Below, one piece after another: positions 1 through 60,142 of a stretch of DNA of 60,142 nt (within the stretch, counting starts at the first letter, position 1; the number at the start of each line of letters is the position of its first letter). Under the pieces are notes generated by a model. It was not told the DNA's origin. It did no database searches and saw only the letters and a program-made list of their open reading frames with translations. The position numbers were made by a program, and so were the translations under genes. Origin of the DNA: Candidatus Krumholzibacteriia bacterium (GTDB taxonomy: Bacteria > Krumholzibacteriota > Krumholzibacteriia > WVZY01 > JAKEHA01); NCBI GenBank assembly GCA_035687255.1, contig DASRYI010000344.1:1-60142 (forward strand). The letters run 5' to 3'.

Positions 1-1271
1 CCACACCGGGGCACGAGCGCGCGCCGACACTCGTGCTGCAGGCGCACATGGACATGGTGTGCGAAAAGAACGCGGATATGACCTTTGACTTCTCCCGTGA
101 CGCCATCGAACTGGAGCGCAAGGGCGACTGGCTGACGGCGCGTGGCACGACGCTGGGGTCCGACAATGGCATCGGGCTGGCGGCTGCGCTTGCTGTTGCC
201 GACGACCCTGCGGTCGCGCACGGGCCGCTCGAGATTCTGGTGACCGTGGACGAAGAGAGCGGACTGACGGGAGCGATGGAGCTGGATCCCTCGCTGGTAA
301 CCGGAAAGCGTCTGTTGAACCTGGACACCGAAGAGCTCGACGCGCTTTATATCGGCTGCTCGGGAGGGGGGAATTCCTCCTTCACGCTTCCGCTCAAGCG
401 CGAGGCGGTGCCATCGGGCGCGCGCGCCATGGAACTGGCGGTTACCGGGCTCAAGGGAGGGCATTCGGGCATCGAGATCCACCTGCAGCGAGGCAACGCC
501 ATCCGTCTGCTTGCGCGACTGCTGCGCATGTGCGGAGACGAGTGCCGTGTGGCGCGCGTGGATGGTGGCAATGCCCATAACGCCATCCCGCGCGAGGCGC
601 ACGCACTGTGCATGGTGGCGCCGGCGAACGCGGATGCGGTGAAGCGCGCCATCCAGGCCGAAGCAAAGTTGATCCGGGAAGAGCTGGCGGCGTCCGATCC
701 GGACGTGTCGGTGTCGTTCGAGCCCGCCCGGGAGACCCCCGCACAGGTGTGGACCGTCGAAACGTCCCGCCGCGTGGCTGCACTCCTCGCCTCGCTTCCG
801 CACGGAGTCGACGCCATGAGCGCGGATGTGCCCGGTCTGGTGGAAACCTCGAGCAATCTTGCGGCGGTGCGCACCGAAGACGATGCGCTCAACGTCCTCA
901 TCTCGGTGCGCAGTTCGGTCCGGTCGTCGCTGCTCGCGATACGGGACCGCGCGTCGGCCGCGGCCGAACTGGCCGGGGCGTCGGTGGTGCACTCGGATCC
1001 GTATCCGGGTTGGAAACCGAATCTCAAGTCCGAGGTGCTGCGCGTCGCGCAGCGCGTTCACAAGGACAAACTGGGCAAGGATGCGGAGCTCAAGGCAGTG
1101 CACGCGGGGCTCGAGTGCGGCGTCATCGGTGAGAAGGTACCGGGAATCGACATGATTTCGTTCGGTCCGTGGATCGAAAGCCCGCATTCGCCGGCGGAAC
1201 GCGTCAACATCCCGTCGGTTGCCACGTTCTGGTCGTTCTTGAGCGCGCTGGTGGCCGAGCTGGCCTCCTGA
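1..1271 (+). CDS. pepD: Xaa-His dipeptidase (aminoacyl-histidine dipeptidase, peptidase M20C); 5' end cut by window edge
   Basis: The frame is open from nt 3. The translation PGHERAPTLVLQAHMDMVCEK, GTTLGSDNGIGLAAALAV, EILVTVDEESGLTGA, KAVHAGLECG matches PepD/M20 metal-ligand blocks. The GTG at 33 is internal. Confidence 0.85.
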   Translation, partial: TPGHERAPTLVLQAHMDMVCEKNADMTFDFSRDAIELERKGDWLTARGTTLGSDNGIGLAAALAVADDPAVAHGPLEILVTVDEESGLTGAMELDPSLVTGKRLLNLDTEELDALYIGCSGGGNSSFTLPLKREAVPSGARAMELAVTGLKGGHSGIEIHLQRGNAIRLLARLLRMCGDECRVARVDGGNAHNAIPREAHALCMVAPANADAVKRAIQAEAKLIREELAASDPDVSVSFEPARETPAQVWTVETSRRVAALLASLPHGVDAMSADVPGLVETSSNLAAVRTEDDALNVLISVRSSVRSSLLAIRDRASAAAELAGASVVHSDPYPGWKPNLKSEVLRVAQRVHKDKLGKDAELKAVHAGLECGVIGEKVPGIDMISFGPWIESPHSPAERVNIPSVATFWSFLSALVAELAS

Positions 1272-1274
1272 GCG

Positions 1275-4200
1275 TTATTTCAGGAGAACCATCTTGCGTG
1301 TCAACGCCTGGGCGGGTGTGGACAGCCGGTAGAAATAGACTCCGGAGCCGACCGCACTGCCGTGCCCGTCGCGGCCGTCCCACTGCACGGAATACGCACC
1401 CGGCTTGAGGATCTGGTCGACCAGAGTGCGCACACGCGCGCCGGTGACGTCATAGATGGTGAGTGTCACGTGTGCGGCGGGCCCGGCGGCGATTTCGTAC
1501 GAGATGCGCGTCGCCGGGTTGAACGGATTGGGATAGTTCTGCGCGAGACGCGTCCGGGACGGCGCGGCTGGCGTGTCTCCGACGCCGGTTGCGACAAACG
1601 TTCCGTAGCGTCCGTTGCGCAGCACGTTTCCGTGGTACATCGGCCACGGGGCGAGCGCGGGATTGTAGGGCGTCGACAGCGACCATACGTACACGGTCTT
1701 GTCGTAACCCACCCCCACGATGTCCACCAGGCCGTCCTTGTTCAGATCGGTAATGCACGGTGTTCCGCGCACGGCGTCCTTCATGACGAGCGGGAACCCC
1801 GCCAGGGGTACACCGGTTGAACTCCATGCATTGATGAAGCGGTCCTCGTCTCCCAGCAGAACGTCGACGGACCCGTCGCCGTTCACATCCGCCACGACCG
1901 GCGATGACTCGGTGTAGGTCTTGGTGGAATAGTAAACCGGCCATCCCGGCGCTTCCGAACCGTCGTACTGAATGGCGTACAGACGTCCGTTGGACGCGGG
2001 AATGATGGTTTCCAGTTTGCCGTCACCGGTCAGGTCGGCCAGCGCGGGCGATGGATTGAAGAACAGGTTGGTGTTGATCCACGTCTGCCACAACTGGCTG
2101 CCGTCGGGGCGCAGCGCGTAGATCTCGCCGGAACTACGCGTCGTAAACGTGATGTCGAGCTGGCCGTTGTTGTCGATGTCTCCCACCGCCACGCCGCCGC
2201 CCGCGTAGTTGTTCAACTGGAACGGCCAGCCCGGCTCGTTGCCCCCCACCTCGTTGAGCACGTACACCTTCATGTCCTGCGTCGGAATGATAATTTCTTC
2301 TTTCCCGTCATTGTCGATGTCGGCCAGCGCCGGAGTCTGATACTGCCACTGGTTGGTGTCGGGCAGGCGCTTGAACACGCCGTTGGTGAGCGGGTTCGCG
2401 TCACCGTCGATCACTTCGGTTCCGTCGACGTGCCACGCATAGAGATAGGCGTCCTGGTCAACGGCGATGATCTCCGGCGAGCCATCGCCGTCGATGTCCC
2501 CGATCACAACGCTGGCGCGAACCATGTCCACCGTGTCCTGGGGCCAGCCGGGCATCACGGTCCCGTCGCCCTTGAAGCAGAACACCTGCTTCGACGTGTA
2601 GGCCGCCGCCGCAATTTCGAAACCCGGGACGCCGTCGAGATCCGCCAGCGCTGCGGGTCCGACAAAATCAGTCCCCTCAGACGAGATGGGCCCCCACGTG
2701 ATGCCTTTTTGATCGCCGTCGAGGACCTCGTCGCCGTTATCGTGCCAGGCGTAAAGCTTGTCGTTGCCCACCACCACTTCCAGCTTGCCGTAGCCGTCGA
2801 TGTCACCGACCGCCGGCGAATTGGCCGATTCATTTACCAGCTCGTTGGGCCATCCCGCCAGCTGGGGCGGATTGGTAGACGCCGGCGCCGCCGGCGAGCG
2901 AGCGCCTTCGTTGCCCGACTCGTCGACGCTGGCGATCTCATAGTAGTAGCGCGTATTCGGTGAAAGGCCGGCGTCGGTGAATACCGTGTGGCTGATCACG
3001 TCGCTGTTGGCCCGGGTGTACGGGCCGGCCAGATTGGTGGAGCGATAGATGTTGTACCCCGCCACGTCCGAGGACGCCCCCGCGGTCCACAGGATGCCCA
3101 TCTTGTCCACGCCCAGGCTGGGGTCGAAGGACTGCAGGGTCGGCGGGAGTGGTTCCCGCAACTCACAATTGTGCGTCAGGACGCGTCCGTGTGAATCGGT
3201 GACAACAACTCTGAGCGCGTTGGGAAGCGACACGTTCGCTTCGCTCAACTTGAAGGCGACCGTGTTTTCCGATGACTGCAACAGGCTGAGATTCGGATAC
3301 GTCGTGACGGTGTCGACCAGGGTCGACCCGCCGTCGAGCTCGCGCAGAACCGCCGTCAGCCCGTCGGCGCGCCCGGTTCCATAGTTCTTGACGGTGGCAT
3401 ACAGGAGAAACTGTTCGCCGTTGGTGTAGATACCGTCGCCGTTCCCGACCGGGATTTCGTCGCTCTTGCGCAGTCCCGTTACCGCAAGCCTGGGTGCGTG
3501 TACCACACGCGCGAGATTGTTTACCCAGGTCTGGCCTCCGTTGACGAGCAGCACGTTGAAGTTTGCGATGGCTTCGTCGGGCGTCGAGGCGGAGACCTGA
3601 ATGCGCCACGGGTCGGTGGCGGCGACAAGCTGGCCCGCAGCCGTCGAAGGAATGGACGCGCTGGAATCGAGCAGCGTCACCCACGGATTGGCGTTGAGGA
3701 ACGTGGCCGTCAGCGTCGGCGCCGTGGCACCTCCCAGGTTGCGCACCGCCGGTGTGAGATCGATCGTCTCTCCCGCGTCGATTACGCCGTCGCCGTTTCC
3801 GGAGGTCCCACCGGTGTTGTCATCGTCCACGGCGATCGATTCGACCGCGGGCAGCGCGGCCACCGTCGGGTTCACGGTGATGGTATCCGCGAAGTGCGTG
3901 AGGTTGAGACCGGTTCCCACCACGCTGATGGACCCCACGGTGGGCGTATTGAAATTGAACACCGCCTGCCCCGACACATTGGTCGTAACGACCTGGTAGT
4001 CCTCGGCGGTTTTCCACAGGCACACCTTGACGTTGGATCGGGGGAGTCCGTTCACCATCGCCGTTACCACAATGGAATTGCGGCCGGCGGTGACCGCCGC
4101 AGAGTGCGTGAGCACGAGATTCTCCGGCGTGGCGGTCCACATCGGCATCTCGGGGTCGGCAAGCAGTTCGTAGACGTAGTGCGTCCACAGTTCCACGTTG

Positions 4201-5990
4201 TCGGAGGCCAGCGCCAGGGGCGTGCGCTGCGCCCGGGACAACGCAAACGTCTTGCCGATGTTCACATCGTTGTTGGTGTACAACTCCTGGACGTAGTCTT
4301 CCAGGTAGTACGCCGAAACTTCCGCAAACGTGCTGTTGGTTGCGCCCAGCGCCGACACCGCACCGCCCTGCGGGTTGCGAAGCATGTGCTCCGCGAGGCA
4401 GTCGTAGTCAAACGCAGCCGCCGTACAGTTGAGCATGTAGAGATTGAAGAACTCGTCGGTGTTGTGGAGCGCATCGGCGTCCGGAATCGCCACATTGGCG
4501 TCGCCGCAGTGCATGTTGAAGCGGAACCCGTGACCGACGTGGAACACCTGGTTGTAACCCGCATTGAGCGAATCGATGGCAATTGCCCCCGATTCGTGCA
4601 CCGATCCGGGGTACAGCCATTCGGTCTCGTAGCACCGCGTTGTTATCCGCGACGGGGATGCGACGTACAACGAATTGATGTAGTTCGTGTAGTCGGCGCC
4701 ATTCTGAAGAATGGTCTGGGGCGGATCCCACGGCGAGGGAAAAAGCACCTCGGCCAGGTACAGCACTTTGTTGAGATAGTCGGTTTTGATCGGGGTTTCA
4801 TAGCGCTCGATCTTGCTTATCACGGCGTGCGCGGTGGATGTGGTGGACACGGGAAGACGGCCCACGTACACCTCGGGATACAGATCGGGGTCGTCTCCCG
4901 GCACTTCACCGAACGTGCTGTTGTGGTTCGCGTTGAAATCGCCGTCCAGTCCGGCGAAGTAGATGTCGTTGGGAATGTCGGTCCCGCCGTAGAAATACGT
5001 CGAGTACAGGTAGCGCGCGGGAATTTCCGAAGTGTCACCGCCGAGCAGCACCCACTGTACGCCCCACTTCTGATACGCATCCTGAATGAAAAAGCGCACC
5101 GTCTCCGCGCGGTCGGTTCCACGCGGGTAGTTGGCCTCGATCCACTCCACGGTCTTGACGACCGTGGGCACGCCTTTCGCTGTCTTCCACGTGGCCAGCG
5201 AATCGAACTCGGCGGCGAGCGCTTCGGTGGTAATGATCACGCACTCCACGGGACTTCCCTCGAGTGAGGGAACTCCGGTGGGCTGGAACGGACCCTGCTG
5301 CTCGCTGACGCGTATGGGCGCGTAAGCGTCGATCGCTTCCGGGTTGACCACGGACTGCCGGATCACGTCATCGATGTCGGCCACAGTTCGCGCCGTGGCG
5401 CGTCCCGCGCGCAACGCGCTCTGCATATTACCGGACGCCGTGGTTCCGATGTCGATCTGGATGTTCCCGTACAGCACCACCCGGTCGCTTTCCACCCGCA
5501 CGGGGAAGACCGCGAAACTCGCGATGCTGTAGCCGTGCCATGTGCCGGTTCCAAGGTAGCGCGCAAATTCGCCCGGGAACGTGTCTCCGGACGGTGCGGC
5601 TATGGATACGGTGGACTGCATGGCCGACGGCCTGCCCGTATCCGTGGAGGGAAGCAACATCTGCGTTTTCTTCACGGTCACGCCGTTTCCAATCACCGAT
5701 GACTGCCCGGCCGTGGCCTGCACGTCCTGCACGCTTCGCCCCGCGGGCAGCACGACGCGCACGACACGGTACGGGACGGCGGGCATGCCGACATCCTGCA
5801 GCAGAGAAAACTCCACACTTCCGCGTGACGGGAGAGAAAACGACGCCGTGCCATCCGACACGTTCATGTGAATGTCGTCGGACGACGTCGCGATGGTGAT
5901 GTGCACGTGCTCGGTGCCGGCGCGCAGCGTCAACCATGCCGAGAGGCACAGCGCGCTGGCGATGCTGAGAAAGAGAGTGAGTTTGCGCAT
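1275..5990 (-). CDS. Secreted gingipain-like peptidase C25 fused to FN3, FG-GAP/VCBS repeats and a FlgD-Ig-like C-terminal sorting domain (1571 aa)
   Basis: Signal peptide MRKLTLFLSIASALCLSAW. C25 blocks TAKGVPTVVKTVEWIE...WVLLGGDTSEIPARY, catalytic-type His in VFHVGHGFRF and Cys in LYMLNCTAAAF. FN3-like AGYNIYRS...TRYYYEIASVDESGNEG. Many GD(I/V)DGDG/DLNKDG FG-GAP-like repeats. C-terminus NYPNPFNPATRISYEI...GVYFYRL...KMVLLK. Confidence 0.8.
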   Translation of the reverse strand: MRKLTLFLSIASALCLSAWLTLRAGTEHVHITIATSSDDIHMNVSDGTASFSLPSRGSVEFSLLQDVGMPAVPYRVVRVVLPAGRSVQDVQATAGQSSVIGNGVTVKKTQMLLPSTDTGRPSAMQSTVSIAAPSGDTFPGEFARYLGTGTWHGYSIASFAVFPVRVESDRVVLYGNIQIDIGTTASGNMQSALRAGRATARTVADIDDVIRQSVVNPEAIDAYAPIRVSEQQGPFQPTGVPSLEGSPVECVIITTEALAAEFDSLATWKTAKGVPTVVKTVEWIEANYPRGTDRAETVRFFIQDAYQKWGVQWVLLGGDTSEIPARYLYSTYFYGGTDIPNDIYFAGLDGDFNANHNSTFGEVPGDDPDLYPEVYVGRLPVSTTSTAHAVISKIERYETPIKTDYLNKVLYLAEVLFPSPWDPPQTILQNGADYTNYINSLYVASPSRITTRCYETEWLYPGSVHESGAIAIDSLNAGYNQVFHVGHGFRFNMHCGDANVAIPDADALHNTDEFFNLYMLNCTAAAFDYDCLAEHMLRNPQGGAVSALGATNSTFAEVSAYYLEDYVQELYTNNDVNIGKTFALSRAQRTPLALASDNVELWTHYVYELLADPEMPMWTATPENLVLTHSAAVTAGRNSIVVTAMVNGLPRSNVKVCLWKTAEDYQVVTTNVSGQAVFNFNTPTVGSISVVGTGLNLTHFADTITVNPTVAALPAVESIAVDDDNTGGTSGNGDGVIDAGETIDLTPAVRNLGGATAPTLTATFLNANPWVTLLDSSASIPSTAAGQLVAATDPWRIQVSASTPDEAIANFNVLLVNGGQTWVNNLARVVHAPRLAVTGLRKSDEIPVGNGDGIYTNGEQFLLYATVKNYGTGRADGLTAVLRELDGGSTLVDTVTTYPNLSLLQSSENTVAFKLSEANVSLPNALRVVVTDSHGRVLTHNCELREPLPPTLQSFDPSLGVDKMGILWTAGASSDVAGYNIYRSTNLAGPYTRANSDVISHTVFTDAGLSPNTRYYYEIASVDESGNEGARSPAAPASTNPPQLAGWPNELVNESANSPAVGDIDGYGKLEVVVGNDKLYAWHDNGDEVLDGDQKGITWGPISSEGTDFVGPAALADLDGVPGFEIAAAAYTSKQVFCFKGDGTVMPGWPQDTVDMVRASVVIGDIDGDGSPEIIAVDQDAYLYAWHVDGTEVIDGDANPLTNGVFKRLPDTNQWQYQTPALADIDNDGKEEIIIPTQDMKVYVLNEVGGNEPGWPFQLNNYAGGGVAVGDIDNNGQLDITFTTRSSGEIYALRPDGSQLWQTWINTNLFFNPSPALADLTGDGKLETIIPASNGRLYAIQYDGSEAPGWPVYYSTKTYTESSPVVADVNGDGSVDVLLGDEDRFINAWSSTGVPLAGFPLVMKDAVRGTPCITDLNKDGLVDIVGVGYDKTVYVWSLSTPYNPALAPWPMYHGNVLRNGRYGTFVATGVGDTPAAPSRTRLAQNYPNPFNPATRISYEIAAGPAAHVTLTIYDVTGARVRTLVDQILKPGAYSVQWDGRDGHGSAVGSGVYFYRLSTPAQALTRKMVLLK

Positions 5991-6091
5991 GTACAGAGAT
6001 AGCCCGGCTTGGTTCGGTAGCTGCTAACTATAAGACATGACAACAGGTTGTGTCAATACGCGTCCGCGCGCCGAGGGGGATGAGAGAGGGG

Positions 6092-6121
6092 CCGGGGCGC
6101 GGCCTCATCGCCGCGCCCCGG
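6092..6121 (-). terminator. GC-rich hairpin, candidate terminator of the redoxin/DsbD_N operon
   Basis: Perfect 11-bp stem CCGGGGCGCGG/CCGCGCCCCGG with an 8-nt loop, 7 nt past the stop at 6129. No U-tract follows. Confidence 0.3.
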
Positions 6122-6128
6122 GGGATGG

Positions 6129-6791
6129 TCAGTCGGCGTACTTGACGCCGCAGCCGTATGATACCGTGGACTTGGTGGCCACGGGCTTGCCCGCCATCGA
6201 TGCATCCAGACACGCCGATACGTAGTTGTCGGCAGTGGCAATGTCCCTGGGATCGGTCGACGGCTTGTTGTCGATCGCTCCGGCGTAGATCAACACGCCC
6301 TCCGGGTTGATCACGAACATGTCGGGCGTGGTCTTGGCCCCGTACTCGCGGCCCACAGTTCCGTCCGGGTCGCGCAGATACGCGGTGGACGCAACCTTTC
6401 TTTCCTTCGTCATCTCCTGCAGTGCGGCGGGGTCGTAGTAGCCCTGTTTGCCGGCCGCCGACGAACAGATGGTGAGCCACACCACGCCCTTCTCGGTGTA
6501 CTTCTTCTGCAACGCCTGCATGTTTCCCGAGCCGTAGTGCTTCTTCACGAACGGGCAATCCAGGTTGTTCCACTCCAGCACCACGTACTTGCCCTTGAAC
6601 GCGGAGAGCGCATACTCCTTCCCGTCGATTCCCGTCAGCTTGAAATCGGGCGCCGGCTTGTCGATGGCGGCGGTCATTGCGCTTTTGGTGTCGACGCTCG
6701 GGGAATCGGCGGCGGCGAGCGGCGCCAGCGCCAGCACGGCGGCCACCCCGAGTAAGCAGGGTGCGGATGTGCGCCAGTTCATGTGTTTCAT
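6129..6791 (-). CDS. Periplasmic thioredoxin-fold protein (redoxin / AhpC-TSA-like)
   Basis: Signal peptide ...LALAPLAAADS. Motifs APDFKLTGIDGKEYALSAFKGKYVVLEWNNLDCPFVKKHY and TTPDMFVINPEGVLIYAG are typical of the redoxin fold. Only one Cys sits in the CPFV motif. Confidence 0.7.
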   Translation of the reverse strand: MKHMNWRTSAPCLLGVAAVLALAPLAAADSPSVDTKSAMTAAIDKPAPDFKLTGIDGKEYALSAFKGKYVVLEWNNLDCPFVKKHYGSGNMQALQKKYTEKGVVWLTICSSAAGKQGYYDPAALQEMTKERKVASTAYLRDPDGTVGREYGAKTTPDMFVINPEGVLIYAGAIDNKPSTDPRDIATADNYVSACLDASMAGKPVATKSTVSYGCGVKYAD

Positions 6792-6828
6792 GGACGTCCT
6801 CCTGTCAGCGTGTGTGGTGAATGTCAGG

Positions 6829-7701
6829 CTACCGGCGGCCCACCGGCACGTTGACCTCGATGGCGGCCGCTTCTCCCGTCTTGAACCCCGATGAGGCGAC
6901 CAGAAGCCCGTACGCCTGTCGCAGTTCGTCGGCGGGCATGCGCGCCCGTGTGATTCTCAATTCGTACACCGGCTGCCCACCCGGGCCGGGGTGGGTAGTC
7001 AGTATCTGTGGCGCCGCATTTTCGATGAGTCCCGGTTCATACGGAAAGAACAGCAGGCCCTCGAGCGGCGCGGGCGTGCCGGACGATTGCAGTTCCAGCA
7101 CCAGCGCATTCGCATCATCGATGTGCGCGTCCACGTTCCATTCCAGCGTGTGGCCCGGCAGACGGGCCCGCGTGGCGTCAAAGAGCGCGCGGTGTTCCAT
7201 GTCGCTGCGGGCCGCGGCTTCAACGGGAAGCCGCAGGTTCAATGACGCGGAACCCGGAACACACTCCTCCGCGCACGCCAGCCATGATACGTCCGCCGCG
7301 ATATCGACGTTCCCGCCCGGGGACAGGTTCGCCGGAACCTGCACGTCGCTCACCAGCAACACATCACCGCGGTATCCGAAAATGGCAATCGGCCCGGCCA
7401 TGATGCGGGACGGGAAGGGCCACTGCAGTACGCCCGCTTTGAAACCCTCGGGCAGTTTCCAGGCGATACTGGGCGCCAGTCCGGCGTCGCCCGGATTGAT
7501 CCAGTTGACGTGCCACCCGTCGCGCATCACCAGATGCACACCCAGGCGGAAGGGCTGTCCGGGCTGAACCGACGCCACATCGGCGATCAGCTCCGCGCGC
7601 ACCAGCACCGGCTTTTCCGCCAGCAATGGCTCCGCGGCGCGCGCGGAAGCCACCAGCAGGCTTCCGGCGAACAGGGCGGACAGCAGGCGAGCTACATACA
7701 T
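6829..7701 (-). CDS. DsbD N-terminal-domain-like (DsbD_N/DsbC-type) periplasmic thiol-disulfide protein
   Basis: ATG at 7701 gives MYVARLLSALFAGSLLVASARA (signal). Motifs FRLGVHLVMRDGWHVNWINPGDAGLAPSIAW and VSWLACAEECVPG (Cys pair) match the DsbD alpha-domain pattern. The upstream 10 codons of the listed ORF are probably not translated. Confidence 0.65.
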   Translation of the reverse strand: MYVARLLSALFAGSLLVASARAAEPLLAEKPVLVRAELIADVASVQPGQPFRLGVHLVMRDGWHVNWINPGDAGLAPSIAWKLPEGFKAGVLQWPFPSRIMAGPIAIFGYRGDVLLVSDVQVPANLSPGGNVDIAADVSWLACAEECVPGSASLNLRLPVEAAARSDMEHRALFDATRARLPGHTLEWNVDAHIDDANALVLELQSSGTPAPLEGLLFFPYEPGLIENAAPQILTTHPGPGGQPVYELRITRARMPADELRQAYGLLVASSGFKTGEAAAIEVNVPVGRR

Positions 7702-7884
7702 GTGAATGGATTTTTCGGACTGAAGCACCACCGCGTAATCATAGTCGCTGCAACGCTCAAGAGCAATTTCGGCATAGAAGATCGGAAATCCGAAATTCGT
7801 CTTGACAATCCGGAGTATTTTGTCGGAAATTGGTGGTGAACATCAGCAACCAAGACCGCGAAAATCGCGCGGCATCCTTCCACA

Positions 7885-9396
7885 ATGGTCGCAAAAATCA
7901 GACTCCCAAGGCTTTTCTACAACACGATCAGTATCATCGGCGGTGCCATGACCCTCGTGGTCGGCGGCACCCTGGTGTCGTTCCTGATCGTGATGGCGTC
8001 GTTCGGCAAGGAAAACCCCTATCTGGGGATTTTCGTCTACATGGTTCTGCCCGTCATGCTGGCGATCAGCGTGGTACTCATCCCCATCGGGATGCTTCGC
8101 CGCCGCCGCCGCATCAAGCAGCACAAGGACGACCTTCCACCCCAGTTGCCCCAGCTCGATCTCAACAAGCCGACGCATCGCAACGCGCTGATCGTCGTCC
8201 TGCTGGTGACGGGCCTGGTGTCCATCGTCACCGTGGTCGGCGGTTACCAGGCGTATCACTACACGGAGTCCGTCGAGTTCTGCGGAAAGACCTGTCATAC
8301 GGTGATGAAGCCGGAATACACCGCCTACGGCAATTCGCCGCACGCGCGCGTGTCGTGTGCGCAGTGTCACGTCGGAGCCGGCGCCGACTGGTACGTGAAA
8401 TCCAAGTTGTCGGGCTCGTATCAGGTGTATGCGGCCACGTTCAACAAGTACCCGCGGCCCATCCCGACGCCCATCAGGAACCTGCGCCCGGCGCAGGAAA
8501 CCTGCGAGCAGTGCCACTGGCCGGAGAAGTTCTTCGGCGCCCAGCAGCGCCAGTTCAATCACTACATGTACGACGATTCGACCACGCACTGGCCGATCAA
8601 TCTGCTCATCAAGGTGGGCGGTGGTGATCCCAAGACCGGCCAGACGGCGGGCATCCACTGGCACATGAACATCGGCGCCAAGGTTGAGTACATTGCGCGC
8701 GACGAGAAGCGCCAGGATATCCCGTGGATCCGCGTGACGGAGAAAACCACGGGACGCGTCACCGTCTACCAGGATGAGGATAATCCGCTGACTCCGGAAG
8801 AAATCGCCGCCGCGACGCCGCGGCGCATGGACTGCATGGACTGCCACAACCGGCCCAGCCACAAGTTCCATTCACCGGACTACGTGATCGATCAGGCGAT
8901 TCTTACGGGCAAGATCAGCCAGACGCTGCCCGCGATCAAACGCATCGCCGTGGAGTCGATGGCGGGGAACTACGCCACGGAGGACGAGGCCATGCGCGGG
9001 ATCGCGTCGAAGATTCCCGCCGCGTATCGCAAGGATTTCCCCGACGTGTTCGCGAAGCGCCAGGTGGATATCGACGCCGCCGTGGTCGCCACGCAGCAGG
9101 AATTTTCGCAGAACATGTTTCCGGAGATGAAGGTGACGTGGGAGGGCTATCCCGACAACATCGGTCACTTTATCTACCCGGGATGTTTCCGCTGCCACAA
9201 CGGCAAGAAGAAGAGCGAAGAGGGATGGACCATCTCGCGCAACTGCACCACGTGTCACATCATTCTTCGTCAGGGTGCCGGCGAGCAGATGGAGATGGCA
9301 ATGTCGGAACAGGGGCTTGAGTTCAAGCACCCGGACGGCGGCGACGACTGGCGGGACACCGATTGCTATGAGTGCCACACGGGGACCCAGCCCTGA
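7885..9396 (+). CDS. Membrane-anchored heptahaem cytochrome c, NapC/NirT/NrfH-like
   Basis: Three N-terminal hydrophobic helices, then 7 CxxCH (CGKTCH, CAQCH, CEQCH, CMDCH, CFRCH, CTTCH, CYECH). The first block FCGKTCH...YGNSPHARVSCAQCH resembles quinol-dehydrogenase NapC/NirT proteins. Confidence 0.85.
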   Translation: MVAKIRLPRLFYNTISIIGGAMTLVVGGTLVSFLIVMASFGKENPYLGIFVYMVLPVMLAISVVLIPIGMLRRRRRIKQHKDDLPPQLPQLDLNKPTHRNALIVVLLVTGLVSIVTVVGGYQAYHYTESVEFCGKTCHTVMKPEYTAYGNSPHARVSCAQCHVGAGADWYVKSKLSGSYQVYAATFNKYPRPIPTPIRNLRPAQETCEQCHWPEKFFGAQQRQFNHYMYDDSTTHWPINLLIKVGGGDPKTGQTAGIHWHMNIGAKVEYIARDEKRQDIPWIRVTEKTTGRVTVYQDEDNPLTPEEIAAATPRRMDCMDCHNRPSHKFHSPDYVIDQAILTGKISQTLPAIKRIAVESMAGNYATEDEAMRGIASKIPAAYRKDFPDVFAKRQVDIDAAVVATQQEFSQNMFPEMKVTWEGYPDNIGHFIYPGCFRCHNGKKKSEEGWTISRNCTTCHIILRQGAGEQMEMAMSEQGLEFKHPDGGDDWRDTDCYECHTGTQP

Positions 9397-12178
9397 GCGT
9401 AACTGGCGCGCGGCTGTGCCGCGCTGGTGGATACTTGTTCTCCTTGGCCTGCTTTGCATCGTCACGCCCCCACCGGTGCCCTCCGCCGCCGCGGGTGGCG
9501 ATCACGAAACCTGTCTTGAGTGTCACGGCGAACGCGACGACGAAACTCCCTTCGTCGATGCAAAGCTGTTCCGCGCATCCGTGCACCGCGATCTCGACTG
9601 CTCGGACTGCCACGACGACGTGGATCCGGACGATCTCCCGCACCCCGAGCCCCTCAAACCCGTCAAGTGCGGCACCTGCCACGATGACGAACAACTCGAC
9701 TTCGACGCCAGCATCCACGGGCAGGCGCTGAACCGGCACGAACCGTACGCCCCGTCCTGCAAGGAATGCCACGGGGTGCACGACATCCTCTCGCCGAAAA
9801 ACGAACGCGCGCCCACCTACAAGATGAACGTGCCGTTCCTGTGCGGCAGGTGCCACCGTGAAGGCGCACCGGTTGCAAGCACCTACAACATTTCGGAACA
9901 CAACATCCTCGAGAATTACAGCGAGAGCATTCACGGTGAGGGGCTGTTCAAGAAGGGACTCACCGTGGCCGCGGCCTGTGCCGACTGCCACCGCGCCCAC
10001 CTGATTCTTCCGCACACCGACCCGCGCGCGTCCATCTCGCCGCGCAACATCACGAAGACGTGCATGCAGTGCCATGCCAAGATCGAACAGGTGCACACCA
10101 AGGTCATCCGCGGCGAATTGTGGGAAAAGGCGCCCGGCGCCATTCCCGCGTGCACGGACTGCCATGTTCCGCATCGCGTGCGCAAGGAGATCACGACGCT
10201 GACGATCTCGGACAACAGCTGCATGGCCTGCCATGAAAAACAGGGACTGGTCAGTACCGCGCACGGGGACACGCTCACCGTCGACCGCAACGAGCTGGCC
10301 ATGTCGACGCACAAGAACATTCCGTGCGTAAAATGTCACAGCGACGTCGACCCGCGCCGGCACCGCCCCTGCGAAACCGCGGGAAAGGTGGATTGTTCGA
10401 ACTGCCACCAGAAAATATCCGAGGAATACGCGGTCAGCGGGCACGGACAGGCGCATGCGAAGGGCGTCCCGCAGGCGCCCTACTGCACCACCTGTCACGG
10501 TACGCACGGTGTGCGTCCGCATGTCGACGAAACGTCACCCACGTACCGCGCCAATGTGCCTTCGCTGTGCGGCGGCTGCCATCGGACGGAGGGCAAGGCC
10601 CCGCAGGTGGCGCACCTTTCGGAAGTCTCGGCGTTCACGGACTATTCGAAGAGCGTGCACGGGCGCGCGCTGACGGAGAAGGGACTGCTGCCGAGCGCCG
10701 TGTGCATCGACTGCCACTCGTCACACATGATTCTCAAGCACACCGACGAGCGCTCCACGGTGTCACACGAGAACCTGCCCGCTACCTGCGCCACGTGCCA
10801 CCGTGGCATCTACAAGGAGTACATCAAGAGCGTCCATTATTCGCCGGACGCAAAGGACTCGGCCAAGCTTCCCAACTGTGCGAACTGTCATTCGTCCCAC
10901 ACCATCGGGGACGTCAAGCAGGACGCGTTCCTCACCCAGGTGACGGGGCAGTGCGGTTCGTGCCACCAGGAACTCGGTAAGACGTATCTCGAAACCATGC
11001 ACGGCAAGGCGTACCGCCTGGGATACCTGAAGGCGGCCAAGTGTTCCGACTGTCACGGCGCGCACGAGATTCTCGCCGTCGACAATCCCAACTCGTCGGT
11101 GGGGCACCGCAATATCGTGGCCACCTGTCGCAAGTGCCATCCCGACGCCAACGCCCGGTTCACCGGCTATCTGACGCACGCCACGCACCACGACCCGAAG
11201 AAGTATCCGCTCCTGTTCTATTCGTACTGGGCGATGACGTTCCTGCTCATCGGGGTGTTTGCGTTCTTCGGGCTGCACACGGCACTGTGGTTGCCGCGGT
11301 CGTTCCGGCACATGATCGAGCACCGGCAGCACGCGAAGAAACATCCGCATGCGTACTACATCCGGCGCTTCACGCGCGCGCAGCGTTTGACGCACATCTT
11401 CGTCATCAGCAGCTTCCTCCTGCTGGCGCTGACCGGAATGATGCTGAAATTCTCGCACATGACATGGGCCACGTTCCTGGCCAACGCGCTGGGAGGCGTC
11501 AAGGTGGCGGGTGTGCTGCACCGCATCGCCGCGGTCACCACCTTCGGTTACTTCACGTTCCACATCTTTTCGTTGGTGCGCATGAAACGGACGCGGCACA
11601 TGGCGTGGCGTGAATTGTTGTTCGGCCCGGGCTCGCTGATGTTCAACCGCAAGGATATCTCCGACTTCATCGGAACGTTGAAGTGGTTCTTCGGGGCGGG
11701 CCCGCGTCCCCCCTACGGGCGCTGGACCTACTGGGAGAAGTTCGATTATCTGGCGGTGTTCTGGGGCGTGGCGGTAATCGGGTTTACCGGCCTGATGCTG
11801 TGGTTGCCCGTGATGTTCACGCGCGTCCTGCCGGGGTGGCTCATCAATGTGGCCACGATCATCCACAGTGACGAGGCGCTGTTGGCCGTCGGATTCATAT
11901 TCACCATCCATTTCTTCAACACACACCTGCGTCCCGAGGCGTTCCCCATGGACACGGTCGTGTTCACCGGACTGACGCCGTTAGAGGACTACATCAAGGA
12001 CCGTCCGGAAGAATACGAGGCCATGAAGCGCTCGGGTGAGCTGCGCCGCCGTCTCGTCAAGGCGAACCTGTCGCGGCGCTGGATGACCACAGTGTACGTG
12101 TTCGGGTCCCTCTTCCTTGTTGTCGGTCTGATTCTGATCGGACTGATCATCTACTCCATGATCTTCGGTTACCGGTAG
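9368..12178 (+). CDS. 19-haem cytochrome c fused to a C-terminal FdnI/HydC/PhsC-like b-type cytochrome membrane domain (CbcL-like architecture)
   Basis: I counted 19 CxxCH, from CLECH to CRKCH. About six hydrophobic helices follow, with conserved His (LTHIF, VLHRI, IIHSDE, FTIHFFNTH). The start is ambiguous: ATG 9368 overlaps the upstream gene by 29 nt, and GTG 9416 gives MPRWWILVLLGLL. Confidence 0.85.
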   Translation: MSATRGPSPERNWRAAVPRWWILVLLGLLCIVTPPPVPSAAAGGDHETCLECHGERDDETPFVDAKLFRASVHRDLDCSDCHDDVDPDDLPHPEPLKPVKCGTCHDDEQLDFDASIHGQALNRHEPYAPSCKECHGVHDILSPKNERAPTYKMNVPFLCGRCHREGAPVASTYNISEHNILENYSESIHGEGLFKKGLTVAAACADCHRAHLILPHTDPRASISPRNITKTCMQCHAKIEQVHTKVIRGELWEKAPGAIPACTDCHVPHRVRKEITTLTISDNSCMACHEKQGLVSTAHGDTLTVDRNELAMSTHKNIPCVKCHSDVDPRRHRPCETAGKVDCSNCHQKISEEYAVSGHGQAHAKGVPQAPYCTTCHGTHGVRPHVDETSPTYRANVPSLCGGCHRTEGKAPQVAHLSEVSAFTDYSKSVHGRALTEKGLLPSAVCIDCHSSHMILKHTDERSTVSHENLPATCATCHRGIYKEYIKSVHYSPDAKDSAKLPNCANCHSSHTIGDVKQDAFLTQVTGQCGSCHQELGKTYLETMHGKAYRLGYLKAAKCSDCHGAHEILAVDNPNSSVGHRNIVATCRKCHPDANARFTGYLTHATHHDPKKYPLLFYSYWAMTFLLIGVFAFFGLHTALWLPRSFRHMIEHRQHAKKHPHAYYIRRFTRAQRLTHIFVISSFLLLALTGMMLKFSHMTWATFLANALGGVKVAGVLHRIAAVTTFGYFTFHIFSLVRMKRTRHMAWRELLFGPGSLMFNRKDISDFIGTLKWFFGAGPRPPYGRWTYWEKFDYLAVFWGVAVIGFTGLMLWLPVMFTRVLPGWLINVATIIHSDEALLAVGFIFTIHFFNTHLRPEAFPMDTVVFTGLTPLEDYIKDRPEEYEAMKRSGELRRRLVKANLSRRWMTTVYVFGSLFLVVGLILIGLIIYSMIFGYR

Positions 12179-13387
12179 GTTGTGGGCGTAAGATTGTCCC
12201 TACGAGTGACAGAGAAGTCGGGGCAGTAGCAAAATCGTCATCCGCGTTCCTCTAGAATGCGTAGCGAAGGTGGTGTGTGCGGTTGACGGAAAGCGCCGCC
12301 GTGCGAACCTCCCGCCGGTAGTAGCCCTGCCAGCGCGGTGAGAGCTCGATCTTGTCGAAGAACAGGCGCTCCTTGAGCAGATCCCGAACTCGCCAGGGCC
12401 GCGTTGTCAGTCCCAGAATCATCGCCGGCGTGACGCGCGCGCCCTTTTCCCGGCGTTTCTTCATGTAATTTCTCCAGACCTGGAAGATGGCCAGCTTTTC
12501 GATGGAGGCTTGCCGGCGCTTCGCCCAGGCGATGGTCTCGCGCTTGTGGGCCGCGGTACTGTGGCGGATCATCAAGTCCAGAAGATTGACCTCCCAGAGC
12601 GGATTGCGCCGGTCACGCCGGCGCTTTGACGACGTGATGCGGTGCGTGACGCTGCGCTCTAAAGCGGCGATGGCACGAGGGTAGGCGCGGTGGTCATCGC
12701 TCCGAATAACTCGAGATGAAATGGGAGTGAGAAGATCTCGCATGCCGTCTTCGACCGCTCGCGAGGGAGCACACCCGAACGCCTCCTCAAGCTGGTATCG
12801 GCGGGCCTTTTGACTCGCTCGCATGCGTCCCTTGCGACGGAGTGGACTATCAGTGTGATAGAGAAAGTATCCCGAGTCCACGGCCACCGCCACATTGTGG
12901 TGGAACGGAAAGTACTGGCTCCATTCGAATGTCTCGAATCCATCGATGGCGATCTCGTTGATTACGGCAATGCGATGGAGCTCCCGGGCCTGAGTGAGCA
13001 GGCAGTGGCGCCCCAGACGGGCGACCTGGTGTGCCACCGTCTCTGGGCTGCAGCGCAGCGCACGGGAGATCTGGCGGTTGCCCATGCATCCGACCACCAT
13101 CATGACGATGCGCGGGATGAGGTCAGGGCGTTTTTGCCAGTATGACGTCGAGAAGGTCTGCGTACTGAAGTGACGGCGACATGCCAGACATGTAAACCGC
13201 TGGATACGAGTGGGTGCGGCCCGGCGCGTGTAGAAGCCCTTACGTTTGTAGGGCCACTCACGAGAAAACGCGGTGAAATAGCAGCAGTTCGGGTTGGGGC
13301 AATGTGGGGGCACCCATTCTACCTCTCTTGCTCCCATGTACCGGCCCAGGCACACAGCGTGCCAGGGCCAATTTCATGGCCACAACC
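12178..13387 (-). mobile_element. IS1-family insertion sequence (~1.21 kb, single-ORF type)
   Basis: Imperfect terminal inverted repeats: 12178-12201 GGTTGTGGGCGTAAGATTGTCCCT versus the reverse complement of 13364-13387 GGTTGTGGCCATGAAATTGGCCCT (19/24 identical). Both begin GGnnnTG as in IS1. They enclose one transposase ORF. No target-site duplication was seen. Confidence 0.6.
12252..13355 (-). CDS. IS1-family DDE transposase (zinc finger + HTH + DDE)
   Basis: N-terminal Cys clusters CPNPNCCYF...FTCLACRRHF. HTH NRQISRALRCSPETVAHQVARL. DDE-like blocks IAIDGFETF, IRSDDHRAYPRAI, LWEVNLLDLMIRHSTAAHKRETIAW, which parallel IS1 InsB EMDEQW / MTDGWPLY / IERHNLNLRQHL. An alternative start is ATG 13337. 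Confidence 0.7.
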   Translation of the reverse strand: MCLGRYMGAREVEWVPPHCPNPNCCYFTAFSREWPYKRKGFYTRRAAPTRIQRFTCLACRRHFSTQTFSTSYWQKRPDLIPRIVMMVVGCMGNRQISRALRCSPETVAHQVARLGRHCLLTQARELHRIAVINEIAIDGFETFEWSQYFPFHHNVAVAVDSGYFLYHTDSPLRRKGRMRASQKARRYQLEEAFGCAPSRAVEDGMRDLLTPISSRVIRSDDHRAYPRAIAALERSVTHRITSSKRRRDRRNPLWEVNLLDLMIRHSTAAHKRETIAWAKRRQASIEKLAIFQVWRNYMKKRREKGARVTPAMILGLTTRPWRVRDLLKERLFFDKIELSPRWQGYYRREVRTAALSVNRTHHLRYAF

Positions 13388-13424
13388 AAAAAAGAGGACG
13401 CGTTCGTAAGAACGCGTCCTCTTA
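13386..13424 (-). terminator. Rho-independent terminator of the minus-strand cytochrome operon
   Basis: Perfect 14-bp stem AAGAGGACGCGTTC/GAACGCGTCCTCTT with a GTAA loop. On the minus strand a run of six U follows (A-run 13388-13393, overlapping the base of the stem). It lies 32 nt after the stop at 13456. Confidence 0.7.
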
Positions 13425-13455
13425 TCCTGTCCCGTTCCAGATATCGAAGCGAGCA

Positions 13456-14040
13456 CTAGCCTCCGCTCTTGTACTTGGCTTTGCGCTCTTCCGGAATCGG
13501 ATGTGCGATGGCCGCTTTGGCCTTCGCGAAGTCAAACCCGGTGAATGTCGGGCTCTCTTTATTGTGACACTTCTCGCAGGTTGCCTGGTCGGGCATGTTC
13601 AGCCCCACCGACGCCTTCTCGATGGTTCCCGAGATGAGACCCTCCATGGTGGACTTCTTGATGTAGTCCGCGCCCGCGCCGTGACACGATTCGCAACCGA
13701 CACCGTCCTTGATGGAGTATTTCACTCCAACCATGCTGGTATCCACGCCGGCAGCGGTGACGTGGCACTTCAGGCAGTCCATTGACTTCTGCGGATCCGC
13801 AATGCCCTTGGCCTTGGCGATCTCCAGCGCCTTCGGGCTGGCCAGCGCCTCGTACGCCTTCGAGTGCTTGCTGGCCTGCCACTTCGGGTACTGCTCGCCC
13901 GCCGTCGCCGTCTTGTGGCAAACCGCGCACTTGGCTGTGCCTACAAACTTGTGCTCCGCCGCGCCCGCCACGACGCTGTACGCGAGCAAGCAGGCGCCCG
14001 CAATCAGCAGGGTGATGCTGGCGCCACCAGATCGTCTCAT
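13456..14040 (-). CDS. Periplasmic tetrahaem cytochrome c
   Basis: Signal peptide MRRSGGASITLLIAGACLLAYSVVAGAA. Four CxxCH (CAVCH, CLKCH, CESCH, CEKCH). AAGGAG RBS upstream. Confidence 0.85.
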   Translation of the reverse strand: MRRSGGASITLLIAGACLLAYSVVAGAAEHKFVGTAKCAVCHKTATAGEQYPKWQASKHSKAYEALASPKALEIAKAKGIADPQKSMDCLKCHVTAAGVDTSMVGVKYSIKDGVGCESCHGAGADYIKKSTMEGLISGTIEKASVGLNMPDQATCEKCHNKESPTFTGFDFAKAKAAIAHPIPEERKAKYKSGG

Positions 14041-14133
14041 GCCTGTCTCCTTTCAACCTGCGGCCCACACCGTCTTCAAAGCGACCATGTTAAGCCCCAA
14101 AGGGCGTTTTTCCAATACATTCCTGTATACAAC

Positions 14134-16266
14134 TCAAGGACTCTTTTTTCGCCCATCGTGTTTGCTTCCCGCGGGAGCCGCAGGCGTTTCCGTGGCAACG
14201 ATTTCCGCGTCTCCTTTTTCCGCATATTCCCCGGCGTGGAATTCCTGCCATTCGTGGACCGGCATACGGCCCGTGATCCATGTGGTGCTCATCGGATAGA
14301 CGACCGGGAGCACAATCACGAAGAAGAAGTGCCATATGAAGATCGCCGAAACCGCCAGAATCGCTTCATAGAAGTGGACGGTTTCGGAAACGCGCACAAT
14401 CCAGGCGGGGAAGAGGTGTGTCGCCACCGTGGGGAACCACAGGACCAGTCCCGTCAGGGCCATCACCCATGTGCCCCAGACCAGCGCCCAGTACTCGGCC
14501 TTCTGTGTGTAGTCAAAGGTCCGGAAGGCGGGGCGCGACCGCCGCCAGCCCACGTGATACGCCATGTTCTCGAACGCGTGGCGGACATCGTGCGCGCCGG
14601 GCGCCATCCCGCGCAGTGCGCTGCGCCCGCGGCGGGCCGCCAGCATCCAGATGCTGTGGTAGATGGCGGTGACGATCAGCAGTACGCCGAATGTGCGGTG
14701 CAGATTGGCGCGGACGCCCTCATGACCCCCCAGCCGTATCAATCGCACCCACCATGCCGTGGGGAAGCGGAGCGCAAAGCCGGTGATGGCCAGTCCCGCG
14801 AACGTGAGGAACAGAACCATGTGCTGCACGGTCTCGGCGCGGTACCAGCGCTGTATGTACGGTTCGCTGCGCACGTGCGCAAAGTGCCGCTTCATTTCGT
14901 AGCGCGCGATCAGCGCGTTGTGGAGTCCCATGCCGCCCAGCACGACGGCGATCAGCCACAGGTACAGCTTGCGTACCCACGCGCTGGGTCCACGCGGTTC
15001 GAGGGCGGCGGCGTGAGTGTAGCTCTGTGCAAACGTCGCGGTCGCATCGGGGTGACAGCGTTGGCAGGTATGCACGACGTTGGCCGGATTCACGGTGGAC
15101 AGCGAGTCCAGGGGACTGCGGATGTCGTGGACGGTGTGGCAGTCGGTGCAGTTGGCAACCAGATCGCTGCCGCGTGACATGGCCCATCCGTGGTAGCTGT
15201 CCAGGTAACTTTCCACCACACCCGGCATAATCCCGTATCTGGAGACCAGTTCGGGATTCGTGTGGCAGTCTCCACACAGTTCGCGCGCGCGATTCTCGGG
15301 GTTGATGGCTGCCGTCGGGTCCTGGGGTTTTTTGATGAGATGTTCGTTGTGGCAGTCGATGCACGTCGGTGCATCGTGAATACCGACGGCCACCGCCCGG
15401 CCGTGGATGGATGACTCGTACTCGGTGGCGATCTTCTCGTGGCAATGGCCGCAGGTGCTGGCCACGTTGGCCCGGTTGATGTGCGCCTTCGGATCGGACG
15501 GAAGACGCGAGTCGTGCGAGCCGTGACAGTCGGTGCACACAGCGGTCCGCTTGCCCTCTTTCCATCCCTCGCCGTGGACGGACGCCAGATAGGCGGGCAC
15601 CACCACCGGCAGGCGTACGAAATACTTCGTCAACGGCGCCTGTTTCTCATGGCACCCGCCGCACGTCTTCGGTACATTGCGCGGATTCACGGGTGAGGTG
15701 GTATCTGCCACCGCGACGATATGGTGGCTTCCGTGACACGTTCCACAGGTGGCGGCGCCGCCGTTCTGCCGGCGCCCGAGCCTGTGGACGCTGGTGGCGT
15801 ACTCCACCTCTTCCTTTTCGTGGCAGTTGCCGCAGGCGTACAGCGGTTCGGTGTGACCGTTTCCGCGCGGGTGAATGGTGTGGCAGGATGTGCACGACAT
15901 CTTGCCGCTCGCAAAGAGCGGATCGTGAACAGATCCCTTGAACGTCTCCCGGACGTCGTCGTGACATGATGTGCAGTCGACCTTTGTGTACTTCTTGAAA
16001 TGGGGGACGTCTTCGTAGTCGCCGGGCGCGGAATGGCAGTCGACGCAATCCAGGTCACCGTGCTGCCCGGCGTGAAACGTCTTCGCGACGATCCCGATCA
16101 GCCGGCCCTTGTCCGAGCGCATGCCGGCGTCGTCGTGACAGTCCAGACAGTCCTGAGTGGTGACCTGGGATAAAGCCGGGGTCGCCGCGCACAACGTGAG
16201 CGCAAGAACGGCGACCCCGATGAGGTCTCCGGGCACGGAGACACGCGAACCAGAGGGGTTTGCCAT
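14134..16266 (-). CDS. 13-haem cytochrome c fused to an FdnI/HydC-like b-type cytochrome membrane domain (paralogous architecture to 9368-12178)
   Basis: Signal peptide. I counted 13 CxxCH, from CLDCH to CQRCH. Hydrophobic helices follow, with His (GLHNAL, MVLFLTFAGLAITGF, NLHRTF, YHSIW, VHFYEAILAVSAIFIWHFF). Confidence 0.85.
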   Translation of the reverse strand: MANPSGSRVSVPGDLIGVAVLALTLCAATPALSQVTTQDCLDCHDDAGMRSDKGRLIGIVAKTFHAGQHGDLDCVDCHSAPGDYEDVPHFKKYTKVDCTSCHDDVRETFKGSVHDPLFASGKMSCTSCHTIHPRGNGHTEPLYACGNCHEKEEVEYATSVHRLGRRQNGGAATCGTCHGSHHIVAVADTTSPVNPRNVPKTCGGCHEKQAPLTKYFVRLPVVVPAYLASVHGEGWKEGKRTAVCTDCHGSHDSRLPSDPKAHINRANVASTCGHCHEKIATEYESSIHGRAVAVGIHDAPTCIDCHNEHLIKKPQDPTAAINPENRARELCGDCHTNPELVSRYGIMPGVVESYLDSYHGWAMSRGSDLVANCTDCHTVHDIRSPLDSLSTVNPANVVHTCQRCHPDATATFAQSYTHAAALEPRGPSAWVRKLYLWLIAVVLGGMGLHNALIARYEMKRHFAHVRSEPYIQRWYRAETVQHMVLFLTFAGLAITGFALRFPTAWWVRLIRLGGHEGVRANLHRTFGVLLIVTAIYHSIWMLAARRGRSALRGMAPGAHDVRHAFENMAYHVGWRRSRPAFRTFDYTQKAEYWALVWGTWVMALTGLVLWFPTVATHLFPAWIVRVSETVHFYEAILAVSAIFIWHFFFVIVLPVVYPMSTTWITGRMPVHEWQEFHAGEYAEKGDAEIVATETPAAPAGSKHDGRKKSP

Positions 16267-16291
16267 GGGGTTACTCCCGCGGCCAGTTCAG

Positions 16292-16320
16292 ATGCTATTC
16301 GCCCGGTGCGTGTCTGTCAA
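16292..16320 (-). promoter_or_regulatory. Candidate sigma-70-type promoter for the 13-haem/tetrahaem operon
   Basis: The minus strand reads TTGACA-N17-TAGCAT, about 25 nt upstream of ATG 16266, with a GGGAG RBS in between. The consensus used is E. coli-type and may not apply to this lineage. Confidence 0.3.
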
Positions 16321-16371
16321 CACCATGATACAGCGTATTTTCCAAGCAAATACTGGTACTGAAATTACCTG

Positions 16372-16401
16372 TCGACAAATGCACCAACGCTAAGGTAATC
16401 T
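16372..16401 (+). promoter_or_regulatory. Candidate sigma-70-type promoter for the Rieske/cytochrome b operon
   Basis: TCGACA-N18-TAATCT, ~28 nt upstream of ATG 16429 in an AT-richer divergent spacer. Flanked by the 7-bp inverted repeat ATTACCT/AGGTAAT. Confidence 0.3.
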
Positions 16402-16428
16402 ATTTCGGACAATTTGGTATCTAAAAAA

Positions 16429-16854
16429 ATGACCCGCAGAGATTTTACTAAACTCATACTTGCCGGCGGCGTGGTTGGCTGGCTGGGAAGCGTCATCTAC
16501 CCGGTTCTGTCGTACCTGCGGCCGCCGAAGGTCCCGGAGGCGAACGTTCAGTCCGTCAAGGCCGGGCAGGTGTCCGCGTTTCCGGTGAATACCGCGCAGA
16601 TCGTAAAGTTCGGACGCAAGCCGGTGATTCTGGTACGCAAGGCCGATGGTGACTTCAGCGCGCTGGCGGCCACGTGCACCCATCTCGGATGCATCGTTCA
16701 GTACCGCGGAGATCTCAAGGAGATCTGGTGCGCGTGTCACAACGGCCTGTACGACCTCAACGGTCGCAACGTCTCGGGCCCTCCGCCCAAGCCGCTCGAA
16801 CAGTACAAGGTCAACATTGTCGGCGACGACATTCTCGTCTCGAGGATGGCCTGA
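16429..16854 (+). CDS. Rieske [2Fe-2S] subunit of a cytochrome bc/b6f-type complex
   Basis: Tat-like MTRRDFTKLIL. Box I CTHLGC and box II CACHNG, 16 residues apart. Confidence 0.9.
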   Translation: MTRRDFTKLILAGGVVGWLGSVIYPVLSYLRPPKVPEANVQSVKAGQVSAFPVNTAQIVKFGRKPVILVRKADGDFSALAATCTHLGCIVQYRGDLKEIWCACHNGLYDLNGRNVSGPPPKPLEQYKVNIVGDDILVSRMA

Positions 16855-16857
16855 CGC

Positions 16858-17967
16858 ATGGCGCGCAGCGACGAAAGACAGTCGGCCATGACCGGTGACG
16901 CCCGCGACGGCGTTGTGCGGCGCTGCTACGGCTGGCTCGACGAGCGCTTTCACATTACGCCCCTGGTGAGCTTCATGCGGCACAAGCAGGTGCCGGTGCA
17001 TCGCAACACCATCTGGTACTACATGGGCGGTGTGTCGATGTTTCTCTTCCTGGTGCAGATTGCATCGGGAATTCTGCTGATTCTCTATTACAAGCCGGAC
17101 GAGGCGAATGCGTTCGAAAGTGTTCGCTTCATCACCACCCGGGTGTCCTTTGGCTGGCTGGTGCGATCCGTGCACAGCTGGTCCGCGAACATGATGGTGT
17201 TCTTCGTGTTCGTACACATGTTCAGCGTGTTTTTCACGCGCGCCTTCAAGAAGCCGCGCGAGCTGACGTGGGTAACCGGATTCGTGCTGCTGTGCCTGGC
17301 GCTCGGATTTGGATTCACGGGTTATCTCCTGCCGTGGAATGAGCTGGCTTTCTTCGCCACCAAGGTGGGAACCGACATCGCGGGCGCGGTGCCGCTGCTG
17401 GGCCATCCCATCAAGGTATTGCTGCGCGGTGGTGACGACGTTACCGGGGCCACGCTGACGCGGTTCTACGCCATTCACATTGCCATCCTGCCGGCAATAT
17501 TTGCGGCGCTGCTGGGCGTGCACCTGCTGTTCGTCCAGCGTCAGGGAATGCACGAGCCGGAGTCGATGCACGGAATGGATGCCTCACGCCGGAAGACGAT
17601 TCCGTTCTTTCCCAATTTTCTGCTGCGCGACACGCTGCTGTGGTTGATCGTTCTCAACATTCTGCTCGCGCTCGCCGTTTTCTTTCCCTGGGAACTGGGG
17701 CAGAAGGCCGATCCATTTGCGTCGGCGCCCTCGGGCATTCGGCCCGAATGGTATTTCATGTTCATGTTCCAGACCCTCAAGCTGCTGCCCGCGCACGTGT
17801 GGTTCATGGAGGGTGAAGTGCTGGGCATCATGGGATTCGGGCTTCTGGGTCTGGCGTGGCTGCTGATTCCGTTCTGGGAGTTGCGCCGCGTGCGCCTGAT
17901 GATGGCAATCGGCGTCGGAGCCATCGTGTACATGGTCGCGATGACAGTCTGGGGTTACCTGGTATGA
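16858..17967 (+). CDS. Cytochrome b (b6-like N-terminal part fused to subunit-IV-like part)
   Basis: Helix B His pair is H-x13-H ([18 protein letters not shown]). Helix D is H-x14-H ([22 protein letters not shown]). PEWY Qo motif is present ([11 protein letters not shown]). Motif [19 protein letters not shown]. Confidence 0.9.
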
Positions 17968-19295
17968 AGACGCCCGTTCGTTTCATTCTTGCCGGCCTGG
18001 GTATCGGGCTCGTGTGCATGTTCACGGTCACAGCGGGGCCGGGCGGTGGCGTGGCGAACGCGGACGAGCACGAAGAGAAACACGGGACCGAGGCGGCCGA
18101 AAACGCCGCGGGTACGGATACGGCGCAGGCGGTGGACAATTGTGTCGTATGCCACCGCGAGAACGACAACCTCCCCGACCACTTTATGGCGGCCGACGTA
18201 CACATGCAGTCGGGGATTTCGTGCTCCGGATGCCACGGAGGCGATCCCACCAGCGACGACGAGGACGTCGCCATGTCCAAGGCGAAGGGTTTCCGCGGGG
18301 TGCCGTCCAAGGAGCAGATTCCCGACTTTTGCGGCCGCTGTCACTCGGACATCAACTTCATGCGCAAGTACCGCCCGGGCATCGCCACCGACCAGGAGAC
18401 GCAGTACTGGACGTCGGTTCACGGCCAGAAGCTGCGCGCGCATGACAAGAAGGTGGCGGACTGCACCAGCTGCCACACGGCCCACTCGATATTTCCCGCA
18501 TCGGACACGCGCTCTTCGGTGAATGCGCTCAACGTGCCGTCCACGTGCGGGCGATGCCACGGCGACGCGACCTACATGGCCGGCTACGGCATTCCCACCG
18601 ACCAGCTGGAGAAGTTCAAGAAGAGCGTGCATGGAATCGCGCTGCTGCAGAATCAGGATACGGGCGCGCCCGCCTGCAACGACTGTCACGGTAACCATGG
18701 CGCGATGCCGCCGGGCGTGAATTCCATCGCCCAGATCTGCGGACAGTGCCACGTGAACAACATGAACTACTTCACGGAGTCGCGCATGGGTCACGCGTGG
18801 GTCGAACAGGGATTTCATGCCTGCGAGGAATGCCACGGCAACCACGGGGTGGCGAAGACCTCTGACACCATGATTGGCACGACGGACGGTGCCGTATGCC
18901 TCGACTGCCACGAGCAGGGCGACAAGGGATTCGAGACGGCGGGGAAGATACGCGCCAGCCTGGATTCCCTCTCCACGGCCTACGATGCGGCCGTTGCCAA
19001 ACAGAAGGTTGTCCAGCGTATCGGCATGGATGATGTGGATATCGGCTTCATGCTGCAGGAAGCCAACCAGAGCCTGGTTCAGTCACGCACGCTGGTGCAC
19101 ACGTTCGATGCACCGAAGGTCGCTGCCCGTACCGACGAGGGCATGGTGAAAGCCCAGGAAGCCAGCGTGATGGCCGACCATCAGGTGAAGGAATATCACG
19201 TGCGCCGCCGTGGATTCGGGATGGCCACGCTGTTCACAACCATCCTCGCGATCGCCCTCTTCTTCCGTATCCGCCAGATGGAATCACGGCCGTAG
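17964..19295 (+). CDS. Nonahaem cytochrome c with C-terminal membrane anchor, third gene of the Rieske/b operon
   Basis: ATG 17964 overlaps the cyt b stop (ATGA). Signal [20 protein letters not shown]. Nine CxxCH (CVVCH...CLDCH). C-terminal helix [15 protein letters not shown]. Confidence 0.85.
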
Positions 19296-19505
19296 CCCTG
19301 CGGCGTTTTACCCGACAACCCGTTGATTAATGAGGCACCCCCGCGGGCGCAACGCGGCATTTTGCATTGCGCCGGGTGGGTGGAATTCGCCCGCGATAGA
19401 ATCCCGGCGCGGGACGGGGAACCGCGGACGAGTTTCGGCGTTCATTACCGTAAAGACCAGGATAGGAGTCACCCGCTCGCGGGAGCGGTCGGAGGTGGAG
19501 GAATC

Positions 19506-20054
19506 ATGAAAACGGGAAGCTGGATTGCAATTGTAGCGTTGTTGGCGTGGATCTGCGTGTCTCCGGCGAGCTCGCAGGCACAGGAGAGTCCGAAGAAGGG
19601 CGAGGTGGAGAAGGTACCGCCGACGCCGACAGCGCCACCTCCACCGTATCCGACTCCGGGAGCGCCGGGAGGGGGAGGTGCGGAGGTTGATTCCACTTAC
19701 CCGGATATTTCGGCTCAGCTCAGTGCCGCTGAGCAGCGGATGTCCACTCTGGCGGCTGAGGCCATGAAGCTTTCGCAGTCGTTCCGTGAGCTTGCGACCT
19801 TGCATGAGGGCGCCGACCGCAGCGAGATCCTGATGATGCAGCGCATGAGCGACGCGATGGGTTCCGTGGCGGGCGAACTCGGGTTGAGTTTCAAGCAGTA
19901 CCAGAAGATGGTGGCGGATGAATCCACCGATCAGAGCGGCACGATGAGAGAACAGGTCCAGGTTCTCAAGACGGTTCTCGACGCAATGGCGGGACAGGTG
20001 GACAGCGGCGTGAAAACGCTGCACTCGCTGCAGGCGCAGCTGGGCCAGGGATAG
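19506..20054 (+). CDS. Secreted hypothetical protein (Pro-rich linker + helical domain)
   Basis: GGAGGTGGAGG RBS. Signal MKTGSWIAIVALLAWICVSPASSQA. PPTPTAPPPPYPTPGAPGGGG linker. No recognisable family. Confidence 0.5.
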   Translation: MKTGSWIAIVALLAWICVSPASSQAQESPKKGEVEKVPPTPTAPPPPYPTPGAPGGGGAEVDSTYPDISAQLSAAEQRMSTLAAEAMKLSQSFRELATLHEGADRSEILMMQRMSDAMGSVAGELGLSFKQYQKMVADESTDQSGTMREQVQVLKTVLDAMAGQVDSGVKTLHSLQAQLGQG

Positions 20055-20060
20055 CCTGCG

Positions 20061-21341
20061 TCAGGTGTTCGTGCTCTGCATTCCGCGGGCGACTTCGGGA
20101 ATGATGCCTTTCTGTTCGTAGATCGGTCGCACCAGGCGGCGGATGACCGGCAGCCGGCGGATGAAGAACAGGGTGGCGAGTATGCAGGCACAGCCGCCGC
20201 CCAGGACGGTGTAGGGAGCACCGACGCGTGCGGCCACTGCGCCCGCGAGCAGACTTCCAAGCGGCGCCACGCCCAGTATCGCTGCCGCGTAGAAACTCAT
20301 GATGCGGCCGCGTTTGTCGTCGTGGACGATGGTCTGCAGGATGGTGTTGGCGGACGCGTTCTGCGCCATCATCCCGAATCCCACCACGAACAGCGCCGCC
20401 AGCGCCGGCACCAGCGAGCGGCAGAACGCAAACGCCATCAGCGCGGCGCCGAAAAGCAGGCCCGAGATGGCAATCACCCTTCCCAGGCCGCGAACGCTCC
20501 GGCGGGACGCGAGATACACCGCGCCGGCCAGCGCCCCCAGTCCCGACGCGCTGGCGAGGAACCCGTAGGTGTGCGCGCCGCCGTGCAGTACCTCGCGCGC
20601 GATCACCGGCAACAACACGGCGTACGGCAATCCCAACAGGCTGGCGGTGGCGACCAGCACCAGCAGGCCGCGGATCGGTTCGAAGCCCATTGCGTAGCTG
20701 AATCCCTCTCGAATTCCGCTCCACAGCGGCGCGTGCTGCGTGCGCCGCGGCAGCGGTGAAATGTGCATGGCCAGCAGGCTCACAATCACGGCGATATAGC
20801 TCACGCCATCGATGGCAAAGCACACGCCCTCACTCGCTGCGGCAATCAGTAGCCCCGCGACCATCGGTCCCACCAGGCGCGCGGAATTGAACATCATGGA
20901 GTTGATGGCGATGGCGTTGGGGAGATCGGCCGGCCCTTCCACCATCTGCACCGCGAAGGCCTGGCGCGCGGGCGTGTCGAAGGCGTTCACAATTCCCTGC
21001 AGCGTGTTCAGCACGATCAACTGTGGAACCGTGATCACTTTGGTCAGGGTGAGCGCCGCCAGCACGAACGACTGGACCATGGAGAGCACCTGCGTCACCA
21101 CCAGCACCCGGCGCAGGTTCCAGCGGTCGGCCAGCACGCCCCCCAGCGGAGAGAAGATCAGATTGGGCACCTGTCCCGCAAAATTCACGACACCCAGCAG
21201 CAGCGCTGACCCGGTCAGGCGGTACACCAGCCAGCTGGTGGCGACCCGGGTGATCCACGTGCCGATGAGCGATAACCCCTGTCCATAAAAGAACAAACGG
21301 TAGTTGCGGTGGGAGAGGGCACGCAGGAGCGGTAGGGCCAT
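20061..21341 (-). CDS. MFS transporter (EntS/MFS_3-like)
   Basis: Start at MALPLLRALSHRNYRLFFYGQGLSLIGTWI (ATG 21341). About 12 hydrophobic helices. The 102-codon upstream extension of the listed ORF is non-membrane and overlaps the divergent STAS gene. Confidence 0.8.
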   Translation of the reverse strand: MALPLLRALSHRNYRLFFYGQGLSLIGTWITRVATSWLVYRLTGSALLLGVVNFAGQVPNLIFSPLGGVLADRWNLRRVLVVTQVLSMVQSFVLAALTLTKVITVPQLIVLNTLQGIVNAFDTPARQAFAVQMVEGPADLPNAIAINSMMFNSARLVGPMVAGLLIAAASEGVCFAIDGVSYIAVIVSLLAMHISPLPRRTQHAPLWSGIREGFSYAMGFEPIRGLLVLVATASLLGLPYAVLLPVIAREVLHGGAHTYGFLASASGLGALAGAVYLASRRSVRGLGRVIAISGLLFGAALMAFAFCRSLVPALAALFVVGFGMMAQNASANTILQTIVHDDKRGRIMSFYAAAILGVAPLGSLLAGAVAARVGAPYTVLGGGCACILATLFFIRRLPVIRRLVRPIYEQKGIIPEVARGMQSTNT

Positions 21342-21450
21342 GGGCCCCAGTATCGAAAAGGTTCCAGCGTTTGCGCAAGCACGACCGCGTGCAACTTTTC
21401 GGGTGGTTTGTCCGTCTACTTTCCCAACGGCAGGCGAAAGGACGGGAGTC

Positions 21451-21840
21451 ATGATCACGGTAGACAGAAGCACGATCGGCGATGTGCACGTGCTCACACC
21501 CAGAAAGAACCTGGTGGGCGGCGACGAAACCCGGGTGCTCTCCGCAGCAGTCCAGGAACTCACCGGAAACTCGTCGGTGAAGGTGGTGCTGGACCTGGGC
21601 AGAATCAACTGGGTCAGCAGTCTCGGCATTGAGGAGCTGCGGCGCATTCATCGCATCTGTGCCAATCATCAGGGCTGGATGCGGCTGGCGTGTGTGGGTG
21701 AGCGCATCGAGAACATCATTCTGACGATGAGACTGGACTGGGTGTTCGATACGTTCGACACGGTGGAAGAGGCGGCGCTGGCGCCGGCGCGTGGTATGGA
21801 AGATGCGCCCCACGCCTGGAGGTTCGGGTCGGCTGTGTAG
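21451..21840 (+). CDS. STAS-domain protein (anti-sigma-factor antagonist-like)
   Basis: MITVDRSTIGDVHVLTPRKNLVGGDE...VVLDLGRINWVSSLGIEELRRI...ENIILTMRLDWVFDTFDTVEEA fits the SpoIIAA/STAS pattern. AAAGGACGGGAG precedes the ATG. Confidence 0.7.
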   Translation: MITVDRSTIGDVHVLTPRKNLVGGDETRVLSAAVQELTGNSSVKVVLDLGRINWVSSLGIEELRRIHRICANHQGWMRLACVGERIENIILTMRLDWVFDTFDTVEEAALAPARGMEDAPHAWRFGSAV

Positions 21841-22006
21841 CGCCACGTTCCGCAGCGCCCTTCCTCAGGCCGGATAGAGGATCACCCTTTCCGACACTGC
21901 GCGCACGGCCGGCCGCGTGCGCCGCGATCCGCAAGACAACTTCCTGTTGCATCCCGCCTGGATTGATAGCATCTTCATACCGTACCTCCCCTTGAGGACA
22001 GGATAG

Positions 22007-22522
22007 ATGCCGTTACCATTCTCCGGTCCCGTGCGATATTTCGCGTGGGGCTTTGTTGTATCCCTCGCCGTCGCAGTTTCCGTCGCGGCGAAATCTGAAG
22101 ATCCTTCCCAGACTCTCGACCCGATTGCGGCCGTCGCGGACACGTCGCTGGCACTCTCCGGCAAGGTGGTCTATGTGGACTTCTGGGCGTCGTGGTGCGG
22201 GCCCTGCCGCCAGTCGCTGCCGTGGCTCAACGGGCTGCTCCAGCGCTACGGCGACCGGGGATTCCGCCTGGTCACCGTGGATGTGGACCGCAAACCCGCC
22301 GCCGGACGGAAATTCCTCAAGGACCTCGGTGTATCATTTCCCGTCGTGTTCGATTCCACGGGCACGTTCGCGAAGAAGTATCAACTCCAGGCCATGCCCA
22401 CCTCCTTCATCTACGGGCGTGACGGTAAGCTGCGTGAACGCCGGGAGGGCTTCCACGAAGGCGAGGCGTACGGCGTGGAAGACCAGATCGAAGACCTTCT
22501 GCAGCAGAAGGGAGTGAAATGA
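22007..22522 (+). CDS. TlpA-family periplasmic thiol-disulfide oxidoreductase
   Basis: Signal anchor. Motifs VVYVDFWASWCGPCRQSLPWL (WCGPC) and YQLQAMPTSFIYGRDGKL. Confidence 0.85.
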   Translation: MPLPFSGPVRYFAWGFVVSLAVAVSVAAKSEDPSQTLDPIAAVADTSLALSGKVVYVDFWASWCGPCRQSLPWLNGLLQRYGDRGFRLVTVDVDRKPAAGRKFLKDLGVSFPVVFDSTGTFAKKYQLQAMPTSFIYGRDGKLRERREGFHEGEAYGVEDQIEDLLQQKGVK

Positions 22523-22752
22523 AACTGTTCGTACGGATCTGTCTGCTGGTCATGACGGCGCTGGCCGCGCTATGGTCGGCGGGATGCGCATCGGTGGGCG
22601 TCGACGTGTGGGAACGCGACGTGCTGGCGCGTGCCGAGATGCAGCCGGATCACCGCGCCATCGATCGCGCGCTGGATGACCACATCTACTTCAGCAAGGA
22701 AGCCTCGAGCGGCGGCCGCGGCTTCGGTGGTGGTGGCTGCGGGTGCAACTGA
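22519..22752 (+). CDS. DUF4266-family small lipoprotein
   Basis: ATGA overlap with tlpA-like gene. Lipobox LWSAGC. Motifs VWERDVLA...M and the C-terminal GGGCGCN tail are characteristic of DUF4266. Confidence 0.75.
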   Translation: MKLFVRICLLVMTALAALWSAGCASVGVDVWERDVLARAEMQPDHRAIDRALDDHIYFSKEASSGGRGFGGGGCGCN

Positions 22753-24050
22753 ACCGCCCGGAGCACGTTCGCACGGCGCTGACCGCATTTACGGCCGCAC
22801 TGCTCGGAACCCATACCGCCATGGCCGGCGACGCCGGCAAGGTGGATTCCTCGCTGCTCATCTATTCGGAGACCAACCGCGTCAAACTGGCGGAGGGCGT
22901 GGTTGACCTCAACAAGCAGATGGATGAGCAGAAGTCCTACGCACTCCACCTGGTGTTCGATGCACTCACCGGCGCCTCGCCCAACGGCGCCACGCCGTCG
23001 AGCCACGTTCAGACCTTCACCGGCGCATCCGGCCACGCCGGCTACTCCACGCCGGCGGGCGAGATCCCACTCGACAGCTCCTTCTCGGACCGGCGCTTTG
23101 CCGTCGACGGATCGATTTCCGACCAGATCAGCCGGCTGACGATGGGAAGCGTGGGCGGACACCTCTCGTGGGAGCGCGACTACGCGTCGCTGGGAATCAA
23201 CGGATCCATCAGCCGCGACTTCAACCGCAAGAACACGACCATCGGCATGTCGGCCGCTTACAACCACGACACCGTGTCGCCGATTGGCGGCGCACCCACG
23301 CCGCTGGCGTCGATGCCCGCCGCGTCGGTTTCGGTGGGTGAGGGAGAGGGCGAAGGCGAGGGTGGAGGTGGTGGGGGTGGCGGGCCCGGCAAAGGAAAGG
23401 ATATCGGCGATGTGGTGGTGAGCCTGAGCCAGGTGCTTACCCGCTACACGCTGGTGCAGATGAACTACTCCGTCGACCGCGAGTCCGGCTACCTGAACGA
23501 CCCGTACAAGCTGCTGAGTGTCGTGCAGGACGAGGGCTCCGCGGCGCCCGGAGAACCGGTCGATTATCTGTATGAATCACGCCCCGGTTCGCGCACCAAG
23601 CAGGCGTTGTACGCGGAGCTGCGCCAGTACATCGCCGGCACCGCAACCGACGTCTCCTACCGGTACTTCTGGGATGACTGGGGAATTCGCTCGCACGCCG
23701 TGGATCTGATCGAGCACATTCCGCTTCCGCGCGGGAATTCGCTCGAACCGCACGTGCGCTGGTACAGCCAGACACAGGCGGACTTCTTCCGCACCTATCT
23801 GGTCGAGGGCCACCAGATTCCGCAGTACGCATCGGCGGACGCGCGCCTGACGGCGTTCGATGCGTGGACCTACGGGTTGCGTTACTCGCTGCCGGTGGGC
23901 GAGGGCAACGAACTTGGCTTCAGTGCGGAATACTACGAACAGACCGGCACGCGGGCGCCGCCCAACCCTCCCGGAATCCTGAAGCAGTATGACCTCTTTC
24001 CCGCGTTGACCGTGTTCATGCTGCGAATCGGATTCACGCATGCCCTCTAG
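22743..24050 (+). CDS. DUF3570-family protein (predicted beta-rich envelope protein)
   Basis: GTG start overlaps the DUF4266 stop. Signal-like ALTAFTAALLGTHTAMA. Motifs SSLLIYSETNRV, HLVFDALTGASPNGA and RYFWDDWGIRSH fit the family pattern. It is in the canonical DUF4266/DUF3570/ApbE/thioredoxin neighbourhood. Confidence 0.7.
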   Translation: MQLNRPEHVRTALTAFTAALLGTHTAMAGDAGKVDSSLLIYSETNRVKLAEGVVDLNKQMDEQKSYALHLVFDALTGASPNGATPSSHVQTFTGASGHAGYSTPAGEIPLDSSFSDRRFAVDGSISDQISRLTMGSVGGHLSWERDYASLGINGSISRDFNRKNTTIGMSAAYNHDTVSPIGGAPTPLASMPAASVSVGEGEGEGEGGGGGGGGPGKGKDIGDVVVSLSQVLTRYTLVQMNYSVDRESGYLNDPYKLLSVVQDEGSAAPGEPVDYLYESRPGSRTKQALYAELRQYIAGTATDVSYRYFWDDWGIRSHAVDLIEHIPLPRGNSLEPHVRWYSQTQADFFRTYLVEGHQIPQYASADARLTAFDAWTYGLRYSLPVGEGNELGFSAEYYEQTGTRAPPNPPGILKQYDLFPALTVFMLRIGFTHAL

Positions 24051-24936
24051 TTCCACCGCGCCGTTCACCATCGGGACGCGGGGCGGGCACGTCGTCGCGA
24101 CCTATTCGGCGATGGCGAGTCCGTGCGAAATTCTGATTCGAACCGCGGACGCGGGCGAAGCCCGCAGGCTGGCTTCGCTCGCGCACCGCGAAACTCTCCG
24201 CATCGAGCACAAATTCAGCCGCTACCGCGACGATGGCGTGGTGCACACCATCAATCACAGCAACGGCGGGCCCGTCGCCGTCGACGACGAGACCTCGCGC
24301 CTGCTGCGCTACGCCGGACAATGTTTTGAACTGAGCGAGGGACGCTTCGATATCACGTCAGGGGTGTTGCGGCGCGCGTGGACCTTCGACGGCCGCGAGA
24401 CCACACCTGACCGTGCGTTGATCGAGTCGCTGCGCGCCAACGTGGGCTGGGACCGTGTCGAGTTTGACGGCGCGAGTATCCGGCTGCCGCGCGGCATGGA
24501 GATCGACCTCGGGGGAATCGGCAAGGAATACGCGGCCGACCGCGTCGCCGACTTGCTCACCGCCGAAGCTGGTCACGGTGTCATGGTGAACCTGGGCGGC
24601 GACATTCGCGTCACTGCGGATGGGGAACACCGCTGGACCATCGGCATCGAGGACCCCGCGCGCGACCGCTCGGCACTGGGCCAGCTGGATCTGGCCGCCG
24701 GCGGTGTGGCGAGCAGCGGTGACGCGCGCCGCTTCTGCATCGTGAACGGGGTCCGCCTGGGACACATCCTCGACCCACGCACGGGCTGGCCGGTGGCGGA
24801 CGCGCCGCGCAGCGTCACGGTTGTGGCCGACACCTGCACGGCCGCCGGATTCCTCTCCACGCTGGCCATGCTGCATGGAACAGACGCCGAAGCGTTTCTC
24901 GCTGCTCAGGACGTCGTCCACCACTGCGTGCGCTGA
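24040..24936 (+). CDS. apbE: FAD:protein FMN transferase (flavinyl transferase)
   Basis: Motifs AMASPCEILI, FSRYRDDGVVHTIN, RFDITSGVL, EIDLGGIGKEYAADRV, VNLGGDIRV, GVASSGDARRF, HILDPRTGWP. No obvious signal peptide or lipobox. Confidence 0.85.
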   Translation: MPSSSTAPFTIGTRGGHVVATYSAMASPCEILIRTADAGEARRLASLAHRETLRIEHKFSRYRDDGVVHTINHSNGGPVAVDDETSRLLRYAGQCFELSEGRFDITSGVLRRAWTFDGRETTPDRALIESLRANVGWDRVEFDGASIRLPRGMEIDLGGIGKEYAADRVADLLTAEAGHGVMVNLGGDIRVTADGEHRWTIGIEDPARDRSALGQLDLAAGGVASSGDARRFCIVNGVRLGHILDPRTGWPVADAPRSVTVVADTCTAAGFLSTLAMLHGTDAEAFLAAQDVVHHCVR

Positions 24937-24970
24937 GCCATTCAAGCGGCGTCAACACGCAACCCGGTAC

Positions 24971-25870
24971 CTACACGCCGGGACTCCCGCCCGCCGGCTC
25001 GTCGATCAGTTCCTTTTCCGTCACCAGGTCGTGTGACAGGTCCTCATCGGGCGTGATGTTCTTCATGCGCACCGAGAGCGAAACGATTGCCACCGCCAGG
25101 CCGAACAGACACACGATGGTGGCGCCCATGGGCCAGTCCTTGAGGTAGGAAAACACCCCACCCAGAACCGACACCACCAGCGCGATGGCCCACGCCCAGA
25201 ACAATCGCGAGCGTCCCTTGAAGCCCAGCAGCGTTGCGCACACCAGCGGAACAATCAGAAACGAGAACACCGCCAGCACGCCTGATACCTTGACCGAGCT
25301 GGTCACCACGAGTCCGAACGACGCGTAGAACAGAAAGTCCCAGAGTTTCACGGACAGCCCCATCTGCCGGGCCTTCTTGGGATGTTCGGAACAGAGCATG
25401 AGCTTCTCACGTTGCAGGAACAGGAAGATGCCCACCGGGATGAACAGCGCGATCATGACGACGAGATCCTTCCACGTCACCCAGCCCAGTGCTTCACCGC
25501 TGAGTGCGCCGCGCACGTGCTCGGCTCCGTGCGGTGCGTTCGACAGGAGCAGCAGTGTCGCCGCGGTTGCCAGTGCGAAGGAGATACCGATGAACGCCTC
25601 CTGCAGCACCGAATGATCGCGATCCCAGAGAAAGCTGAAGAGTGCGGCTCCTGCCAGCGTGAATCCGAACGACCAGTAGTACACGCTGGGGTCGTGCGGC
25701 TCCGCGCCCAGCAGGAAGGCGACACTCTGGCCGAGCGCGGCGATCTGGGCGAGTGCGAGGTCCACGAAGATCACCCCGCGGGCCAGCACGTGCTGGCCCA
25801 GCGTGGGGAGCATGAGCAGTAAGAGCGTGCATGCCAGAATCGGCATGGCCATAACGGTTACAAAGTTCAT
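24971..25870 (-). CDS. ABC-3 family metal (Zn/Mn/Fe) transporter permease
   Basis: About 8 helices. Motifs GVIFVDLALAQIAALG and SVKVSGVLAVFSFLIVP are typical of ZnuB/TroC-type permeases. Confidence 0.85.
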   Translation of the reverse strand: MNFVTVMAMPILACTLLLLMLPTLGQHVLARGVIFVDLALAQIAALGQSVAFLLGAEPHDPSVYYWSFGFTLAGAALFSFLWDRDHSVLQEAFIGISFALATAATLLLLSNAPHGAEHVRGALSGEALGWVTWKDLVVMIALFIPVGIFLFLQREKLMLCSEHPKKARQMGLSVKLWDFLFYASFGLVVTSSVKVSGVLAVFSFLIVPLVCATLLGFKGRSRLFWAWAIALVVSVLGGVFSYLKDWPMGATIVCLFGLAVAIVSLSVRMKNITPDEDLSHDLVTEKELIDEPAGGSPGV

Positions 25871-25881
25871 TGCGGTCTACC

Positions 25882-26793
25882 TCACTTCGAAAGCGCTTGA
25901 GCCAGCGACGAGATCATGAAGTCGAATTTGGAAAAGACGTCTTTGGCCTCGGGAACTCCGCCCACTTCCGTCGGCAGTTCCAGAGCCGTTGCGCCCGCCT
26001 TGCTCGCCACTTTGTTGCTGGCGTCGGCGTCGTAGTACGGCTGGTACACCACCACTTTGCAGTTGGCCTGCTTCATGGCGTCGGCCAGCTCCGCGATGTG
26101 CCGGGGACTGGGCGGGATTCCTGGCTTGGGCTCGACATGTTCAAACTCTTTGAAGCCGAAGCGCGTGAGAAAATAGATGAAGTTCTTGTGATAGGTAACG
26201 ATGGGCGCGCCCTTGAACGGTTCCATCTGCTTCAGCCACCCGGCGAGCGAGGTTTCCATGCGCTCGTCGAAGGCTTTGGCGTTGGCGGCGTAGTCGGCCG
26301 CGTTCGCCGGGTCCAGCTTCGAGAACACATCGGCCAGGTGATCGGCCACCACTTCCAGGTTCTTGGGGTCGCAGTAGTAGTGCGGATTGCCCAGCGGATG
26401 GATGTCGCCCTCCGCGCGGCTCACGGTGCCGGTGGGCTTTTCCAGCACGGGAACGCCCTCGGAGGCGTCGACGAACCCCGGCTGTCCCGGCTGGATCTTC
26501 GGGTTGCGGCTTCCCGGCAACACCAGCGGCAACCAGCCGCTGTCGAGTTCCAGTCCCACCGAAATGAATACATCGGCCTGCTGGATGACTTTCATCAGAC
26601 TGGGTTTTGCGGGCACGAAGTGCGGGTCCTCGTAGCCCTTGCACAGACTCTCGGCCTTGACGTGTTTCCCGCCCACGAACTGGGCGACCGACGCCAGATC
26701 CGAAAGGGATGTGGCGACCTTCAGATCGGCGAAGGCGGGCGTGGCCATCAGCCCGACCATCAGGACAGCGATACAACGAATCAACGATCGCAT
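25882..26793 (-). CDS. Metal ABC transporter substrate-binding protein (ZnuA/TroA family)
   Basis: GGAGG RBS before ATG 26793. Signal MRSLIRCIAVLMVGLMATPAFA. Motifs EDPHFVPAKPS, GDIHPLGNPHYYCDP, VTYHKNFIYF, PKPGIPPSPRHIAEL. The listed 447-aa ORF is an upstream over-extension. Confidence 0.85.
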   Translation of the reverse strand: MRSLIRCIAVLMVGLMATPAFADLKVATSLSDLASVAQFVGGKHVKAESLCKGYEDPHFVPAKPSLMKVIQQADVFISVGLELDSGWLPLVLPGSRNPKIQPGQPGFVDASEGVPVLEKPTGTVSRAEGDIHPLGNPHYYCDPKNLEVVADHLADVFSKLDPANAADYAANAKAFDERMETSLAGWLKQMEPFKGAPIVTYHKNFIYFLTRFGFKEFEHVEPKPGIPPSPRHIAELADAMKQANCKVVVYQPYYDADASNKVASKAGATALELPTEVGGVPEAKDVFSKFDFMISSLAQALSK

Positions 26794-26855
26794 GGGATCC
26801 TCCATGAAGTGATGCCTGGTGTGTTTTGTTTTCATTTTCGTCACCGGTGTGCGCA

Positions 26856-27953
26856 TCAGTACGCGTGCGCGGGGTGATAGCCGATGGTGTAGCTGGCCTG
26901 CGCCATGATGCGCTGGTCGTGCGGCTTGAAGCCGTTGCCGTCGTCGGCCTGCGCATAGCTGTACTCGAGGCGGATGTACGAGAATTCCGTCGGCGCCCAC
27001 TTGATGTTGGCCGACGCGCGCTTCACGTTGCCGGCGATGGGGTCGCCGGTGGCCGGGTCGACCAGGACGTCGGTGTAGCTGTCGAGCGCCTTTTCGACCT
27101 GCACACCGGTCCACCACACCTGCGAGAGCCGGTACTGAAACGACGCAAAGCCGCCGTGAGCCTGCCGGTGGTAGGTGCCGCCCACCGATGAATTTCTCTC
27201 CAGGTATTCGCCCGACAGAATCCACCCGCGCTGGTTCGACCGTCGCAGGGGAACGTTGCGAAACGTGAGGTCCGCTCCGATGGCGCCGTGGCGGTGGCCG
27301 TCGGCGCCCCGTCCCTGCAATCCCGACACACCGAATTCCATGGTGGTGCTCTCGTTCAGGTCGAACTGGTTTTTCAGGTGGCCGCCGTAGGGAATGTTGT
27401 TGTGGTTGTTGGAACCGAAATCGAGCGGGTTCTCGTCCGTCGCGTCGACGGCCTTGTAGACACCGCCGGTGAGCTCCATGTACCAGGGAACCGGTGTCAG
27501 CCAGGCAGCCTCCAGGCCCGAGTCCTTGAATCCCTCTTCACCGATGGTGTTGGCCATGATGACAGGCGCCTGGATGAACGGGTACGCGTGCGTGTGCAGC
27601 ATCCCCTGTTTTCCAAACATTCCCCGGATCTTTCCGAGTTTCAGCGAGATGTTGGGAATGCTGTTGGTGCGGACCCACACCTCCTCGGGGTCCACCTCGC
27701 CCGTTCCTGCGAAGACGATGTTCGATACCAGCGTCCAGGTCGGGTCGACCACGGAGATCAGGCTCATCTCCGCGTCATCGAAATTGATTCCGTAGGGCTG
27801 GTTCAGATTCGGCGCCGCCTGCGCCGAGACCAGGGCGTTGAGCCCGATCGACGGGTTGGCCAGATTGGAGAACATGGAGCGTGTTTGCGCCGGCGACAGC
27901 GCCGGAATGCACGCAAGGGAAACAAAAACAGCAATGAGTACGCGTGGTTTCAT
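26856..27953 (-). CDS. Putative outer-membrane beta-barrel (porin-like) protein of the metal-uptake operon
   Basis: Signal MKPRVLIAVFVSLACIPALSPAQT. Alternating beta-strand pattern. C-terminal ...ASYTIGYHPAHAY ends in an aromatic residue. Confidence 0.55.
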   Translation of the reverse strand: MKPRVLIAVFVSLACIPALSPAQTRSMFSNLANPSIGLNALVSAQAAPNLNQPYGINFDDAEMSLISVVDPTWTLVSNIVFAGTGEVDPEEVWVRTNSIPNISLKLGKIRGMFGKQGMLHTHAYPFIQAPVIMANTIGEEGFKDSGLEAAWLTPVPWYMELTGGVYKAVDATDENPLDFGSNNHNNIPYGGHLKNQFDLNESTTMEFGVSGLQGRGADGHRHGAIGADLTFRNVPLRRSNQRGWILSGEYLERNSSVGGTYHRQAHGGFASFQYRLSQVWWTGVQVEKALDSYTDVLVDPATGDPIAGNVKRASANIKWAPTEFSYIRLEYSYAQADDGNGFKPHDQRIMAQASYTIGYHPAHAY

Positions 27954-28012
27954 GCGTACACAACCTCCTGAATATGGTTAGAAAACAAGCGGCGGAAACA
28001 GGTCCGGTGTCT

Positions 28013-28309
28013 TCAGGCCACAGGAGGTGCGCGTTCGTTGCGGGTATGGACGGAGGGGTTGGAAACGAGTGCTTCGTCGGCGCAGAAGAGGCGTCCGATT
28101 GACGCCACCTGTGGGATGGGCTCGATCGGATTGTGTGCGCAGGTCACATGCGCCGTACTCAGCAGACAGGCCGCGCAGTGCGTGTTCTCGAGGATGTCGG
28201 AGTGGTGGTGGTGGAGAACCAGGAACGGGGCGGAGACGAACATCCCCACCGCCAGCAGCGCCAGAAACAGGCGCACCCGACTGAGGAAGGTATGTCTATC
28301 TTTGATCAT
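28013..28309 (-). CDS. Small membrane protein with HHHH and HCAAC motifs (possibly DUF2946-like, metal related)
   Basis: One TM helix LFLALLAVGMFVSAPFLVL followed by HHHHSD and THCAACLLSTAH. It is the first gene upstream of the metal-uptake operon. The family assignment is a weak pattern guess. Confidence 0.4.
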   Translation of the reverse strand: MIKDRHTFLSRVRLFLALLAVGMFVSAPFLVLHHHHSDILENTHCAACLLSTAHVTCAHNPIEPIPQVASIGRLFCADEALVSNPSVHTRNERAPPVA

Positions 28310-28316
28310 CCTGAGT

Positions 28317-28333
28317 TAACCTGATGCAGGTTA
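28317..28333. promoter_or_regulatory. Inverted repeat TAACCTG-ATG-CAGGTTA just upstream of the small His/Cys gene (possible metalloregulator operator or 5' hairpin)
   Basis: Perfect 7-bp arms, 8-24 nt upstream of ATG 28309 on the minus strand. Confidence 0.25.
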
Positions 28334-28637
28334 TACAGTTCTTCCCTCAAGAGCGACCCGCGGCGATCTTATAGCGGGAAAGGGAGGATTGCAAGGGCAA
28401 CCGCCCCGGAAACTGCACGCGTGCCCGGTTATACGCTCATGGGGAAGGGCTGTTCCTGAGTGATTTGGGGTGAGACCATGAATCGATCGAGCCACTGGAT
28501 GTTCAGACCAACACAAAAGCGTATGCGGCCATCCGCAGCGCGGCGCCCTTCTGGGCCGCAAATGCGAGTTCGTGTCAAGGCTTCAGTTTTCTTGAGAGCA
28601 ACCTTGCCCGCGCCGTTCTTTTGTCACCGGAGTCACC

Positions 28638-29558
28638 ATGATCAAGCCACTCAACATTGTGTTTGCCGCAGTCTTGACAATGACGTGTACAGGTACAGCA
28701 TGTGCAACGCAGTCCATGGGCAACCCCTATCGTTTCTATGATCCTCTCTTGTGGGCGCATCTGGTCGTGCGGGGAGAGGTTCTTAGCATCACTGAAGCGC
28801 CGTCCACAAGCGCTGAGTGGGGGATTCGGGTTGGTGGACAACCGTATCGGATAACGGTGGAGACGGTAGTTGTCCGAGTCAGCGAAGTGCTGAAGGGGCA
28901 GTACGTGGGGGGTGAGCTTCCCGTTGCCGTCTTTTCCGGTCGTCATTATCCGCAGCCCAATCCGATCAAGGTCGGGGATGAAGTTGTGCTCGCTGTGAAG
29001 CTGAACGGCGCAACCCATCGGTATTTGCTAGAAAACTACTCGGGTCTTCTTACTCGCCGCGGGACTGAGTGGCAACATCCGGATCCAGGTACCTATACCT
29101 ACATGGCTGACAAACGTGCGCTCTCCTGGCCTGAAGTAGAGGAGCGTGTCGCATCGATGTCGGCCCAAAACATTTCGGAGCAGGCAGACATCATTGTCAG
29201 TGGAACGTTGCGGTCCGTGTCCAACGATCATGAGGATCAAACAACGACGGCGAGCTGGAAGATGTCCGTGGACTCTGTCCTGAAGGGGAATCCCCCGCCA
29301 GGCATCGAGTTCTCAATGGCGTGGAAAGGCAAGCTGCCGGCCTGGGCGGTGCCAATTCCAATGCAGGCTTCCCCGGGACAAAAGTGGCTGGTGTTCTTGA
29401 GGCGTTCCGACGACAAGTATGTTCCATTTGCCGGGCTCAACGGAATGCTGAGAGAGGACGGGGAGCGTCTGATATATGACGATTCCGTTGAGTACCCACT
29501 TTCCCGAAAGGAAGTGTCGTCGATCGTAGAAAGCGCGAATCGTGCCCATCATGAGTAG
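28638..29558 (+). CDS. Secreted hypothetical protein in an AT-richer patch
   Basis: GGAG RBS. Signal MIKPLNIVFAAVLTMTCTGTACA. No recognisable family. Third-position composition is unlike the neighbouring genes. Confidence 0.5.
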   Translation: MIKPLNIVFAAVLTMTCTGTACATQSMGNPYRFYDPLLWAHLVVRGEVLSITEAPSTSAEWGIRVGGQPYRITVETVVVRVSEVLKGQYVGGELPVAVFSGRHYPQPNPIKVGDEVVLAVKLNGATHRYLLENYSGLLTRRGTEWQHPDPGTYTYMADKRALSWPEVEERVASMSAQNISEQADIIVSGTLRSVSNDHEDQTTTASWKMSVDSVLKGNPPPGIEFSMAWKGKLPAWAVPIPMQASPGQKWLVFLRRSDDKYVPFAGLNGMLREDGERLIYDDSVEYPLSRKEVSSIVESANRAHHE

Positions 29559-29673
29559 GAAGCTTGTCTTGGTGCCTGTGGTTGTTGGAACTCTGATAGC
29601 GTCTTCCTAGGCTGTTCGTGGAGGGAATCGAGCTGGACGGAGAGAAGGGAGTGGCTCGCCACCGGAGATAGAA

Positions 29674-29724
29674 ATTCCCGGCACCGAACAAGTCAGTACC
29701 GGGAATCTCAAGTGGTAGCGGGGG
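29674..29724 (+). repeat. Left copy of imperfect direct repeat: degenerate hairpin + last 12 nt of tRNA-fMet
   Basis: ATTCCCGGCACCGA-acaagtcagt-ACCGGGAATCT-caag-TGGTAGCGGGGG. The three capital blocks (14+11+12 nt) are identical to 33588-33641. Confidence 0.7.
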
Positions 29725-29787
29725 TGCGTGATGAGCAGCAAAAGATAGTTTTCCCACCTGTCGACATCATTGAGATAGGATCGTGTG

Positions 29788-30771
29788 ATGGACGATCACG
29801 TTCGCGAATACATCGCGAGAATCATGTCGCTGCTGCGAAAAGGGGCAGCGCGGGGCACGGCGACGAGCCATCCGTTGGACCTTCCCGGGGCCATCTTCTC
29901 AATCCTCACCAGCCGCGAATTCTGCTACCTGGGACGAACCCGGACCGAACCCTACCGGGAACGTACCGTTGCGGAAATCGCGAGGAATATTCAGGCGGGC
30001 GAACCGGTGCGTTTCTACTATGACATCGGCGCGGGCTATCACGCGAGCATCGATCCGTCCCGGTTCGGTCTCGTGTTCGGTGTCGGTTTCTCGGAGTTGT
30101 GCGTGCTGGCACAGGTTGCCTCATTCTGCAATCGCGTGGCTGAAATTCACGCTCCCGGTGCGCGCTTCATTCTTGTCATCGACAATGTGTGTGGTCTGAT
30201 GACGAACGATATCCCGCTCGAGAATACGAAAGCGTACTGCGCCGACCTGCGTGCGTTGATCGCACAGACGGGCACCGGTGACCGTGTCGACGTGCTGGTT
30301 GAATCCGAAGCGTTCTCTGTCTCGGAATACGGCATCGACCCGGCACGATTGCGCCGGGACATCGCAACGATCAATCCCTCGCCGGAGGATGTCGAGAATG
30401 TGGGTCGTTTTCTCGGGCGGCCGTGCGACGAAACCGAAGCCGTGGAGAGAATGGCCCGCTACCGCCAGGCCGGGGAGATGACCGAGGACCGGTTGGAGCG
30501 CGTGGTCTGCGGGGTTCGCATGACCCAGCGGGCAACCGGCGCAACGCTCGGATTCCGACCGTTCCCCGGGGGTGACTCGAGGACGCAGGTTGGCGAGCTC
30601 GGCATCACCTGCAATGCAAAGGGGAACCTTCGCCCGGTACTTCTCACCAGTCGGAACGTCCAGCGCTACCGGTGCACGCGTCTGGAGTATCCGGATCTCC
30701 TGCCCTCGACGATCCGATACGTGACCTTTGCCGAACCGGCGGACTCGCCGACGTCGCATCATGAAAAGTAG
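29788..30771 (+). CDS. Hypothetical enzyme; weak pattern resemblance to DIT1/PvcA-type (isonitrile-synthase family) proteins
   Basis: 327 aa. The block FYYDIGAGYHAS...GFSELCVLAQVASFCNRVAEIHAPGARFILVIDNVCGLMTNDIP...YCADLRALI loosely parallels the PvcA-family xPGAxIxIxSDGxVF region. This is unverified. Confidence 0.5.
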   Translation: MDDHVREYIARIMSLLRKGAARGTATSHPLDLPGAIFSILTSREFCYLGRTRTEPYRERTVAEIARNIQAGEPVRFYYDIGAGYHASIDPSRFGLVFGVGFSELCVLAQVASFCNRVAEIHAPGARFILVIDNVCGLMTNDIPLENTKAYCADLRALIAQTGTGDRVDVLVESEAFSVSEYGIDPARLRRDIATINPSPEDVENVGRFLGRPCDETEAVERMARYRQAGEMTEDRLERVVCGVRMTQRATGATLGFRPFPGGDSRTQVGELGITCNAKGNLRPVLLTSRNVQRYRCTRLEYPDLLPSTIRYVTFAEPADSPTSHHEK

Positions 30772-31664
30772 GCATACAGCCCCTCCGCCTGGTAACGGCG
30801 CATGCGCCGCAGACGCGCGTCATTCATGTGCCGCGACGCCCCGGTCGTCTTGTTGACGTCGAGCAGCACCGCCTCGCCGTCGTTGATCACGTAGTCGAGC
30901 TTCCCGTAGTCGAGCCCCAGCGACTTTCGCCATTCCACCACGCGATCGTCTGGCTCGATCGATTCGGTTCGAGCGTTGCGCTCCGCCTTCACGATCGGAT
31001 TCACCGTGCCGATGCGCGTGCACGTGGAGCGGTCGCCGAGAAACTGATAGACGCGCGTGTGGTAGAGCCCGTTTTCGATTTCGGGGCGAAACTTCTCGAC
31101 AATGACGTCGTGGTCGGCAAACCAGTGATCGGGGACATCGCCGATGCGGTCGAAGATCCGGTAGTCGCGCGGCCCCGAAAAGGGCAGTTTTCTGCGCCGG
31201 AGCCGGTCGATCCTCTTTCGGAAACGACGCAGGCCGTGGAGGCGGTGCTCCAGCGCGGTCATGCTCAGATAACGCTCGGGCACGCCGGCGTAGTTGAGAT
31301 CCGATTTCACGATCACGGGACCGTCCCAGGGGTCGCCCGGGCGAACCAGGTTGCGGCTGAAGGTTGATTTGCGGATGTCCCGGATTCTGGCGTTGAGCGC
31401 GATGGGGTATTGCGCGGCAAACTCCAGGTACTCCGAAGGGACGACGGAGAGGTTGACGTGGACGAGAACGACGTCGGCCTGCACGTGGCGGCGGATCCCG
31501 TAGACGTAGTCCACGTGGTGACCGTCTTCGCGCCAGCACTCGGCCAGGTGATGGACGATGTAATCGGACGGATCACGATGCCGGTCCCCTTCATGGAACA
31601 GGACCGCGATTCGCTGCAGGCGGGCGACGACCGCTGCCTCCGACGTTCCCGGTTGCTTTTTCAT
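30759..31664 (-). CDS. ATP-grasp-fold-like protein (hypothetical ligase)
   Basis: Motifs GPVIVKSDLNYAGVPE, YHTRVYQFLGDR and KLDYVINDGEAVLLDVNKTTG resemble ATP-grasp nucleotide and Mg-binding blocks. Its 3' end overlaps the convergent gene by 13 nt. Confidence 0.6.
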   Translation of the reverse strand: MKKQPGTSEAAVVARLQRIAVLFHEGDRHRDPSDYIVHHLAECWREDGHHVDYVYGIRRHVQADVVLVHVNLSVVPSEYLEFAAQYPIALNARIRDIRKSTFSRNLVRPGDPWDGPVIVKSDLNYAGVPERYLSMTALEHRLHGLRRFRKRIDRLRRRKLPFSGPRDYRIFDRIGDVPDHWFADHDVIVEKFRPEIENGLYHTRVYQFLGDRSTCTRIGTVNPIVKAERNARTESIEPDDRVVEWRKSLGLDYGKLDYVINDGEAVLLDVNKTTGASRHMNDARLRRMRRYQAEGLYAYFS

Positions 31665-31731
31665 CTATGACTTGATCTTAGCCGAGGGACGTGGTGTGGT
31701 ATACTAGTCCCGTACCTTATTCTCTGATTTT

Positions 31732-32520
31732 ATGTCGTTGCCTTCCCTGGTTGTGCTCAAGTTCGGTGGTTCCGTCCTGGACGGCGGGCAGGCCATCCCG
31801 CTTGCGGTGCGCGAGATATCCGGTCATCTGCAGAAACAGGAACGGGTTATCGCGGTCGTGTCGGCCTTCAAGAACCACACGGATGCGCTGGAGAAGCGGG
31901 CGCAGCACCTGTGCGAGCGGCCCGCACCCGACGCGTACGCCTTCTACGTCGGGCTGGGCGAGCTGTATGCCGCCGGGGAGCTCACGCTGGGGCTGCAGGG
32001 CAGCGGGATTCCAGCCACGATCCGTACGCCCTGGGATGTCTGGCTGTTCTCCGGGGGCGCACCCCTGAACGCCGTACCCGTGGCCCTGTCCCGCCACCGG
32101 TTTTTCGATGCTTTCCGGAACCACCGCGTCGTTGTGTTTCCAGGGTTTGTCGGTCGCGGCGGGGACGGTCGGCCCCATCTGCTCGGCCGCGGGGGCTCCG
32201 ACCTCACCGCAATCTTTCTGGCTGCCGAACTCGGTGCCGACCGGTGCGTCCTGCTCAAGGACACGGCGGGAATCTTCGAGTGGGATCCGGCCCGCGATGG
32301 ATCGCCACCGCGCCGCTATTCGAAATTGAGCTGGGAGGATGCCATCGTGCTGGGCAGCCCCGTACTCAAACCGGCACACGTGGAGTACGCGCGTTCGCGA
32401 CGCGTGACCATCGAAGTGACGGCGCCGGGAACATCGTACTCCACCATTGTCGGGGACGATGCATCGCAGTTCGCCGCTCAGCGCGAACCCGAACACCCGA
32501 AACCCGGACATCGCGAGTGA
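31732..32520 (+). CDS. Aspartokinase-like amino-acid kinase lacking ACT regulatory domains (262 aa)
   Basis: Motifs VVLKFGGSVL, VIAVVSAFKNHTDAL, GLGELYAAGELTLGLQGSGIPA, VVVFPGFVGRGGDGRPHLLGRGGSDLTAIFLAAELGADRCVLLKDTAGIFEWDP. The protein ends right after the kinase fold. Confidence 0.75.
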   Translation: MSLPSLVVLKFGGSVLDGGQAIPLAVREISGHLQKQERVIAVVSAFKNHTDALEKRAQHLCERPAPDAYAFYVGLGELYAAGELTLGLQGSGIPATIRTPWDVWLFSGGAPLNAVPVALSRHRFFDAFRNHRVVVFPGFVGRGGDGRPHLLGRGGSDLTAIFLAAELGADRCVLLKDTAGIFEWDPARDGSPPRRYSKLSWEDAIVLGSPVLKPAHVEYARSRRVTIEVTAPGTSYSTIVGDDASQFAAQREPEHPKPGHRE

Positions 32521-33557
32521 AGTGGAATTTCCCCGAACATCCCGTGGTCACCGTGGTCGGTTGTACCGGCGCGGTGGGACGAGAGCTCATTCGCCTGATC
32601 ACCGAACGAAAACCGGATTTCGGCAGGATCGATCTGATCGCGTCCGAGAATTCGGCGGGAAACACGCTGACGATCAACGGTGGCACGCGGGTCATTCAGC
32701 GGCTGGCCGACTACGATTTTGCGGGCTCGGACATCGCCTTTTTCGCCGTGGGCGGTGCGACCAGCGCGGAGTTTGTACCCCGGGCGGCGGCGGCCGGCTG
32801 CCTCGTTATCGACAAGTCGCCCGCGTTTCGCATGAAGGCCGACTGCCCGCTGATCGTCCCGGAGGTCAACGCCGGTGAAATGGCAGAAAGACCGGCGTCG
32901 AACATCATCGCCAGTCCCAACTGCTCTACGATTCCGCTGGTACGGGCACTTGCACCCCTGCACCGGGGCATCGGCGTGCGCAGCGTGGTGGTGGCCACGT
33001 ATCAGGCCGCCTCGGGTCTGGGACTCGCGAGCATCGACGATCTGCTGGATGACACGCGCGCGGTCCTGGCCGACACGCCGGGCGGAACCGCACGCTTTCC
33101 GCTGCCGCTCGCGTTCAACGTGGTTCCGCAGATCGACCTGTTCTGCACCGACGGGTTCACCATCGAAGAACGAAAACTCGTCATGGAGAGCCGGAAGATA
33201 CTCGGCGATCCCCATCTTGCCGTGACGGCAACCACCGTGCGGGTTCCGGTGATCAACGGGCATTCCGAGGCGGTATACATCCAGTGTGCGCGTCCGACGT
33301 CGCGCGCAGAGATCGTCGATGTTCTGCGTGCGACCCCGGGACTCGCCGTCGGCGACGGATTCGAACACTACACCACACCCCGGTTCATGCCCGATCCCAA
33401 TACGGTCTCGGTGGGACGAATTCGCCTCAATCCGGACGACCCCTGCGGTGTGTGGATGTGGCTGGTGGCGGACAACCTCCGACCCGGCGCCGCGCTCAAT
33501 GCGCTCGAGATCGCGGAGCTTGCGCTCGAGCGAAGCCGGGCGGCGGCCGCGTTGTAG
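32517..33557 (+). CDS. asd: Aspartate-semialdehyde dehydrogenase
   Basis: GTG 32517 overlaps the ask-like stop (GTGA). Motifs VVGCTGAVGRELIRLI, IIASPNCSTIPLVRAL, ATYQAASG, RVPVINGHSEAV, ADNLRPGAALNA. Confidence 0.9.
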   Translation: MKWNFPEHPVVTVVGCTGAVGRELIRLITERKPDFGRIDLIASENSAGNTLTINGGTRVIQRLADYDFAGSDIAFFAVGGATSAEFVPRAAAAGCLVIDKSPAFRMKADCPLIVPEVNAGEMAERPASNIIASPNCSTIPLVRALAPLHRGIGVRSVVVATYQAASGLGLASIDDLLDDTRAVLADTPGGTARFPLPLAFNVVPQIDLFCTDGFTIEERKLVMESRKILGDPHLAVTATTVRVPVINGHSEAVYIQCARPTSRAEIVDVLRATPGLAVGDGFEHYTTPRFMPDPNTVSVGRIRLNPDDPCGVWMWLVADNLRPGAALNALEIAELALERSRAAAAL

Positions 33558-33587
33558 CGCGACGCCCGGAACGGCCGGACAAAGAAG

Positions 33588-33629
33588 ATTCCCGGCACCG
33601 AGTTTGTCTCGACACCGGGAATCTTTTTT

Positions 33630-33641
<12 letters not shown>
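33588..33641 (+). repeat. Right copy of the direct repeat (terminator hairpin + 3' end of the intact tRNA-fMet)
   Basis: ATTCCCGGCACCGA-gtttgtctcgac-ACCGGGAATCT-ttttt-TGGTAGCGGGGG. Confidence 0.7.
33589..33630 (+). terminator. Rho-independent (probably bidirectional) terminator between asd and tRNA-fMet
   Basis: Stem TTCCCGG...CCGGGAA with inner CGAG/CTCG pairing, followed by TCTTTTTTT on the plus strand. It lies 31 nt after the asd stop. Confidence 0.65.
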
Positions 33642-33706
<65 letters not shown>

Positions 33707-33772
33707 ACAAATCTTTGGGACGCGTAGTTTGGCCGTTCGGGCCGGAAATGTCAAGGGCCTGAGAAGGGGCCT

Positions 33773-34243
33773 CTACTTCGACTTCCTGGCGTCCTTTGCC
33801 GGCTCGACGATCTTGAACACCTTGTCGCCCGGCTTGATGTAGCTGTAGCGTTCGCGGCCGGTCTTTTCGACATAGAAGGGATCGCTGTCGAGACGCGCCA
33901 CTTCGGCCTCGAGCACGGTGGCATTGTGTTCGAGTTCGTTGATGCGATGGTCGAGCGTCGCACGCTCGTGCTGCAGCATGGCAATGCGAATCACACCGCC
34001 GTCGCCGAGTACGAACGCGTACACGATACCGGCCAGCAGCACGAACACCAGAAACCGGCGAACCGGCGCGCTCACCGCCACCTGGTTGTGGTAGAAGCGG
34101 CGCAGAAACGGCCGCACGCTCCCGCTGCTTGCCACCGCCGACGTGGGCGCGGCGCCGCTGGCGGTACGCGGACGCGGACGAAAGTCGCGAAACGCACTGC
34201 GCTGCGCGTTCATCTTCTCATGTTCCGAATCCCAGAAGCGCAC
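33773..34243 (-). CDS. ftsB: Septum-formation initiator family protein (FtsB/DivIC-like)
   Basis: GTG 34243 is preceded by GAGGAGG. One TM (FLVFVLLAGIVYAFVL), then a coiled coil (HERATLDHRINELEHNATVLEAEVARL) and DPFYVEKTGRERYSYIKPGDKVF. Classical position downstream of eno. Confidence 0.7.
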   Translation of the reverse strand: MRFWDSEHEKMNAQRSAFRDFRPRPRTASGAAPTSAVASSGSVRPFLRRFYHNQVAVSAPVRRFLVFVLLAGIVYAFVLGDGGVIRIAMLQHERATLDHRINELEHNATVLEAEVARLDSDPFYVEKTGRERYSYIKPGDKVFKIVEPAKDARKSK

Positions 34244-34264
34244 GATGAACCTCCTCGTCGCTAT

Positions 34265-35572
<1,308 letters not shown>

Positions 35573-35860
35573 TTACAGAGCGCCATGAAGGGGTTGGTAT
35601 CAACTCGCCCGGGAATTGAACAAACTCTAGAAACCCCCTCCGAAATGTGTCAACATAAATCAACTTAGGCGCTTGGAGCGTTTGCTTCGAGTGCGTTCAT
35701 CCGAACGGCCTCGCATTTCCATGATCCCGGCGTGGTGTTGCCGCAGCATGCCGGGATTCATCGTCCGCGCATCCTGTCTTCCCTTCCCGGGAGGGCGGGA
35801 GCCTGCGTCTGCCGCGCGAAGGCACACGTCCGTCCCGGACATTCAACCGAGGCATCCCCT

Positions 35861-36436
35861 TTGAGAGAAGAGGACATCCAGCTCGTCGCCAGATGCCGCG
35901 CCGGTGACGAGCGCGCCTTCCGCGCGCTCCTCGAGAAATACGAGCGGGCGGTGTTCAGCATCTGCCTGCGCATGGTCCGCAACCGGGACGAGGCCGCCGA
36001 CCTGGCCCAGGAGGCCTTCATCAAGGTCTTCGGCTCCCTGGACAAGTACAACCCGGCCTATGCCTTCTCGAGCTGGTTGTTCAAGATCACGTCCAACCTG
36101 TGCATCGACCACCTGCGCAAGCGGCGCATTACCACCTTCGCCATGGACGAGCCGGTCGAAGGGGAGAAGGGCGAATACACGCGCCAGTACGTGGCGCCCG
36201 ACCTCCCGCCCGACGAGACCTTTTCACGCGACGAGAAAATGCGCCGGTTGGAGGAGGGGATTGCGGCGCTTCCGGAGCACTACCGGATCATGCTGGTGCT
36301 CCGGCACCAGGAGGATATGTCCTATGAGGAGATTGCCGAATCCCTCTCCATTCCCCTGGGAACGGTCAAGGCGCGGATCCACCGCGCCCGCGAGATGCTG
36401 AAGTCAATACTCGAAGACACGGATTTTTTTGCCTGA
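35861..36436 (+). CDS. ECF-type sigma-70 family RNA polymerase sigma factor
   Basis: Region 2 is DLAQEAFIKVFGSLDKYNPAYAFSSWLFKITSNLCIDHLRKRR. Region 4 is YRIMLVLRHQEDMSYEEIAESLSIPLGTVKARIHRAR. The start is uncertain: TTG 35861 with an upstream GAGG gives 191 aa, while the listed GTG 35732 would add 43 non-conserved residues. Confidence 0.8.
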   Translation: MREEDIQLVARCRAGDERAFRALLEKYERAVFSICLRMVRNRDEAADLAQEAFIKVFGSLDKYNPAYAFSSWLFKITSNLCIDHLRKRRITTFAMDEPVEGEKGEYTRQYVAPDLPPDETFSRDEKMRRLEEGIAALPEHYRIMLVLRHQEDMSYEEIAESLSIPLGTVKARIHRAREMLKSILEDTDFFA

Positions 36437-36518
36437 TATGTGGATAAATAGTTTATTGGCAGTCTTTTATTTGATCGGGGCGGTGGCCGGGGAGGCTGGA
36501 AAATTTTCGCCCGGGGCC

Positions 36519-36542
36519 GAACTTTTATGCCCCGATTCCGTA
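36519..36542 (+). promoter_or_regulatory. Candidate ECF-sigma-type promoter (GAAC-N16-CGTA)
   Basis: GAACTTTTATGCCCCGATTCCGTA, ~45 nt upstream of ATG 36589 in the 152-nt gap after the ECF sigma gene. Confidence 0.35.
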
Positions 36543-36588
36543 GTGTGCATCTGAAGTACTGATGGATTGCACTGTTGGAGGGTCAACC

Positions 36589-37704
36589 ATGAACCATCGA
36601 TTCCACCCCGCCGTCCCGCTGGCCATGGCCGCGGTGCTCATGGCGAGCACCGCCCTGGCCGTGCCGGGGAATCGTCAGGAGCGAGAAGAGAAGGCGAGTG
36701 TCGCCGCCAAGGGCAAGGTGGCCCTGACCATCAAGAACGCGCGCGGGCGCGCGGTCATCGTCGGCCGCCCGGACGCCACGTCGGTGTCCATCGTCGCCGT
36801 GAAGACGGTGGTGGCGCGTGACGACGCGGACGCCAAACAGATGCTCGATCGTCTGCAGATGAACGTCTCCGAGCAGGATGACCGCGTGGTGATCGAGACC
36901 CAGGACGACAACAAGTACGAGGACTGGGGATGGAGCGTCATGTCGGTCGTGAAGGGGAACCGGCGTTCGTCGTGGATCGACTACACCATCGAGGTCCCGG
37001 TTCAGTTCCGGGTCAGTGCGTCGACCACCAGCGGCGAGGTGCGCATCTCCAATATTGAGGGCCGCGCCGACGTGATGGCGACCAGCGGCGATGTGACGCT
37101 GCGCGGAATCGGCGCCGGCGGTCAGGTCAGCATGACCAGTGGTGATCTGGAGGCGTCGGACATTCGCAGTGATTTCTCGGTCACCGCCACCAGCGGCAAT
37201 GTGAGTGTGGAAAACGTGAAGGGCAAGCTGCAGGTGGGAGGCACGAGCGGTGATTTCCACATCTCCCAGGTGGAAGGCAACGTCGTCGCCGAACTCACCA
37301 GCGGTGATTTCATTCTCGATGGATGCTCCGGTGATGTGATGTTCCGCGCCGCCAGCGGGGACGCGCGCATGACCGAAGTGGGGGGTAGCGTGGACGCGTC
37401 GTCGTCCAGCGGCGACCTCCAGGTGCAGATCTCGCCGGTGGGCGAGCGGAAATTCAATTTCAGCAGCTCGAGCGGAGACATTGACATTTCCTATCTTCCG
37501 GCCAAGAATTATGGCTTCCATCTGGACATCAGCACCAACAGTGGCTCGATCGAGGGCGACATGCCCATCAAGGTGAGCCGCGTCGACCGCCGCCGACTGC
37601 AGGGAGTGGTCGGATCGGGCGCGGCGCGTATCGAAATCGAAACGGCCAGCGGTGATATTTCGCTGGTGGAAAAGAGCGACGCAGCCATCAAACCGGCGCG
37701 TTAG
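36589..37704 (+). CDS. DUF4097-family beta-strand-repeat protein (putative envelope adhesin-like, LiaG-like)
   Basis: GGAGGG RBS. Signal MNHRFHPAVPLAMAAVLMASTALA. About 10 periodic (T/S)SGD(V/I/F) repeats every ~20 aa (TSGEVRISN, TSGDVTLRG, TSGDLEASD, TSGNVSVEN...). Confidence 0.75.
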   Translation: MNHRFHPAVPLAMAAVLMASTALAVPGNRQEREEKASVAAKGKVALTIKNARGRAVIVGRPDATSVSIVAVKTVVARDDADAKQMLDRLQMNVSEQDDRVVIETQDDNKYEDWGWSVMSVVKGNRRSSWIDYTIEVPVQFRVSASTTSGEVRISNIEGRADVMATSGDVTLRGIGAGGQVSMTSGDLEASDIRSDFSVTATSGNVSVENVKGKLQVGGTSGDFHISQVEGNVVAELTSGDFILDGCSGDVMFRAASGDARMTEVGGSVDASSSSGDLQVQISPVGERKFNFSSSSGDIDISYLPAKNYGFHLDISTNSGSIEGDMPIKVSRVDRRRLQGVVGSGAARIEIETASGDISLVEKSDAAIKPAR

Positions 37705-37710
37705 GGAATC

Positions 37711-38334
37711 ATGAACTGTGAGAATGCAAAGAATCTGATCCAGACCTACCTGGAAGGGCGCATGGCGACGCTCGAACGCAATGAGTTCGTTCATCACGTC
37801 ACCGAGTGCGCCGCCTGCGAGCGCGAGGTGATTGCGTACCGCGAAGTGTTCCAGTCGCTGCGCGACATGCCGCGTCTGGAAGCGCCGGGGCGCATTTCCG
37901 TTGCGGTGCTTGCAGAACTCCGTGCCGAGGGACTGGTGCACGAGCCGCGTTTCTCGGCATTTAAGCGGCTCAGCGATCGTTTCTTTGCGATGCCGGCCGC
38001 CGCGCGTTATCCCGCGGCCGCACTGATCGTGATTGCCCTGCTGTATGCGCCGGTGGCGCTGCTGCTCGGCAGGGCGGGGCGTTCTCTGGTTGAGATCGCC
38101 GAATCGGTGGCGGATGCGGTGGTGTGGGTGCGCGGCGTGATCGGCGGATTCCCCGGAACCGCGGCCCTGGACACCTATCTGCGTGCGGTGCGGACCATCG
38201 CGCATGCGGCGGGTGGAATGCTTTCGCCGGTTTCATGGTTGCTGGTGATCGCCGTGGTGGTTGGCGCCGTTTACTCGATGTCGCGAATTCTGCGCAGAAA
38301 GAGGCATTCCGGACATGCGCTTTTCAGTTTCTAA
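37711..38334 (+). CDS. Anti-sigma factor with zf-HC2 motif, membrane spanning
   Basis: The N-terminal HHVTECAACE contains H-x3-C-x2-C. Hydrophobic helices YPAAALIVIALLYAPVALLL and WLLVIAVVVGAVY. Confidence 0.7.
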   Translation: MNCENAKNLIQTYLEGRMATLERNEFVHHVTECAACEREVIAYREVFQSLRDMPRLEAPGRISVAVLAELRAEGLVHEPRFSAFKRLSDRFFAMPAAARYPAAALIVIALLYAPVALLLGRAGRSLVEIAESVADAVVWVRGVIGGFPGTAALDTYLRAVRTIAHAAGGMLSPVSWLLVIAVVVGAVYSMSRILRRKRHSGHALFSF

Positions 38335-39478
38335 CTCGCGAATCTGGATCACCCTGGTGTGTGTCGTGGCGTTCGTGAGCGCGGCGGATACTGCGCCGCG
38401 TGCGGGCAAGGCCACGGCCGACAGCAGCGAGATTCATGCGCCCGCGCCGCCCTCCGCGCCGGCGCCGCCCAACACCGTGCGCAAGAAGATCGTGATCGGC
38501 GGCAGCGGTGTGCAGATTCGGGAAGAGGGTGGTCGGGCCGGCGCCGACAGCGACATGGTCCACTACAACTACAAGTTCAGCGTCGGGACGGACAAGTCGG
38601 GCGAAGGCGACGCCATCGTGAAAGTGGCGGAGAGCGTGTTCATCCCCGCGGACCGTGAAGTGACGGGCGACGTGGTGGTGTTCGGCGGCAACGCAATCAT
38701 CGAAGGCAAGGTCGACGGCTCCGTGGTCGTCATGGGCGGCGAGATTCGCGCCCGCCGGGGCGCCGAGATCAAGGGTGACGTGGTGGCCATCGGAGGCGCC
38801 ATCGAGGAAGACGAAGAAGTGGTGATTCGCGGCGAGCGCGTGCAGGTGGGCGGTGTGGCCAATGAAATTGGAGACCGGCTGCACGTCGGTACCCGTACCA
38901 TTCGCACGGTGGCCAGTCTGGGCCTGCTGTTCATCGCGCTGGTCCTGTTCTTCATTACGCTGCTGTTTCTGCGAGGCAAGATCGAGACCGTCAGCAGTCA
39001 TATCACGGCGGGAATGTTCAAGTGCTTCGGCGCGGGCGTGCTCACCTCGGCGGTGGGCGTGTTTGCGCTGCTGATCGTCATGATCCCGTTGATCATCACG
39101 ATCGTGGGAATTCCCCTGGCGGTGGTGCTGTGCGTGAGCTGCATCGGTGTGTACGTGATCGCGTGTACGGCGTTCGTGTTCACGGTGGGGCGGAGTATCG
39201 CCGGGCGCATGGGTATCGAGGGCGGCGCGTTTGCGCACCTGTTCATCGGCATCATCGCGCTGTCGATTCCGGAGATCATCGCATTCGTCATCGATTCCAT
39301 CGGCCATGCGCCCATGGCCCCCTACATTCTGTTCTGGGTGGTGGGGACGTTCGTGTGGCTGTTCGCCTACGTCGTGGGGCTGGGCGCCATCGTCCTCAGC
39401 CGTTTCGGGTCGCGGCCGGTCGAGCCCGCGCCGCCCTCCCGTCCCGTGGGCGAGCCGGCGCCGGTCTCGGCATCCTGA
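38315..39478 (+). CDS. Membrane protein with bactofilin-like (polymer-forming beta-helix) repeats and a polytopic C-terminal domain
   Basis: ATG 38315 overlaps the anti-sigma 3' end. Signal present. Repeat block VTGDVVVFGGNAIIEGKVDGSVVVMGGEIRARRGAEIKGDVVAIGGAIEEDEEVVIRGERV, then ~6 TM helices. Confidence 0.55.
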   Translation: MRFSVSNSRIWITLVCVVAFVSAADTAPRAGKATADSSEIHAPAPPSAPAPPNTVRKKIVIGGSGVQIREEGGRAGADSDMVHYNYKFSVGTDKSGEGDAIVKVAESVFIPADREVTGDVVVFGGNAIIEGKVDGSVVVMGGEIRARRGAEIKGDVVAIGGAIEEDEEVVIRGERVQVGGVANEIGDRLHVGTRTIRTVASLGLLFIALVLFFITLLFLRGKIETVSSHITAGMFKCFGAGVLTSAVGVFALLIVMIPLIITIVGIPLAVVLCVSCIGVYVIACTAFVFTVGRSIAGRMGIEGGAFAHLFIGIIALSIPEIIAFVIDSIGHAPMAPYILFWVVGTFVWLFAYVVGLGAIVLSRFGSRPVEPAPPSRPVGEPAPVSAS

Positions 39479-39535
39479 CCGGTCCAGCCTTTTGAGCTTT
39501 CGCGGTTCGACGGTCGCGGCGTATTCTTTATTGGT

Positions 39536-40858
39536 ATGCCGTGGTTAAGAACCGGAGCGGCGGTAGTTTGCGCGGCCCTGGTGGCCTGCCTTTTCTCCCT
39601 CGATTCCCGGGCATCCTCAAGCCATTTCGACACCCTCGCCTACCAGTGGGCGGAGGGCCGGACCATTGACTCCGTGTTCGTTCACGGGAATACGCGCGTC
39701 AAGAGCATCGCGATTCTGCGCGAAATGGAATCGCAGCCCGGCCAGAGTCTGAACGCCCTGGCCGTGGACCGCGACCAGCGCTATCTGGGCGACCTGAGTC
39801 CGTTTGCCACCGTCGATATCCACGTCGAGCCCATCGGCGAGGACCACTGCATCCTCCACGTGGTGGTCACCGAACGCCCCAGCCTGCTTCTCAAGCTCAT
39901 CTACCCGGTGCTGGAGTACGACCTGAACAGCGAACGCATCACCTACGGACTCAAGTGGAGCGATCGCAATTTTCGCCGCCGTCTCGAGAACTTCTCGGCC
40001 GACGGGTTGCGCGACAATCGCAACAACAACTCGGCCAGCATCGGGTGGTCGTCGGGATGGGTCGGGTGGAAGCACATGGGCGTGGGGATGCGTGCGTCAT
40101 ACTTCGATCGCTCGGGCCCCACGTCGAAACCCACCATCTTCCGGCAGGAGCGCGTCGGCGGAAATCTCAACATTCCGCTCACGGAACGACGCATCGCCTT
40201 TTCGCAGGTGCTCACCGGGCTGTCGTACGCGCAGAATCATATCGGGGTGAGGTCGGACAGCACCGGCCTCGAGGAACTGATTTCGCCGGCGATCGGCTTT
40301 CGTTTCGACAGCCGCGACACGTCGCTCAAACCGCGCCGCGGTGGACTTTTCTACGTCAACCTGCTCTCCAATTTCATCCTGCATGGCCAGGGCAACGCGT
40401 ACTACCTGATCGACAACGACATGCGCTACTTCCATTCCCTCGACCGAACGACGGTGCTCGCGCTGCGCTCGACGATGACGGTGCAACTGGCGGACTACCC
40501 GGACTACATCCGCCTGGGCATCGGTGGCCCCGGAACCATCCGCGGGTACGAGCGCAGCGATTTTCGTTCCGCGCACCGCTGGGTGCAGTCCGCGGAGCTG
40601 CGCCTGCTGCCGTGGCCCAAAGTGCTCTACAAACTTCCCTTCGTGGGGCTGACCGACTTTCAGCTGGGCCTGGTCCTGTTCGTGGACACGGGGATCGGCT
40701 GGACGAAGAAGTCGGAGTTCGCCTACGACAATTTCCACAGCGGGTTCGGAATGGGGCTGCGCCTGTTTTCTCCCATCCAGGATGCGTTGCGCCTCGACGT
40801 TGGCTACTCGGGAAATGGCCGGATCCGCCCCTACTTTTCCACCGGGATGAACTTCTAG
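39536..40858 (+). CDS. Omp85/BamA-TamA-family outer-membrane protein (single POTRA + surface-antigen barrel)
   Basis: Signal present. POTRA-like IDSVFVHGNTRVKSIAILREMESQPGQSLNALAVDRDQRYLGDLSPFATVDI. Barrel motifs IRGYERSDFRSAH and GFGMGLRLFSPIQDALRLDVGY. C-terminal ...STGMNF. Confidence 0.75.
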   Translation: MPWLRTGAAVVCAALVACLFSLDSRASSSHFDTLAYQWAEGRTIDSVFVHGNTRVKSIAILREMESQPGQSLNALAVDRDQRYLGDLSPFATVDIHVEPIGEDHCILHVVVTERPSLLLKLIYPVLEYDLNSERITYGLKWSDRNFRRRLENFSADGLRDNRNNNSASIGWSSGWVGWKHMGVGMRASYFDRSGPTSKPTIFRQERVGGNLNIPLTERRIAFSQVLTGLSYAQNHIGVRSDSTGLEELISPAIGFRFDSRDTSLKPRRGGLFYVNLLSNFILHGQGNAYYLIDNDMRYFHSLDRTTVLALRSTMTVQLADYPDYIRLGIGGPGTIRGYERSDFRSAHRWVQSAELRLLPWPKVLYKLPFVGLTDFQLGLVLFVDTGIGWTKKSEFAYDNFHSGFGMGLRLFSPIQDALRLDVGYSGNGRIRPYFSTGMNF

Positions 40859-41128
40859 CGACCGGCTTCCGCGGCTGGGTGGAAACGCGTATCCCGGTTC
40901 CACGGCAGTGGGAAAGCTCCCACACTCACGCGGAAAATTCTGCAGCGGCGATGACCGCTTGAGTCGACGCTCCCCGCGTCACCCGTCATTCACCGCGCCA
41001 TATCAAACACGATTACATGCACTTACGCCGCTGTGTCGGCGGCGAGAGGCATCGCGCGCCGGGACGTCGGTGAGCGGGGAATATCCAATGCAATATATGG
41101 ACTTCGGCGGGTTTTCCGGATTTGTCGT

Positions 41129-42172
41129 ATGAAGAACGGTATATCAGAATTTGTTCGCGGGACGACCTGGTTGTTCCTCGTCGCGGTGTCCGTCGCGCTC
41201 CTGGCGGGCACCGCCTCTGCCGCTCCGCTCCACTTCAACTATGCCAACGGGATGTCCGTCACCGTGTACCCGGCCGCGGATCTTGCTGCCCGTCTGACCC
41301 CGTACCAGGGAAGCTCCGCCATCGAACTCCCGGACGGGCGCATGCTTCCTGTCATCACCAGCGTTGACGACGCCTCGATCTACAACAAGGGGGACGGAAG
41401 TTTCCACCCGTTCACCCCCGAACTCGTCGACGCGGCGCTTTCCGCGATCCAGCATCCCGACATGCATCTCGCGGTGCGCGTCTACCTGCTTCCATACCCG
41501 CGGCAGGGAGTTCTGGTGAGTTCGACATCGGGTAACGAGATGTTCCTGAGTCCGCTCGTCCTGGACATCGAGCCGGACGTGGCGGCCTACATCATCGCGC
41601 ACGAGCTGGGACACGTATTCCACAATCACTTCATGCCGGCCGACTCGCCCCGCTGGGGCGAGTACCGTCAGCTGCGCGGAATCACCGACGAGAACACATT
41701 CAACGAGAATGCGCAGCATGCCTACCGTCCGCGCGAAATCTTTGCGGAGGATTTTCGTGTGCTCTTCGGCGGCCCCGCCGCGTACTTCGGCGGTCACGTG
41801 GAAAACAGCGCGATCGCCGAACCCGAGGCGGTCGCGGGGCTGCGCGATTTCTATCTGCGTGCGGCGCAGGAACCGGCGCGAGGCGCGCGCATCGCCGCCA
41901 GCAGCTCACCCAATCCCTTCAATCCGGAAACCGAGATTCGTGTGACGGTGCCTTCGGATGCAACGGTGTCGGGCGCGCGCGTGTCGGTGCGTGTGTACGC
42001 GGTGACGGGCGCGCTGGTGCGTGATCTGTACGACGGTGTGACCAGCGGTGACCTGGCGGTACGCTGGGACGGAACCGACAATCGTGGCAACCGTGTGGCG
42101 AGTTCGACCTACTATGCGCAGATCAGGATGGGAAACGAACGCGAAACCCTGAAGCTGGTGTTGCTCAAATAG
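41129..42172 (+). CDS. Secreted putative zinc metalloprotease with FlgD-Ig-like C-terminal sorting domain
   Basis: Signal WLFLVAVSVALLAGTASA. HExxH in IIAHELGHVFHNHF. C-terminus SSPNPFNPETEIRVTV...VRVYAVTGALVRDL...WDGTDNRGNRVASSTYYAQI...LKLVLLK. Confidence 0.65.
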   Translation: MKNGISEFVRGTTWLFLVAVSVALLAGTASAAPLHFNYANGMSVTVYPAADLAARLTPYQGSSAIELPDGRMLPVITSVDDASIYNKGDGSFHPFTPELVDAALSAIQHPDMHLAVRVYLLPYPRQGVLVSSTSGNEMFLSPLVLDIEPDVAAYIIAHELGHVFHNHFMPADSPRWGEYRQLRGITDENTFNENAQHAYRPREIFAEDFRVLFGGPAAYFGGHVENSAIAEPEAVAGLRDFYLRAAQEPARGARIAASSSPNPFNPETEIRVTVPSDATVSGARVSVRVYAVTGALVRDLYDGVTSGDLAVRWDGTDNRGNRVASSTYYAQIRMGNERETLKLVLLK

Positions 42173-42229
42173 CCGAATGCGTGGCCAGGGCGAACCTCCA
42201 GGGCCACCTACCCGTGAAGGGCACGCTTC

Positions 42230-43318
42230 TCAATCTCCTCCCCGACTGAGTGAAGCGCTTCCTTTCACGGGTTTCTTTTTTTCGTTCAAGAAGGCATTCC
42301 ACAGTTGGCCGCATGCAGCGTCTATGTCGACGCCGCGGCTGCGGCGCACAGTGACGGCCGGGGCAACCGGCAGCAATCGCGTCACGAAGCGGTCGATTTG
42401 CTCCTCCGCGGGGCGGGTGAACGGATCCACGCGACCGGGGTTGTACGGAATCAGGTTCAGCTTGAAGGGCTGGCGGTGCGTGAGCTCGCCGAGCCGGTCC
42501 GCGTCTTCGTCGTCCATGTTGTGTCCGGGAATCAGCACGTACTCCAGAGTGACCCGGCGCCGGCCGGAACGCACGAAATAGCGCGCGGCATCGAGCAGCT
42601 CCGCTATGGAGAAGTGCGACGCCTTGGGCATCAGGTCGCGTCGCTTCTCGTCGGTAGGCGCATTGAGAGAGAGCGCGAGGGAACAGGATACGTCCGCGTC
42701 CGCCAGTTCGCGGATGCGGTCGGGAAAGCTCGATGTTGATACCGTGATCCGGCGGTCGCTCATGTTCAATCCCAGCGGATTGTTCATGACGCGCAGCGCA
42801 CCCACCAGCGCTTCCAGATTGAGCAGGGGTTCACCCATTCCCATGAAAACCACGTTGATCTTCTGGTCCTGGGCGCCGGCTTCGGCTTTGAGCGTGCAGA
42901 TCTGGTCGAGAATCTCACCCGCCGTCAGGTTGCGCTGGAAATTGCCCTTCGCGGTTTCGCAGAAAACACAGTCCAGCGGACAGCCCACCTGGGACGAGAC
43001 GCACAGCGTGGTACGATGGTCGTAGCGCATCAGTACCGACTCCACGCGGGCACCGTCATCGAGTTCGAAGAGAAACTTGCGGGTGCCATCCACGGCAGAC
43101 TGCTGCACGGTTGCGGAGCGTACGGATGATGCGCAGCTTTCCGATGCCAGCGTGCGGCGGAAACTCGAGGGGAGGTCCGTCATCTCCTCGAAGCGGGGCT
43201 CAAGCCGGGCGTAGATCCAGGTGGCGAGCTGACGGTAGCGGTACTCCGGCTCACCGTGGGCCAGGACGAACTGGCGCAGCTCATCCAGGGAAAGATTGCG
43301 AAGATGTGTCAGGGACAT
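42230..43318 (-). CDS. rlmN: 23S rRNA/tRNA adenine-C2 methyltransferase, radical SAM
   Basis: Start MSLTHLRNLSLDELRQFV at ATG 43318. Motifs YRYRQLATWIY, CVSSQVGCPLDCVFCET (CxxxCxxC), FMGMGEPLLN, DIDAACGQL. The listed 490-aa ORF is an upstream over-extension. Confidence 0.9.
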   Translation of the reverse strand: MSLTHLRNLSLDELRQFVLAHGEPEYRYRQLATWIYARLEPRFEEMTDLPSSFRRTLASESCASSVRSATVQQSAVDGTRKFLFELDDGARVESVLMRYDHRTTLCVSSQVGCPLDCVFCETAKGNFQRNLTAGEILDQICTLKAEAGAQDQKINVVFMGMGEPLLNLEALVGALRVMNNPLGLNMSDRRITVSTSSFPDRIRELADADVSCSLALSLNAPTDEKRRDLMPKASHFSIAELLDAARYFVRSGRRRVTLEYVLIPGHNMDDEDADRLGELTHRQPFKLNLIPYNPGRVDPFTRPAEEQIDRFVTRLLPVAPAVTVRRSRGVDIDAACGQLWNAFLNEKKKPVKGSASLSRGGD

Positions 43319-43424
43319 GCGGATCGGGTGCCGTGGAATTCGTGTGGTTAAAGTATAGACAATATGGTATCGATACAAAAACCTCGAATCTGCCTGTCCC
43401 AACGTCGATTGCGGAACTGAAACC

Positions 43425-44810
43425 ATGCCCAAGACGATCCTGATCGCCGACGACGAACCCGGGGTTCGCAGCACGCTCCAGAAGCTGCTCGAGTTCGAGG
43501 GGTATCGTGTCGTGCTCGCGGAAGACGGCGCGCGCGCACTGGACGTGGTGCGCGACCGCTCCGTCGACCTGGTCCTTCTCGACATCAAGATGCCCGGGCT
43601 CGACGGCCTCGAAGTCCTGTCGCAGATGCACCGCGACCAGCCCCAGCTGCCCGTCGTCATCATATCCGGCCACGGAAGCATACAGACCGCGGTCGAGGCC
43701 ACGCGCCTCGGCGCCTACGATTTCATCGAGAAACCCATCGACGCCGACCGCATCCTGCTGGTCATCCGCAACGGCCTGGCGCAGCAGCGGCTGTTGCGGG
43801 AAAACGTCTCTCTCAAGGATGCCGTGCGCCAGAAGACGCGCATCGTGGGAGAGGACCCCGAAATCAAGAAGATCCTGGAGACGGTCCGCAAGGTGGCGCC
43901 CGCCAACGTGCGCGTGCTCATCATGGGGGAAAACGGGACCGGCAAAGAGATGATCGCGCGGGCCCTCCACGAATCGAGTCCGCGCTCCGACGAACCCTTC
44001 GTCGAGGTGAACTGCGCTGCCATCCCCGAAGAACTCATCGAAAGCGAACTGTTCGGACACGAACGCGGTTCGTTTACGGGGGCGGTGGCCCGGCGCGTGG
44101 GCAAATTCGAAATGGCGGACGGTGGAACGCTGTTCCTCGATGAAGTGGGGGACATGAGTCTCAATGCGCAGGCCAAGGTACTCCGGGTTCTGCAGGAATC
44201 GGTGTTCGAACGGGTGGGTGGCACCGAAACCATGCGGGTGGATGTCCGCGTGGTGGCCGCCACCAACAAGGACCTGCTCAAGGCCAGCCGGGAGGGCCAG
44301 TTCCGGGAAGACCTCTTCTACCGGCTCAACGTGGTGCCCATCACGGTTCCGCCGCTGCGCGACCGCCCGTCGGACATCCCCCTCTTGATCGAGCACTTTC
44401 TACGCGAAACCGCCACCGATCTCGGGCAGGCGCCCAAGAAGCTCTCACGGGCCGCCCTTGACCGGCTCCGGGAGTACGCCTGGCCCGGCAATGTCCGGGA
44501 GCTGAAGAACCTGGTGGAACGTATGGTCATCCTCTCGGCGGGGCGCACCATCGAGGTATCCGACCTCCCTGACTTTGCGCCGGCCGAGCGGTCGGGGACC
44601 CGCTTCTTTGATATCGAGACCTACCCGGCATTCAAGGAGTCGGTTGAGAAGGAGTTCTTCGAGCGTAAGCTGCGACTTTACAACCACAACGTGAGCAAGA
44701 CCGCGCGCCGGCTGGGCATGCAGCGGAGCAACCTTTACAAGAAACTGGAGAAGTACGGGATACCGTACAAGAGTGCGCCCGAGGACGAGGGTGACGAAAC
44801 CGAAAACTGA
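43425..44810 (+). CDS. Sigma-54-dependent response regulator (NtrC/AtoC family: REC + AAA+ + Fis-type HTH)
   Basis: REC ILIADDEPGVRSTL...DLVLLDIKMPGLDGLEVL. Walker A GENGTGKE. GSFTGA loop (44067-44084). FLDEVGDM. Motif ELKNLVER. C-terminal HNVSKTARRLGMQRSNLYKKL. Confidence 0.9.
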   Translation: MPKTILIADDEPGVRSTLQKLLEFEGYRVVLAEDGARALDVVRDRSVDLVLLDIKMPGLDGLEVLSQMHRDQPQLPVVIISGHGSIQTAVEATRLGAYDFIEKPIDADRILLVIRNGLAQQRLLRENVSLKDAVRQKTRIVGEDPEIKKILETVRKVAPANVRVLIMGENGTGKEMIARALHESSPRSDEPFVEVNCAAIPEELIESELFGHERGSFTGAVARRVGKFEMADGGTLFLDEVGDMSLNAQAKVLRVLQESVFERVGGTETMRVDVRVVAATNKDLLKASREGQFREDLFYRLNVVPITVPPLRDRPSDIPLLIEHFLRETATDLGQAPKKLSRAALDRLREYAWPGNVRELKNLVERMVILSAGRTIEVSDLPDFAPAERSGTRFFDIETYPAFKESVEKEFFERKLRLYNHNVSKTARRLGMQRSNLYKKLEKYGIPYKSAPEDEGDETEN

Positions 44811-44839
44811 TTGACGATACAGGGACTTGCCACTATATT
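44811..44839 (+). promoter_or_regulatory. Candidate sigma-70-type promoter TTGACG-N17-TATATT
   Basis: It starts immediately after the stop of the response-regulator gene and lies ~60 nt upstream of ATG 44899. The E. coli-type consensus may not apply. Confidence 0.35.
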
Positions 44840-44898
44840 CAGTCAGTAAGTGTCTACATGGTGCCATTTTACTGCCGAGGAAGGAGATGGTAGTTAGT

Positions 44899-45231
44899 AT
44901 GAAACGGGCGGCGATTTTTATCCTCGCAATCGCCACACTCGTGCTGATCGTATCCCCTTCGGCCCTTCCGTTTTCTAGCAGCGCATATGCAAAGACCACG
45001 TTGGATTCTCCCTACGTGGTAACAAGCGCTGCTTCACCGACTGACATTAGCGGACCAGCGACGTCAGCGGATGGCGGCACTAGCGGCGGCGGAACTAACC
45101 AGGGCGACGCGGACGGACTCTCCGGCTTGAAAGTCAGGCCGAGCACACAGGGTTCTTCCCTTGTTCAGATGCCTGAGCGGATCGCGATCACGATGATGAT
45201 GTGGTGGAGGTTCATGGTTCTTACTCGGTAA
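44899..45231 (+). CDS. Small secreted hypothetical protein (110 aa) of atypical composition
   Basis: AAGGAG lies 12 nt upstream. Signal MKRAAIFILAIATLVLIVSPSALPFSSSAYA. Ser/Gly/Thr-rich middle. Hydrophobic tail MPERIAITMMMWWRFMVLTR. Bracketed by a promoter-like site and a hairpin. Confidence 0.35.
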   Translation: MKRAAIFILAIATLVLIVSPSALPFSSSAYAKTTLDSPYVVTSAASPTDISGPATSADGGTSGGGTNQGDADGLSGLKVRPSTQGSSLVQMPERIAITMMMWWRFMVLTR

Positions 45232-45233
45232 TG

Positions 45234-45259
45234 CGTGGGGCCGATGGGACGGCCCCACG
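45234..45259 (+). terminator. Hairpin directly after the small ORF (terminator candidate)
   Basis: Perfect 9-bp stem CGTGGGGCC/GGCCCCACG with an 8-nt loop, starting 3 nt after TAA 45231. Only a weak T-rich tail (TCTGGAATTCT). Confidence 0.4.
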
Positions 45260-45296
45260 TCTGGAATTCTGAAACCACTGGCTCGAGGGATTCTCA

Positions 45297-48200
45297 ATGT
45301 CCGACGCACGGGACGAGAGAGAGTGGCTGAAGAAAGAACGGCACGGCGAAGCGCATCAGCCGACATATTCGGCTGCCGAAGAAATCGGCGAGATGCACTT
45401 CAATGCCGAAAACTTCACCACCGCATTTGAATACTTCAGTCAAGCGCTGGAAAGCCCGGAACTCAGTAACTATCCGGAACGCTTCCGGCTCCTGCTACGG
45501 ATCAGCGACTGCCACCGCAAGCGCGGTGATTTCGTTGCGGCCGCCGACCTTCTGGAACAGGCCCGCACGTCCACGCCGGAACTTACCGTTGAAGCCCTGG
45601 GCCGCCTCGAATACCGCGAAGGATTTATTCTTCTCTGGCAGGGACAGTACGACGATGCGCTCAAGGTTGCCTTCAGCGCCTACCGCAAGCTCAAGCAGTC
45701 CGAATCCCACGGCGAAGTCGCCTATATCCAGCTCCTGATCGCGAACTGTTACCAGCGCCTGGGGCTGACCGCCGAGGCGGAGGAGTTCTTCATGGACTCT
45801 CTGTCCTCGTACCGCCGCGCCGAGGACCGCGTCGGTATCGCGTACGTCTACAACAGCCTCGGACTGCTCCACAAGAATGCGTGCCGCTGGCCGCGTGCGC
45901 TGGCGTCGCTGTCGAAATCCCTGGAACTGGCCAAGACGCTCGGCCTTTCACAGCACCTGATCGTGGTCCAGCTGAACCTCGGTGTGGTGTACGGCAAGCT
46001 TCGCCGCTTTGAAGATGCCATCAGCTCGTTTGATGCGGCGGCCGCCGGAGCCGAGCGCCTCGGGGACCAGATTGGTCTCACCCGCGCGCTGCTGATGCTC
46101 GGCCGCACGCAGGTGGCGCGCGGACTGATGGGGCGCGGCGAAAAGGCGCTGCTTCGCGCCCAGACCATGGCGGACGACGCCGGCTACCAGCGCGAGTCCG
46201 CGCTGGCCGACGAGTATCTCGGTGAGTTGATGATGGCGCGCCAGGACTACCGGGGCGCGCTGGCAAACCTCGACGCTGCCCTCGAAAAGGGGCGCCGGCT
46301 GGCGCCGGAGGGCGACGTGGTGGCGGAATGTCTGCGGCGTCTGGGCGACATTCACTATCGTCTCGGCGATTATGCGGCGGCGCTCGGTGCCATCACGGAA
46401 GGACTGCGCATTGCCGGCCAGTGCGGCGAGCTGTACGAGATAGGGTTCTTCCACCGGACGCGCGCGCTGTGCCTGGCCCGCCAGAGTGACGCCGACGGCG
46501 CACTCAATGCGATGGCCGCCAGCATGTCGACGTTCGAGGAGAACGGAAATCCGTACGAAAAAGCGGTGTCCGAACAGCTGCTGGCCCGGATGTGCACGCG
46601 CATGCAGACAGAAGTCGCGTTGCTCAAGGCCAGGGCGGCACTCACCGACAGCATTGTGGTGCTGGCGCGCATCGACGACTCGCGCGGCCAGATCATTTCG
46701 CATTCGCTGCTTTCCGGAGTTGAACGGCGGCTGGGGAACTTCGATGACTCGCTGCTCGCGGTCTACGAAGCGGAACGCCTGGCGGCGGACGAAGAATGTG
46801 CGCGTTTCCGCCGGCCGCTGGCGGCGTTGCGCCACCGCGTTGAGACGCAGATGTCGAACGCGACGCGCCGTGTCCTGGATCAGTTCTCGGTACTCGGGGA
46901 TATTCAGGGTGGAGCGCGTTCTCGCGAACAGCTTGCCAAGGGCCTCGAGGCCACGTTGCGTCTGATGGTCGAACGACTCGGTGCCCGCGGTGGCTTCATC
47001 GCGATCCCGTCGGCCCAGCAGAAGGGGCTTCAGATTGTCGCGCGTCAGGGCATGACCGCGAAGGACGCGAGCGCGGTCGAGACGTGGTACGCGAAACGTC
47101 CGGAACCGGCACACGGTCCGCTGGTTATCTCCGAGCTGGAGAACAACCCTCTGGTGGCGGATGTCCTCGCGAAGCTGGCGCTCTCCTCCGGAACGTTGCT
47201 GTTCCAGGACCTCGGATTCGACCAGGAGCATCTCGGTCTGATGTGCGTGCACAAGGACGGCGAGACGCATCGCACCGCGGTCAGCCAGGACGATCTGCAC
47301 TTCCTTGCGGCATATTCGAGTTTGATTTCCCTGTCGGTGTTCGAACTGGTGCGCAACGAGCGCAAGGGGAAAGCATCGCGGCCGGCGAAGAGCGCGGGGC
47401 GGGGATTCGAGAGTATTGTCACCGAAAACCGCGAGATGATTCACCTGCTCAATCTCGCCGAGCGCGTGGCGCATTCGGATGCCACGGTGCTGCTTCAGGG
47501 CGAAACGGGAACCGGCAAAGGCCTCATCGCCTACGCCATCCATCTGCTGTCAGAGCGGCGCGATCGCCCGTTCATTCACGTGAACTGCGCCGCGCTCCCC
47601 GAGCAGTTGCTCGAATCGGAATTGTTCGGTCACGTGCGCGGAGCGTTCACCAACGCCTACTTCGACAAGGACGGCCTGCTTTTCGAGGCCAACGGCGGCA
47701 CCATCTTCCTGGACGAGATCGGCAAGACGTCGATGACCATGCAGGGCAAGCTGCTGCAGTTTCTGGATTCGGGCCGTGTGCGCAAGGTCGGCGCCAACGA
47801 CCTGGTGCCGGTGGACGTGCGCGTCATCTGTGCCTCCAAGTCGAACCTGCTCGGCAACGTGGAGGAAGGCAAGTTCCTGGAGGACTTCTTCTACCGCATC
47901 AACGATTTCCCGCTGACGGTGCCGCCCCTGCGCGAACGCCGTGAGGACATCCCGCTCCTGATGAATCACTATCTGGAGAAACTCTCACGGGAGCTCGGCC
48001 GCTCGGTGGAGGATGTCACGCCGGAGTTCCTCTCCCGCCTGTGCGACTATGCCTGGCCGGGCAACGTGCGTGAGCTCGAAAAGGTGGTCAAGCGAGCCAT
48101 CATTCTGGCCGATGACGGCGAGACGCTGGACGTTCGCCATCTCGCGCCCGAGGTGATGAGAACCGTCGAGGCCAAGCCGGCCCCGGGCGAAGCCACGCTG

Positions 48201-48344
48201 CGCGAGCGAATCGAACAGATCGAGCAGGCCATGATCCTCGATGCGATGCGCCGCCTCGATGGCAACAAGTCCCAGGTCGCCGTTCAGCTGGGAATCAGCT
48301 ATCCCAATCTGCTCTCCAAGATAAAACGCTACAATATCCAGTAG
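45297..48344 (+). CDS. Large sigma-54 activator-type regulator: TPR repeats + GAF-like domain + AAA+ sigma-54 interaction domain + Fis-type HTH (1015 aa)
   Basis: About 450 aa of TPR-like helical repeats. Walker A GETGTGKG. FLDEIGKT. Motif ELEKVVKR. C-terminal GNKSQVAVQLGISYPNLLSKI. The sigma-54 contact loop reads GAFTNA rather than GAFTGA. Confidence 0.85.
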   Translation: MSDARDEREWLKKERHGEAHQPTYSAAEEIGEMHFNAENFTTAFEYFSQALESPELSNYPERFRLLLRISDCHRKRGDFVAAADLLEQARTSTPELTVEALGRLEYREGFILLWQGQYDDALKVAFSAYRKLKQSESHGEVAYIQLLIANCYQRLGLTAEAEEFFMDSLSSYRRAEDRVGIAYVYNSLGLLHKNACRWPRALASLSKSLELAKTLGLSQHLIVVQLNLGVVYGKLRRFEDAISSFDAAAAGAERLGDQIGLTRALLMLGRTQVARGLMGRGEKALLRAQTMADDAGYQRESALADEYLGELMMARQDYRGALANLDAALEKGRRLAPEGDVVAECLRRLGDIHYRLGDYAAALGAITEGLRIAGQCGELYEIGFFHRTRALCLARQSDADGALNAMAASMSTFEENGNPYEKAVSEQLLARMCTRMQTEVALLKARAALTDSIVVLARIDDSRGQIISHSLLSGVERRLGNFDDSLLAVYEAERLAADEECARFRRPLAALRHRVETQMSNATRRVLDQFSVLGDIQGGARSREQLAKGLEATLRLMVERLGARGGFIAIPSAQQKGLQIVARQGMTAKDASAVETWYAKRPEPAHGPLVISELENNPLVADVLAKLALSSGTLLFQDLGFDQEHLGLMCVHKDGETHRTAVSQDDLHFLAAYSSLISLSVFELVRNERKGKASRPAKSAGRGFESIVTENREMIHLLNLAERVAHSDATVLLQGETGTGKGLIAYAIHLLSERRDRPFIHVNCAALPEQLLESELFGHVRGAFTNAYFDKDGLLFEANGGTIFLDEIGKTSMTMQGKLLQFLDSGRVRKVGANDLVPVDVRVICASKSNLLGNVEEGKFLEDFFYRINDFPLTVPPLRERREDIPLLMNHYLEKLSRELGRSVEDVTPEFLSRLCDYAWPGNVRELEKVVKRAIILADDGETLDVRHLAPEVMRTVEAKPAPGEATLRERIEQIEQAMILDAMRRLDGNKSQVAVQLGISYPNLLSKIKRYNIQ

Positions 48345-48582
48345 CGCCTCCCCGCAACGCGGCTCTTTATTAAAAGTTTTAATAGCGCTGTTTTCATCGC
48401 GTAAGTGATTTGGCTGCGCTCGGTTATTTCATTCCGGCCAGGTCGTCATGAATTTTCTTAACACAGCGGTCTGAATCATCGGGGAACAGGCGTATCGTTT
48501 ACCCGCCTGTGTGTCCATACAAGTCATTTGTTCGCAATCGATTATTCCCATTTTTGGAACTCTGTGGAAGAAAGTTCCCGGA

Positions 48583-48598
48583 TGGCATGCAGGTTGCC
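48583..48598 (+). promoter_or_regulatory. Sigma-54-type -24/-12 match TGGCAT-N5-TTGC
   Basis: TGGCATGCAGGTTGCC has the exact GG-N10-GC spacing. It sits in the AT-richer spacer, ~590 nt upstream of the next ORF. Confidence 0.35.
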
Positions 48599-49139
48599 CT
48601 AGCACTCCTTCGGAAGTCATCCCGTGCGTAAATGAACTTCCATCTGGTGGGGGAAGGATCCTGGGGAACGCAAGTTCCCCAGGAATCCGACCAAAGACAA
48701 AGATTTAACGGACTGAAACCAGGAGTGACTCTCGACAAATTCGGCTGACCCACAGTCACCGATAGCGAACCGACGCTCTGTTAACGTTCCGTAGCAAGCT
48801 GCTGGCTTTGCGCTGTAAGTTGATTTCGAGAGGTGGGGTCTCGATATTAACGACCGGAATGTGCAGAGCGTCGGTGTTTTTGTTTTCGGGACCATCTCTC
48901 GCCACCGTCACACACCCTCGACCTGGTTTCCCGGCTTTCCTCCAGCTATCCGAACTCCTCTTCCCGTGTCCAATTTTGGGGTCACCGGTGTAACCGGGAC
49001 AACACGCTTCCCGGCCTGCCACCGCCCCCGGCGCTCCTGACATGGTGCGCGCAATGCGGCCTTCTGTCGCGCGCAATCCGTTCACAACGTGTCACTTCAG
49101 CATTCCCGCGGTAACCCGCGTCGCGCTTCGCCGGGCATG

Positions 49140-49155
49140 TGGCATGTGGCTTGCG
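49140..49155 (+). promoter_or_regulatory. Sigma-54-type -24/-12 match TGGCAT-N5-TTGC directly upstream of the surface operon
   Basis: TGGCATGTGGCTTGCG has the exact GG-N10-GC spacing. ATG 49172 is only ~18 nt downstream of the -12 GC, which implies a very short leader. Confidence 0.4.
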
Positions 49156-49171
49156 CTATGGCCCGGTTGAG

Positions 49172-50017
49172 ATGATGCAATACGCGCGCATAAGAAACCC
49201 AATCGACCGTGTCGCGAGGCTGTCGGGTGCTCTCGTGGCGGTCGCTGCGCTGACGATGCCTCTCGTTGCTGGTTGCGAAGATGACCCCGTCGTGGCGCCG
49301 GACAATCCTCCGTTCCCGCCCGACGGGGTCTTCAGTGTTACCGGCGACAATCTCGTTTCTCTCTACTGGAATCCAAATCAGGAAAGCGATCTCGCCGGCT
49401 ACCGCGTCTATCGCGGCAACGTTGATCTGTCGGGTCCCTATTACAAGATCGCCACGGTCTCCAAGAATCAGACCTGGTACGACGACACCGACGTCAAGAA
49501 CGGCGAAACATGGTTTTATGCCGTGACGGCCTATGACACGCACGGCCACGAAAGTGATTTGAGCGCCGAGGATGTATTCGATACTCCGCGGCCGGAGGGC
49601 TTCAATTTGGTGCTGGTCGATCTGGGGCAAGATCCGTCGCACGCGGGCTACGACTTTTCGAGTCTGTCGAACGCTTCGCAAAGTGTGGCGCAGAGCACCA
49701 CGGATATCTACTTCGAGTCGCAGGGCGGCGTGAATTACGTCGTGTGTGCCAAGCCCGAAGTAGATATCCAGGACTACGGCCTGATCGATCTGATCGGCGT
49801 GGACTGGGCACCCGTGGATAACGGGTGGGCTCCGTCCAAGCGTGCCGAGGCGATCGTGGGCCACAGCTATATCGTTCGGATTCTCAATGGCCAGGGTGAT
49901 TTCAACATGGCGAAGTTCATCGTGAAGAACGTGACCAACACGAGCCTCACGCTGGACTGGGCGTATCAGGCGGTTTCCAACAACCCCGAGCTCCTCGTGA
50001 TAGGAGGTACGCGATGA
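49172..50017 (+). CDS. Lipoprotein with FN3-like domain
   Basis: MMQYARIRNPIDRVARLSGALVAVAALTMPLVAGC (lipobox LVAGC). FN3-like LVSLYWNPNQESDLAGYRVYRG...ETWFYAVTAYDTHGHESD. Confidence 0.65.
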   Translation: MMQYARIRNPIDRVARLSGALVAVAALTMPLVAGCEDDPVVAPDNPPFPPDGVFSVTGDNLVSLYWNPNQESDLAGYRVYRGNVDLSGPYYKIATVSKNQTWYDDTDVKNGETWFYAVTAYDTHGHESDLSAEDVFDTPRPEGFNLVLVDLGQDPSHAGYDFSSLSNASQSVAQSTTDIYFESQGGVNYVVCAKPEVDIQDYGLIDLIGVDWAPVDNGWAPSKRAEAIVGHSYIVRILNGQGDFNMAKFIVKNVTNTSLTLDWAYQAVSNNPELLVIGGTR

Positions 50018-51048
50018 AACTCACACACTGGTCAGGCATGATCATGGCGGCGGCCGTCACCGTGGCGGCGCTGCCGGTAACCAGCCATGCGACCCGCTAC
50101 GTGGCGCACGCGACGGTTTCGGGACCGGTCGCGGTGCGGGTATGGGTCCAGGGCGGAGACGTGTTCCCGGATTACAACCATGTGACGTTGTGGCTGAGCG
50201 CCGACCGCGATTGCTACACATCACTCTTCATCGTCGATACCGACGGCTTCATCCATGTGCTGAACATGGGGGGCGCCTACGGTGACGGCTGGCTGTACGG
50301 CGGAAGAAACTACAGCTTCCGTGCCTGCGATCTGGGGCTCGATCGTCTGGACGGCCGTGGCATCGCCTACGTCTTCGCCGTCGGCAGCCCGGTGCCGTTC
50401 GACTACTCCTACTATGGCGCCGGCGTGTACGTGAACGGCTTCGGTTTCCGCGTCGTGGGTGACCCGTTTGTCGCCTGCCGCGAGTTCTATACGTCGCTGC
50501 TTCCGGTCACGTGCCGTTGGGACTACGTCGGAGTGGGTTACACACGGTTCTACGTGCACGAATGGATGCGTTATCCGTCGTATCTGTGCGCGTCCCACGT
50601 TCACTTCGGTGCTCCTTGCCGCGAGTGCGCGTCGGTGTACACGACGTATCGCGGCAACGTGGCGGCTCCGTACCAGGCCATGCGTCCGGTGGTGCGCTTC
50701 AAGGACAGCGCGCGCTACAACCTGCAGCACGTCACGCGCGAACCCGCAGGACGGAGCCGCACCGACGTTCGTTCGACGGTTGCGGAACCGCTCACGAGGA
50801 CACCCATTGCCCGTGAAGAGACGCGGCGCGTGAAGAGCTATGAGAACGTCCGCGTGGTATCGACAAGTCGCGACGCGGCGAGTGCCCCGAGCTTCCGGCC
50901 CGTGAAGAACTCAAGCACGGTGGCGGTGCGCACGCCCGCGACGGCCGGAAACGGCAGGACGGTGGCGTTCAAGAGCGGGAAGAAATCCGTGTCGAAGACA
51001 AATGTGGCGCAGAAGGGTAACGGCAAGAAGGTGCGCCAGGCAGAATAG
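50014..51048 (+). CDS. Secreted protein with DUF4384-like domain and Lys/Arg-rich tail
   Basis: GGAGG RBS and ATGA overlap. Signal present. VAVRVWVQGGDVFPDYNHVTLWLSADRDCYTSLFIVDTDGFIHVL fits the DUF4384 pattern (pattern-level call). Confidence 0.55.
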   Translation: MKLTHWSGMIMAAAVTVAALPVTSHATRYVAHATVSGPVAVRVWVQGGDVFPDYNHVTLWLSADRDCYTSLFIVDTDGFIHVLNMGGAYGDGWLYGGRNYSFRACDLGLDRLDGRGIAYVFAVGSPVPFDYSYYGAGVYVNGFGFRVVGDPFVACREFYTSLLPVTCRWDYVGVGYTRFYVHEWMRYPSYLCASHVHFGAPCRECASVYTTYRGNVAAPYQAMRPVVRFKDSARYNLQHVTREPAGRSRTDVRSTVAEPLTRTPIAREETRRVKSYENVRVVSTSRDAASAPSFRPVKNSSTVAVRTPATAGNGRTVAFKSGKKSVSKTNVAQKGNGKKVRQAE

Positions 51049-51111
51049 ATGACCTTGCATGAATTGGTTGGCTGGTAGCGTGAAGTATCCTGGTTAGGAC
51101 AGGCCGACCAT

Positions 51112-51177
51112 AAGGGGGAGTTGCGCCGGAGTAAGCGTCGATCAGGGGCGGCGAATTACGGGCGTCAACTCCCCCTT
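51112..51177 (+). terminator. Long-range stem-loop between DUF4384 gene and M6-like gene (terminator or attenuator candidate)
   Basis: Perfect 12-bp arms AAGGGGGAGTTG / CAACTCCCCCTT, extended by CGCC/GGCG, enclosing ~40 nt and followed by TTACTATT. Confidence 0.35.
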
Positions 51178-51182
51178 TACTA

Positions 51183-51212
51183 TTGACCGTAACGCAGCGT
51201 GTCCCCTAATGT
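51183..51212 (+). promoter_or_regulatory. Candidate sigma-70-type promoter TTGACC-N18-TAATGT
   Basis: Located ~80 nt upstream of GTG 51291. Confidence 0.3.
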
Positions 51213-51290
51213 TGGCGAATAATCCGCAGTTCCCTGGACTGCTTCTCGATCAACGGCATCCCGACATTTATTCTCATTGATTCGTTTCTG

Positions 51291-54200
51291 GTGAAGGTTA
51301 CGCACGCGCGCATTTTTGTCTTTGCGACGTTACTCGCTCTGGCCGCTTCGGGTGCGACGACGGCGCATGCCGTCCGTCCCACGCCTGCCTATCAGGGCGG
51401 CAAGTCCCAGCAAGCACCCCGGGCCCCGGACGCGCTGAGCAGCAACGCGCACTCCCTCAACGACTATCAGCGCGCCCGTCTGGCGCGCATCACCGGGCAC
51501 GCCGGCTATGTGCTTGCGCCTGGCTCGAGCGACACGCTGCGCGTCGCCGTGTTTCAGGTCCAGTTCACGGACAGCCTGATGGGAGGCCAGCCCGGCAGCA
51601 ATCGGCCGCAGTTGCGCGATTCCACCTGGTTTGGCAACGAACTCACCCATGTGGCCCAGTACTTCAAGGGCGCCTCGCGCAACCGGTTCGTGTTCAAGCC
51701 GACGCTCGACGGGACGCTGTATACACTCTCAAAGAAGATGTCGTACTACGGCTCCGATGCGAACGAAGACACGCGTGTCGTCGAACTCGCGCAGGAAGTG
51801 ATCAACCTGGTGGACGACAGCGTGGATTTCTCGCAGTTCGATCACGTCATGATCATCCACGCGGGCGCGGGCCAGGAAACCGACGTGAACGGTGACTCAC
51901 CGATTCAGATCTGGTCGAGTTTCTACGATCGGTCCGACATCCGGCGCGCGCAGAAAGACCCCGCCAGTCCGGGATTGCCGACCAACGATATGCGTAACGG
52001 CCAGCCCGTCTTCGTCGACAATTTCTCCATCGTGCCCTCGCACGCGTCGCAGGACTACGCCACGGTGGGAACACTGGGTATCTGGACGTACCAGATCGGG
52101 AATCGCATCGGGCTCGTTCCGTTGTTCGATTCAACCCCCTCGGGAGCGCCCGATTCGCAGGGTGTGGGGAACTTCTGCCTGATGGGCTACGGCCTTTTCG
52201 ATGTGAACGGCTTCGTGCCTGCGTTTCCGTGCGCGTTCAACCGCGTGCTGGCCGGTTGGGTGGACCCGGTCGTGGTGGATGCGGAACCGGCGTCCGTGGC
52301 CGTGCGGCTGGCGGATATCAACACCGGCAGCGACGCGGACACGGTGTGCATCAAGGTGCCCATCACCGAGAACGAGTACTATCTGGTCGACAACCGCGTG
52401 CACGACACCAACGCCGACAGCCTGTTTACCTTCCACGACGACAACATGGATCTGATCCCGCAGAACGATGAGTCGCTGGACGGCGCCGAGTTCGATTTCT
52501 TTCTGACCGACCTCAGCAATCCGTACACCTCCCGATATGATCCCGACTACGGTTTCACGGTCCTGTTCCGGCGAACCGGCAGCGGGATGTACATCTGGCA
52601 TGTGGACGAACAGGTGATTCGTGACGCGGTCCAGCAGGGGTACCTCCCGGATGACTACGTGAACCGCAAGGGCGTCGACCTCGAGGAAGCGGACGGCGTG
52701 CAGGATATGGATCGTCCCGGCCCGGCGGCGTTCTCGCTCGGCAGCTATTTCGATTCGTTCCGCGTGGGGGACGGCAACCATTCCGTCTTTGGACCCGCCA
52801 CCAAACCCAACTCCGCGTCCAACTCGGGCGCCGCCACCGGCATTGAAATCGCGACGACGTCGGCGCCGGGCCCGTTCATGCGGGTGACGGTGCGCCGCCA
52901 GCTCCCCTATGACGACGTGCGCGTACGCTGGGCGGCCGCGTCGCCGGGGCAGGCCGCGACGCCGGTCGATCTCGACAACGACGGCAACCTGGAAATCGTG
53001 ACGCTCTCGGACAGCGCGGGTGTCTTTGTCTTCAATTCCGACGGCACGGAATGGAACGACGCTGACAACAACCCCGCCACCATTGAGCCCTACATCGCCG
53101 TGCCGGGCGTTCGCTGGGCGGGACCTCCGGCGTTCGCCAACCTGGATGCCGCACCCGACATTGAGATCGTTGCCGCCGCGACCAATGGCGACCTCTACGC
53201 GTGGAAGGCGAGCGGTGCTGAACTTGTGGATGGAGACGCGAATCCCGCGACGGTTGGAATTCTGCACAGGGGATTGCCGATTGTGGCGCCGCCCATGCTG
53301 CTGGATGTCAACGGGGGCGCACCCGACGTGGTGATCGCCGAGCAGCAGGCCACTTCGGTGCGCATTTCGCTCATCGACGCCACCGGCGCCAGCGTGACGC
53401 CGCCGTCGTCGCTGATATCGCCGCTGTGGCCCGCGTCCATCCCCGGCCAGCGTGCCGCACCGCTCGCGGAAATGCACGTCAAGGACGGCGCCACCACCAC
53501 CGTGGGCGTGGCGGTCGCGTCGGTGGATACCACGGCCGCGCGCATGACCTTTACCTGGATTCCCGCCACCTTCACGGGCGCGACGCCCGCGACCCCGCCG
53601 GTGATCGTCTCGCACAGTCTGGGTGGCGCCGCTTCGCTGGCAGCCATGCCGTCGGCGCCGGCGGTGGGTGACATCGATCACGACGGCGACGATGAGGCCG
53701 TCGTGACCACGCCGGCCGGAAAGGTGGTCGTGCTCGACGTCGGATCCGCGTTTGCAAACGACGTCACCACGCAGACGGGCGATCTGCGCGCCGCGAATCC
53801 GTCGGCGCCGGCCCTGGGCGACGTGGACGGTGACGGCGTGCTGGAAATCGCGGTCTGGGATGAATCCTACGTGTATCTTCTCAAGTCGAACGCGCGTCCG
53901 TTGCTGGAGTGGCCGCGTCCGATCCACCCCGATACCGGTGGTGACACGCCGCCGGTTCGCCTGGTCCGGGAATTCGAGAGCCCGCTGCTTGTCGACATGA
54001 ACAACGATGCGTCCATGGACGTTCTGTTCCCGCTCGACGATGGAACGTTGTGGGCGTCGCTCGCGTCGGGCACATCCGCGCCCGGATTTCCTCGCGTTGG
54101 TCCCGCGGAATCGGGCTGTGCCCCCGCGGTGGCGAAACTCACGACGGGCGGCGGCTACTCGCTGGTGGCGCTGGGAAGCGCCGGGGCGCTTCGTTCCGTG

Positions 54201-54650
54201 AACTCCGTGATCGATTCACTGGGTGTCAACAACCAGACGACGTTGTCGATTCAATCTCTTTCCGGCATCGGCACCAGTCAGTGGCCGATGGCACGCGTCG
54301 ATCTGCGGCGCAGCGGCCGCGTCGGAACCACGTCGTCGGTGGTGAAGAACGTTTCGGCCTTCGATGCATCCTCGTTCATCATCTATCCCAATCCGGTAAA
54401 GGCGGCGACCGTGCACGCACGCGTGAACACCAGTGCGCGCGCGACGGTGTCGCTCTCCGTGCTTGATCTCGAGGGACAGGAAGCCATTACGCGCTCATTT
54501 ACAGTCAATCCGAACGGCCTTCCGAACACACCCTTTGACGAAGCCATTGATGTGGCCGCGCTGAAGAGCGGTGTATACTTGATGCGCCTTCACATCGAGT
54601 CGCCGGCGGGCAGCGGGTCTGTGGTCAAGACGTTCGCGATTCGCCGGTAG
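51291..54650 (+). CDS. M6 (InhA/PrtV)-like metalloprotease-fold protein with degenerate active site, FG-GAP/VCBS repeats and type-A T9SS C-terminal domain (1119 aa)
   Basis: Signal MKVTHARIFVFATLLALAASGATTAHA. M6-like blocks LRVAVFQVQFTD, HVMIIHAGAGQE, DSQGVGNFCLMGYG, AFNRVLAGWVDP. The expected HExxHxxGxxD reads YQIGNRIGLVP. FG-GAP-like DLDNDGNLEIV, GDIDHDGDDEAVV, GDVDGDGVLEIAV. C-terminus IIYPNPVKAATVHARV...SGVYLMRLHIES...KTFAIRR. Confidence 0.75.
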   Translation: MKVTHARIFVFATLLALAASGATTAHAVRPTPAYQGGKSQQAPRAPDALSSNAHSLNDYQRARLARITGHAGYVLAPGSSDTLRVAVFQVQFTDSLMGGQPGSNRPQLRDSTWFGNELTHVAQYFKGASRNRFVFKPTLDGTLYTLSKKMSYYGSDANEDTRVVELAQEVINLVDDSVDFSQFDHVMIIHAGAGQETDVNGDSPIQIWSSFYDRSDIRRAQKDPASPGLPTNDMRNGQPVFVDNFSIVPSHASQDYATVGTLGIWTYQIGNRIGLVPLFDSTPSGAPDSQGVGNFCLMGYGLFDVNGFVPAFPCAFNRVLAGWVDPVVVDAEPASVAVRLADINTGSDADTVCIKVPITENEYYLVDNRVHDTNADSLFTFHDDNMDLIPQNDESLDGAEFDFFLTDLSNPYTSRYDPDYGFTVLFRRTGSGMYIWHVDEQVIRDAVQQGYLPDDYVNRKGVDLEEADGVQDMDRPGPAAFSLGSYFDSFRVGDGNHSVFGPATKPNSASNSGAATGIEIATTSAPGPFMRVTVRRQLPYDDVRVRWAAASPGQAATPVDLDNDGNLEIVTLSDSAGVFVFNSDGTEWNDADNNPATIEPYIAVPGVRWAGPPAFANLDAAPDIEIVAAATNGDLYAWKASGAELVDGDANPATVGILHRGLPIVAPPMLLDVNGGAPDVVIAEQQATSVRISLIDATGASVTPPSSLISPLWPASIPGQRAAPLAEMHVKDGATTTVGVAVASVDTTAARMTFTWIPATFTGATPATPPVIVSHSLGGAASLAAMPSAPAVGDIDHDGDDEAVVTTPAGKVVVLDVGSAFANDVTTQTGDLRAANPSAPALGDVDGDGVLEIAVWDESYVYLLKSNARPLLEWPRPIHPDTGGDTPPVRLVREFESPLLVDMNNDASMDVLFPLDDGTLWASLASGTSAPGFPRVGPAESGCAPAVAKLTTGGGYSLVALGSAGALRSVNSVIDSLGVNNQTTLSIQSLSGIGTSQWPMARVDLRRSGRVGTTSSVVKNVSAFDASSFIIYPNPVKAATVHARVNTSARATVSLSVLDLEGQEAITRSFTVNPNGLPNTPFDEAIDVAALKSGVYLMRLHIESPAGSGSVVKTFAIRR

Positions 54651-54679
54651 GCGGCGAGCGAAGACAAGGAGTCTCTGCG

Positions 54680-55591
54680 ATGCGTTGGCAGCACGCGTGC
54701 TTGATAGTCCTCCTGATGGCGGTTCCAGCCGCCGTACAGGCCGGGGAACCGGGCTCCGCCGGCGCCCTGTTTTTGCGTTTCGGCATGGGCGCGCGCGCCT
54801 CGGCCATGGGTGAGGCGTATTCGGCGGTGGCCGAAGACGCGACCAGCGTGTTCTGGAATCCGGGTGCCATGCCCGCCGTGCTCGGGACACATCTCACGCT
54901 GGTCCACAACGAGTACTTCCAGTCGCTGCGTTTCGAGCAGGCGGCGACCACGCACGAAACCAAATGGGGCACGTTCGGCTTCATGTTCACGGGCCTGTAC
55001 ATGGACGACATGGCTCGCTACGACGAGTTCGGCTCCGCGTCGCCCCTGGGCACATTCGGCGCCTACGACGTGGCGTTCGCGGTCGCCTACGGGCGCTACA
55101 TCGTTCCCAACACGGCGGTGGGGATATCCGTCAAGCCCGTGTACGAACGGATCGATGAACTCTCCGCGAGCGGCCTCGCCTTCGATGCGGGCATCTACCA
55201 CGTGTCCAGGATCCCGGGGGTCAAGCTGGCGGCGACGGTGGCAAACCTCGGAACGCCCATGAAGTTCGAAGCCGAAGAGTACGCCCTGCCGCGTTACGTG
55301 CGCGTGGGTGGTAGCTACGAGCGCGAGGTTCCCGAACTCGACGGACGCCTGCTGTTCACGTTCGATGCCATGTTCCCGAATGACGGGGGCGTGCGCGAAC
55401 ATATCGGCGGCGAGTACTCGTACCGTCGCATGCTTTCGCTGCGCGCCGGGTACAAGGCGGGCTACGATTCCGAGGGGGCGACGTTCGGCTTCGGCGTGCT
55501 GTACCGGCAGATCAACCTGGACTACGCCTTCCTGCCGGTGTCCAACGACCTCGGAGACAGCCACCGCTTCGGCGTGGGATTCAGCTTTTGA
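54680..55591 (+). CDS. PorV/PorQ-family outer-membrane beta-barrel (T9SS-associated)
   Basis: AAGGAG RBS. Signal present. FLRFGMGARASAMGEAYSAVAEDATSVFWNPGAM is the family N-terminal signature. Motif INLDYAFLP...GDSHRFGVGFSF at the C-terminus. Confidence 0.7.
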   Translation: MRWQHACLIVLLMAVPAAVQAGEPGSAGALFLRFGMGARASAMGEAYSAVAEDATSVFWNPGAMPAVLGTHLTLVHNEYFQSLRFEQAATTHETKWGTFGFMFTGLYMDDMARYDEFGSASPLGTFGAYDVAFAVAYGRYIVPNTAVGISVKPVYERIDELSASGLAFDAGIYHVSRIPGVKLAATVANLGTPMKFEAEEYALPRYVRVGGSYEREVPELDGRLLFTFDAMFPNDGGVREHIGGEYSYRRMLSLRAGYKAGYDSEGATFGFGVLYRQINLDYAFLPVSNDLGDSHRFGVGFSF

Positions 55592-56342
55592 CGGTTTCCA
55601 GGCGCAGCCGCCCGTTGGTAAGCCGGGCGAAGGTGAAGTGTTCGATCCAGTCGCCGAGGATCACAAATTCCCGTCCGTCCTTCGTCTCGTGCAGCGGATA
55701 GTGCACGTGACCCATCACGAACGCATCATTTCCCCGTAGAAAGAAGTGGTTCCACGCGTATGCCGTGACGGTGCGCGCGCGCTTCTCCTGGGGAACCGTC
55801 AGATACGTGCGGCTCCCGTGTGAAACTCCCCCCGCGATCGCGTCCAGAATGTCGGGGTGAATGGCCCGGGCCAGGGCCACCACGACCGGATTGCGAATAA
55901 TCTGCTTGAGCATCTTGTACCCGTAGTCACGCGGCATCACCAGGTCCCCGTGGGCCAGCAGGATACGCCGGCCCTGGGCCTCGATCATGATGTCGCGCTG
56001 GTGGACCACCACGCCGAGGTCGGAGGCGAACCGGTCGCCCACCCAGTGGTCGTGGTTGCCGCCCAGAAAGTGAACGGGAATCCCGCGGTCGCTGGCGCGG
56101 CGGATGGCGGAACACACGTCCAGATAGCGGCGCGAAACAACGGAACGGTACTCGAAGTAGAAGTCGAAGATGTCGCCCAGGAGGAAGAGAGCGCTGTTAC
56201 CCGGAAGGTTATCGAGGAACCGAATGAACCGCTCCCGCCGTTCCCGTTCGCCGGGAATACGCACATCCCGGAAATGCGTGTCGGCCAGCATGCGCACGTC
56301 GGGTGCGCGCAGGACAACGGGCTGGTTGACAGTTGGCGTCAT
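55581..56342 (-). CDS. lpxH: UDP-2,3-diacylglucosamine diphosphatase
   Basis: Metallophosphoesterase blocks MLADTHF, LFLLGDIFDFYFEY, HFLGGNHDHW, LLAHGD, FVMGHVHYP, VILGDW. Confidence 0.85.
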   Translation of the reverse strand: MTPTVNQPVVLRAPDVRMLADTHFRDVRIPGERERRERFIRFLDNLPGNSALFLLGDIFDFYFEYRSVVSRRYLDVCSAIRRASDRGIPVHFLGGNHDHWVGDRFASDLGVVVHQRDIMIEAQGRRILLAHGDLVMPRDYGYKMLKQIIRNPVVVALARAIHPDILDAIAGGVSHGSRTYLTVPQEKRARTVTAYAWNHFFLRGNDAFVMGHVHYPLHETKDGREFVILGDWIEHFTFARLTNGRLRLETVKS

Positions 56343-56536
56343 GGGTCTTTCGGCCGCACCGGGGACGGTCCGGGGCGCGGATGCAGGCCATATTGCCCGA
56401 GCCCGGACGCGATCGGCAAGCCATTTGGTGGAAGTCGCTTAAGTACAGGAACCGGAGGCCCGTCCAGGACGTACAATTGCTCGTGAACGACAGGCAGGGG
56501 AAGAGTTTCGGGAAGGTGGCGGCAATGATTGCCGGG

Positions 56537-56565
56537 TTGACGTACGGCTCCGCCACGGATACAAT
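56537..56565 (+). promoter_or_regulatory. Candidate sigma-70-type promoter TTGACG-N17-TACAAT upstream of htrA
   Basis: Good match to both hexamers. It lies ~150-175 nt upstream of the htrA start candidates. Confidence 0.35.
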
Positions 56566-56739
56566 TACGGGTGCACGGTCGAGAGTGCTTAGATCAGGTA
56601 AGTTCCAGCCCGTTTCTCCCCTACCAGTCGGCCGGGTGCCGTCAGTGGCACCGGTTTGCTCCTGATTTTTACAGATTGCTGTCGCGCACGCAGCAGTAGC
56701 GCGCGGCTGTTCATTATGAAGGAAGGCGTGAAGCGCACG

Positions 56740-58191
56740 ATGAAATTCGCACGGATTTCGGCTCTGTTGGTTGCCATGTCCTGTGTTGCTGCAACCGGGT
56801 TCGCCGCGGGCGGACCGGCGGCGGATACCGGCCTGCCCATACGGGCGGATGGCAGCTCTATTACAGCGGATGTGGCGGAAAAGGTGGGACCGGCGGTGGT
56901 GTTCATCCGGACCGAGCGGACGGTCGATTCCAAGACCGATGGTGATACCCCGTTTGATTTTTTCCGGGAGTTCTTTCCCCAGCAGGACAACGACCCGCAC
57001 CAGCGCATGCGCCGCATGCCGGGCGGCGGGTCCGGGTTTGTGTTCGACGATGAAAACCGGATTCTGACCAACTATCACGTGATCAAGGATGCGGACAAGA
57101 TCACGGTCGTCCACGAAGAAGACGGCGAGGAGCAGGAGTACGAAGCGCATGTCGTCGGCGATGACCCGCACTCCGACATCGCCATTATTCAGGTCGACAA
57201 AAAGGCCAAGCTTCCCAAAGTTGCGCTGGGCGATTCCGACAAGATGCGCGTCGGCGACTGGGTCATGGCCATCGGTACGCCGTTCGGTCAGCTGCAGGGC
57301 ACGGTGACGGTGGGGATCGTCTCGGCCAAGGGCCGCAACGACCTCAACATCATGGGCGGCTCGGCCACGTACCAGAACTACATTCAGACCGACGCCTCGA
57401 TCAACTTCGGCAACAGCGGCGGGCCGCTCGTCAACATGAAGGGCGAAGCGATCGGTATCAACACCGCCATCAATCCGTCGGGCCAGGGCATCGGGTTCGC
57501 GATTCCCATCAATATGGCGAAGCGGATCATGGGCGAGCTGATTGCGAAGGGCAAAGTCCGTTACGGTTACCTGGGCATCCGCCTGCAGGAGCTCGACAAT
57601 ACGCTGGCGCAGGGCATGGGCCTGCCGGTCAACCGCGGGATCCTGGTGGAGGACGTCTACCCTGACACGCCTGCGTCCAAGGCCGGCATCGCACGCCGGG
57701 ACGTGATCGTGAAGTACGACGGCCAGGTGGTGAAAGAAGACAGCAAATTCCGCATGATGGTCGGCTCGACCCCGGTCGGGAAGACCGTCCCGGTGGTCGT
57801 CATGCGTGACGGCAAGGAGAAATCACTCAATGTGACGCTGGCGGAACGCCCCGAGGAGGACGTGCTGGCATCCACGCCAACACCCGAGACCTCGGCGTGG
57901 CTCGGTCTCCATGTGGAAGACGCGCGCGGCGCAGCGGCTCGCCGCGAGTACGGGCTCGACCGCGGGCAGTCCGGGGTGGTTATCACCGGTGTCGATCAGG
58001 GCAGCCCTGCGGACGACGCGAATCTTCAGGAGGGTGACATCATCACGGAGGTCTATACTCAGTCGGTGAGCGGCCTTGATGACTACGTTGCCATCTCGAA
58101 GAAGTTGAAGGATCGGAAGGACCCCATCGCTTTCCTGGTGAAGAGAGGGAAAACCACGAACTACGTGACGGTCGCCCCTGCGCACGAATAA
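56740..58191 (+). CDS. htrA: Periplasmic serine endoprotease DegP/HtrA (trypsin domain + 2 PDZ)
   Basis: Signal MKFARISALLVAMSCVAATGFAAG (alternative ATG 56716). Motifs GSGFVFDDENRILTNYHVI, SDIAIIQV, TDASINFGNSGGPLVNMKGEAIGINTAI. PDZ blocks GYLGIRLQEL and WLGLHVED. Confidence 0.9.
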   Translation: MKFARISALLVAMSCVAATGFAAGGPAADTGLPIRADGSSITADVAEKVGPAVVFIRTERTVDSKTDGDTPFDFFREFFPQQDNDPHQRMRRMPGGGSGFVFDDENRILTNYHVIKDADKITVVHEEDGEEQEYEAHVVGDDPHSDIAIIQVDKKAKLPKVALGDSDKMRVGDWVMAIGTPFGQLQGTVTVGIVSAKGRNDLNIMGGSATYQNYIQTDASINFGNSGGPLVNMKGEAIGINTAINPSGQGIGFAIPINMAKRIMGELIAKGKVRYGYLGIRLQELDNTLAQGMGLPVNRGILVEDVYPDTPASKAGIARRDVIVKYDGQVVKEDSKFRMMVGSTPVGKTVPVVVMRDGKEKSLNVTLAERPEEDVLASTPTPETSAWLGLHVEDARGAAARREYGLDRGQSGVVITGVDQGSPADDANLQEGDIITEVYTQSVSGLDDYVAISKKLKDRKDPIAFLVKRGKTTNYVTVAPAHE

Positions 58192-58244
58192 GTGCCAGGG
58201 CCCCGAGCGAGTCGTCGAGAGACTTCGAACCCAGGAGGTTTGAA

Positions 58245-59150
58245 ATGGAACGCGACAACGAAGAGCGCTTTGAGCAGCGTGAAGCGGGAAAACGCGCGAA
58301 GGAAAGACAGGGAGGCGCCGGTATCCGGAGCCTGGACCTGTATCTTCACGAGATCAACCGCACGCCCCTGCTGACGCGCGAACAGGAGCGCGATCTCGCC
58401 AGACGCATTCATGCCGGTGACAAAGCGGCGCTGGATCAGCTGGTGAAGGCCAATCTCCGATTCGTGGTGTCGATTGCCAAGCAGTACTCGAATCAGGGGC
58501 TGTCGCTCGAAGACCTGATCAACGAGGGAAACCTGGGCCTGATCAAGGCAGCGCATCGCTTCGACGAAGAACGTGGTTTCAAGTTCATCTCGTACGCTGT
58601 GTGGTGGATTCGCCAGGCCATGCTGCAGTCACTGGCCGAGCATTCGCGCATCGTCAGACTGCCGCTGAACCGGGCCGGCACGTTGTATCGTATCGGCAAG
58701 GTCTCGCGTCAGCTGGACCAGGAGCTCGGCCGTACGCCGAGCGCCGAAGAGATTGCGGCGCGGCTGAAGATCTCCACGCAGGAAGTCGAGGAGACGATGG
58801 TCATCTCGAACACGCACGTGTCGCTCGATGATCCGTACTCCGCCGACAAGGACGACACCGCCCTGGTCGACCACCTCACCGCGGAAGGACAGGAGTCACC
58901 CGACGAGGGCACGTATACGGCGGCGCTTTCGGATGACCTCGAACGCGCCCTGGGCACGCTCTCGGAGCGCGAGCGCCGGGTACTGGCCATGTATTTCGGC
59001 CTCGGGGGCGACGAGCCCATGACGCTCGAGGACATCGGCGGCAAACTCGGGCTGACGCGTGAGCGGATTCGCCAGATCAAGGAAAAGGCAATCCAGCGCC
59101 TGCGCCACTCCACACGCGCGCGCTTCCTTCAGGGCTACGTGGAAGGTTGA
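58245..59150 (+). CDS. Sigma-70 family sigma factor, short RpoD/group-1-2-like (301 aa)
   Basis: AGGAGG RBS. Motifs LYLHEINRTPLLTREQE, LVKANLRFVVSIAKQY, LEDLINEGNLGLIKAAHRFDEERGFKFISYAVWWIRQAM, RIVRLPLN. Region 4 is MTLEDIGGKLGLTRERIRQIKEKAIQRLR. Confidence 0.9.
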   Translation: MERDNEERFEQREAGKRAKERQGGAGIRSLDLYLHEINRTPLLTREQERDLARRIHAGDKAALDQLVKANLRFVVSIAKQYSNQGLSLEDLINEGNLGLIKAAHRFDEERGFKFISYAVWWIRQAMLQSLAEHSRIVRLPLNRAGTLYRIGKVSRQLDQELGRTPSAEEIAARLKISTQEVEETMVISNTHVSLDDPYSADKDDTALVDHLTAEGQESPDEGTYTAALSDDLERALGTLSERERRVLAMYFGLGGDEPMTLEDIGGKLGLTRERIRQIKEKAIQRLRHSTRARFLQGYVEG

Positions 59151-59182
59151 CGCGCGGCCGCACGGACGTGGTCGATTGCGCT

Positions 59183-59214
59183 GCGAAGGGCAGGGTTATC
59201 ACCCTGCCCTTCGC
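59183..59214 (+). terminator. Hairpin terminator candidate after the sigma gene
   Basis: Perfect 14-bp stem GCGAAGGGCAGGGT/ACCCTGCCCTTCGC with a TATC loop, followed by GTGTTTCGG. It lies 32 nt after the stop. Confidence 0.5.
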
Positions 59215-59285
59215 GTGTTTCGGCGCAATCGGCTTGACAGGGTGCGGGGAGCCTTTCTAGCCTGACCCGGTTGCCTGAGACACGC

Positions 59286-60142
59286 ATGCAAGATCGCTTT
59301 CTGACATTCCTCTATTTGCCGGACGGCGCCAGCGAGCCGCGTTCACTGCGGGTTCGCCGCAGTGTATTGATGGCGCTCGTCATCACAGTGCTGGCGGCGC
59401 TGGGCGTTTCCGGTTGGATGATCCTTCATTACTCGAGCCGGCTGAAGGACGCCTATCAGGTGGAAATGCTCGAGACGCAGAACCACGAGCTTCGCAGCGG
59501 CGTGGCCTCCCTGGAGTCCGAAGTCGCGACGCTGCGGCGCCAGGTGGCGCAGAACTTTGATTTCCAGAAGAAGGCGCGAATTCTCGCCAATCTCGACGAT
59601 GTGGCGGAGGACGTGACCCAGGTGGGGGTGGGAGGACCTGCGTACGATGTCTCGCGAGTCATGACCGGGCTCGACCCGGCGACGCGTAACCGGCTTCTGG
59701 GCGCCCGCTCCGACATCGAGAAGTTGCTCCGTCAGGCGCGCCTGCAGAAGGTGGATTACGAGGAGATTCTGTCCCGGCTGGAGAGTTCGAATCAGCTGAT
59801 GCACATGACACCCTCGCTCAAACCCGTCAACGTGGGTTTCGTGTCCAGCCGTTTCGGGTGGCGCATGGATCCCATCACGGGCCGGCGCACGCTGCACCGG
59901 GGCGTGGACTTCTCGGCGCGTCTGGGCACCCCGGTGATGGTGACCGCGGACGGAGTCGTCACCTTCTCGGGGGTATGGCAGACCTACGGCAACGTGGTCG
60001 AAGTCTCCCACGGCAACGGGTTTCTCACGCGCTACTGCCATCTCCAGCGCCGCCTCGTGGCCAAGGGGCAGCGGGTCACCCGCGGGGATGTCATCGGCCG
60101 GGTGGGCTCGACGGGACGCTCCACCTTCTCCCATCTGCATTA
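59286..60142 (+). CDS. M23-family peptidoglycan DD-metalloendopeptidase; 3' end cut by window edge
   Basis: Not in the ORF track because no stop falls inside the window. The frame is open from ATG 59286 to the end: MQDRFLTFLYLPDG..., a TM helix, a coiled coil, then HRGVDFSARLGTPVMVTADGVV, VEVSHGNGFLTRYCHL, GRVGSTGRSTFSHLH. Confidence 0.85.
   Translation, partial: MQDRFLTFLYLPDGASEPRSLRVRRSVLMALVITVLAALGVSGWMILHYSSRLKDAYQVEMLETQNHELRSGVASLESEVATLRRQVAQNFDFQKKARILANLDDVAEDVTQVGVGGPAYDVSRVMTGLDPATRNRLLGARSDIEKLLRQARLQKVDYEEILSRLESSNQLMHMTPSLKPVNVGFVSSRFGWRMDPITGRRTLHRGVDFSARLGTPVMVTADGVVTFSGVWQTYGNVVEVSHGNGFLTRYCHLQRRLVAKGQRVTRGDVIGRVGSTGRSTFSHLH

Follow-up and report, generated by a model that had tools for sequence, protein, structure and literature searches.

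A duplicated tRNA-fMet 3' end and predicted terminator bracket a lineage-resident four-gene module in a Krumholzibacteriia bacterium

Introduction

Integrase-mediated islands and prophages at tRNA and tmRNA genes (P4-like elements, insertions at ssrA) duplicate the 3' end of the gene, and identity between the copies stops inside the gene, as it does at the locus described here. Williams, in 2002, reportedly described integration sublocations at the acceptor-stem 3' end for some integrase families. KpGI-5, located at met56, a Met tRNA gene in Klebsiella pneumoniae, is an integrase-less island bracketed by a 46-bp repeat of the Met tRNA 3' end; it is 14 kb long, has a G+C content of 44% versus 57%, and its repeat is near-perfect (PMC3419637). 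CIMEs (cis-mobilizable elements) are decayed ICEs or IMEs that keep attL and attR (PMC5704250).

We analyzed a stretch of 60,142 nucleotides from a Candidatus Krumholzibacteriia bacterium (hereafter the window), in which an imperfect direct repeat containing the 3' end of tRNA-fMet brackets a 3.9-kb segment of four genes. Like KpGI-5, this segment lies immediately downstream of a Met tRNA at an insertion hotspot, has the tRNA 3' end repeated directly on either side of it and carries no integrase or mobility gene. In contrast to KpGI-5, its cargo matches the host in composition and has a syntenic counterpart in a sister clade, and its repeat is ~75-80% identical, with 12 nt that are not terminator. 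With CIMEs it shares a repeat-bracketed position at the 3' end of a target gene and the lack of integration and transfer genes of its own. By definition, however, a CIME descends from an ICE or IME and has functional att sites, whereas the window contains no such gene remnants, its cargo is vertically inherited and nothing observed marks its repeats as recombinase sites. Unlike integrase-mediated tRNA/tmRNA islands, the window has no integrase and its imperfect repeat reaches ~50 nt past the gene; moreover, another event at the same locus, in the relative L012, doubled hairpin sequence only.

Results

Gapped local alignment delimited the imperfect direct repeat (Table 1) slightly more widely than the preliminary description of this DNA had done. 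Three exact blocks of 14, 11 and 12 nt (ATTCCCGGCACCGA, ACCGGGAATCT and TGGTAGCGGGGG) keep their order in both copies, and each has exact matches only at the two repeat loci in the 60-kb window. The two regions align with a score of 46, which 0 of 2000 shuffles reached (shuffled maximum 30). Because the tRNA lies on the minus strand, its last 12 nt, CCCCCGCTACCA, read as TGGTAGCGGGGG on the plus strand; they run from the last T-stem base through the 7-nt 3' strand of the acceptor stem to the discriminator and CCA. Judged by textbook identity elements, the C1:U72 mismatch and the GGG/CCC anticodon stem of this tRNA presumably reflect an initiator identity. Beyond these 12 nt, neither an Rfam scan nor alignment detected tRNA similarity at the left copy. 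Read on the strand of the tRNA, each copy folds into a perfect hairpin that includes G.U pairs (in the left copy ATTCCCGGTACTGAC TTGT TCGGTGCCGGGAAT), and a T7 run on the plus strand (A7 on the tRNA strand) is present in the right copy only. These results bear out what had been described of the three-block repeat, of its last block as the final 12 nt of the tRNA (on which ARAGORN and Rfam agree), of an identity that ends where the tRNA body continues and of a left copy that keeps a stable hairpin without the T-tract. The duplication of the tRNA 3' end together with its downstream sequence is real.

Table 1 Position of the repeat copies, the bracketed genes and their neighbours in the window
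Feature	Position	Strand	Evidence and remarks
306-aa protein gene, just outside left repeat	28638..29558	+	atypical composition
Left (tRNA-distal) repeat copy	29661..29724	-	alignment and fold; orphan 12-mer, non-native spacer, hairpin, U-rich tail
Left-copy hairpin, 16-17 bp	29674-29708		fold -32.3 kcal/mol, z -6.1 on minus strand
Left-copy orphan 12 nt, identical to tRNA-fMet 3' end	29713-29724		
Predicted PvcA/IsnA-fold (isonitrile-synthase-like) enzyme, first module gene	29785..30771	+	AF2 and Foldseek
Predicted ATP-grasp-fold enzyme	30759..31664	-	AF2 and Foldseek; convergent with first gene, 13-nt overlap
ACT-less aspartokinase of 262 aa, reduced to the catalytic domain	31732..32520	+	PF00696, 1e-28
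Aspartate-semialdehyde dehydrogenase (Asd)	32517..33557	+	TIGR01296, 335 bits (cut-off 324); NF011456, 362 bits
Right (tRNA-proximal) repeat copy	33575..33641	-	true tRNA-fMet 3' end, A7 spacer, hairpin, tail
Right-copy hairpin	33587-33623		fold -28.0 kcal/mol, z -5.1 on tRNA strand
tRNA-Met(CAT), intact, initiator-type features	33630..33706	-	ARAGORN; Rfam RF00005, 65.5 bits

The tRNA-fMet gene is found downstream of eno-ftsB on the same strand. This eno/ftsB/tRNA order is kept in six relatives (L009, L012, L013, L014, L018 and L019), and each relative has a single tRNA-fMet copy within 10 kb. A hairpin occupies the orthologous position after tRNA-fMet in the six relatives; its outer 8 bp are unchanged in 8/8 copies and three inner pairs vary compensatorily. 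A stable hairpin, a U-rich tail directly after the tRNA 3' end, an orthologous position and covariation are the marks of an intrinsic terminator, and we predict that in this Krumholzibacteria-like lineage the hairpin natively terminates tRNA-fMet transcription. In the right copy, a terminator-like site on the plus strand (33607-33620) is followed by a T run, and this copy, lying between asd (+) and the tRNA (-), probably terminates transcription in both directions. It resembles rho-independent bidirectional terminators in its GC-rich hairpin, its U-rich runs on both strands, its position between convergent genes, its positional conservation and its covariation. Ordinary terminators, however, are not normally duplicated around gene blocks as this one is, and they rarely keep an invariant 8-bp outer stem across lineages whose core proteins are ~77-79% identical.

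Over 64-67 nt, of which all but 12 are terminator, the two repeat copies are ~75-80% identical. The left copy is ~75-79% identical to every other terminator copy, the right copy included. The right copy agrees with the orthologous terminators in L014 and L019 at 38-39/42 positions, versus just 30/37 positions, plus 14 gap columns, when it is compared with the left copy. Since the right copy is closer to these orthologues, which form clade B, than to its partner, the two are not recent duplicates of one another. Such a divergence would follow if one of them had been brought in by other DNA. Inner stems of the terminator change fast even within a clade, as L009 and L013 are identical at 34/38 positions with 12 gap columns. 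Apart from the orthologous tRNA terminators and a partial copy in L012, neither the window nor ~190 kb of related loci yielded a third copy. This holds for the far edge of the 306-aa gene region, the sequence after a relocated STAS gene (21840-22007) and the ApbE/ABC-3 junction, where a third copy was specifically sought.

All four bracketed genes are metabolic and no ICE or IME remnants were found among them. The preliminary description had called the first an orphan enzyme. Its product matches the Pfam DIT1_PvcA model with an E-value of 0.002 and 17.9 bits, under the 26.4-bit cut-off, and the AF2 model (pLDDT 92) retrieves PIsnA (9dhm) and PvcA (3e59) with Foldseek (E 1e-10, TM 0.64-0.69), which suggests that the protein belongs to the PvcA/IsnA fold rather than being an orphan. 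None of its 374 homologues bears a functional name. In known PvcA/IsnA clusters a partner Fe(II)/2-oxoglutarate dioxygenase of the PvcB/IsnB type is encoded alongside. No such gene lies beside the PvcA-like gene, whose neighbours encode the ATP-grasp enzyme, the aspartokinase and Asd; in L019 a P5CR-like gene and the gene of a 493-aa protein without Pfam match are further neighbours. The second protein has neither a Pfam match nor a PDB sequence match. Its AF2 model (pLDDT 92) retrieves D-Ala-D-Ala ligase, LysX/ArgX and RimK with Foldseek (E 1e-7), and among the best 120 of its 978 homologues all names shown are 'hypothetical protein'. The aspartokinase covers ~3-238 of the 407-aa aspartate kinase models and falls under their full-length cut-offs. 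The GTG start of asd overlaps the aspartokinase stop (GTGA). The earlier calls of an ATP-grasp fold, as far as the model goes, of an aspartokinase without ACT and of asd, which passes the TIGR01296 cut-off, were all correct. A literature search for this four-gene combination returned nothing. Taken together, the bracketed genes define a widespread, unnamed module of a PvcA/IsnA-fold enzyme, an ATP-grasp enzyme, an aspartokinase devoid of its feedback domain and Asd.

In L014 and L019 the four genes, with their order and orientation kept, adjoin the same tRNA-fMet/ftsB/eno genes with one STAS gene between. Both relatives have one copy each of the 12-mer and hairpin and no repeat. The module proteins of the window and L019 are 67-79% identical, and the flanking core proteins 69-89%. 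Module GC3 is 0.73-0.81 (window 0.79 +/- 0.045) and the tetranucleotide z stays < 1 over the module. Because of this synteny, core-like divergence and host-typical GC3, the module is not recently acquired foreign DNA, and the four genes are long-term residents of the tRNA-fMet locus rather than a newly arrived island. The compositionally odd DNA of the region is instead the 306-aa gene outside the left repeat, with a GC of 0.556 and a GC3 of 0.619 (3.8 sd under the window mean); tetranucleotide distance is highest over 26-30.8 kb. This gene has no Pfam match and no homologue in any related locus, and in JGI metagenomes it matched only the identical contig (L007) and one weak sequence. The other left-flank genes, ABC-3, ZnuA and a porin-like gene, have no counterpart in the related loci either. 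Gene content downstream of tRNA-fMet differs among all clades examined, and the module is absent at the tRNA in L009, L013 and L018.

Comparison of L012 with L009 revealed an insertion at the same hairpin. At 93% identity, the two are collinear throughout apart from 9,567 nt in L012 (10664-20230), and positions 10640-10664 of L009 align to both edges of this extra block, giving a 25-nt repeat (24/25 identical). L009 is therefore the empty site and L012 a clean 9.6-kb occupied site at the terminator. The empty state is ancestral in their clade, as L013 and L018 show it too. No recombinase is encoded in the L012 insert. Its repeat spans the hairpin loop, the 3' arm and TTT, with no tRNA sequence duplicated, and the hairpin 3' arm is the sole part duplicated in both the window and L012 events; the repeat edges differ, lying 12 nt into the tRNA in the window and in the hairpin loop in L012. 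A possible T-arm remnant of the tRNA upstream of the distal L012 copy was rejected, since 76% of shuffles score as high and it overlaps a LysR stop codon. The L012/L009 pair establishes that the locus is a real insertion hotspot, as had been supposed.

No integrase, recombinase or transposase gave a Pfam match in the module or in the ORFs scanned across the 60-kb window, in agreement with the preliminary description. Its suggestion of a decayed island fares less well. The right repeat begins ~18 nt after the asd stop and the first module gene starts ~60 nt from the left 12-mer, so that no decayed integrase can hide in the segment, and no gene remnant was seen. The left 12-mer lies at most ~23 nt from the onset of homology to the upstream region of the L006 module. 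A 12-mer look-alike in L006, GTAGCGGGG, ahead of the gene start, aligns to the ribosome-binding region and was treated as chance.

An exact empty site, in which the 306-aa gene, the terminator and the tRNA follow one another, was not found, and no relative examined shares the left flank of the window. The same-species contigs L005, L007 and X1/X2 all carry the occupied form. Sequencing-run searches with three stretches led to one soil sample, as assembled contigs, in which rare variants cannot show, and gave no joint skipping from 29.7 to 33.6 kb and no alternative junctions. Among 2.9 million viral and proviral contigs, none matched the 12-mer plus hairpin or the first cargo gene. A search of species-representative genomes with FtsB gave one distant relative (61% identical) with no tRNA at the locus, which is uninformative, and exact look-up of the window enolase gave no record. 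No circular form of the segment was observed.

Discussion

These data separate a real signal, the duplicated tRNA end, from the default inference of a mobile island. Because a tRNA-3'-end repeat can bracket old residents, island predictors based on repeats would mis-call this segment. The data also provide, in a barely studied uncultured phylum, a clean occupied/empty pair at a terminator hairpin whose insert has no recombinase, and from the L012/L009 pair one can begin to ask how DNA without an integrase gets into hotspots near tRNA genes.

We give an even chance to the reading that one crossover within the terminator re-inserted a lineage-resident module and left the repeat as its scar. The two copies would be diverged homologues, each made of the last 12 nt of tRNA-fMet and the lineage-conserved terminator hairpin. 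One reciprocal, Campbell-type crossover between the chromosomal terminator and a homologous copy on incoming, presumably circular, DNA would leave them bracketing the 3.9-kb segment. The exchange most likely took place in the hairpin 3' arm, at the 14-nt block TCGGTGCCGGGAAT (tRNA strand), which the two copies share without a difference. What came in would have been a copy of the module already kept beside this tRNA by the lineage, not a foreign integrase-bearing island; as the lineage already has the module there, the event would either have re-inserted it or exchanged it between relatives at a hotspot of rearrangement. Candidate agents are an integrase acting in trans, host recombination between short homologous stretches or palindrome processing. 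This reading is consistent with a repeat that is non-random, unique to the locus and tight around the module, with a hairpin that is the orthologous tRNA-fMet terminator of six relatives, with the divergence of the copies and with a gene content beyond the tRNA that varies by clade. It also fits the independent L012 insertion, which formed a repeat at the same hairpin and doubled, of the parts duplicated in the window, only the 3' arm. Several observations count against it. The compositionally foreign side is the 306-aa gene region and not the module, the contigs of the species are all occupied, and neither a circular form nor a recombinase was observed. The identity, in blocks of 14-25 nt, is short for recombination that depends on RecA, and the different repeat boundaries of the window and L012 argue against one recombinase with a fixed core. 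Moreover, as L014 and L019 hold the module at the same tRNA without a repeat, it could be ancestral here and the left copy could have arrived with the DNA on its other side.

This last point is developed in an explanation that we regard as possible though doubtful, in which the module is ancestral beside the tRNA as in clade B and the left copy is a remnant of a second tRNA-fMet flank. ABC-3, ZnuA, the porin-like gene, the 306-aa gene, a terminator and 12 nt of tRNA 3' end would come from a second locus, either a paralogue in the same genome or that of a related donor, joined upstream of the PvcA-like gene by deletion or by an illegitimate, homology-facilitated join with its breakpoint 12 nt inside that tRNA. 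It accommodates the repeat-less synteny and core-like divergence of the module, the host-typical GC3 of the module beside the atypical GC3 (0.619) and tetranucleotide usage of the 306-aa region, and left-flank genes without counterpart in related loci. The left copy is no closer to one orthologous terminator than to another, which would suit a paralogue or xenologue, and its intact 12-mer and outer stem are those expected of a tRNA gene that worked until recently. However, no second tRNA-fMet locus was seen within 10 kb in the relatives, the breakpoint must fall by chance just upstream of the module promoter region, and the insertion-with-repeat behaviour of the L012 terminator plays no part.

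The conserved terminator hairpin of this lineage could itself be a recombination site, an attB-like palindrome at which integrase-less gene blocks enter or are exchanged through host or trans-acting activity. Each event would double the 3' arm, and the 3.9-kb module and the 9.6-kb block of L012 would be two independent products; we consider this unlikely.

We find quite improbable the classical interpretation, that of the preliminary description, in which an integrase element entered at the tRNA-fMet 3' end, left attL/attR repeats and had its integrase lost or encoded elsewhere, as in a CIME. The repeat that takes in the tRNA 3' end and stops inside the gene and the insertion hotspot stand, and both an integrase-less precedent, KpGI-5 (PMC3419637), and the CIME concept (PMC5704250) are published. 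The foreign cargo and the integrase do not stand. The cargo is host-like in composition, divergence and synteny, the same four genes lie at this tRNA in relatives without the repeat, an observation that the preliminary description had itself named as refuting, and the Pfam scans of the window ORFs gave no integrase, recombinase or transposase, with no space for a remnant between repeats and cargo. The repeat, imperfect as it is, is mostly terminator rather than tRNA, and the viral and proviral contigs hold neither the 12-mer plus hairpin nor the first cargo gene.

Tandem duplication of a stretch spanning the module, the terminator and 12 nt of tRNA, followed by loss of one module and divergence in place of the terminator and 12-mer left behind, would account for the direct orientation and for a native module, and the fast evolution of terminator inner stems favours it. 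It is nevertheless very improbable. It requires a precise second deletion and an orphan 12-mer and outer stem that stayed perfect while at least 12 other positions changed, and the right copy is nearer to the terminators of other clades than to the left copy. A target-site duplication by a transposase was rejected, a repeat of 25-67 nt being far too long and the window copies too diverged for a fresh duplication. Finally, practically no credence can be given to chance similarity or a dispersed REP-like hairpin, which has nothing in its favour beyond the hairpin being a palindrome: the alignment score exceeds all 2000 shuffles, third-place matches in the window score at best 24-30 against a shuffled-null maximum of 27, and the hairpin plus 12-mer occurs twice in 60 kb and, in relatives, only at the tRNA-fMet terminator and the L012 junction.

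The repeat consists of the end of tRNA-fMet and its terminator

The direct repeat reported in the preliminary description (29674-29724 and 33588-33641) is real: ATTCCCGGCACCGA, ACCGGGAATCT and TGGTAGCGGGGG are present in both copies, in the same order on the + strand, and exact matches to the three blocks occur at these two places only within the window. The chance expectation per block in the window is 0.3-1.1, even with mismatches allowed. Computational alignment of the copies gave slightly wider limits (see table). The only tRNA gene of the window, tRNA-Met(CAT), has a C1:U72 mismatch and a GGG/CCC anticodon stem, as read from the sequence, textbook identity elements by which we take it to be the initiator tRNA. 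The 12-mer of the repeat is the reverse complement of its final 12 nt, CCCCCGCTACCA. Tested for tRNA similarity, the left copy showed none past the 12-mer.

Features of the tRNA-fMet locus in the window and in related loci (L-numbers)
Feature	Locus	Position	Strand	Remarks
MFS/STAS pair	window	20061-21840		
Different hairpin following MFS/STAS	window	~21898-21925		
306-aa gene and preceding non-coding stretch	window	~27950-29660		GC 0.55-0.59
306-aa gene	window	28638-29558		GC3 0.619 (-3.8 sd)
Left copy	window	29661-29724		
Left-copy hairpin	window	29674-29708		-32.3 kcal/mol (z -6.1)
Four-gene block	window	29785-33557		
PvcA/IsnA-fold enzyme	window	29785-30771	+	AF2 pLDDT 92; PIsnA and PvcA matches, E 1e-10, TM 0.64-0.69
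3' overlap, 13 nt	window	30759-30771		PvcA-like and ATP-grasp genes
ATP-grasp fold	window	30759-31664	-	D-Ala-D-Ala ligase, LysX and RimK structure matches, E 1e-7
Aspartokinase catalytic domain, without ACT region	window	31732-32520	+	
Asd	window	32517-33557	+	
Right copy	window	33575-33641		
Right-copy hairpin	window	33587-33623		-28.0 kcal/mol (z -5.1)
tRNA-Met(CAT)	window	33630-33706	-	
Similarity to RpoD-like sigma gene of L012 insert	window	58325-59131		78% DNA identity
Four-gene block	L003	8001-12109		
Four-gene block	L019	10001-13725		
P5CR-like reductase and 493-aa gene, upstream of four-gene block	L019	7645-9950		reductase 275 aa
P5CR-like reductase and 493-aa gene, upstream of four-gene block	L014	12371-13582		reductase 275 aa
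MFS/STAS pair	L009	10664-12464		
Segment aligning on both sides of L012 insert	L009	10640-10664		
Inserted block	L012	10664-20230		9,567 nt
Extra gene	L018	7672-8202		176 aa

On the strand of the tRNA each copy runs from the 12-mer through a short spacer into a 16-17-bp hairpin followed by a U-rich tail. Pairing is perfect in either hairpin on this strand, G.U pairs included; on the + strand there are internal mismatches. Six related loci (L009, L012, L013, L014, L018 and L019) were recovered via homologues of FtsB and of the module. In all six the genes run ECF sigma, eno, ftsB, tRNA-fMet, and in 6/6 a hairpin built in the same way comes immediately after tRNA-fMet. When the window's two copies were aligned with those of the six relatives, the outer 8 bp (ATTCCCGG/CCGGGAAT) were invariant in 8/8 copies, and at three inner stem pairs both sides had changed with pairing kept. 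The orthologous position, the invariant outer stem and the compensatory inner pairs indicate that the hairpin is the native, lineage-conserved terminator of tRNA-fMet. A dispersed REP-like element is ruled out, as there is no third copy in the window and the relatives have the hairpin only at tRNA-fMet. In the window the terminator is predicted to end asd as well, on the opposite strand, via a T7 run.

Concatenated core proteins fall into three groups with a mutual identity of ~77-79%: clade A (L009, L012, L013 and L018), clade B (L014 and L019) and the window alone. The names on homologues point to soil Candidatus Krumholzibacteria. The 8-bp outer stem is unchanged across clades whose core proteins are just this similar; such conservation goes beyond the need of a plain terminator, so the stem may serve in processing or binding.

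The four-gene block is resident

Considering synteny, divergence, composition, mobility genes and a phage search, we conclude that the four-gene block is not an island. It recurs in L002, L003, L004, L014 and L019. In both clade B loci the order is P5CR-like gene, 493-aa gene, the four genes, STAS, terminator, tRNA-fMet, ftsB and eno, with the four genes oriented as in the window and with one 12-mer and one hairpin per locus. L014 and L019 thus carry the four genes beside the same tRNA without the repeat, an observation that the preliminary description had itself named as refuting the island it proposed. Between the window and L019 protein identity is 67.5% for the PvcA-like enzyme, 72% for the ATP-grasp enzyme, 68% for the aspartokinase and 79% for Asd, as compared with 78% for FtsB, 89% for enolase and 69-74% for the other neighbouring core proteins; the module has diverged in step with the core genes.

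GC3 of the module is 0.73-0.81; over 38 of the window's genes it is 0.79 +/- 0.045. The GC3 outlier is the 306-aa gene immediately left of the left repeat, and tetranucleotide distance peaks over 26-30.8 kb (z 2.2-2.5), an interval that includes this gene and the non-coding DNA before it. This gene has no Pfam match and no homologue in the relatives; together with the non-coding stretch preceding it, it probably represents the region's genuinely foreign DNA. The ORFs scanned across the window contain no integrase, recombinase or transposase domain, and the gaps between repeat and cargo are too short for a hidden gene remnant. Among the viral and proviral contigs searched, none had the 12-mer plus hairpin and none had the first cargo gene.

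DNA has entered the terminator in a related genome

The locus is a hotspot of insertion and rearrangement: the right side of tRNA-fMet is collinear in all loci, and the left side is different everywhere. L012 and L009 are 93% identical and collinear apart from a block inserted at the terminator of L012, bordered by a direct repeat of 25 nt, TGAAG[A/C]GATTCAGCGCCGGGAATTT (24/25 identical), that spans the loop, the 3' arm and TTT. From L013 and L018 it follows that clade A was ancestrally empty at this site. The insert encodes three T9SS-type secreted proteins, an RpoD-like sigma factor, a LysR regulator and small ORFs; a search of it for a recombinase found none. This occupied and empty pair indicates that DNA entered the terminator at least once recently, and that entry left a terminator repeat and no integrase.

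Next to the tRNA terminator there is an MFS/STAS pair in clade A and only STAS in clade B. The window has the pair 12 kb off, beyond an AhpC-DUF4266-DUF3570-ApbE block, a block transposition with its breakpoint at the terminator. The extra gene of L018, which has no Pfam match, lies between the tRNA terminator and STAS and is not in L013; no repeat was detected around it.

Origin of the second terminator copy

The right copy matches the orthologous terminators of clade B at 38-39/42 positions and the left copy at only 30/37, with 14 gap columns. Identity of the left copy to each of the other copies is ~75-79%. The right copy being nearer to the clade B terminators than to the left copy, the two are not a fresh duplication; one came in already diverged, or else diverged under the constraints that shape the orthologues. 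The differences are concentrated in the spacer, inner stem and loop. The copies agree fully in the 12-mer, in the outer stem and in 14 nt of the 3' arm that read TCGGTGCCGGGAAT on the strand of the tRNA. The 3' arm is the only part also duplicated in L012.

Our preferred explanation, to which we give about an even chance, is a Campbell-type single crossover within the tRNA-fMet terminator. It would join the chromosomal site to a homologous terminator copy on incoming DNA carrying the lineage's own four-gene module. It would amount to an integrase-less re-insertion of this module at the hotspot, or to an exchange there between relatives. The main rival, rather unlikely but to be taken seriously, is that the module never moved and that the left copy is what remains of a different tRNA-fMet flank, arrived with the compositionally foreign 306-aa block, which does adjoin that copy. 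The window's left flank was found in no relative examined, and same-species contigs of other datasets (L005, L007 and X1/X2) all have the occupied structure. A classical decayed island, suggested by a tRNA-derived repeat around DNA with no integrase, is improbable for cargo that clade B holds at the same tRNA. We regard as highly improbable a tandem duplication followed by loss. Chance can practically be dismissed, the copies aligning with a gapped local score of 46 against at most 30 in 2000 shuffles of the left region.

In the literature the closest case is KpGI-5 (PMC3419637), which lies at a Met tRNA gene and has a 46-bp repeat and no integrase; its cargo, however, is clearly foreign, whereas that of the bracketed segment is resident. 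CIMEs are conceptually close to this segment, but what defines them is their derivation from ICEs or IMEs (PMC5704250). The scar is of a known type; what sets it apart is the resident cargo and a repeat that is mostly terminator. On the basis of two events, the conserved hairpin itself could possibly be a recombination site for integrase-less blocks.

The four bracketed genes

The score of the PvcA/IsnA-fold enzyme for Pfam DIT1_PvcA is under the cut-off of that family, and the ATP-grasp protein has no sequence-family match. No PvcB-type dioxygenase was found beside the block. Hundreds of unnamed homologues of the block exist in Krumholzibacteria, Gemmatimonadales and some Gammaproteobacteria. 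It has the look of a small biosynthetic cluster, as yet uncharacterised, that uses aspartate semialdehyde. The P5CR-like and 493-aa proteins of clade B, the latter without a Pfam match and encoded directly before the four genes, have no homologue in the window and may belong to the same pathway. The PvcA-like and ATP-grasp genes are convergent and overlap at their 3' ends in the window, and the gene calls for L003, L005 and L019 show a comparable overlap.
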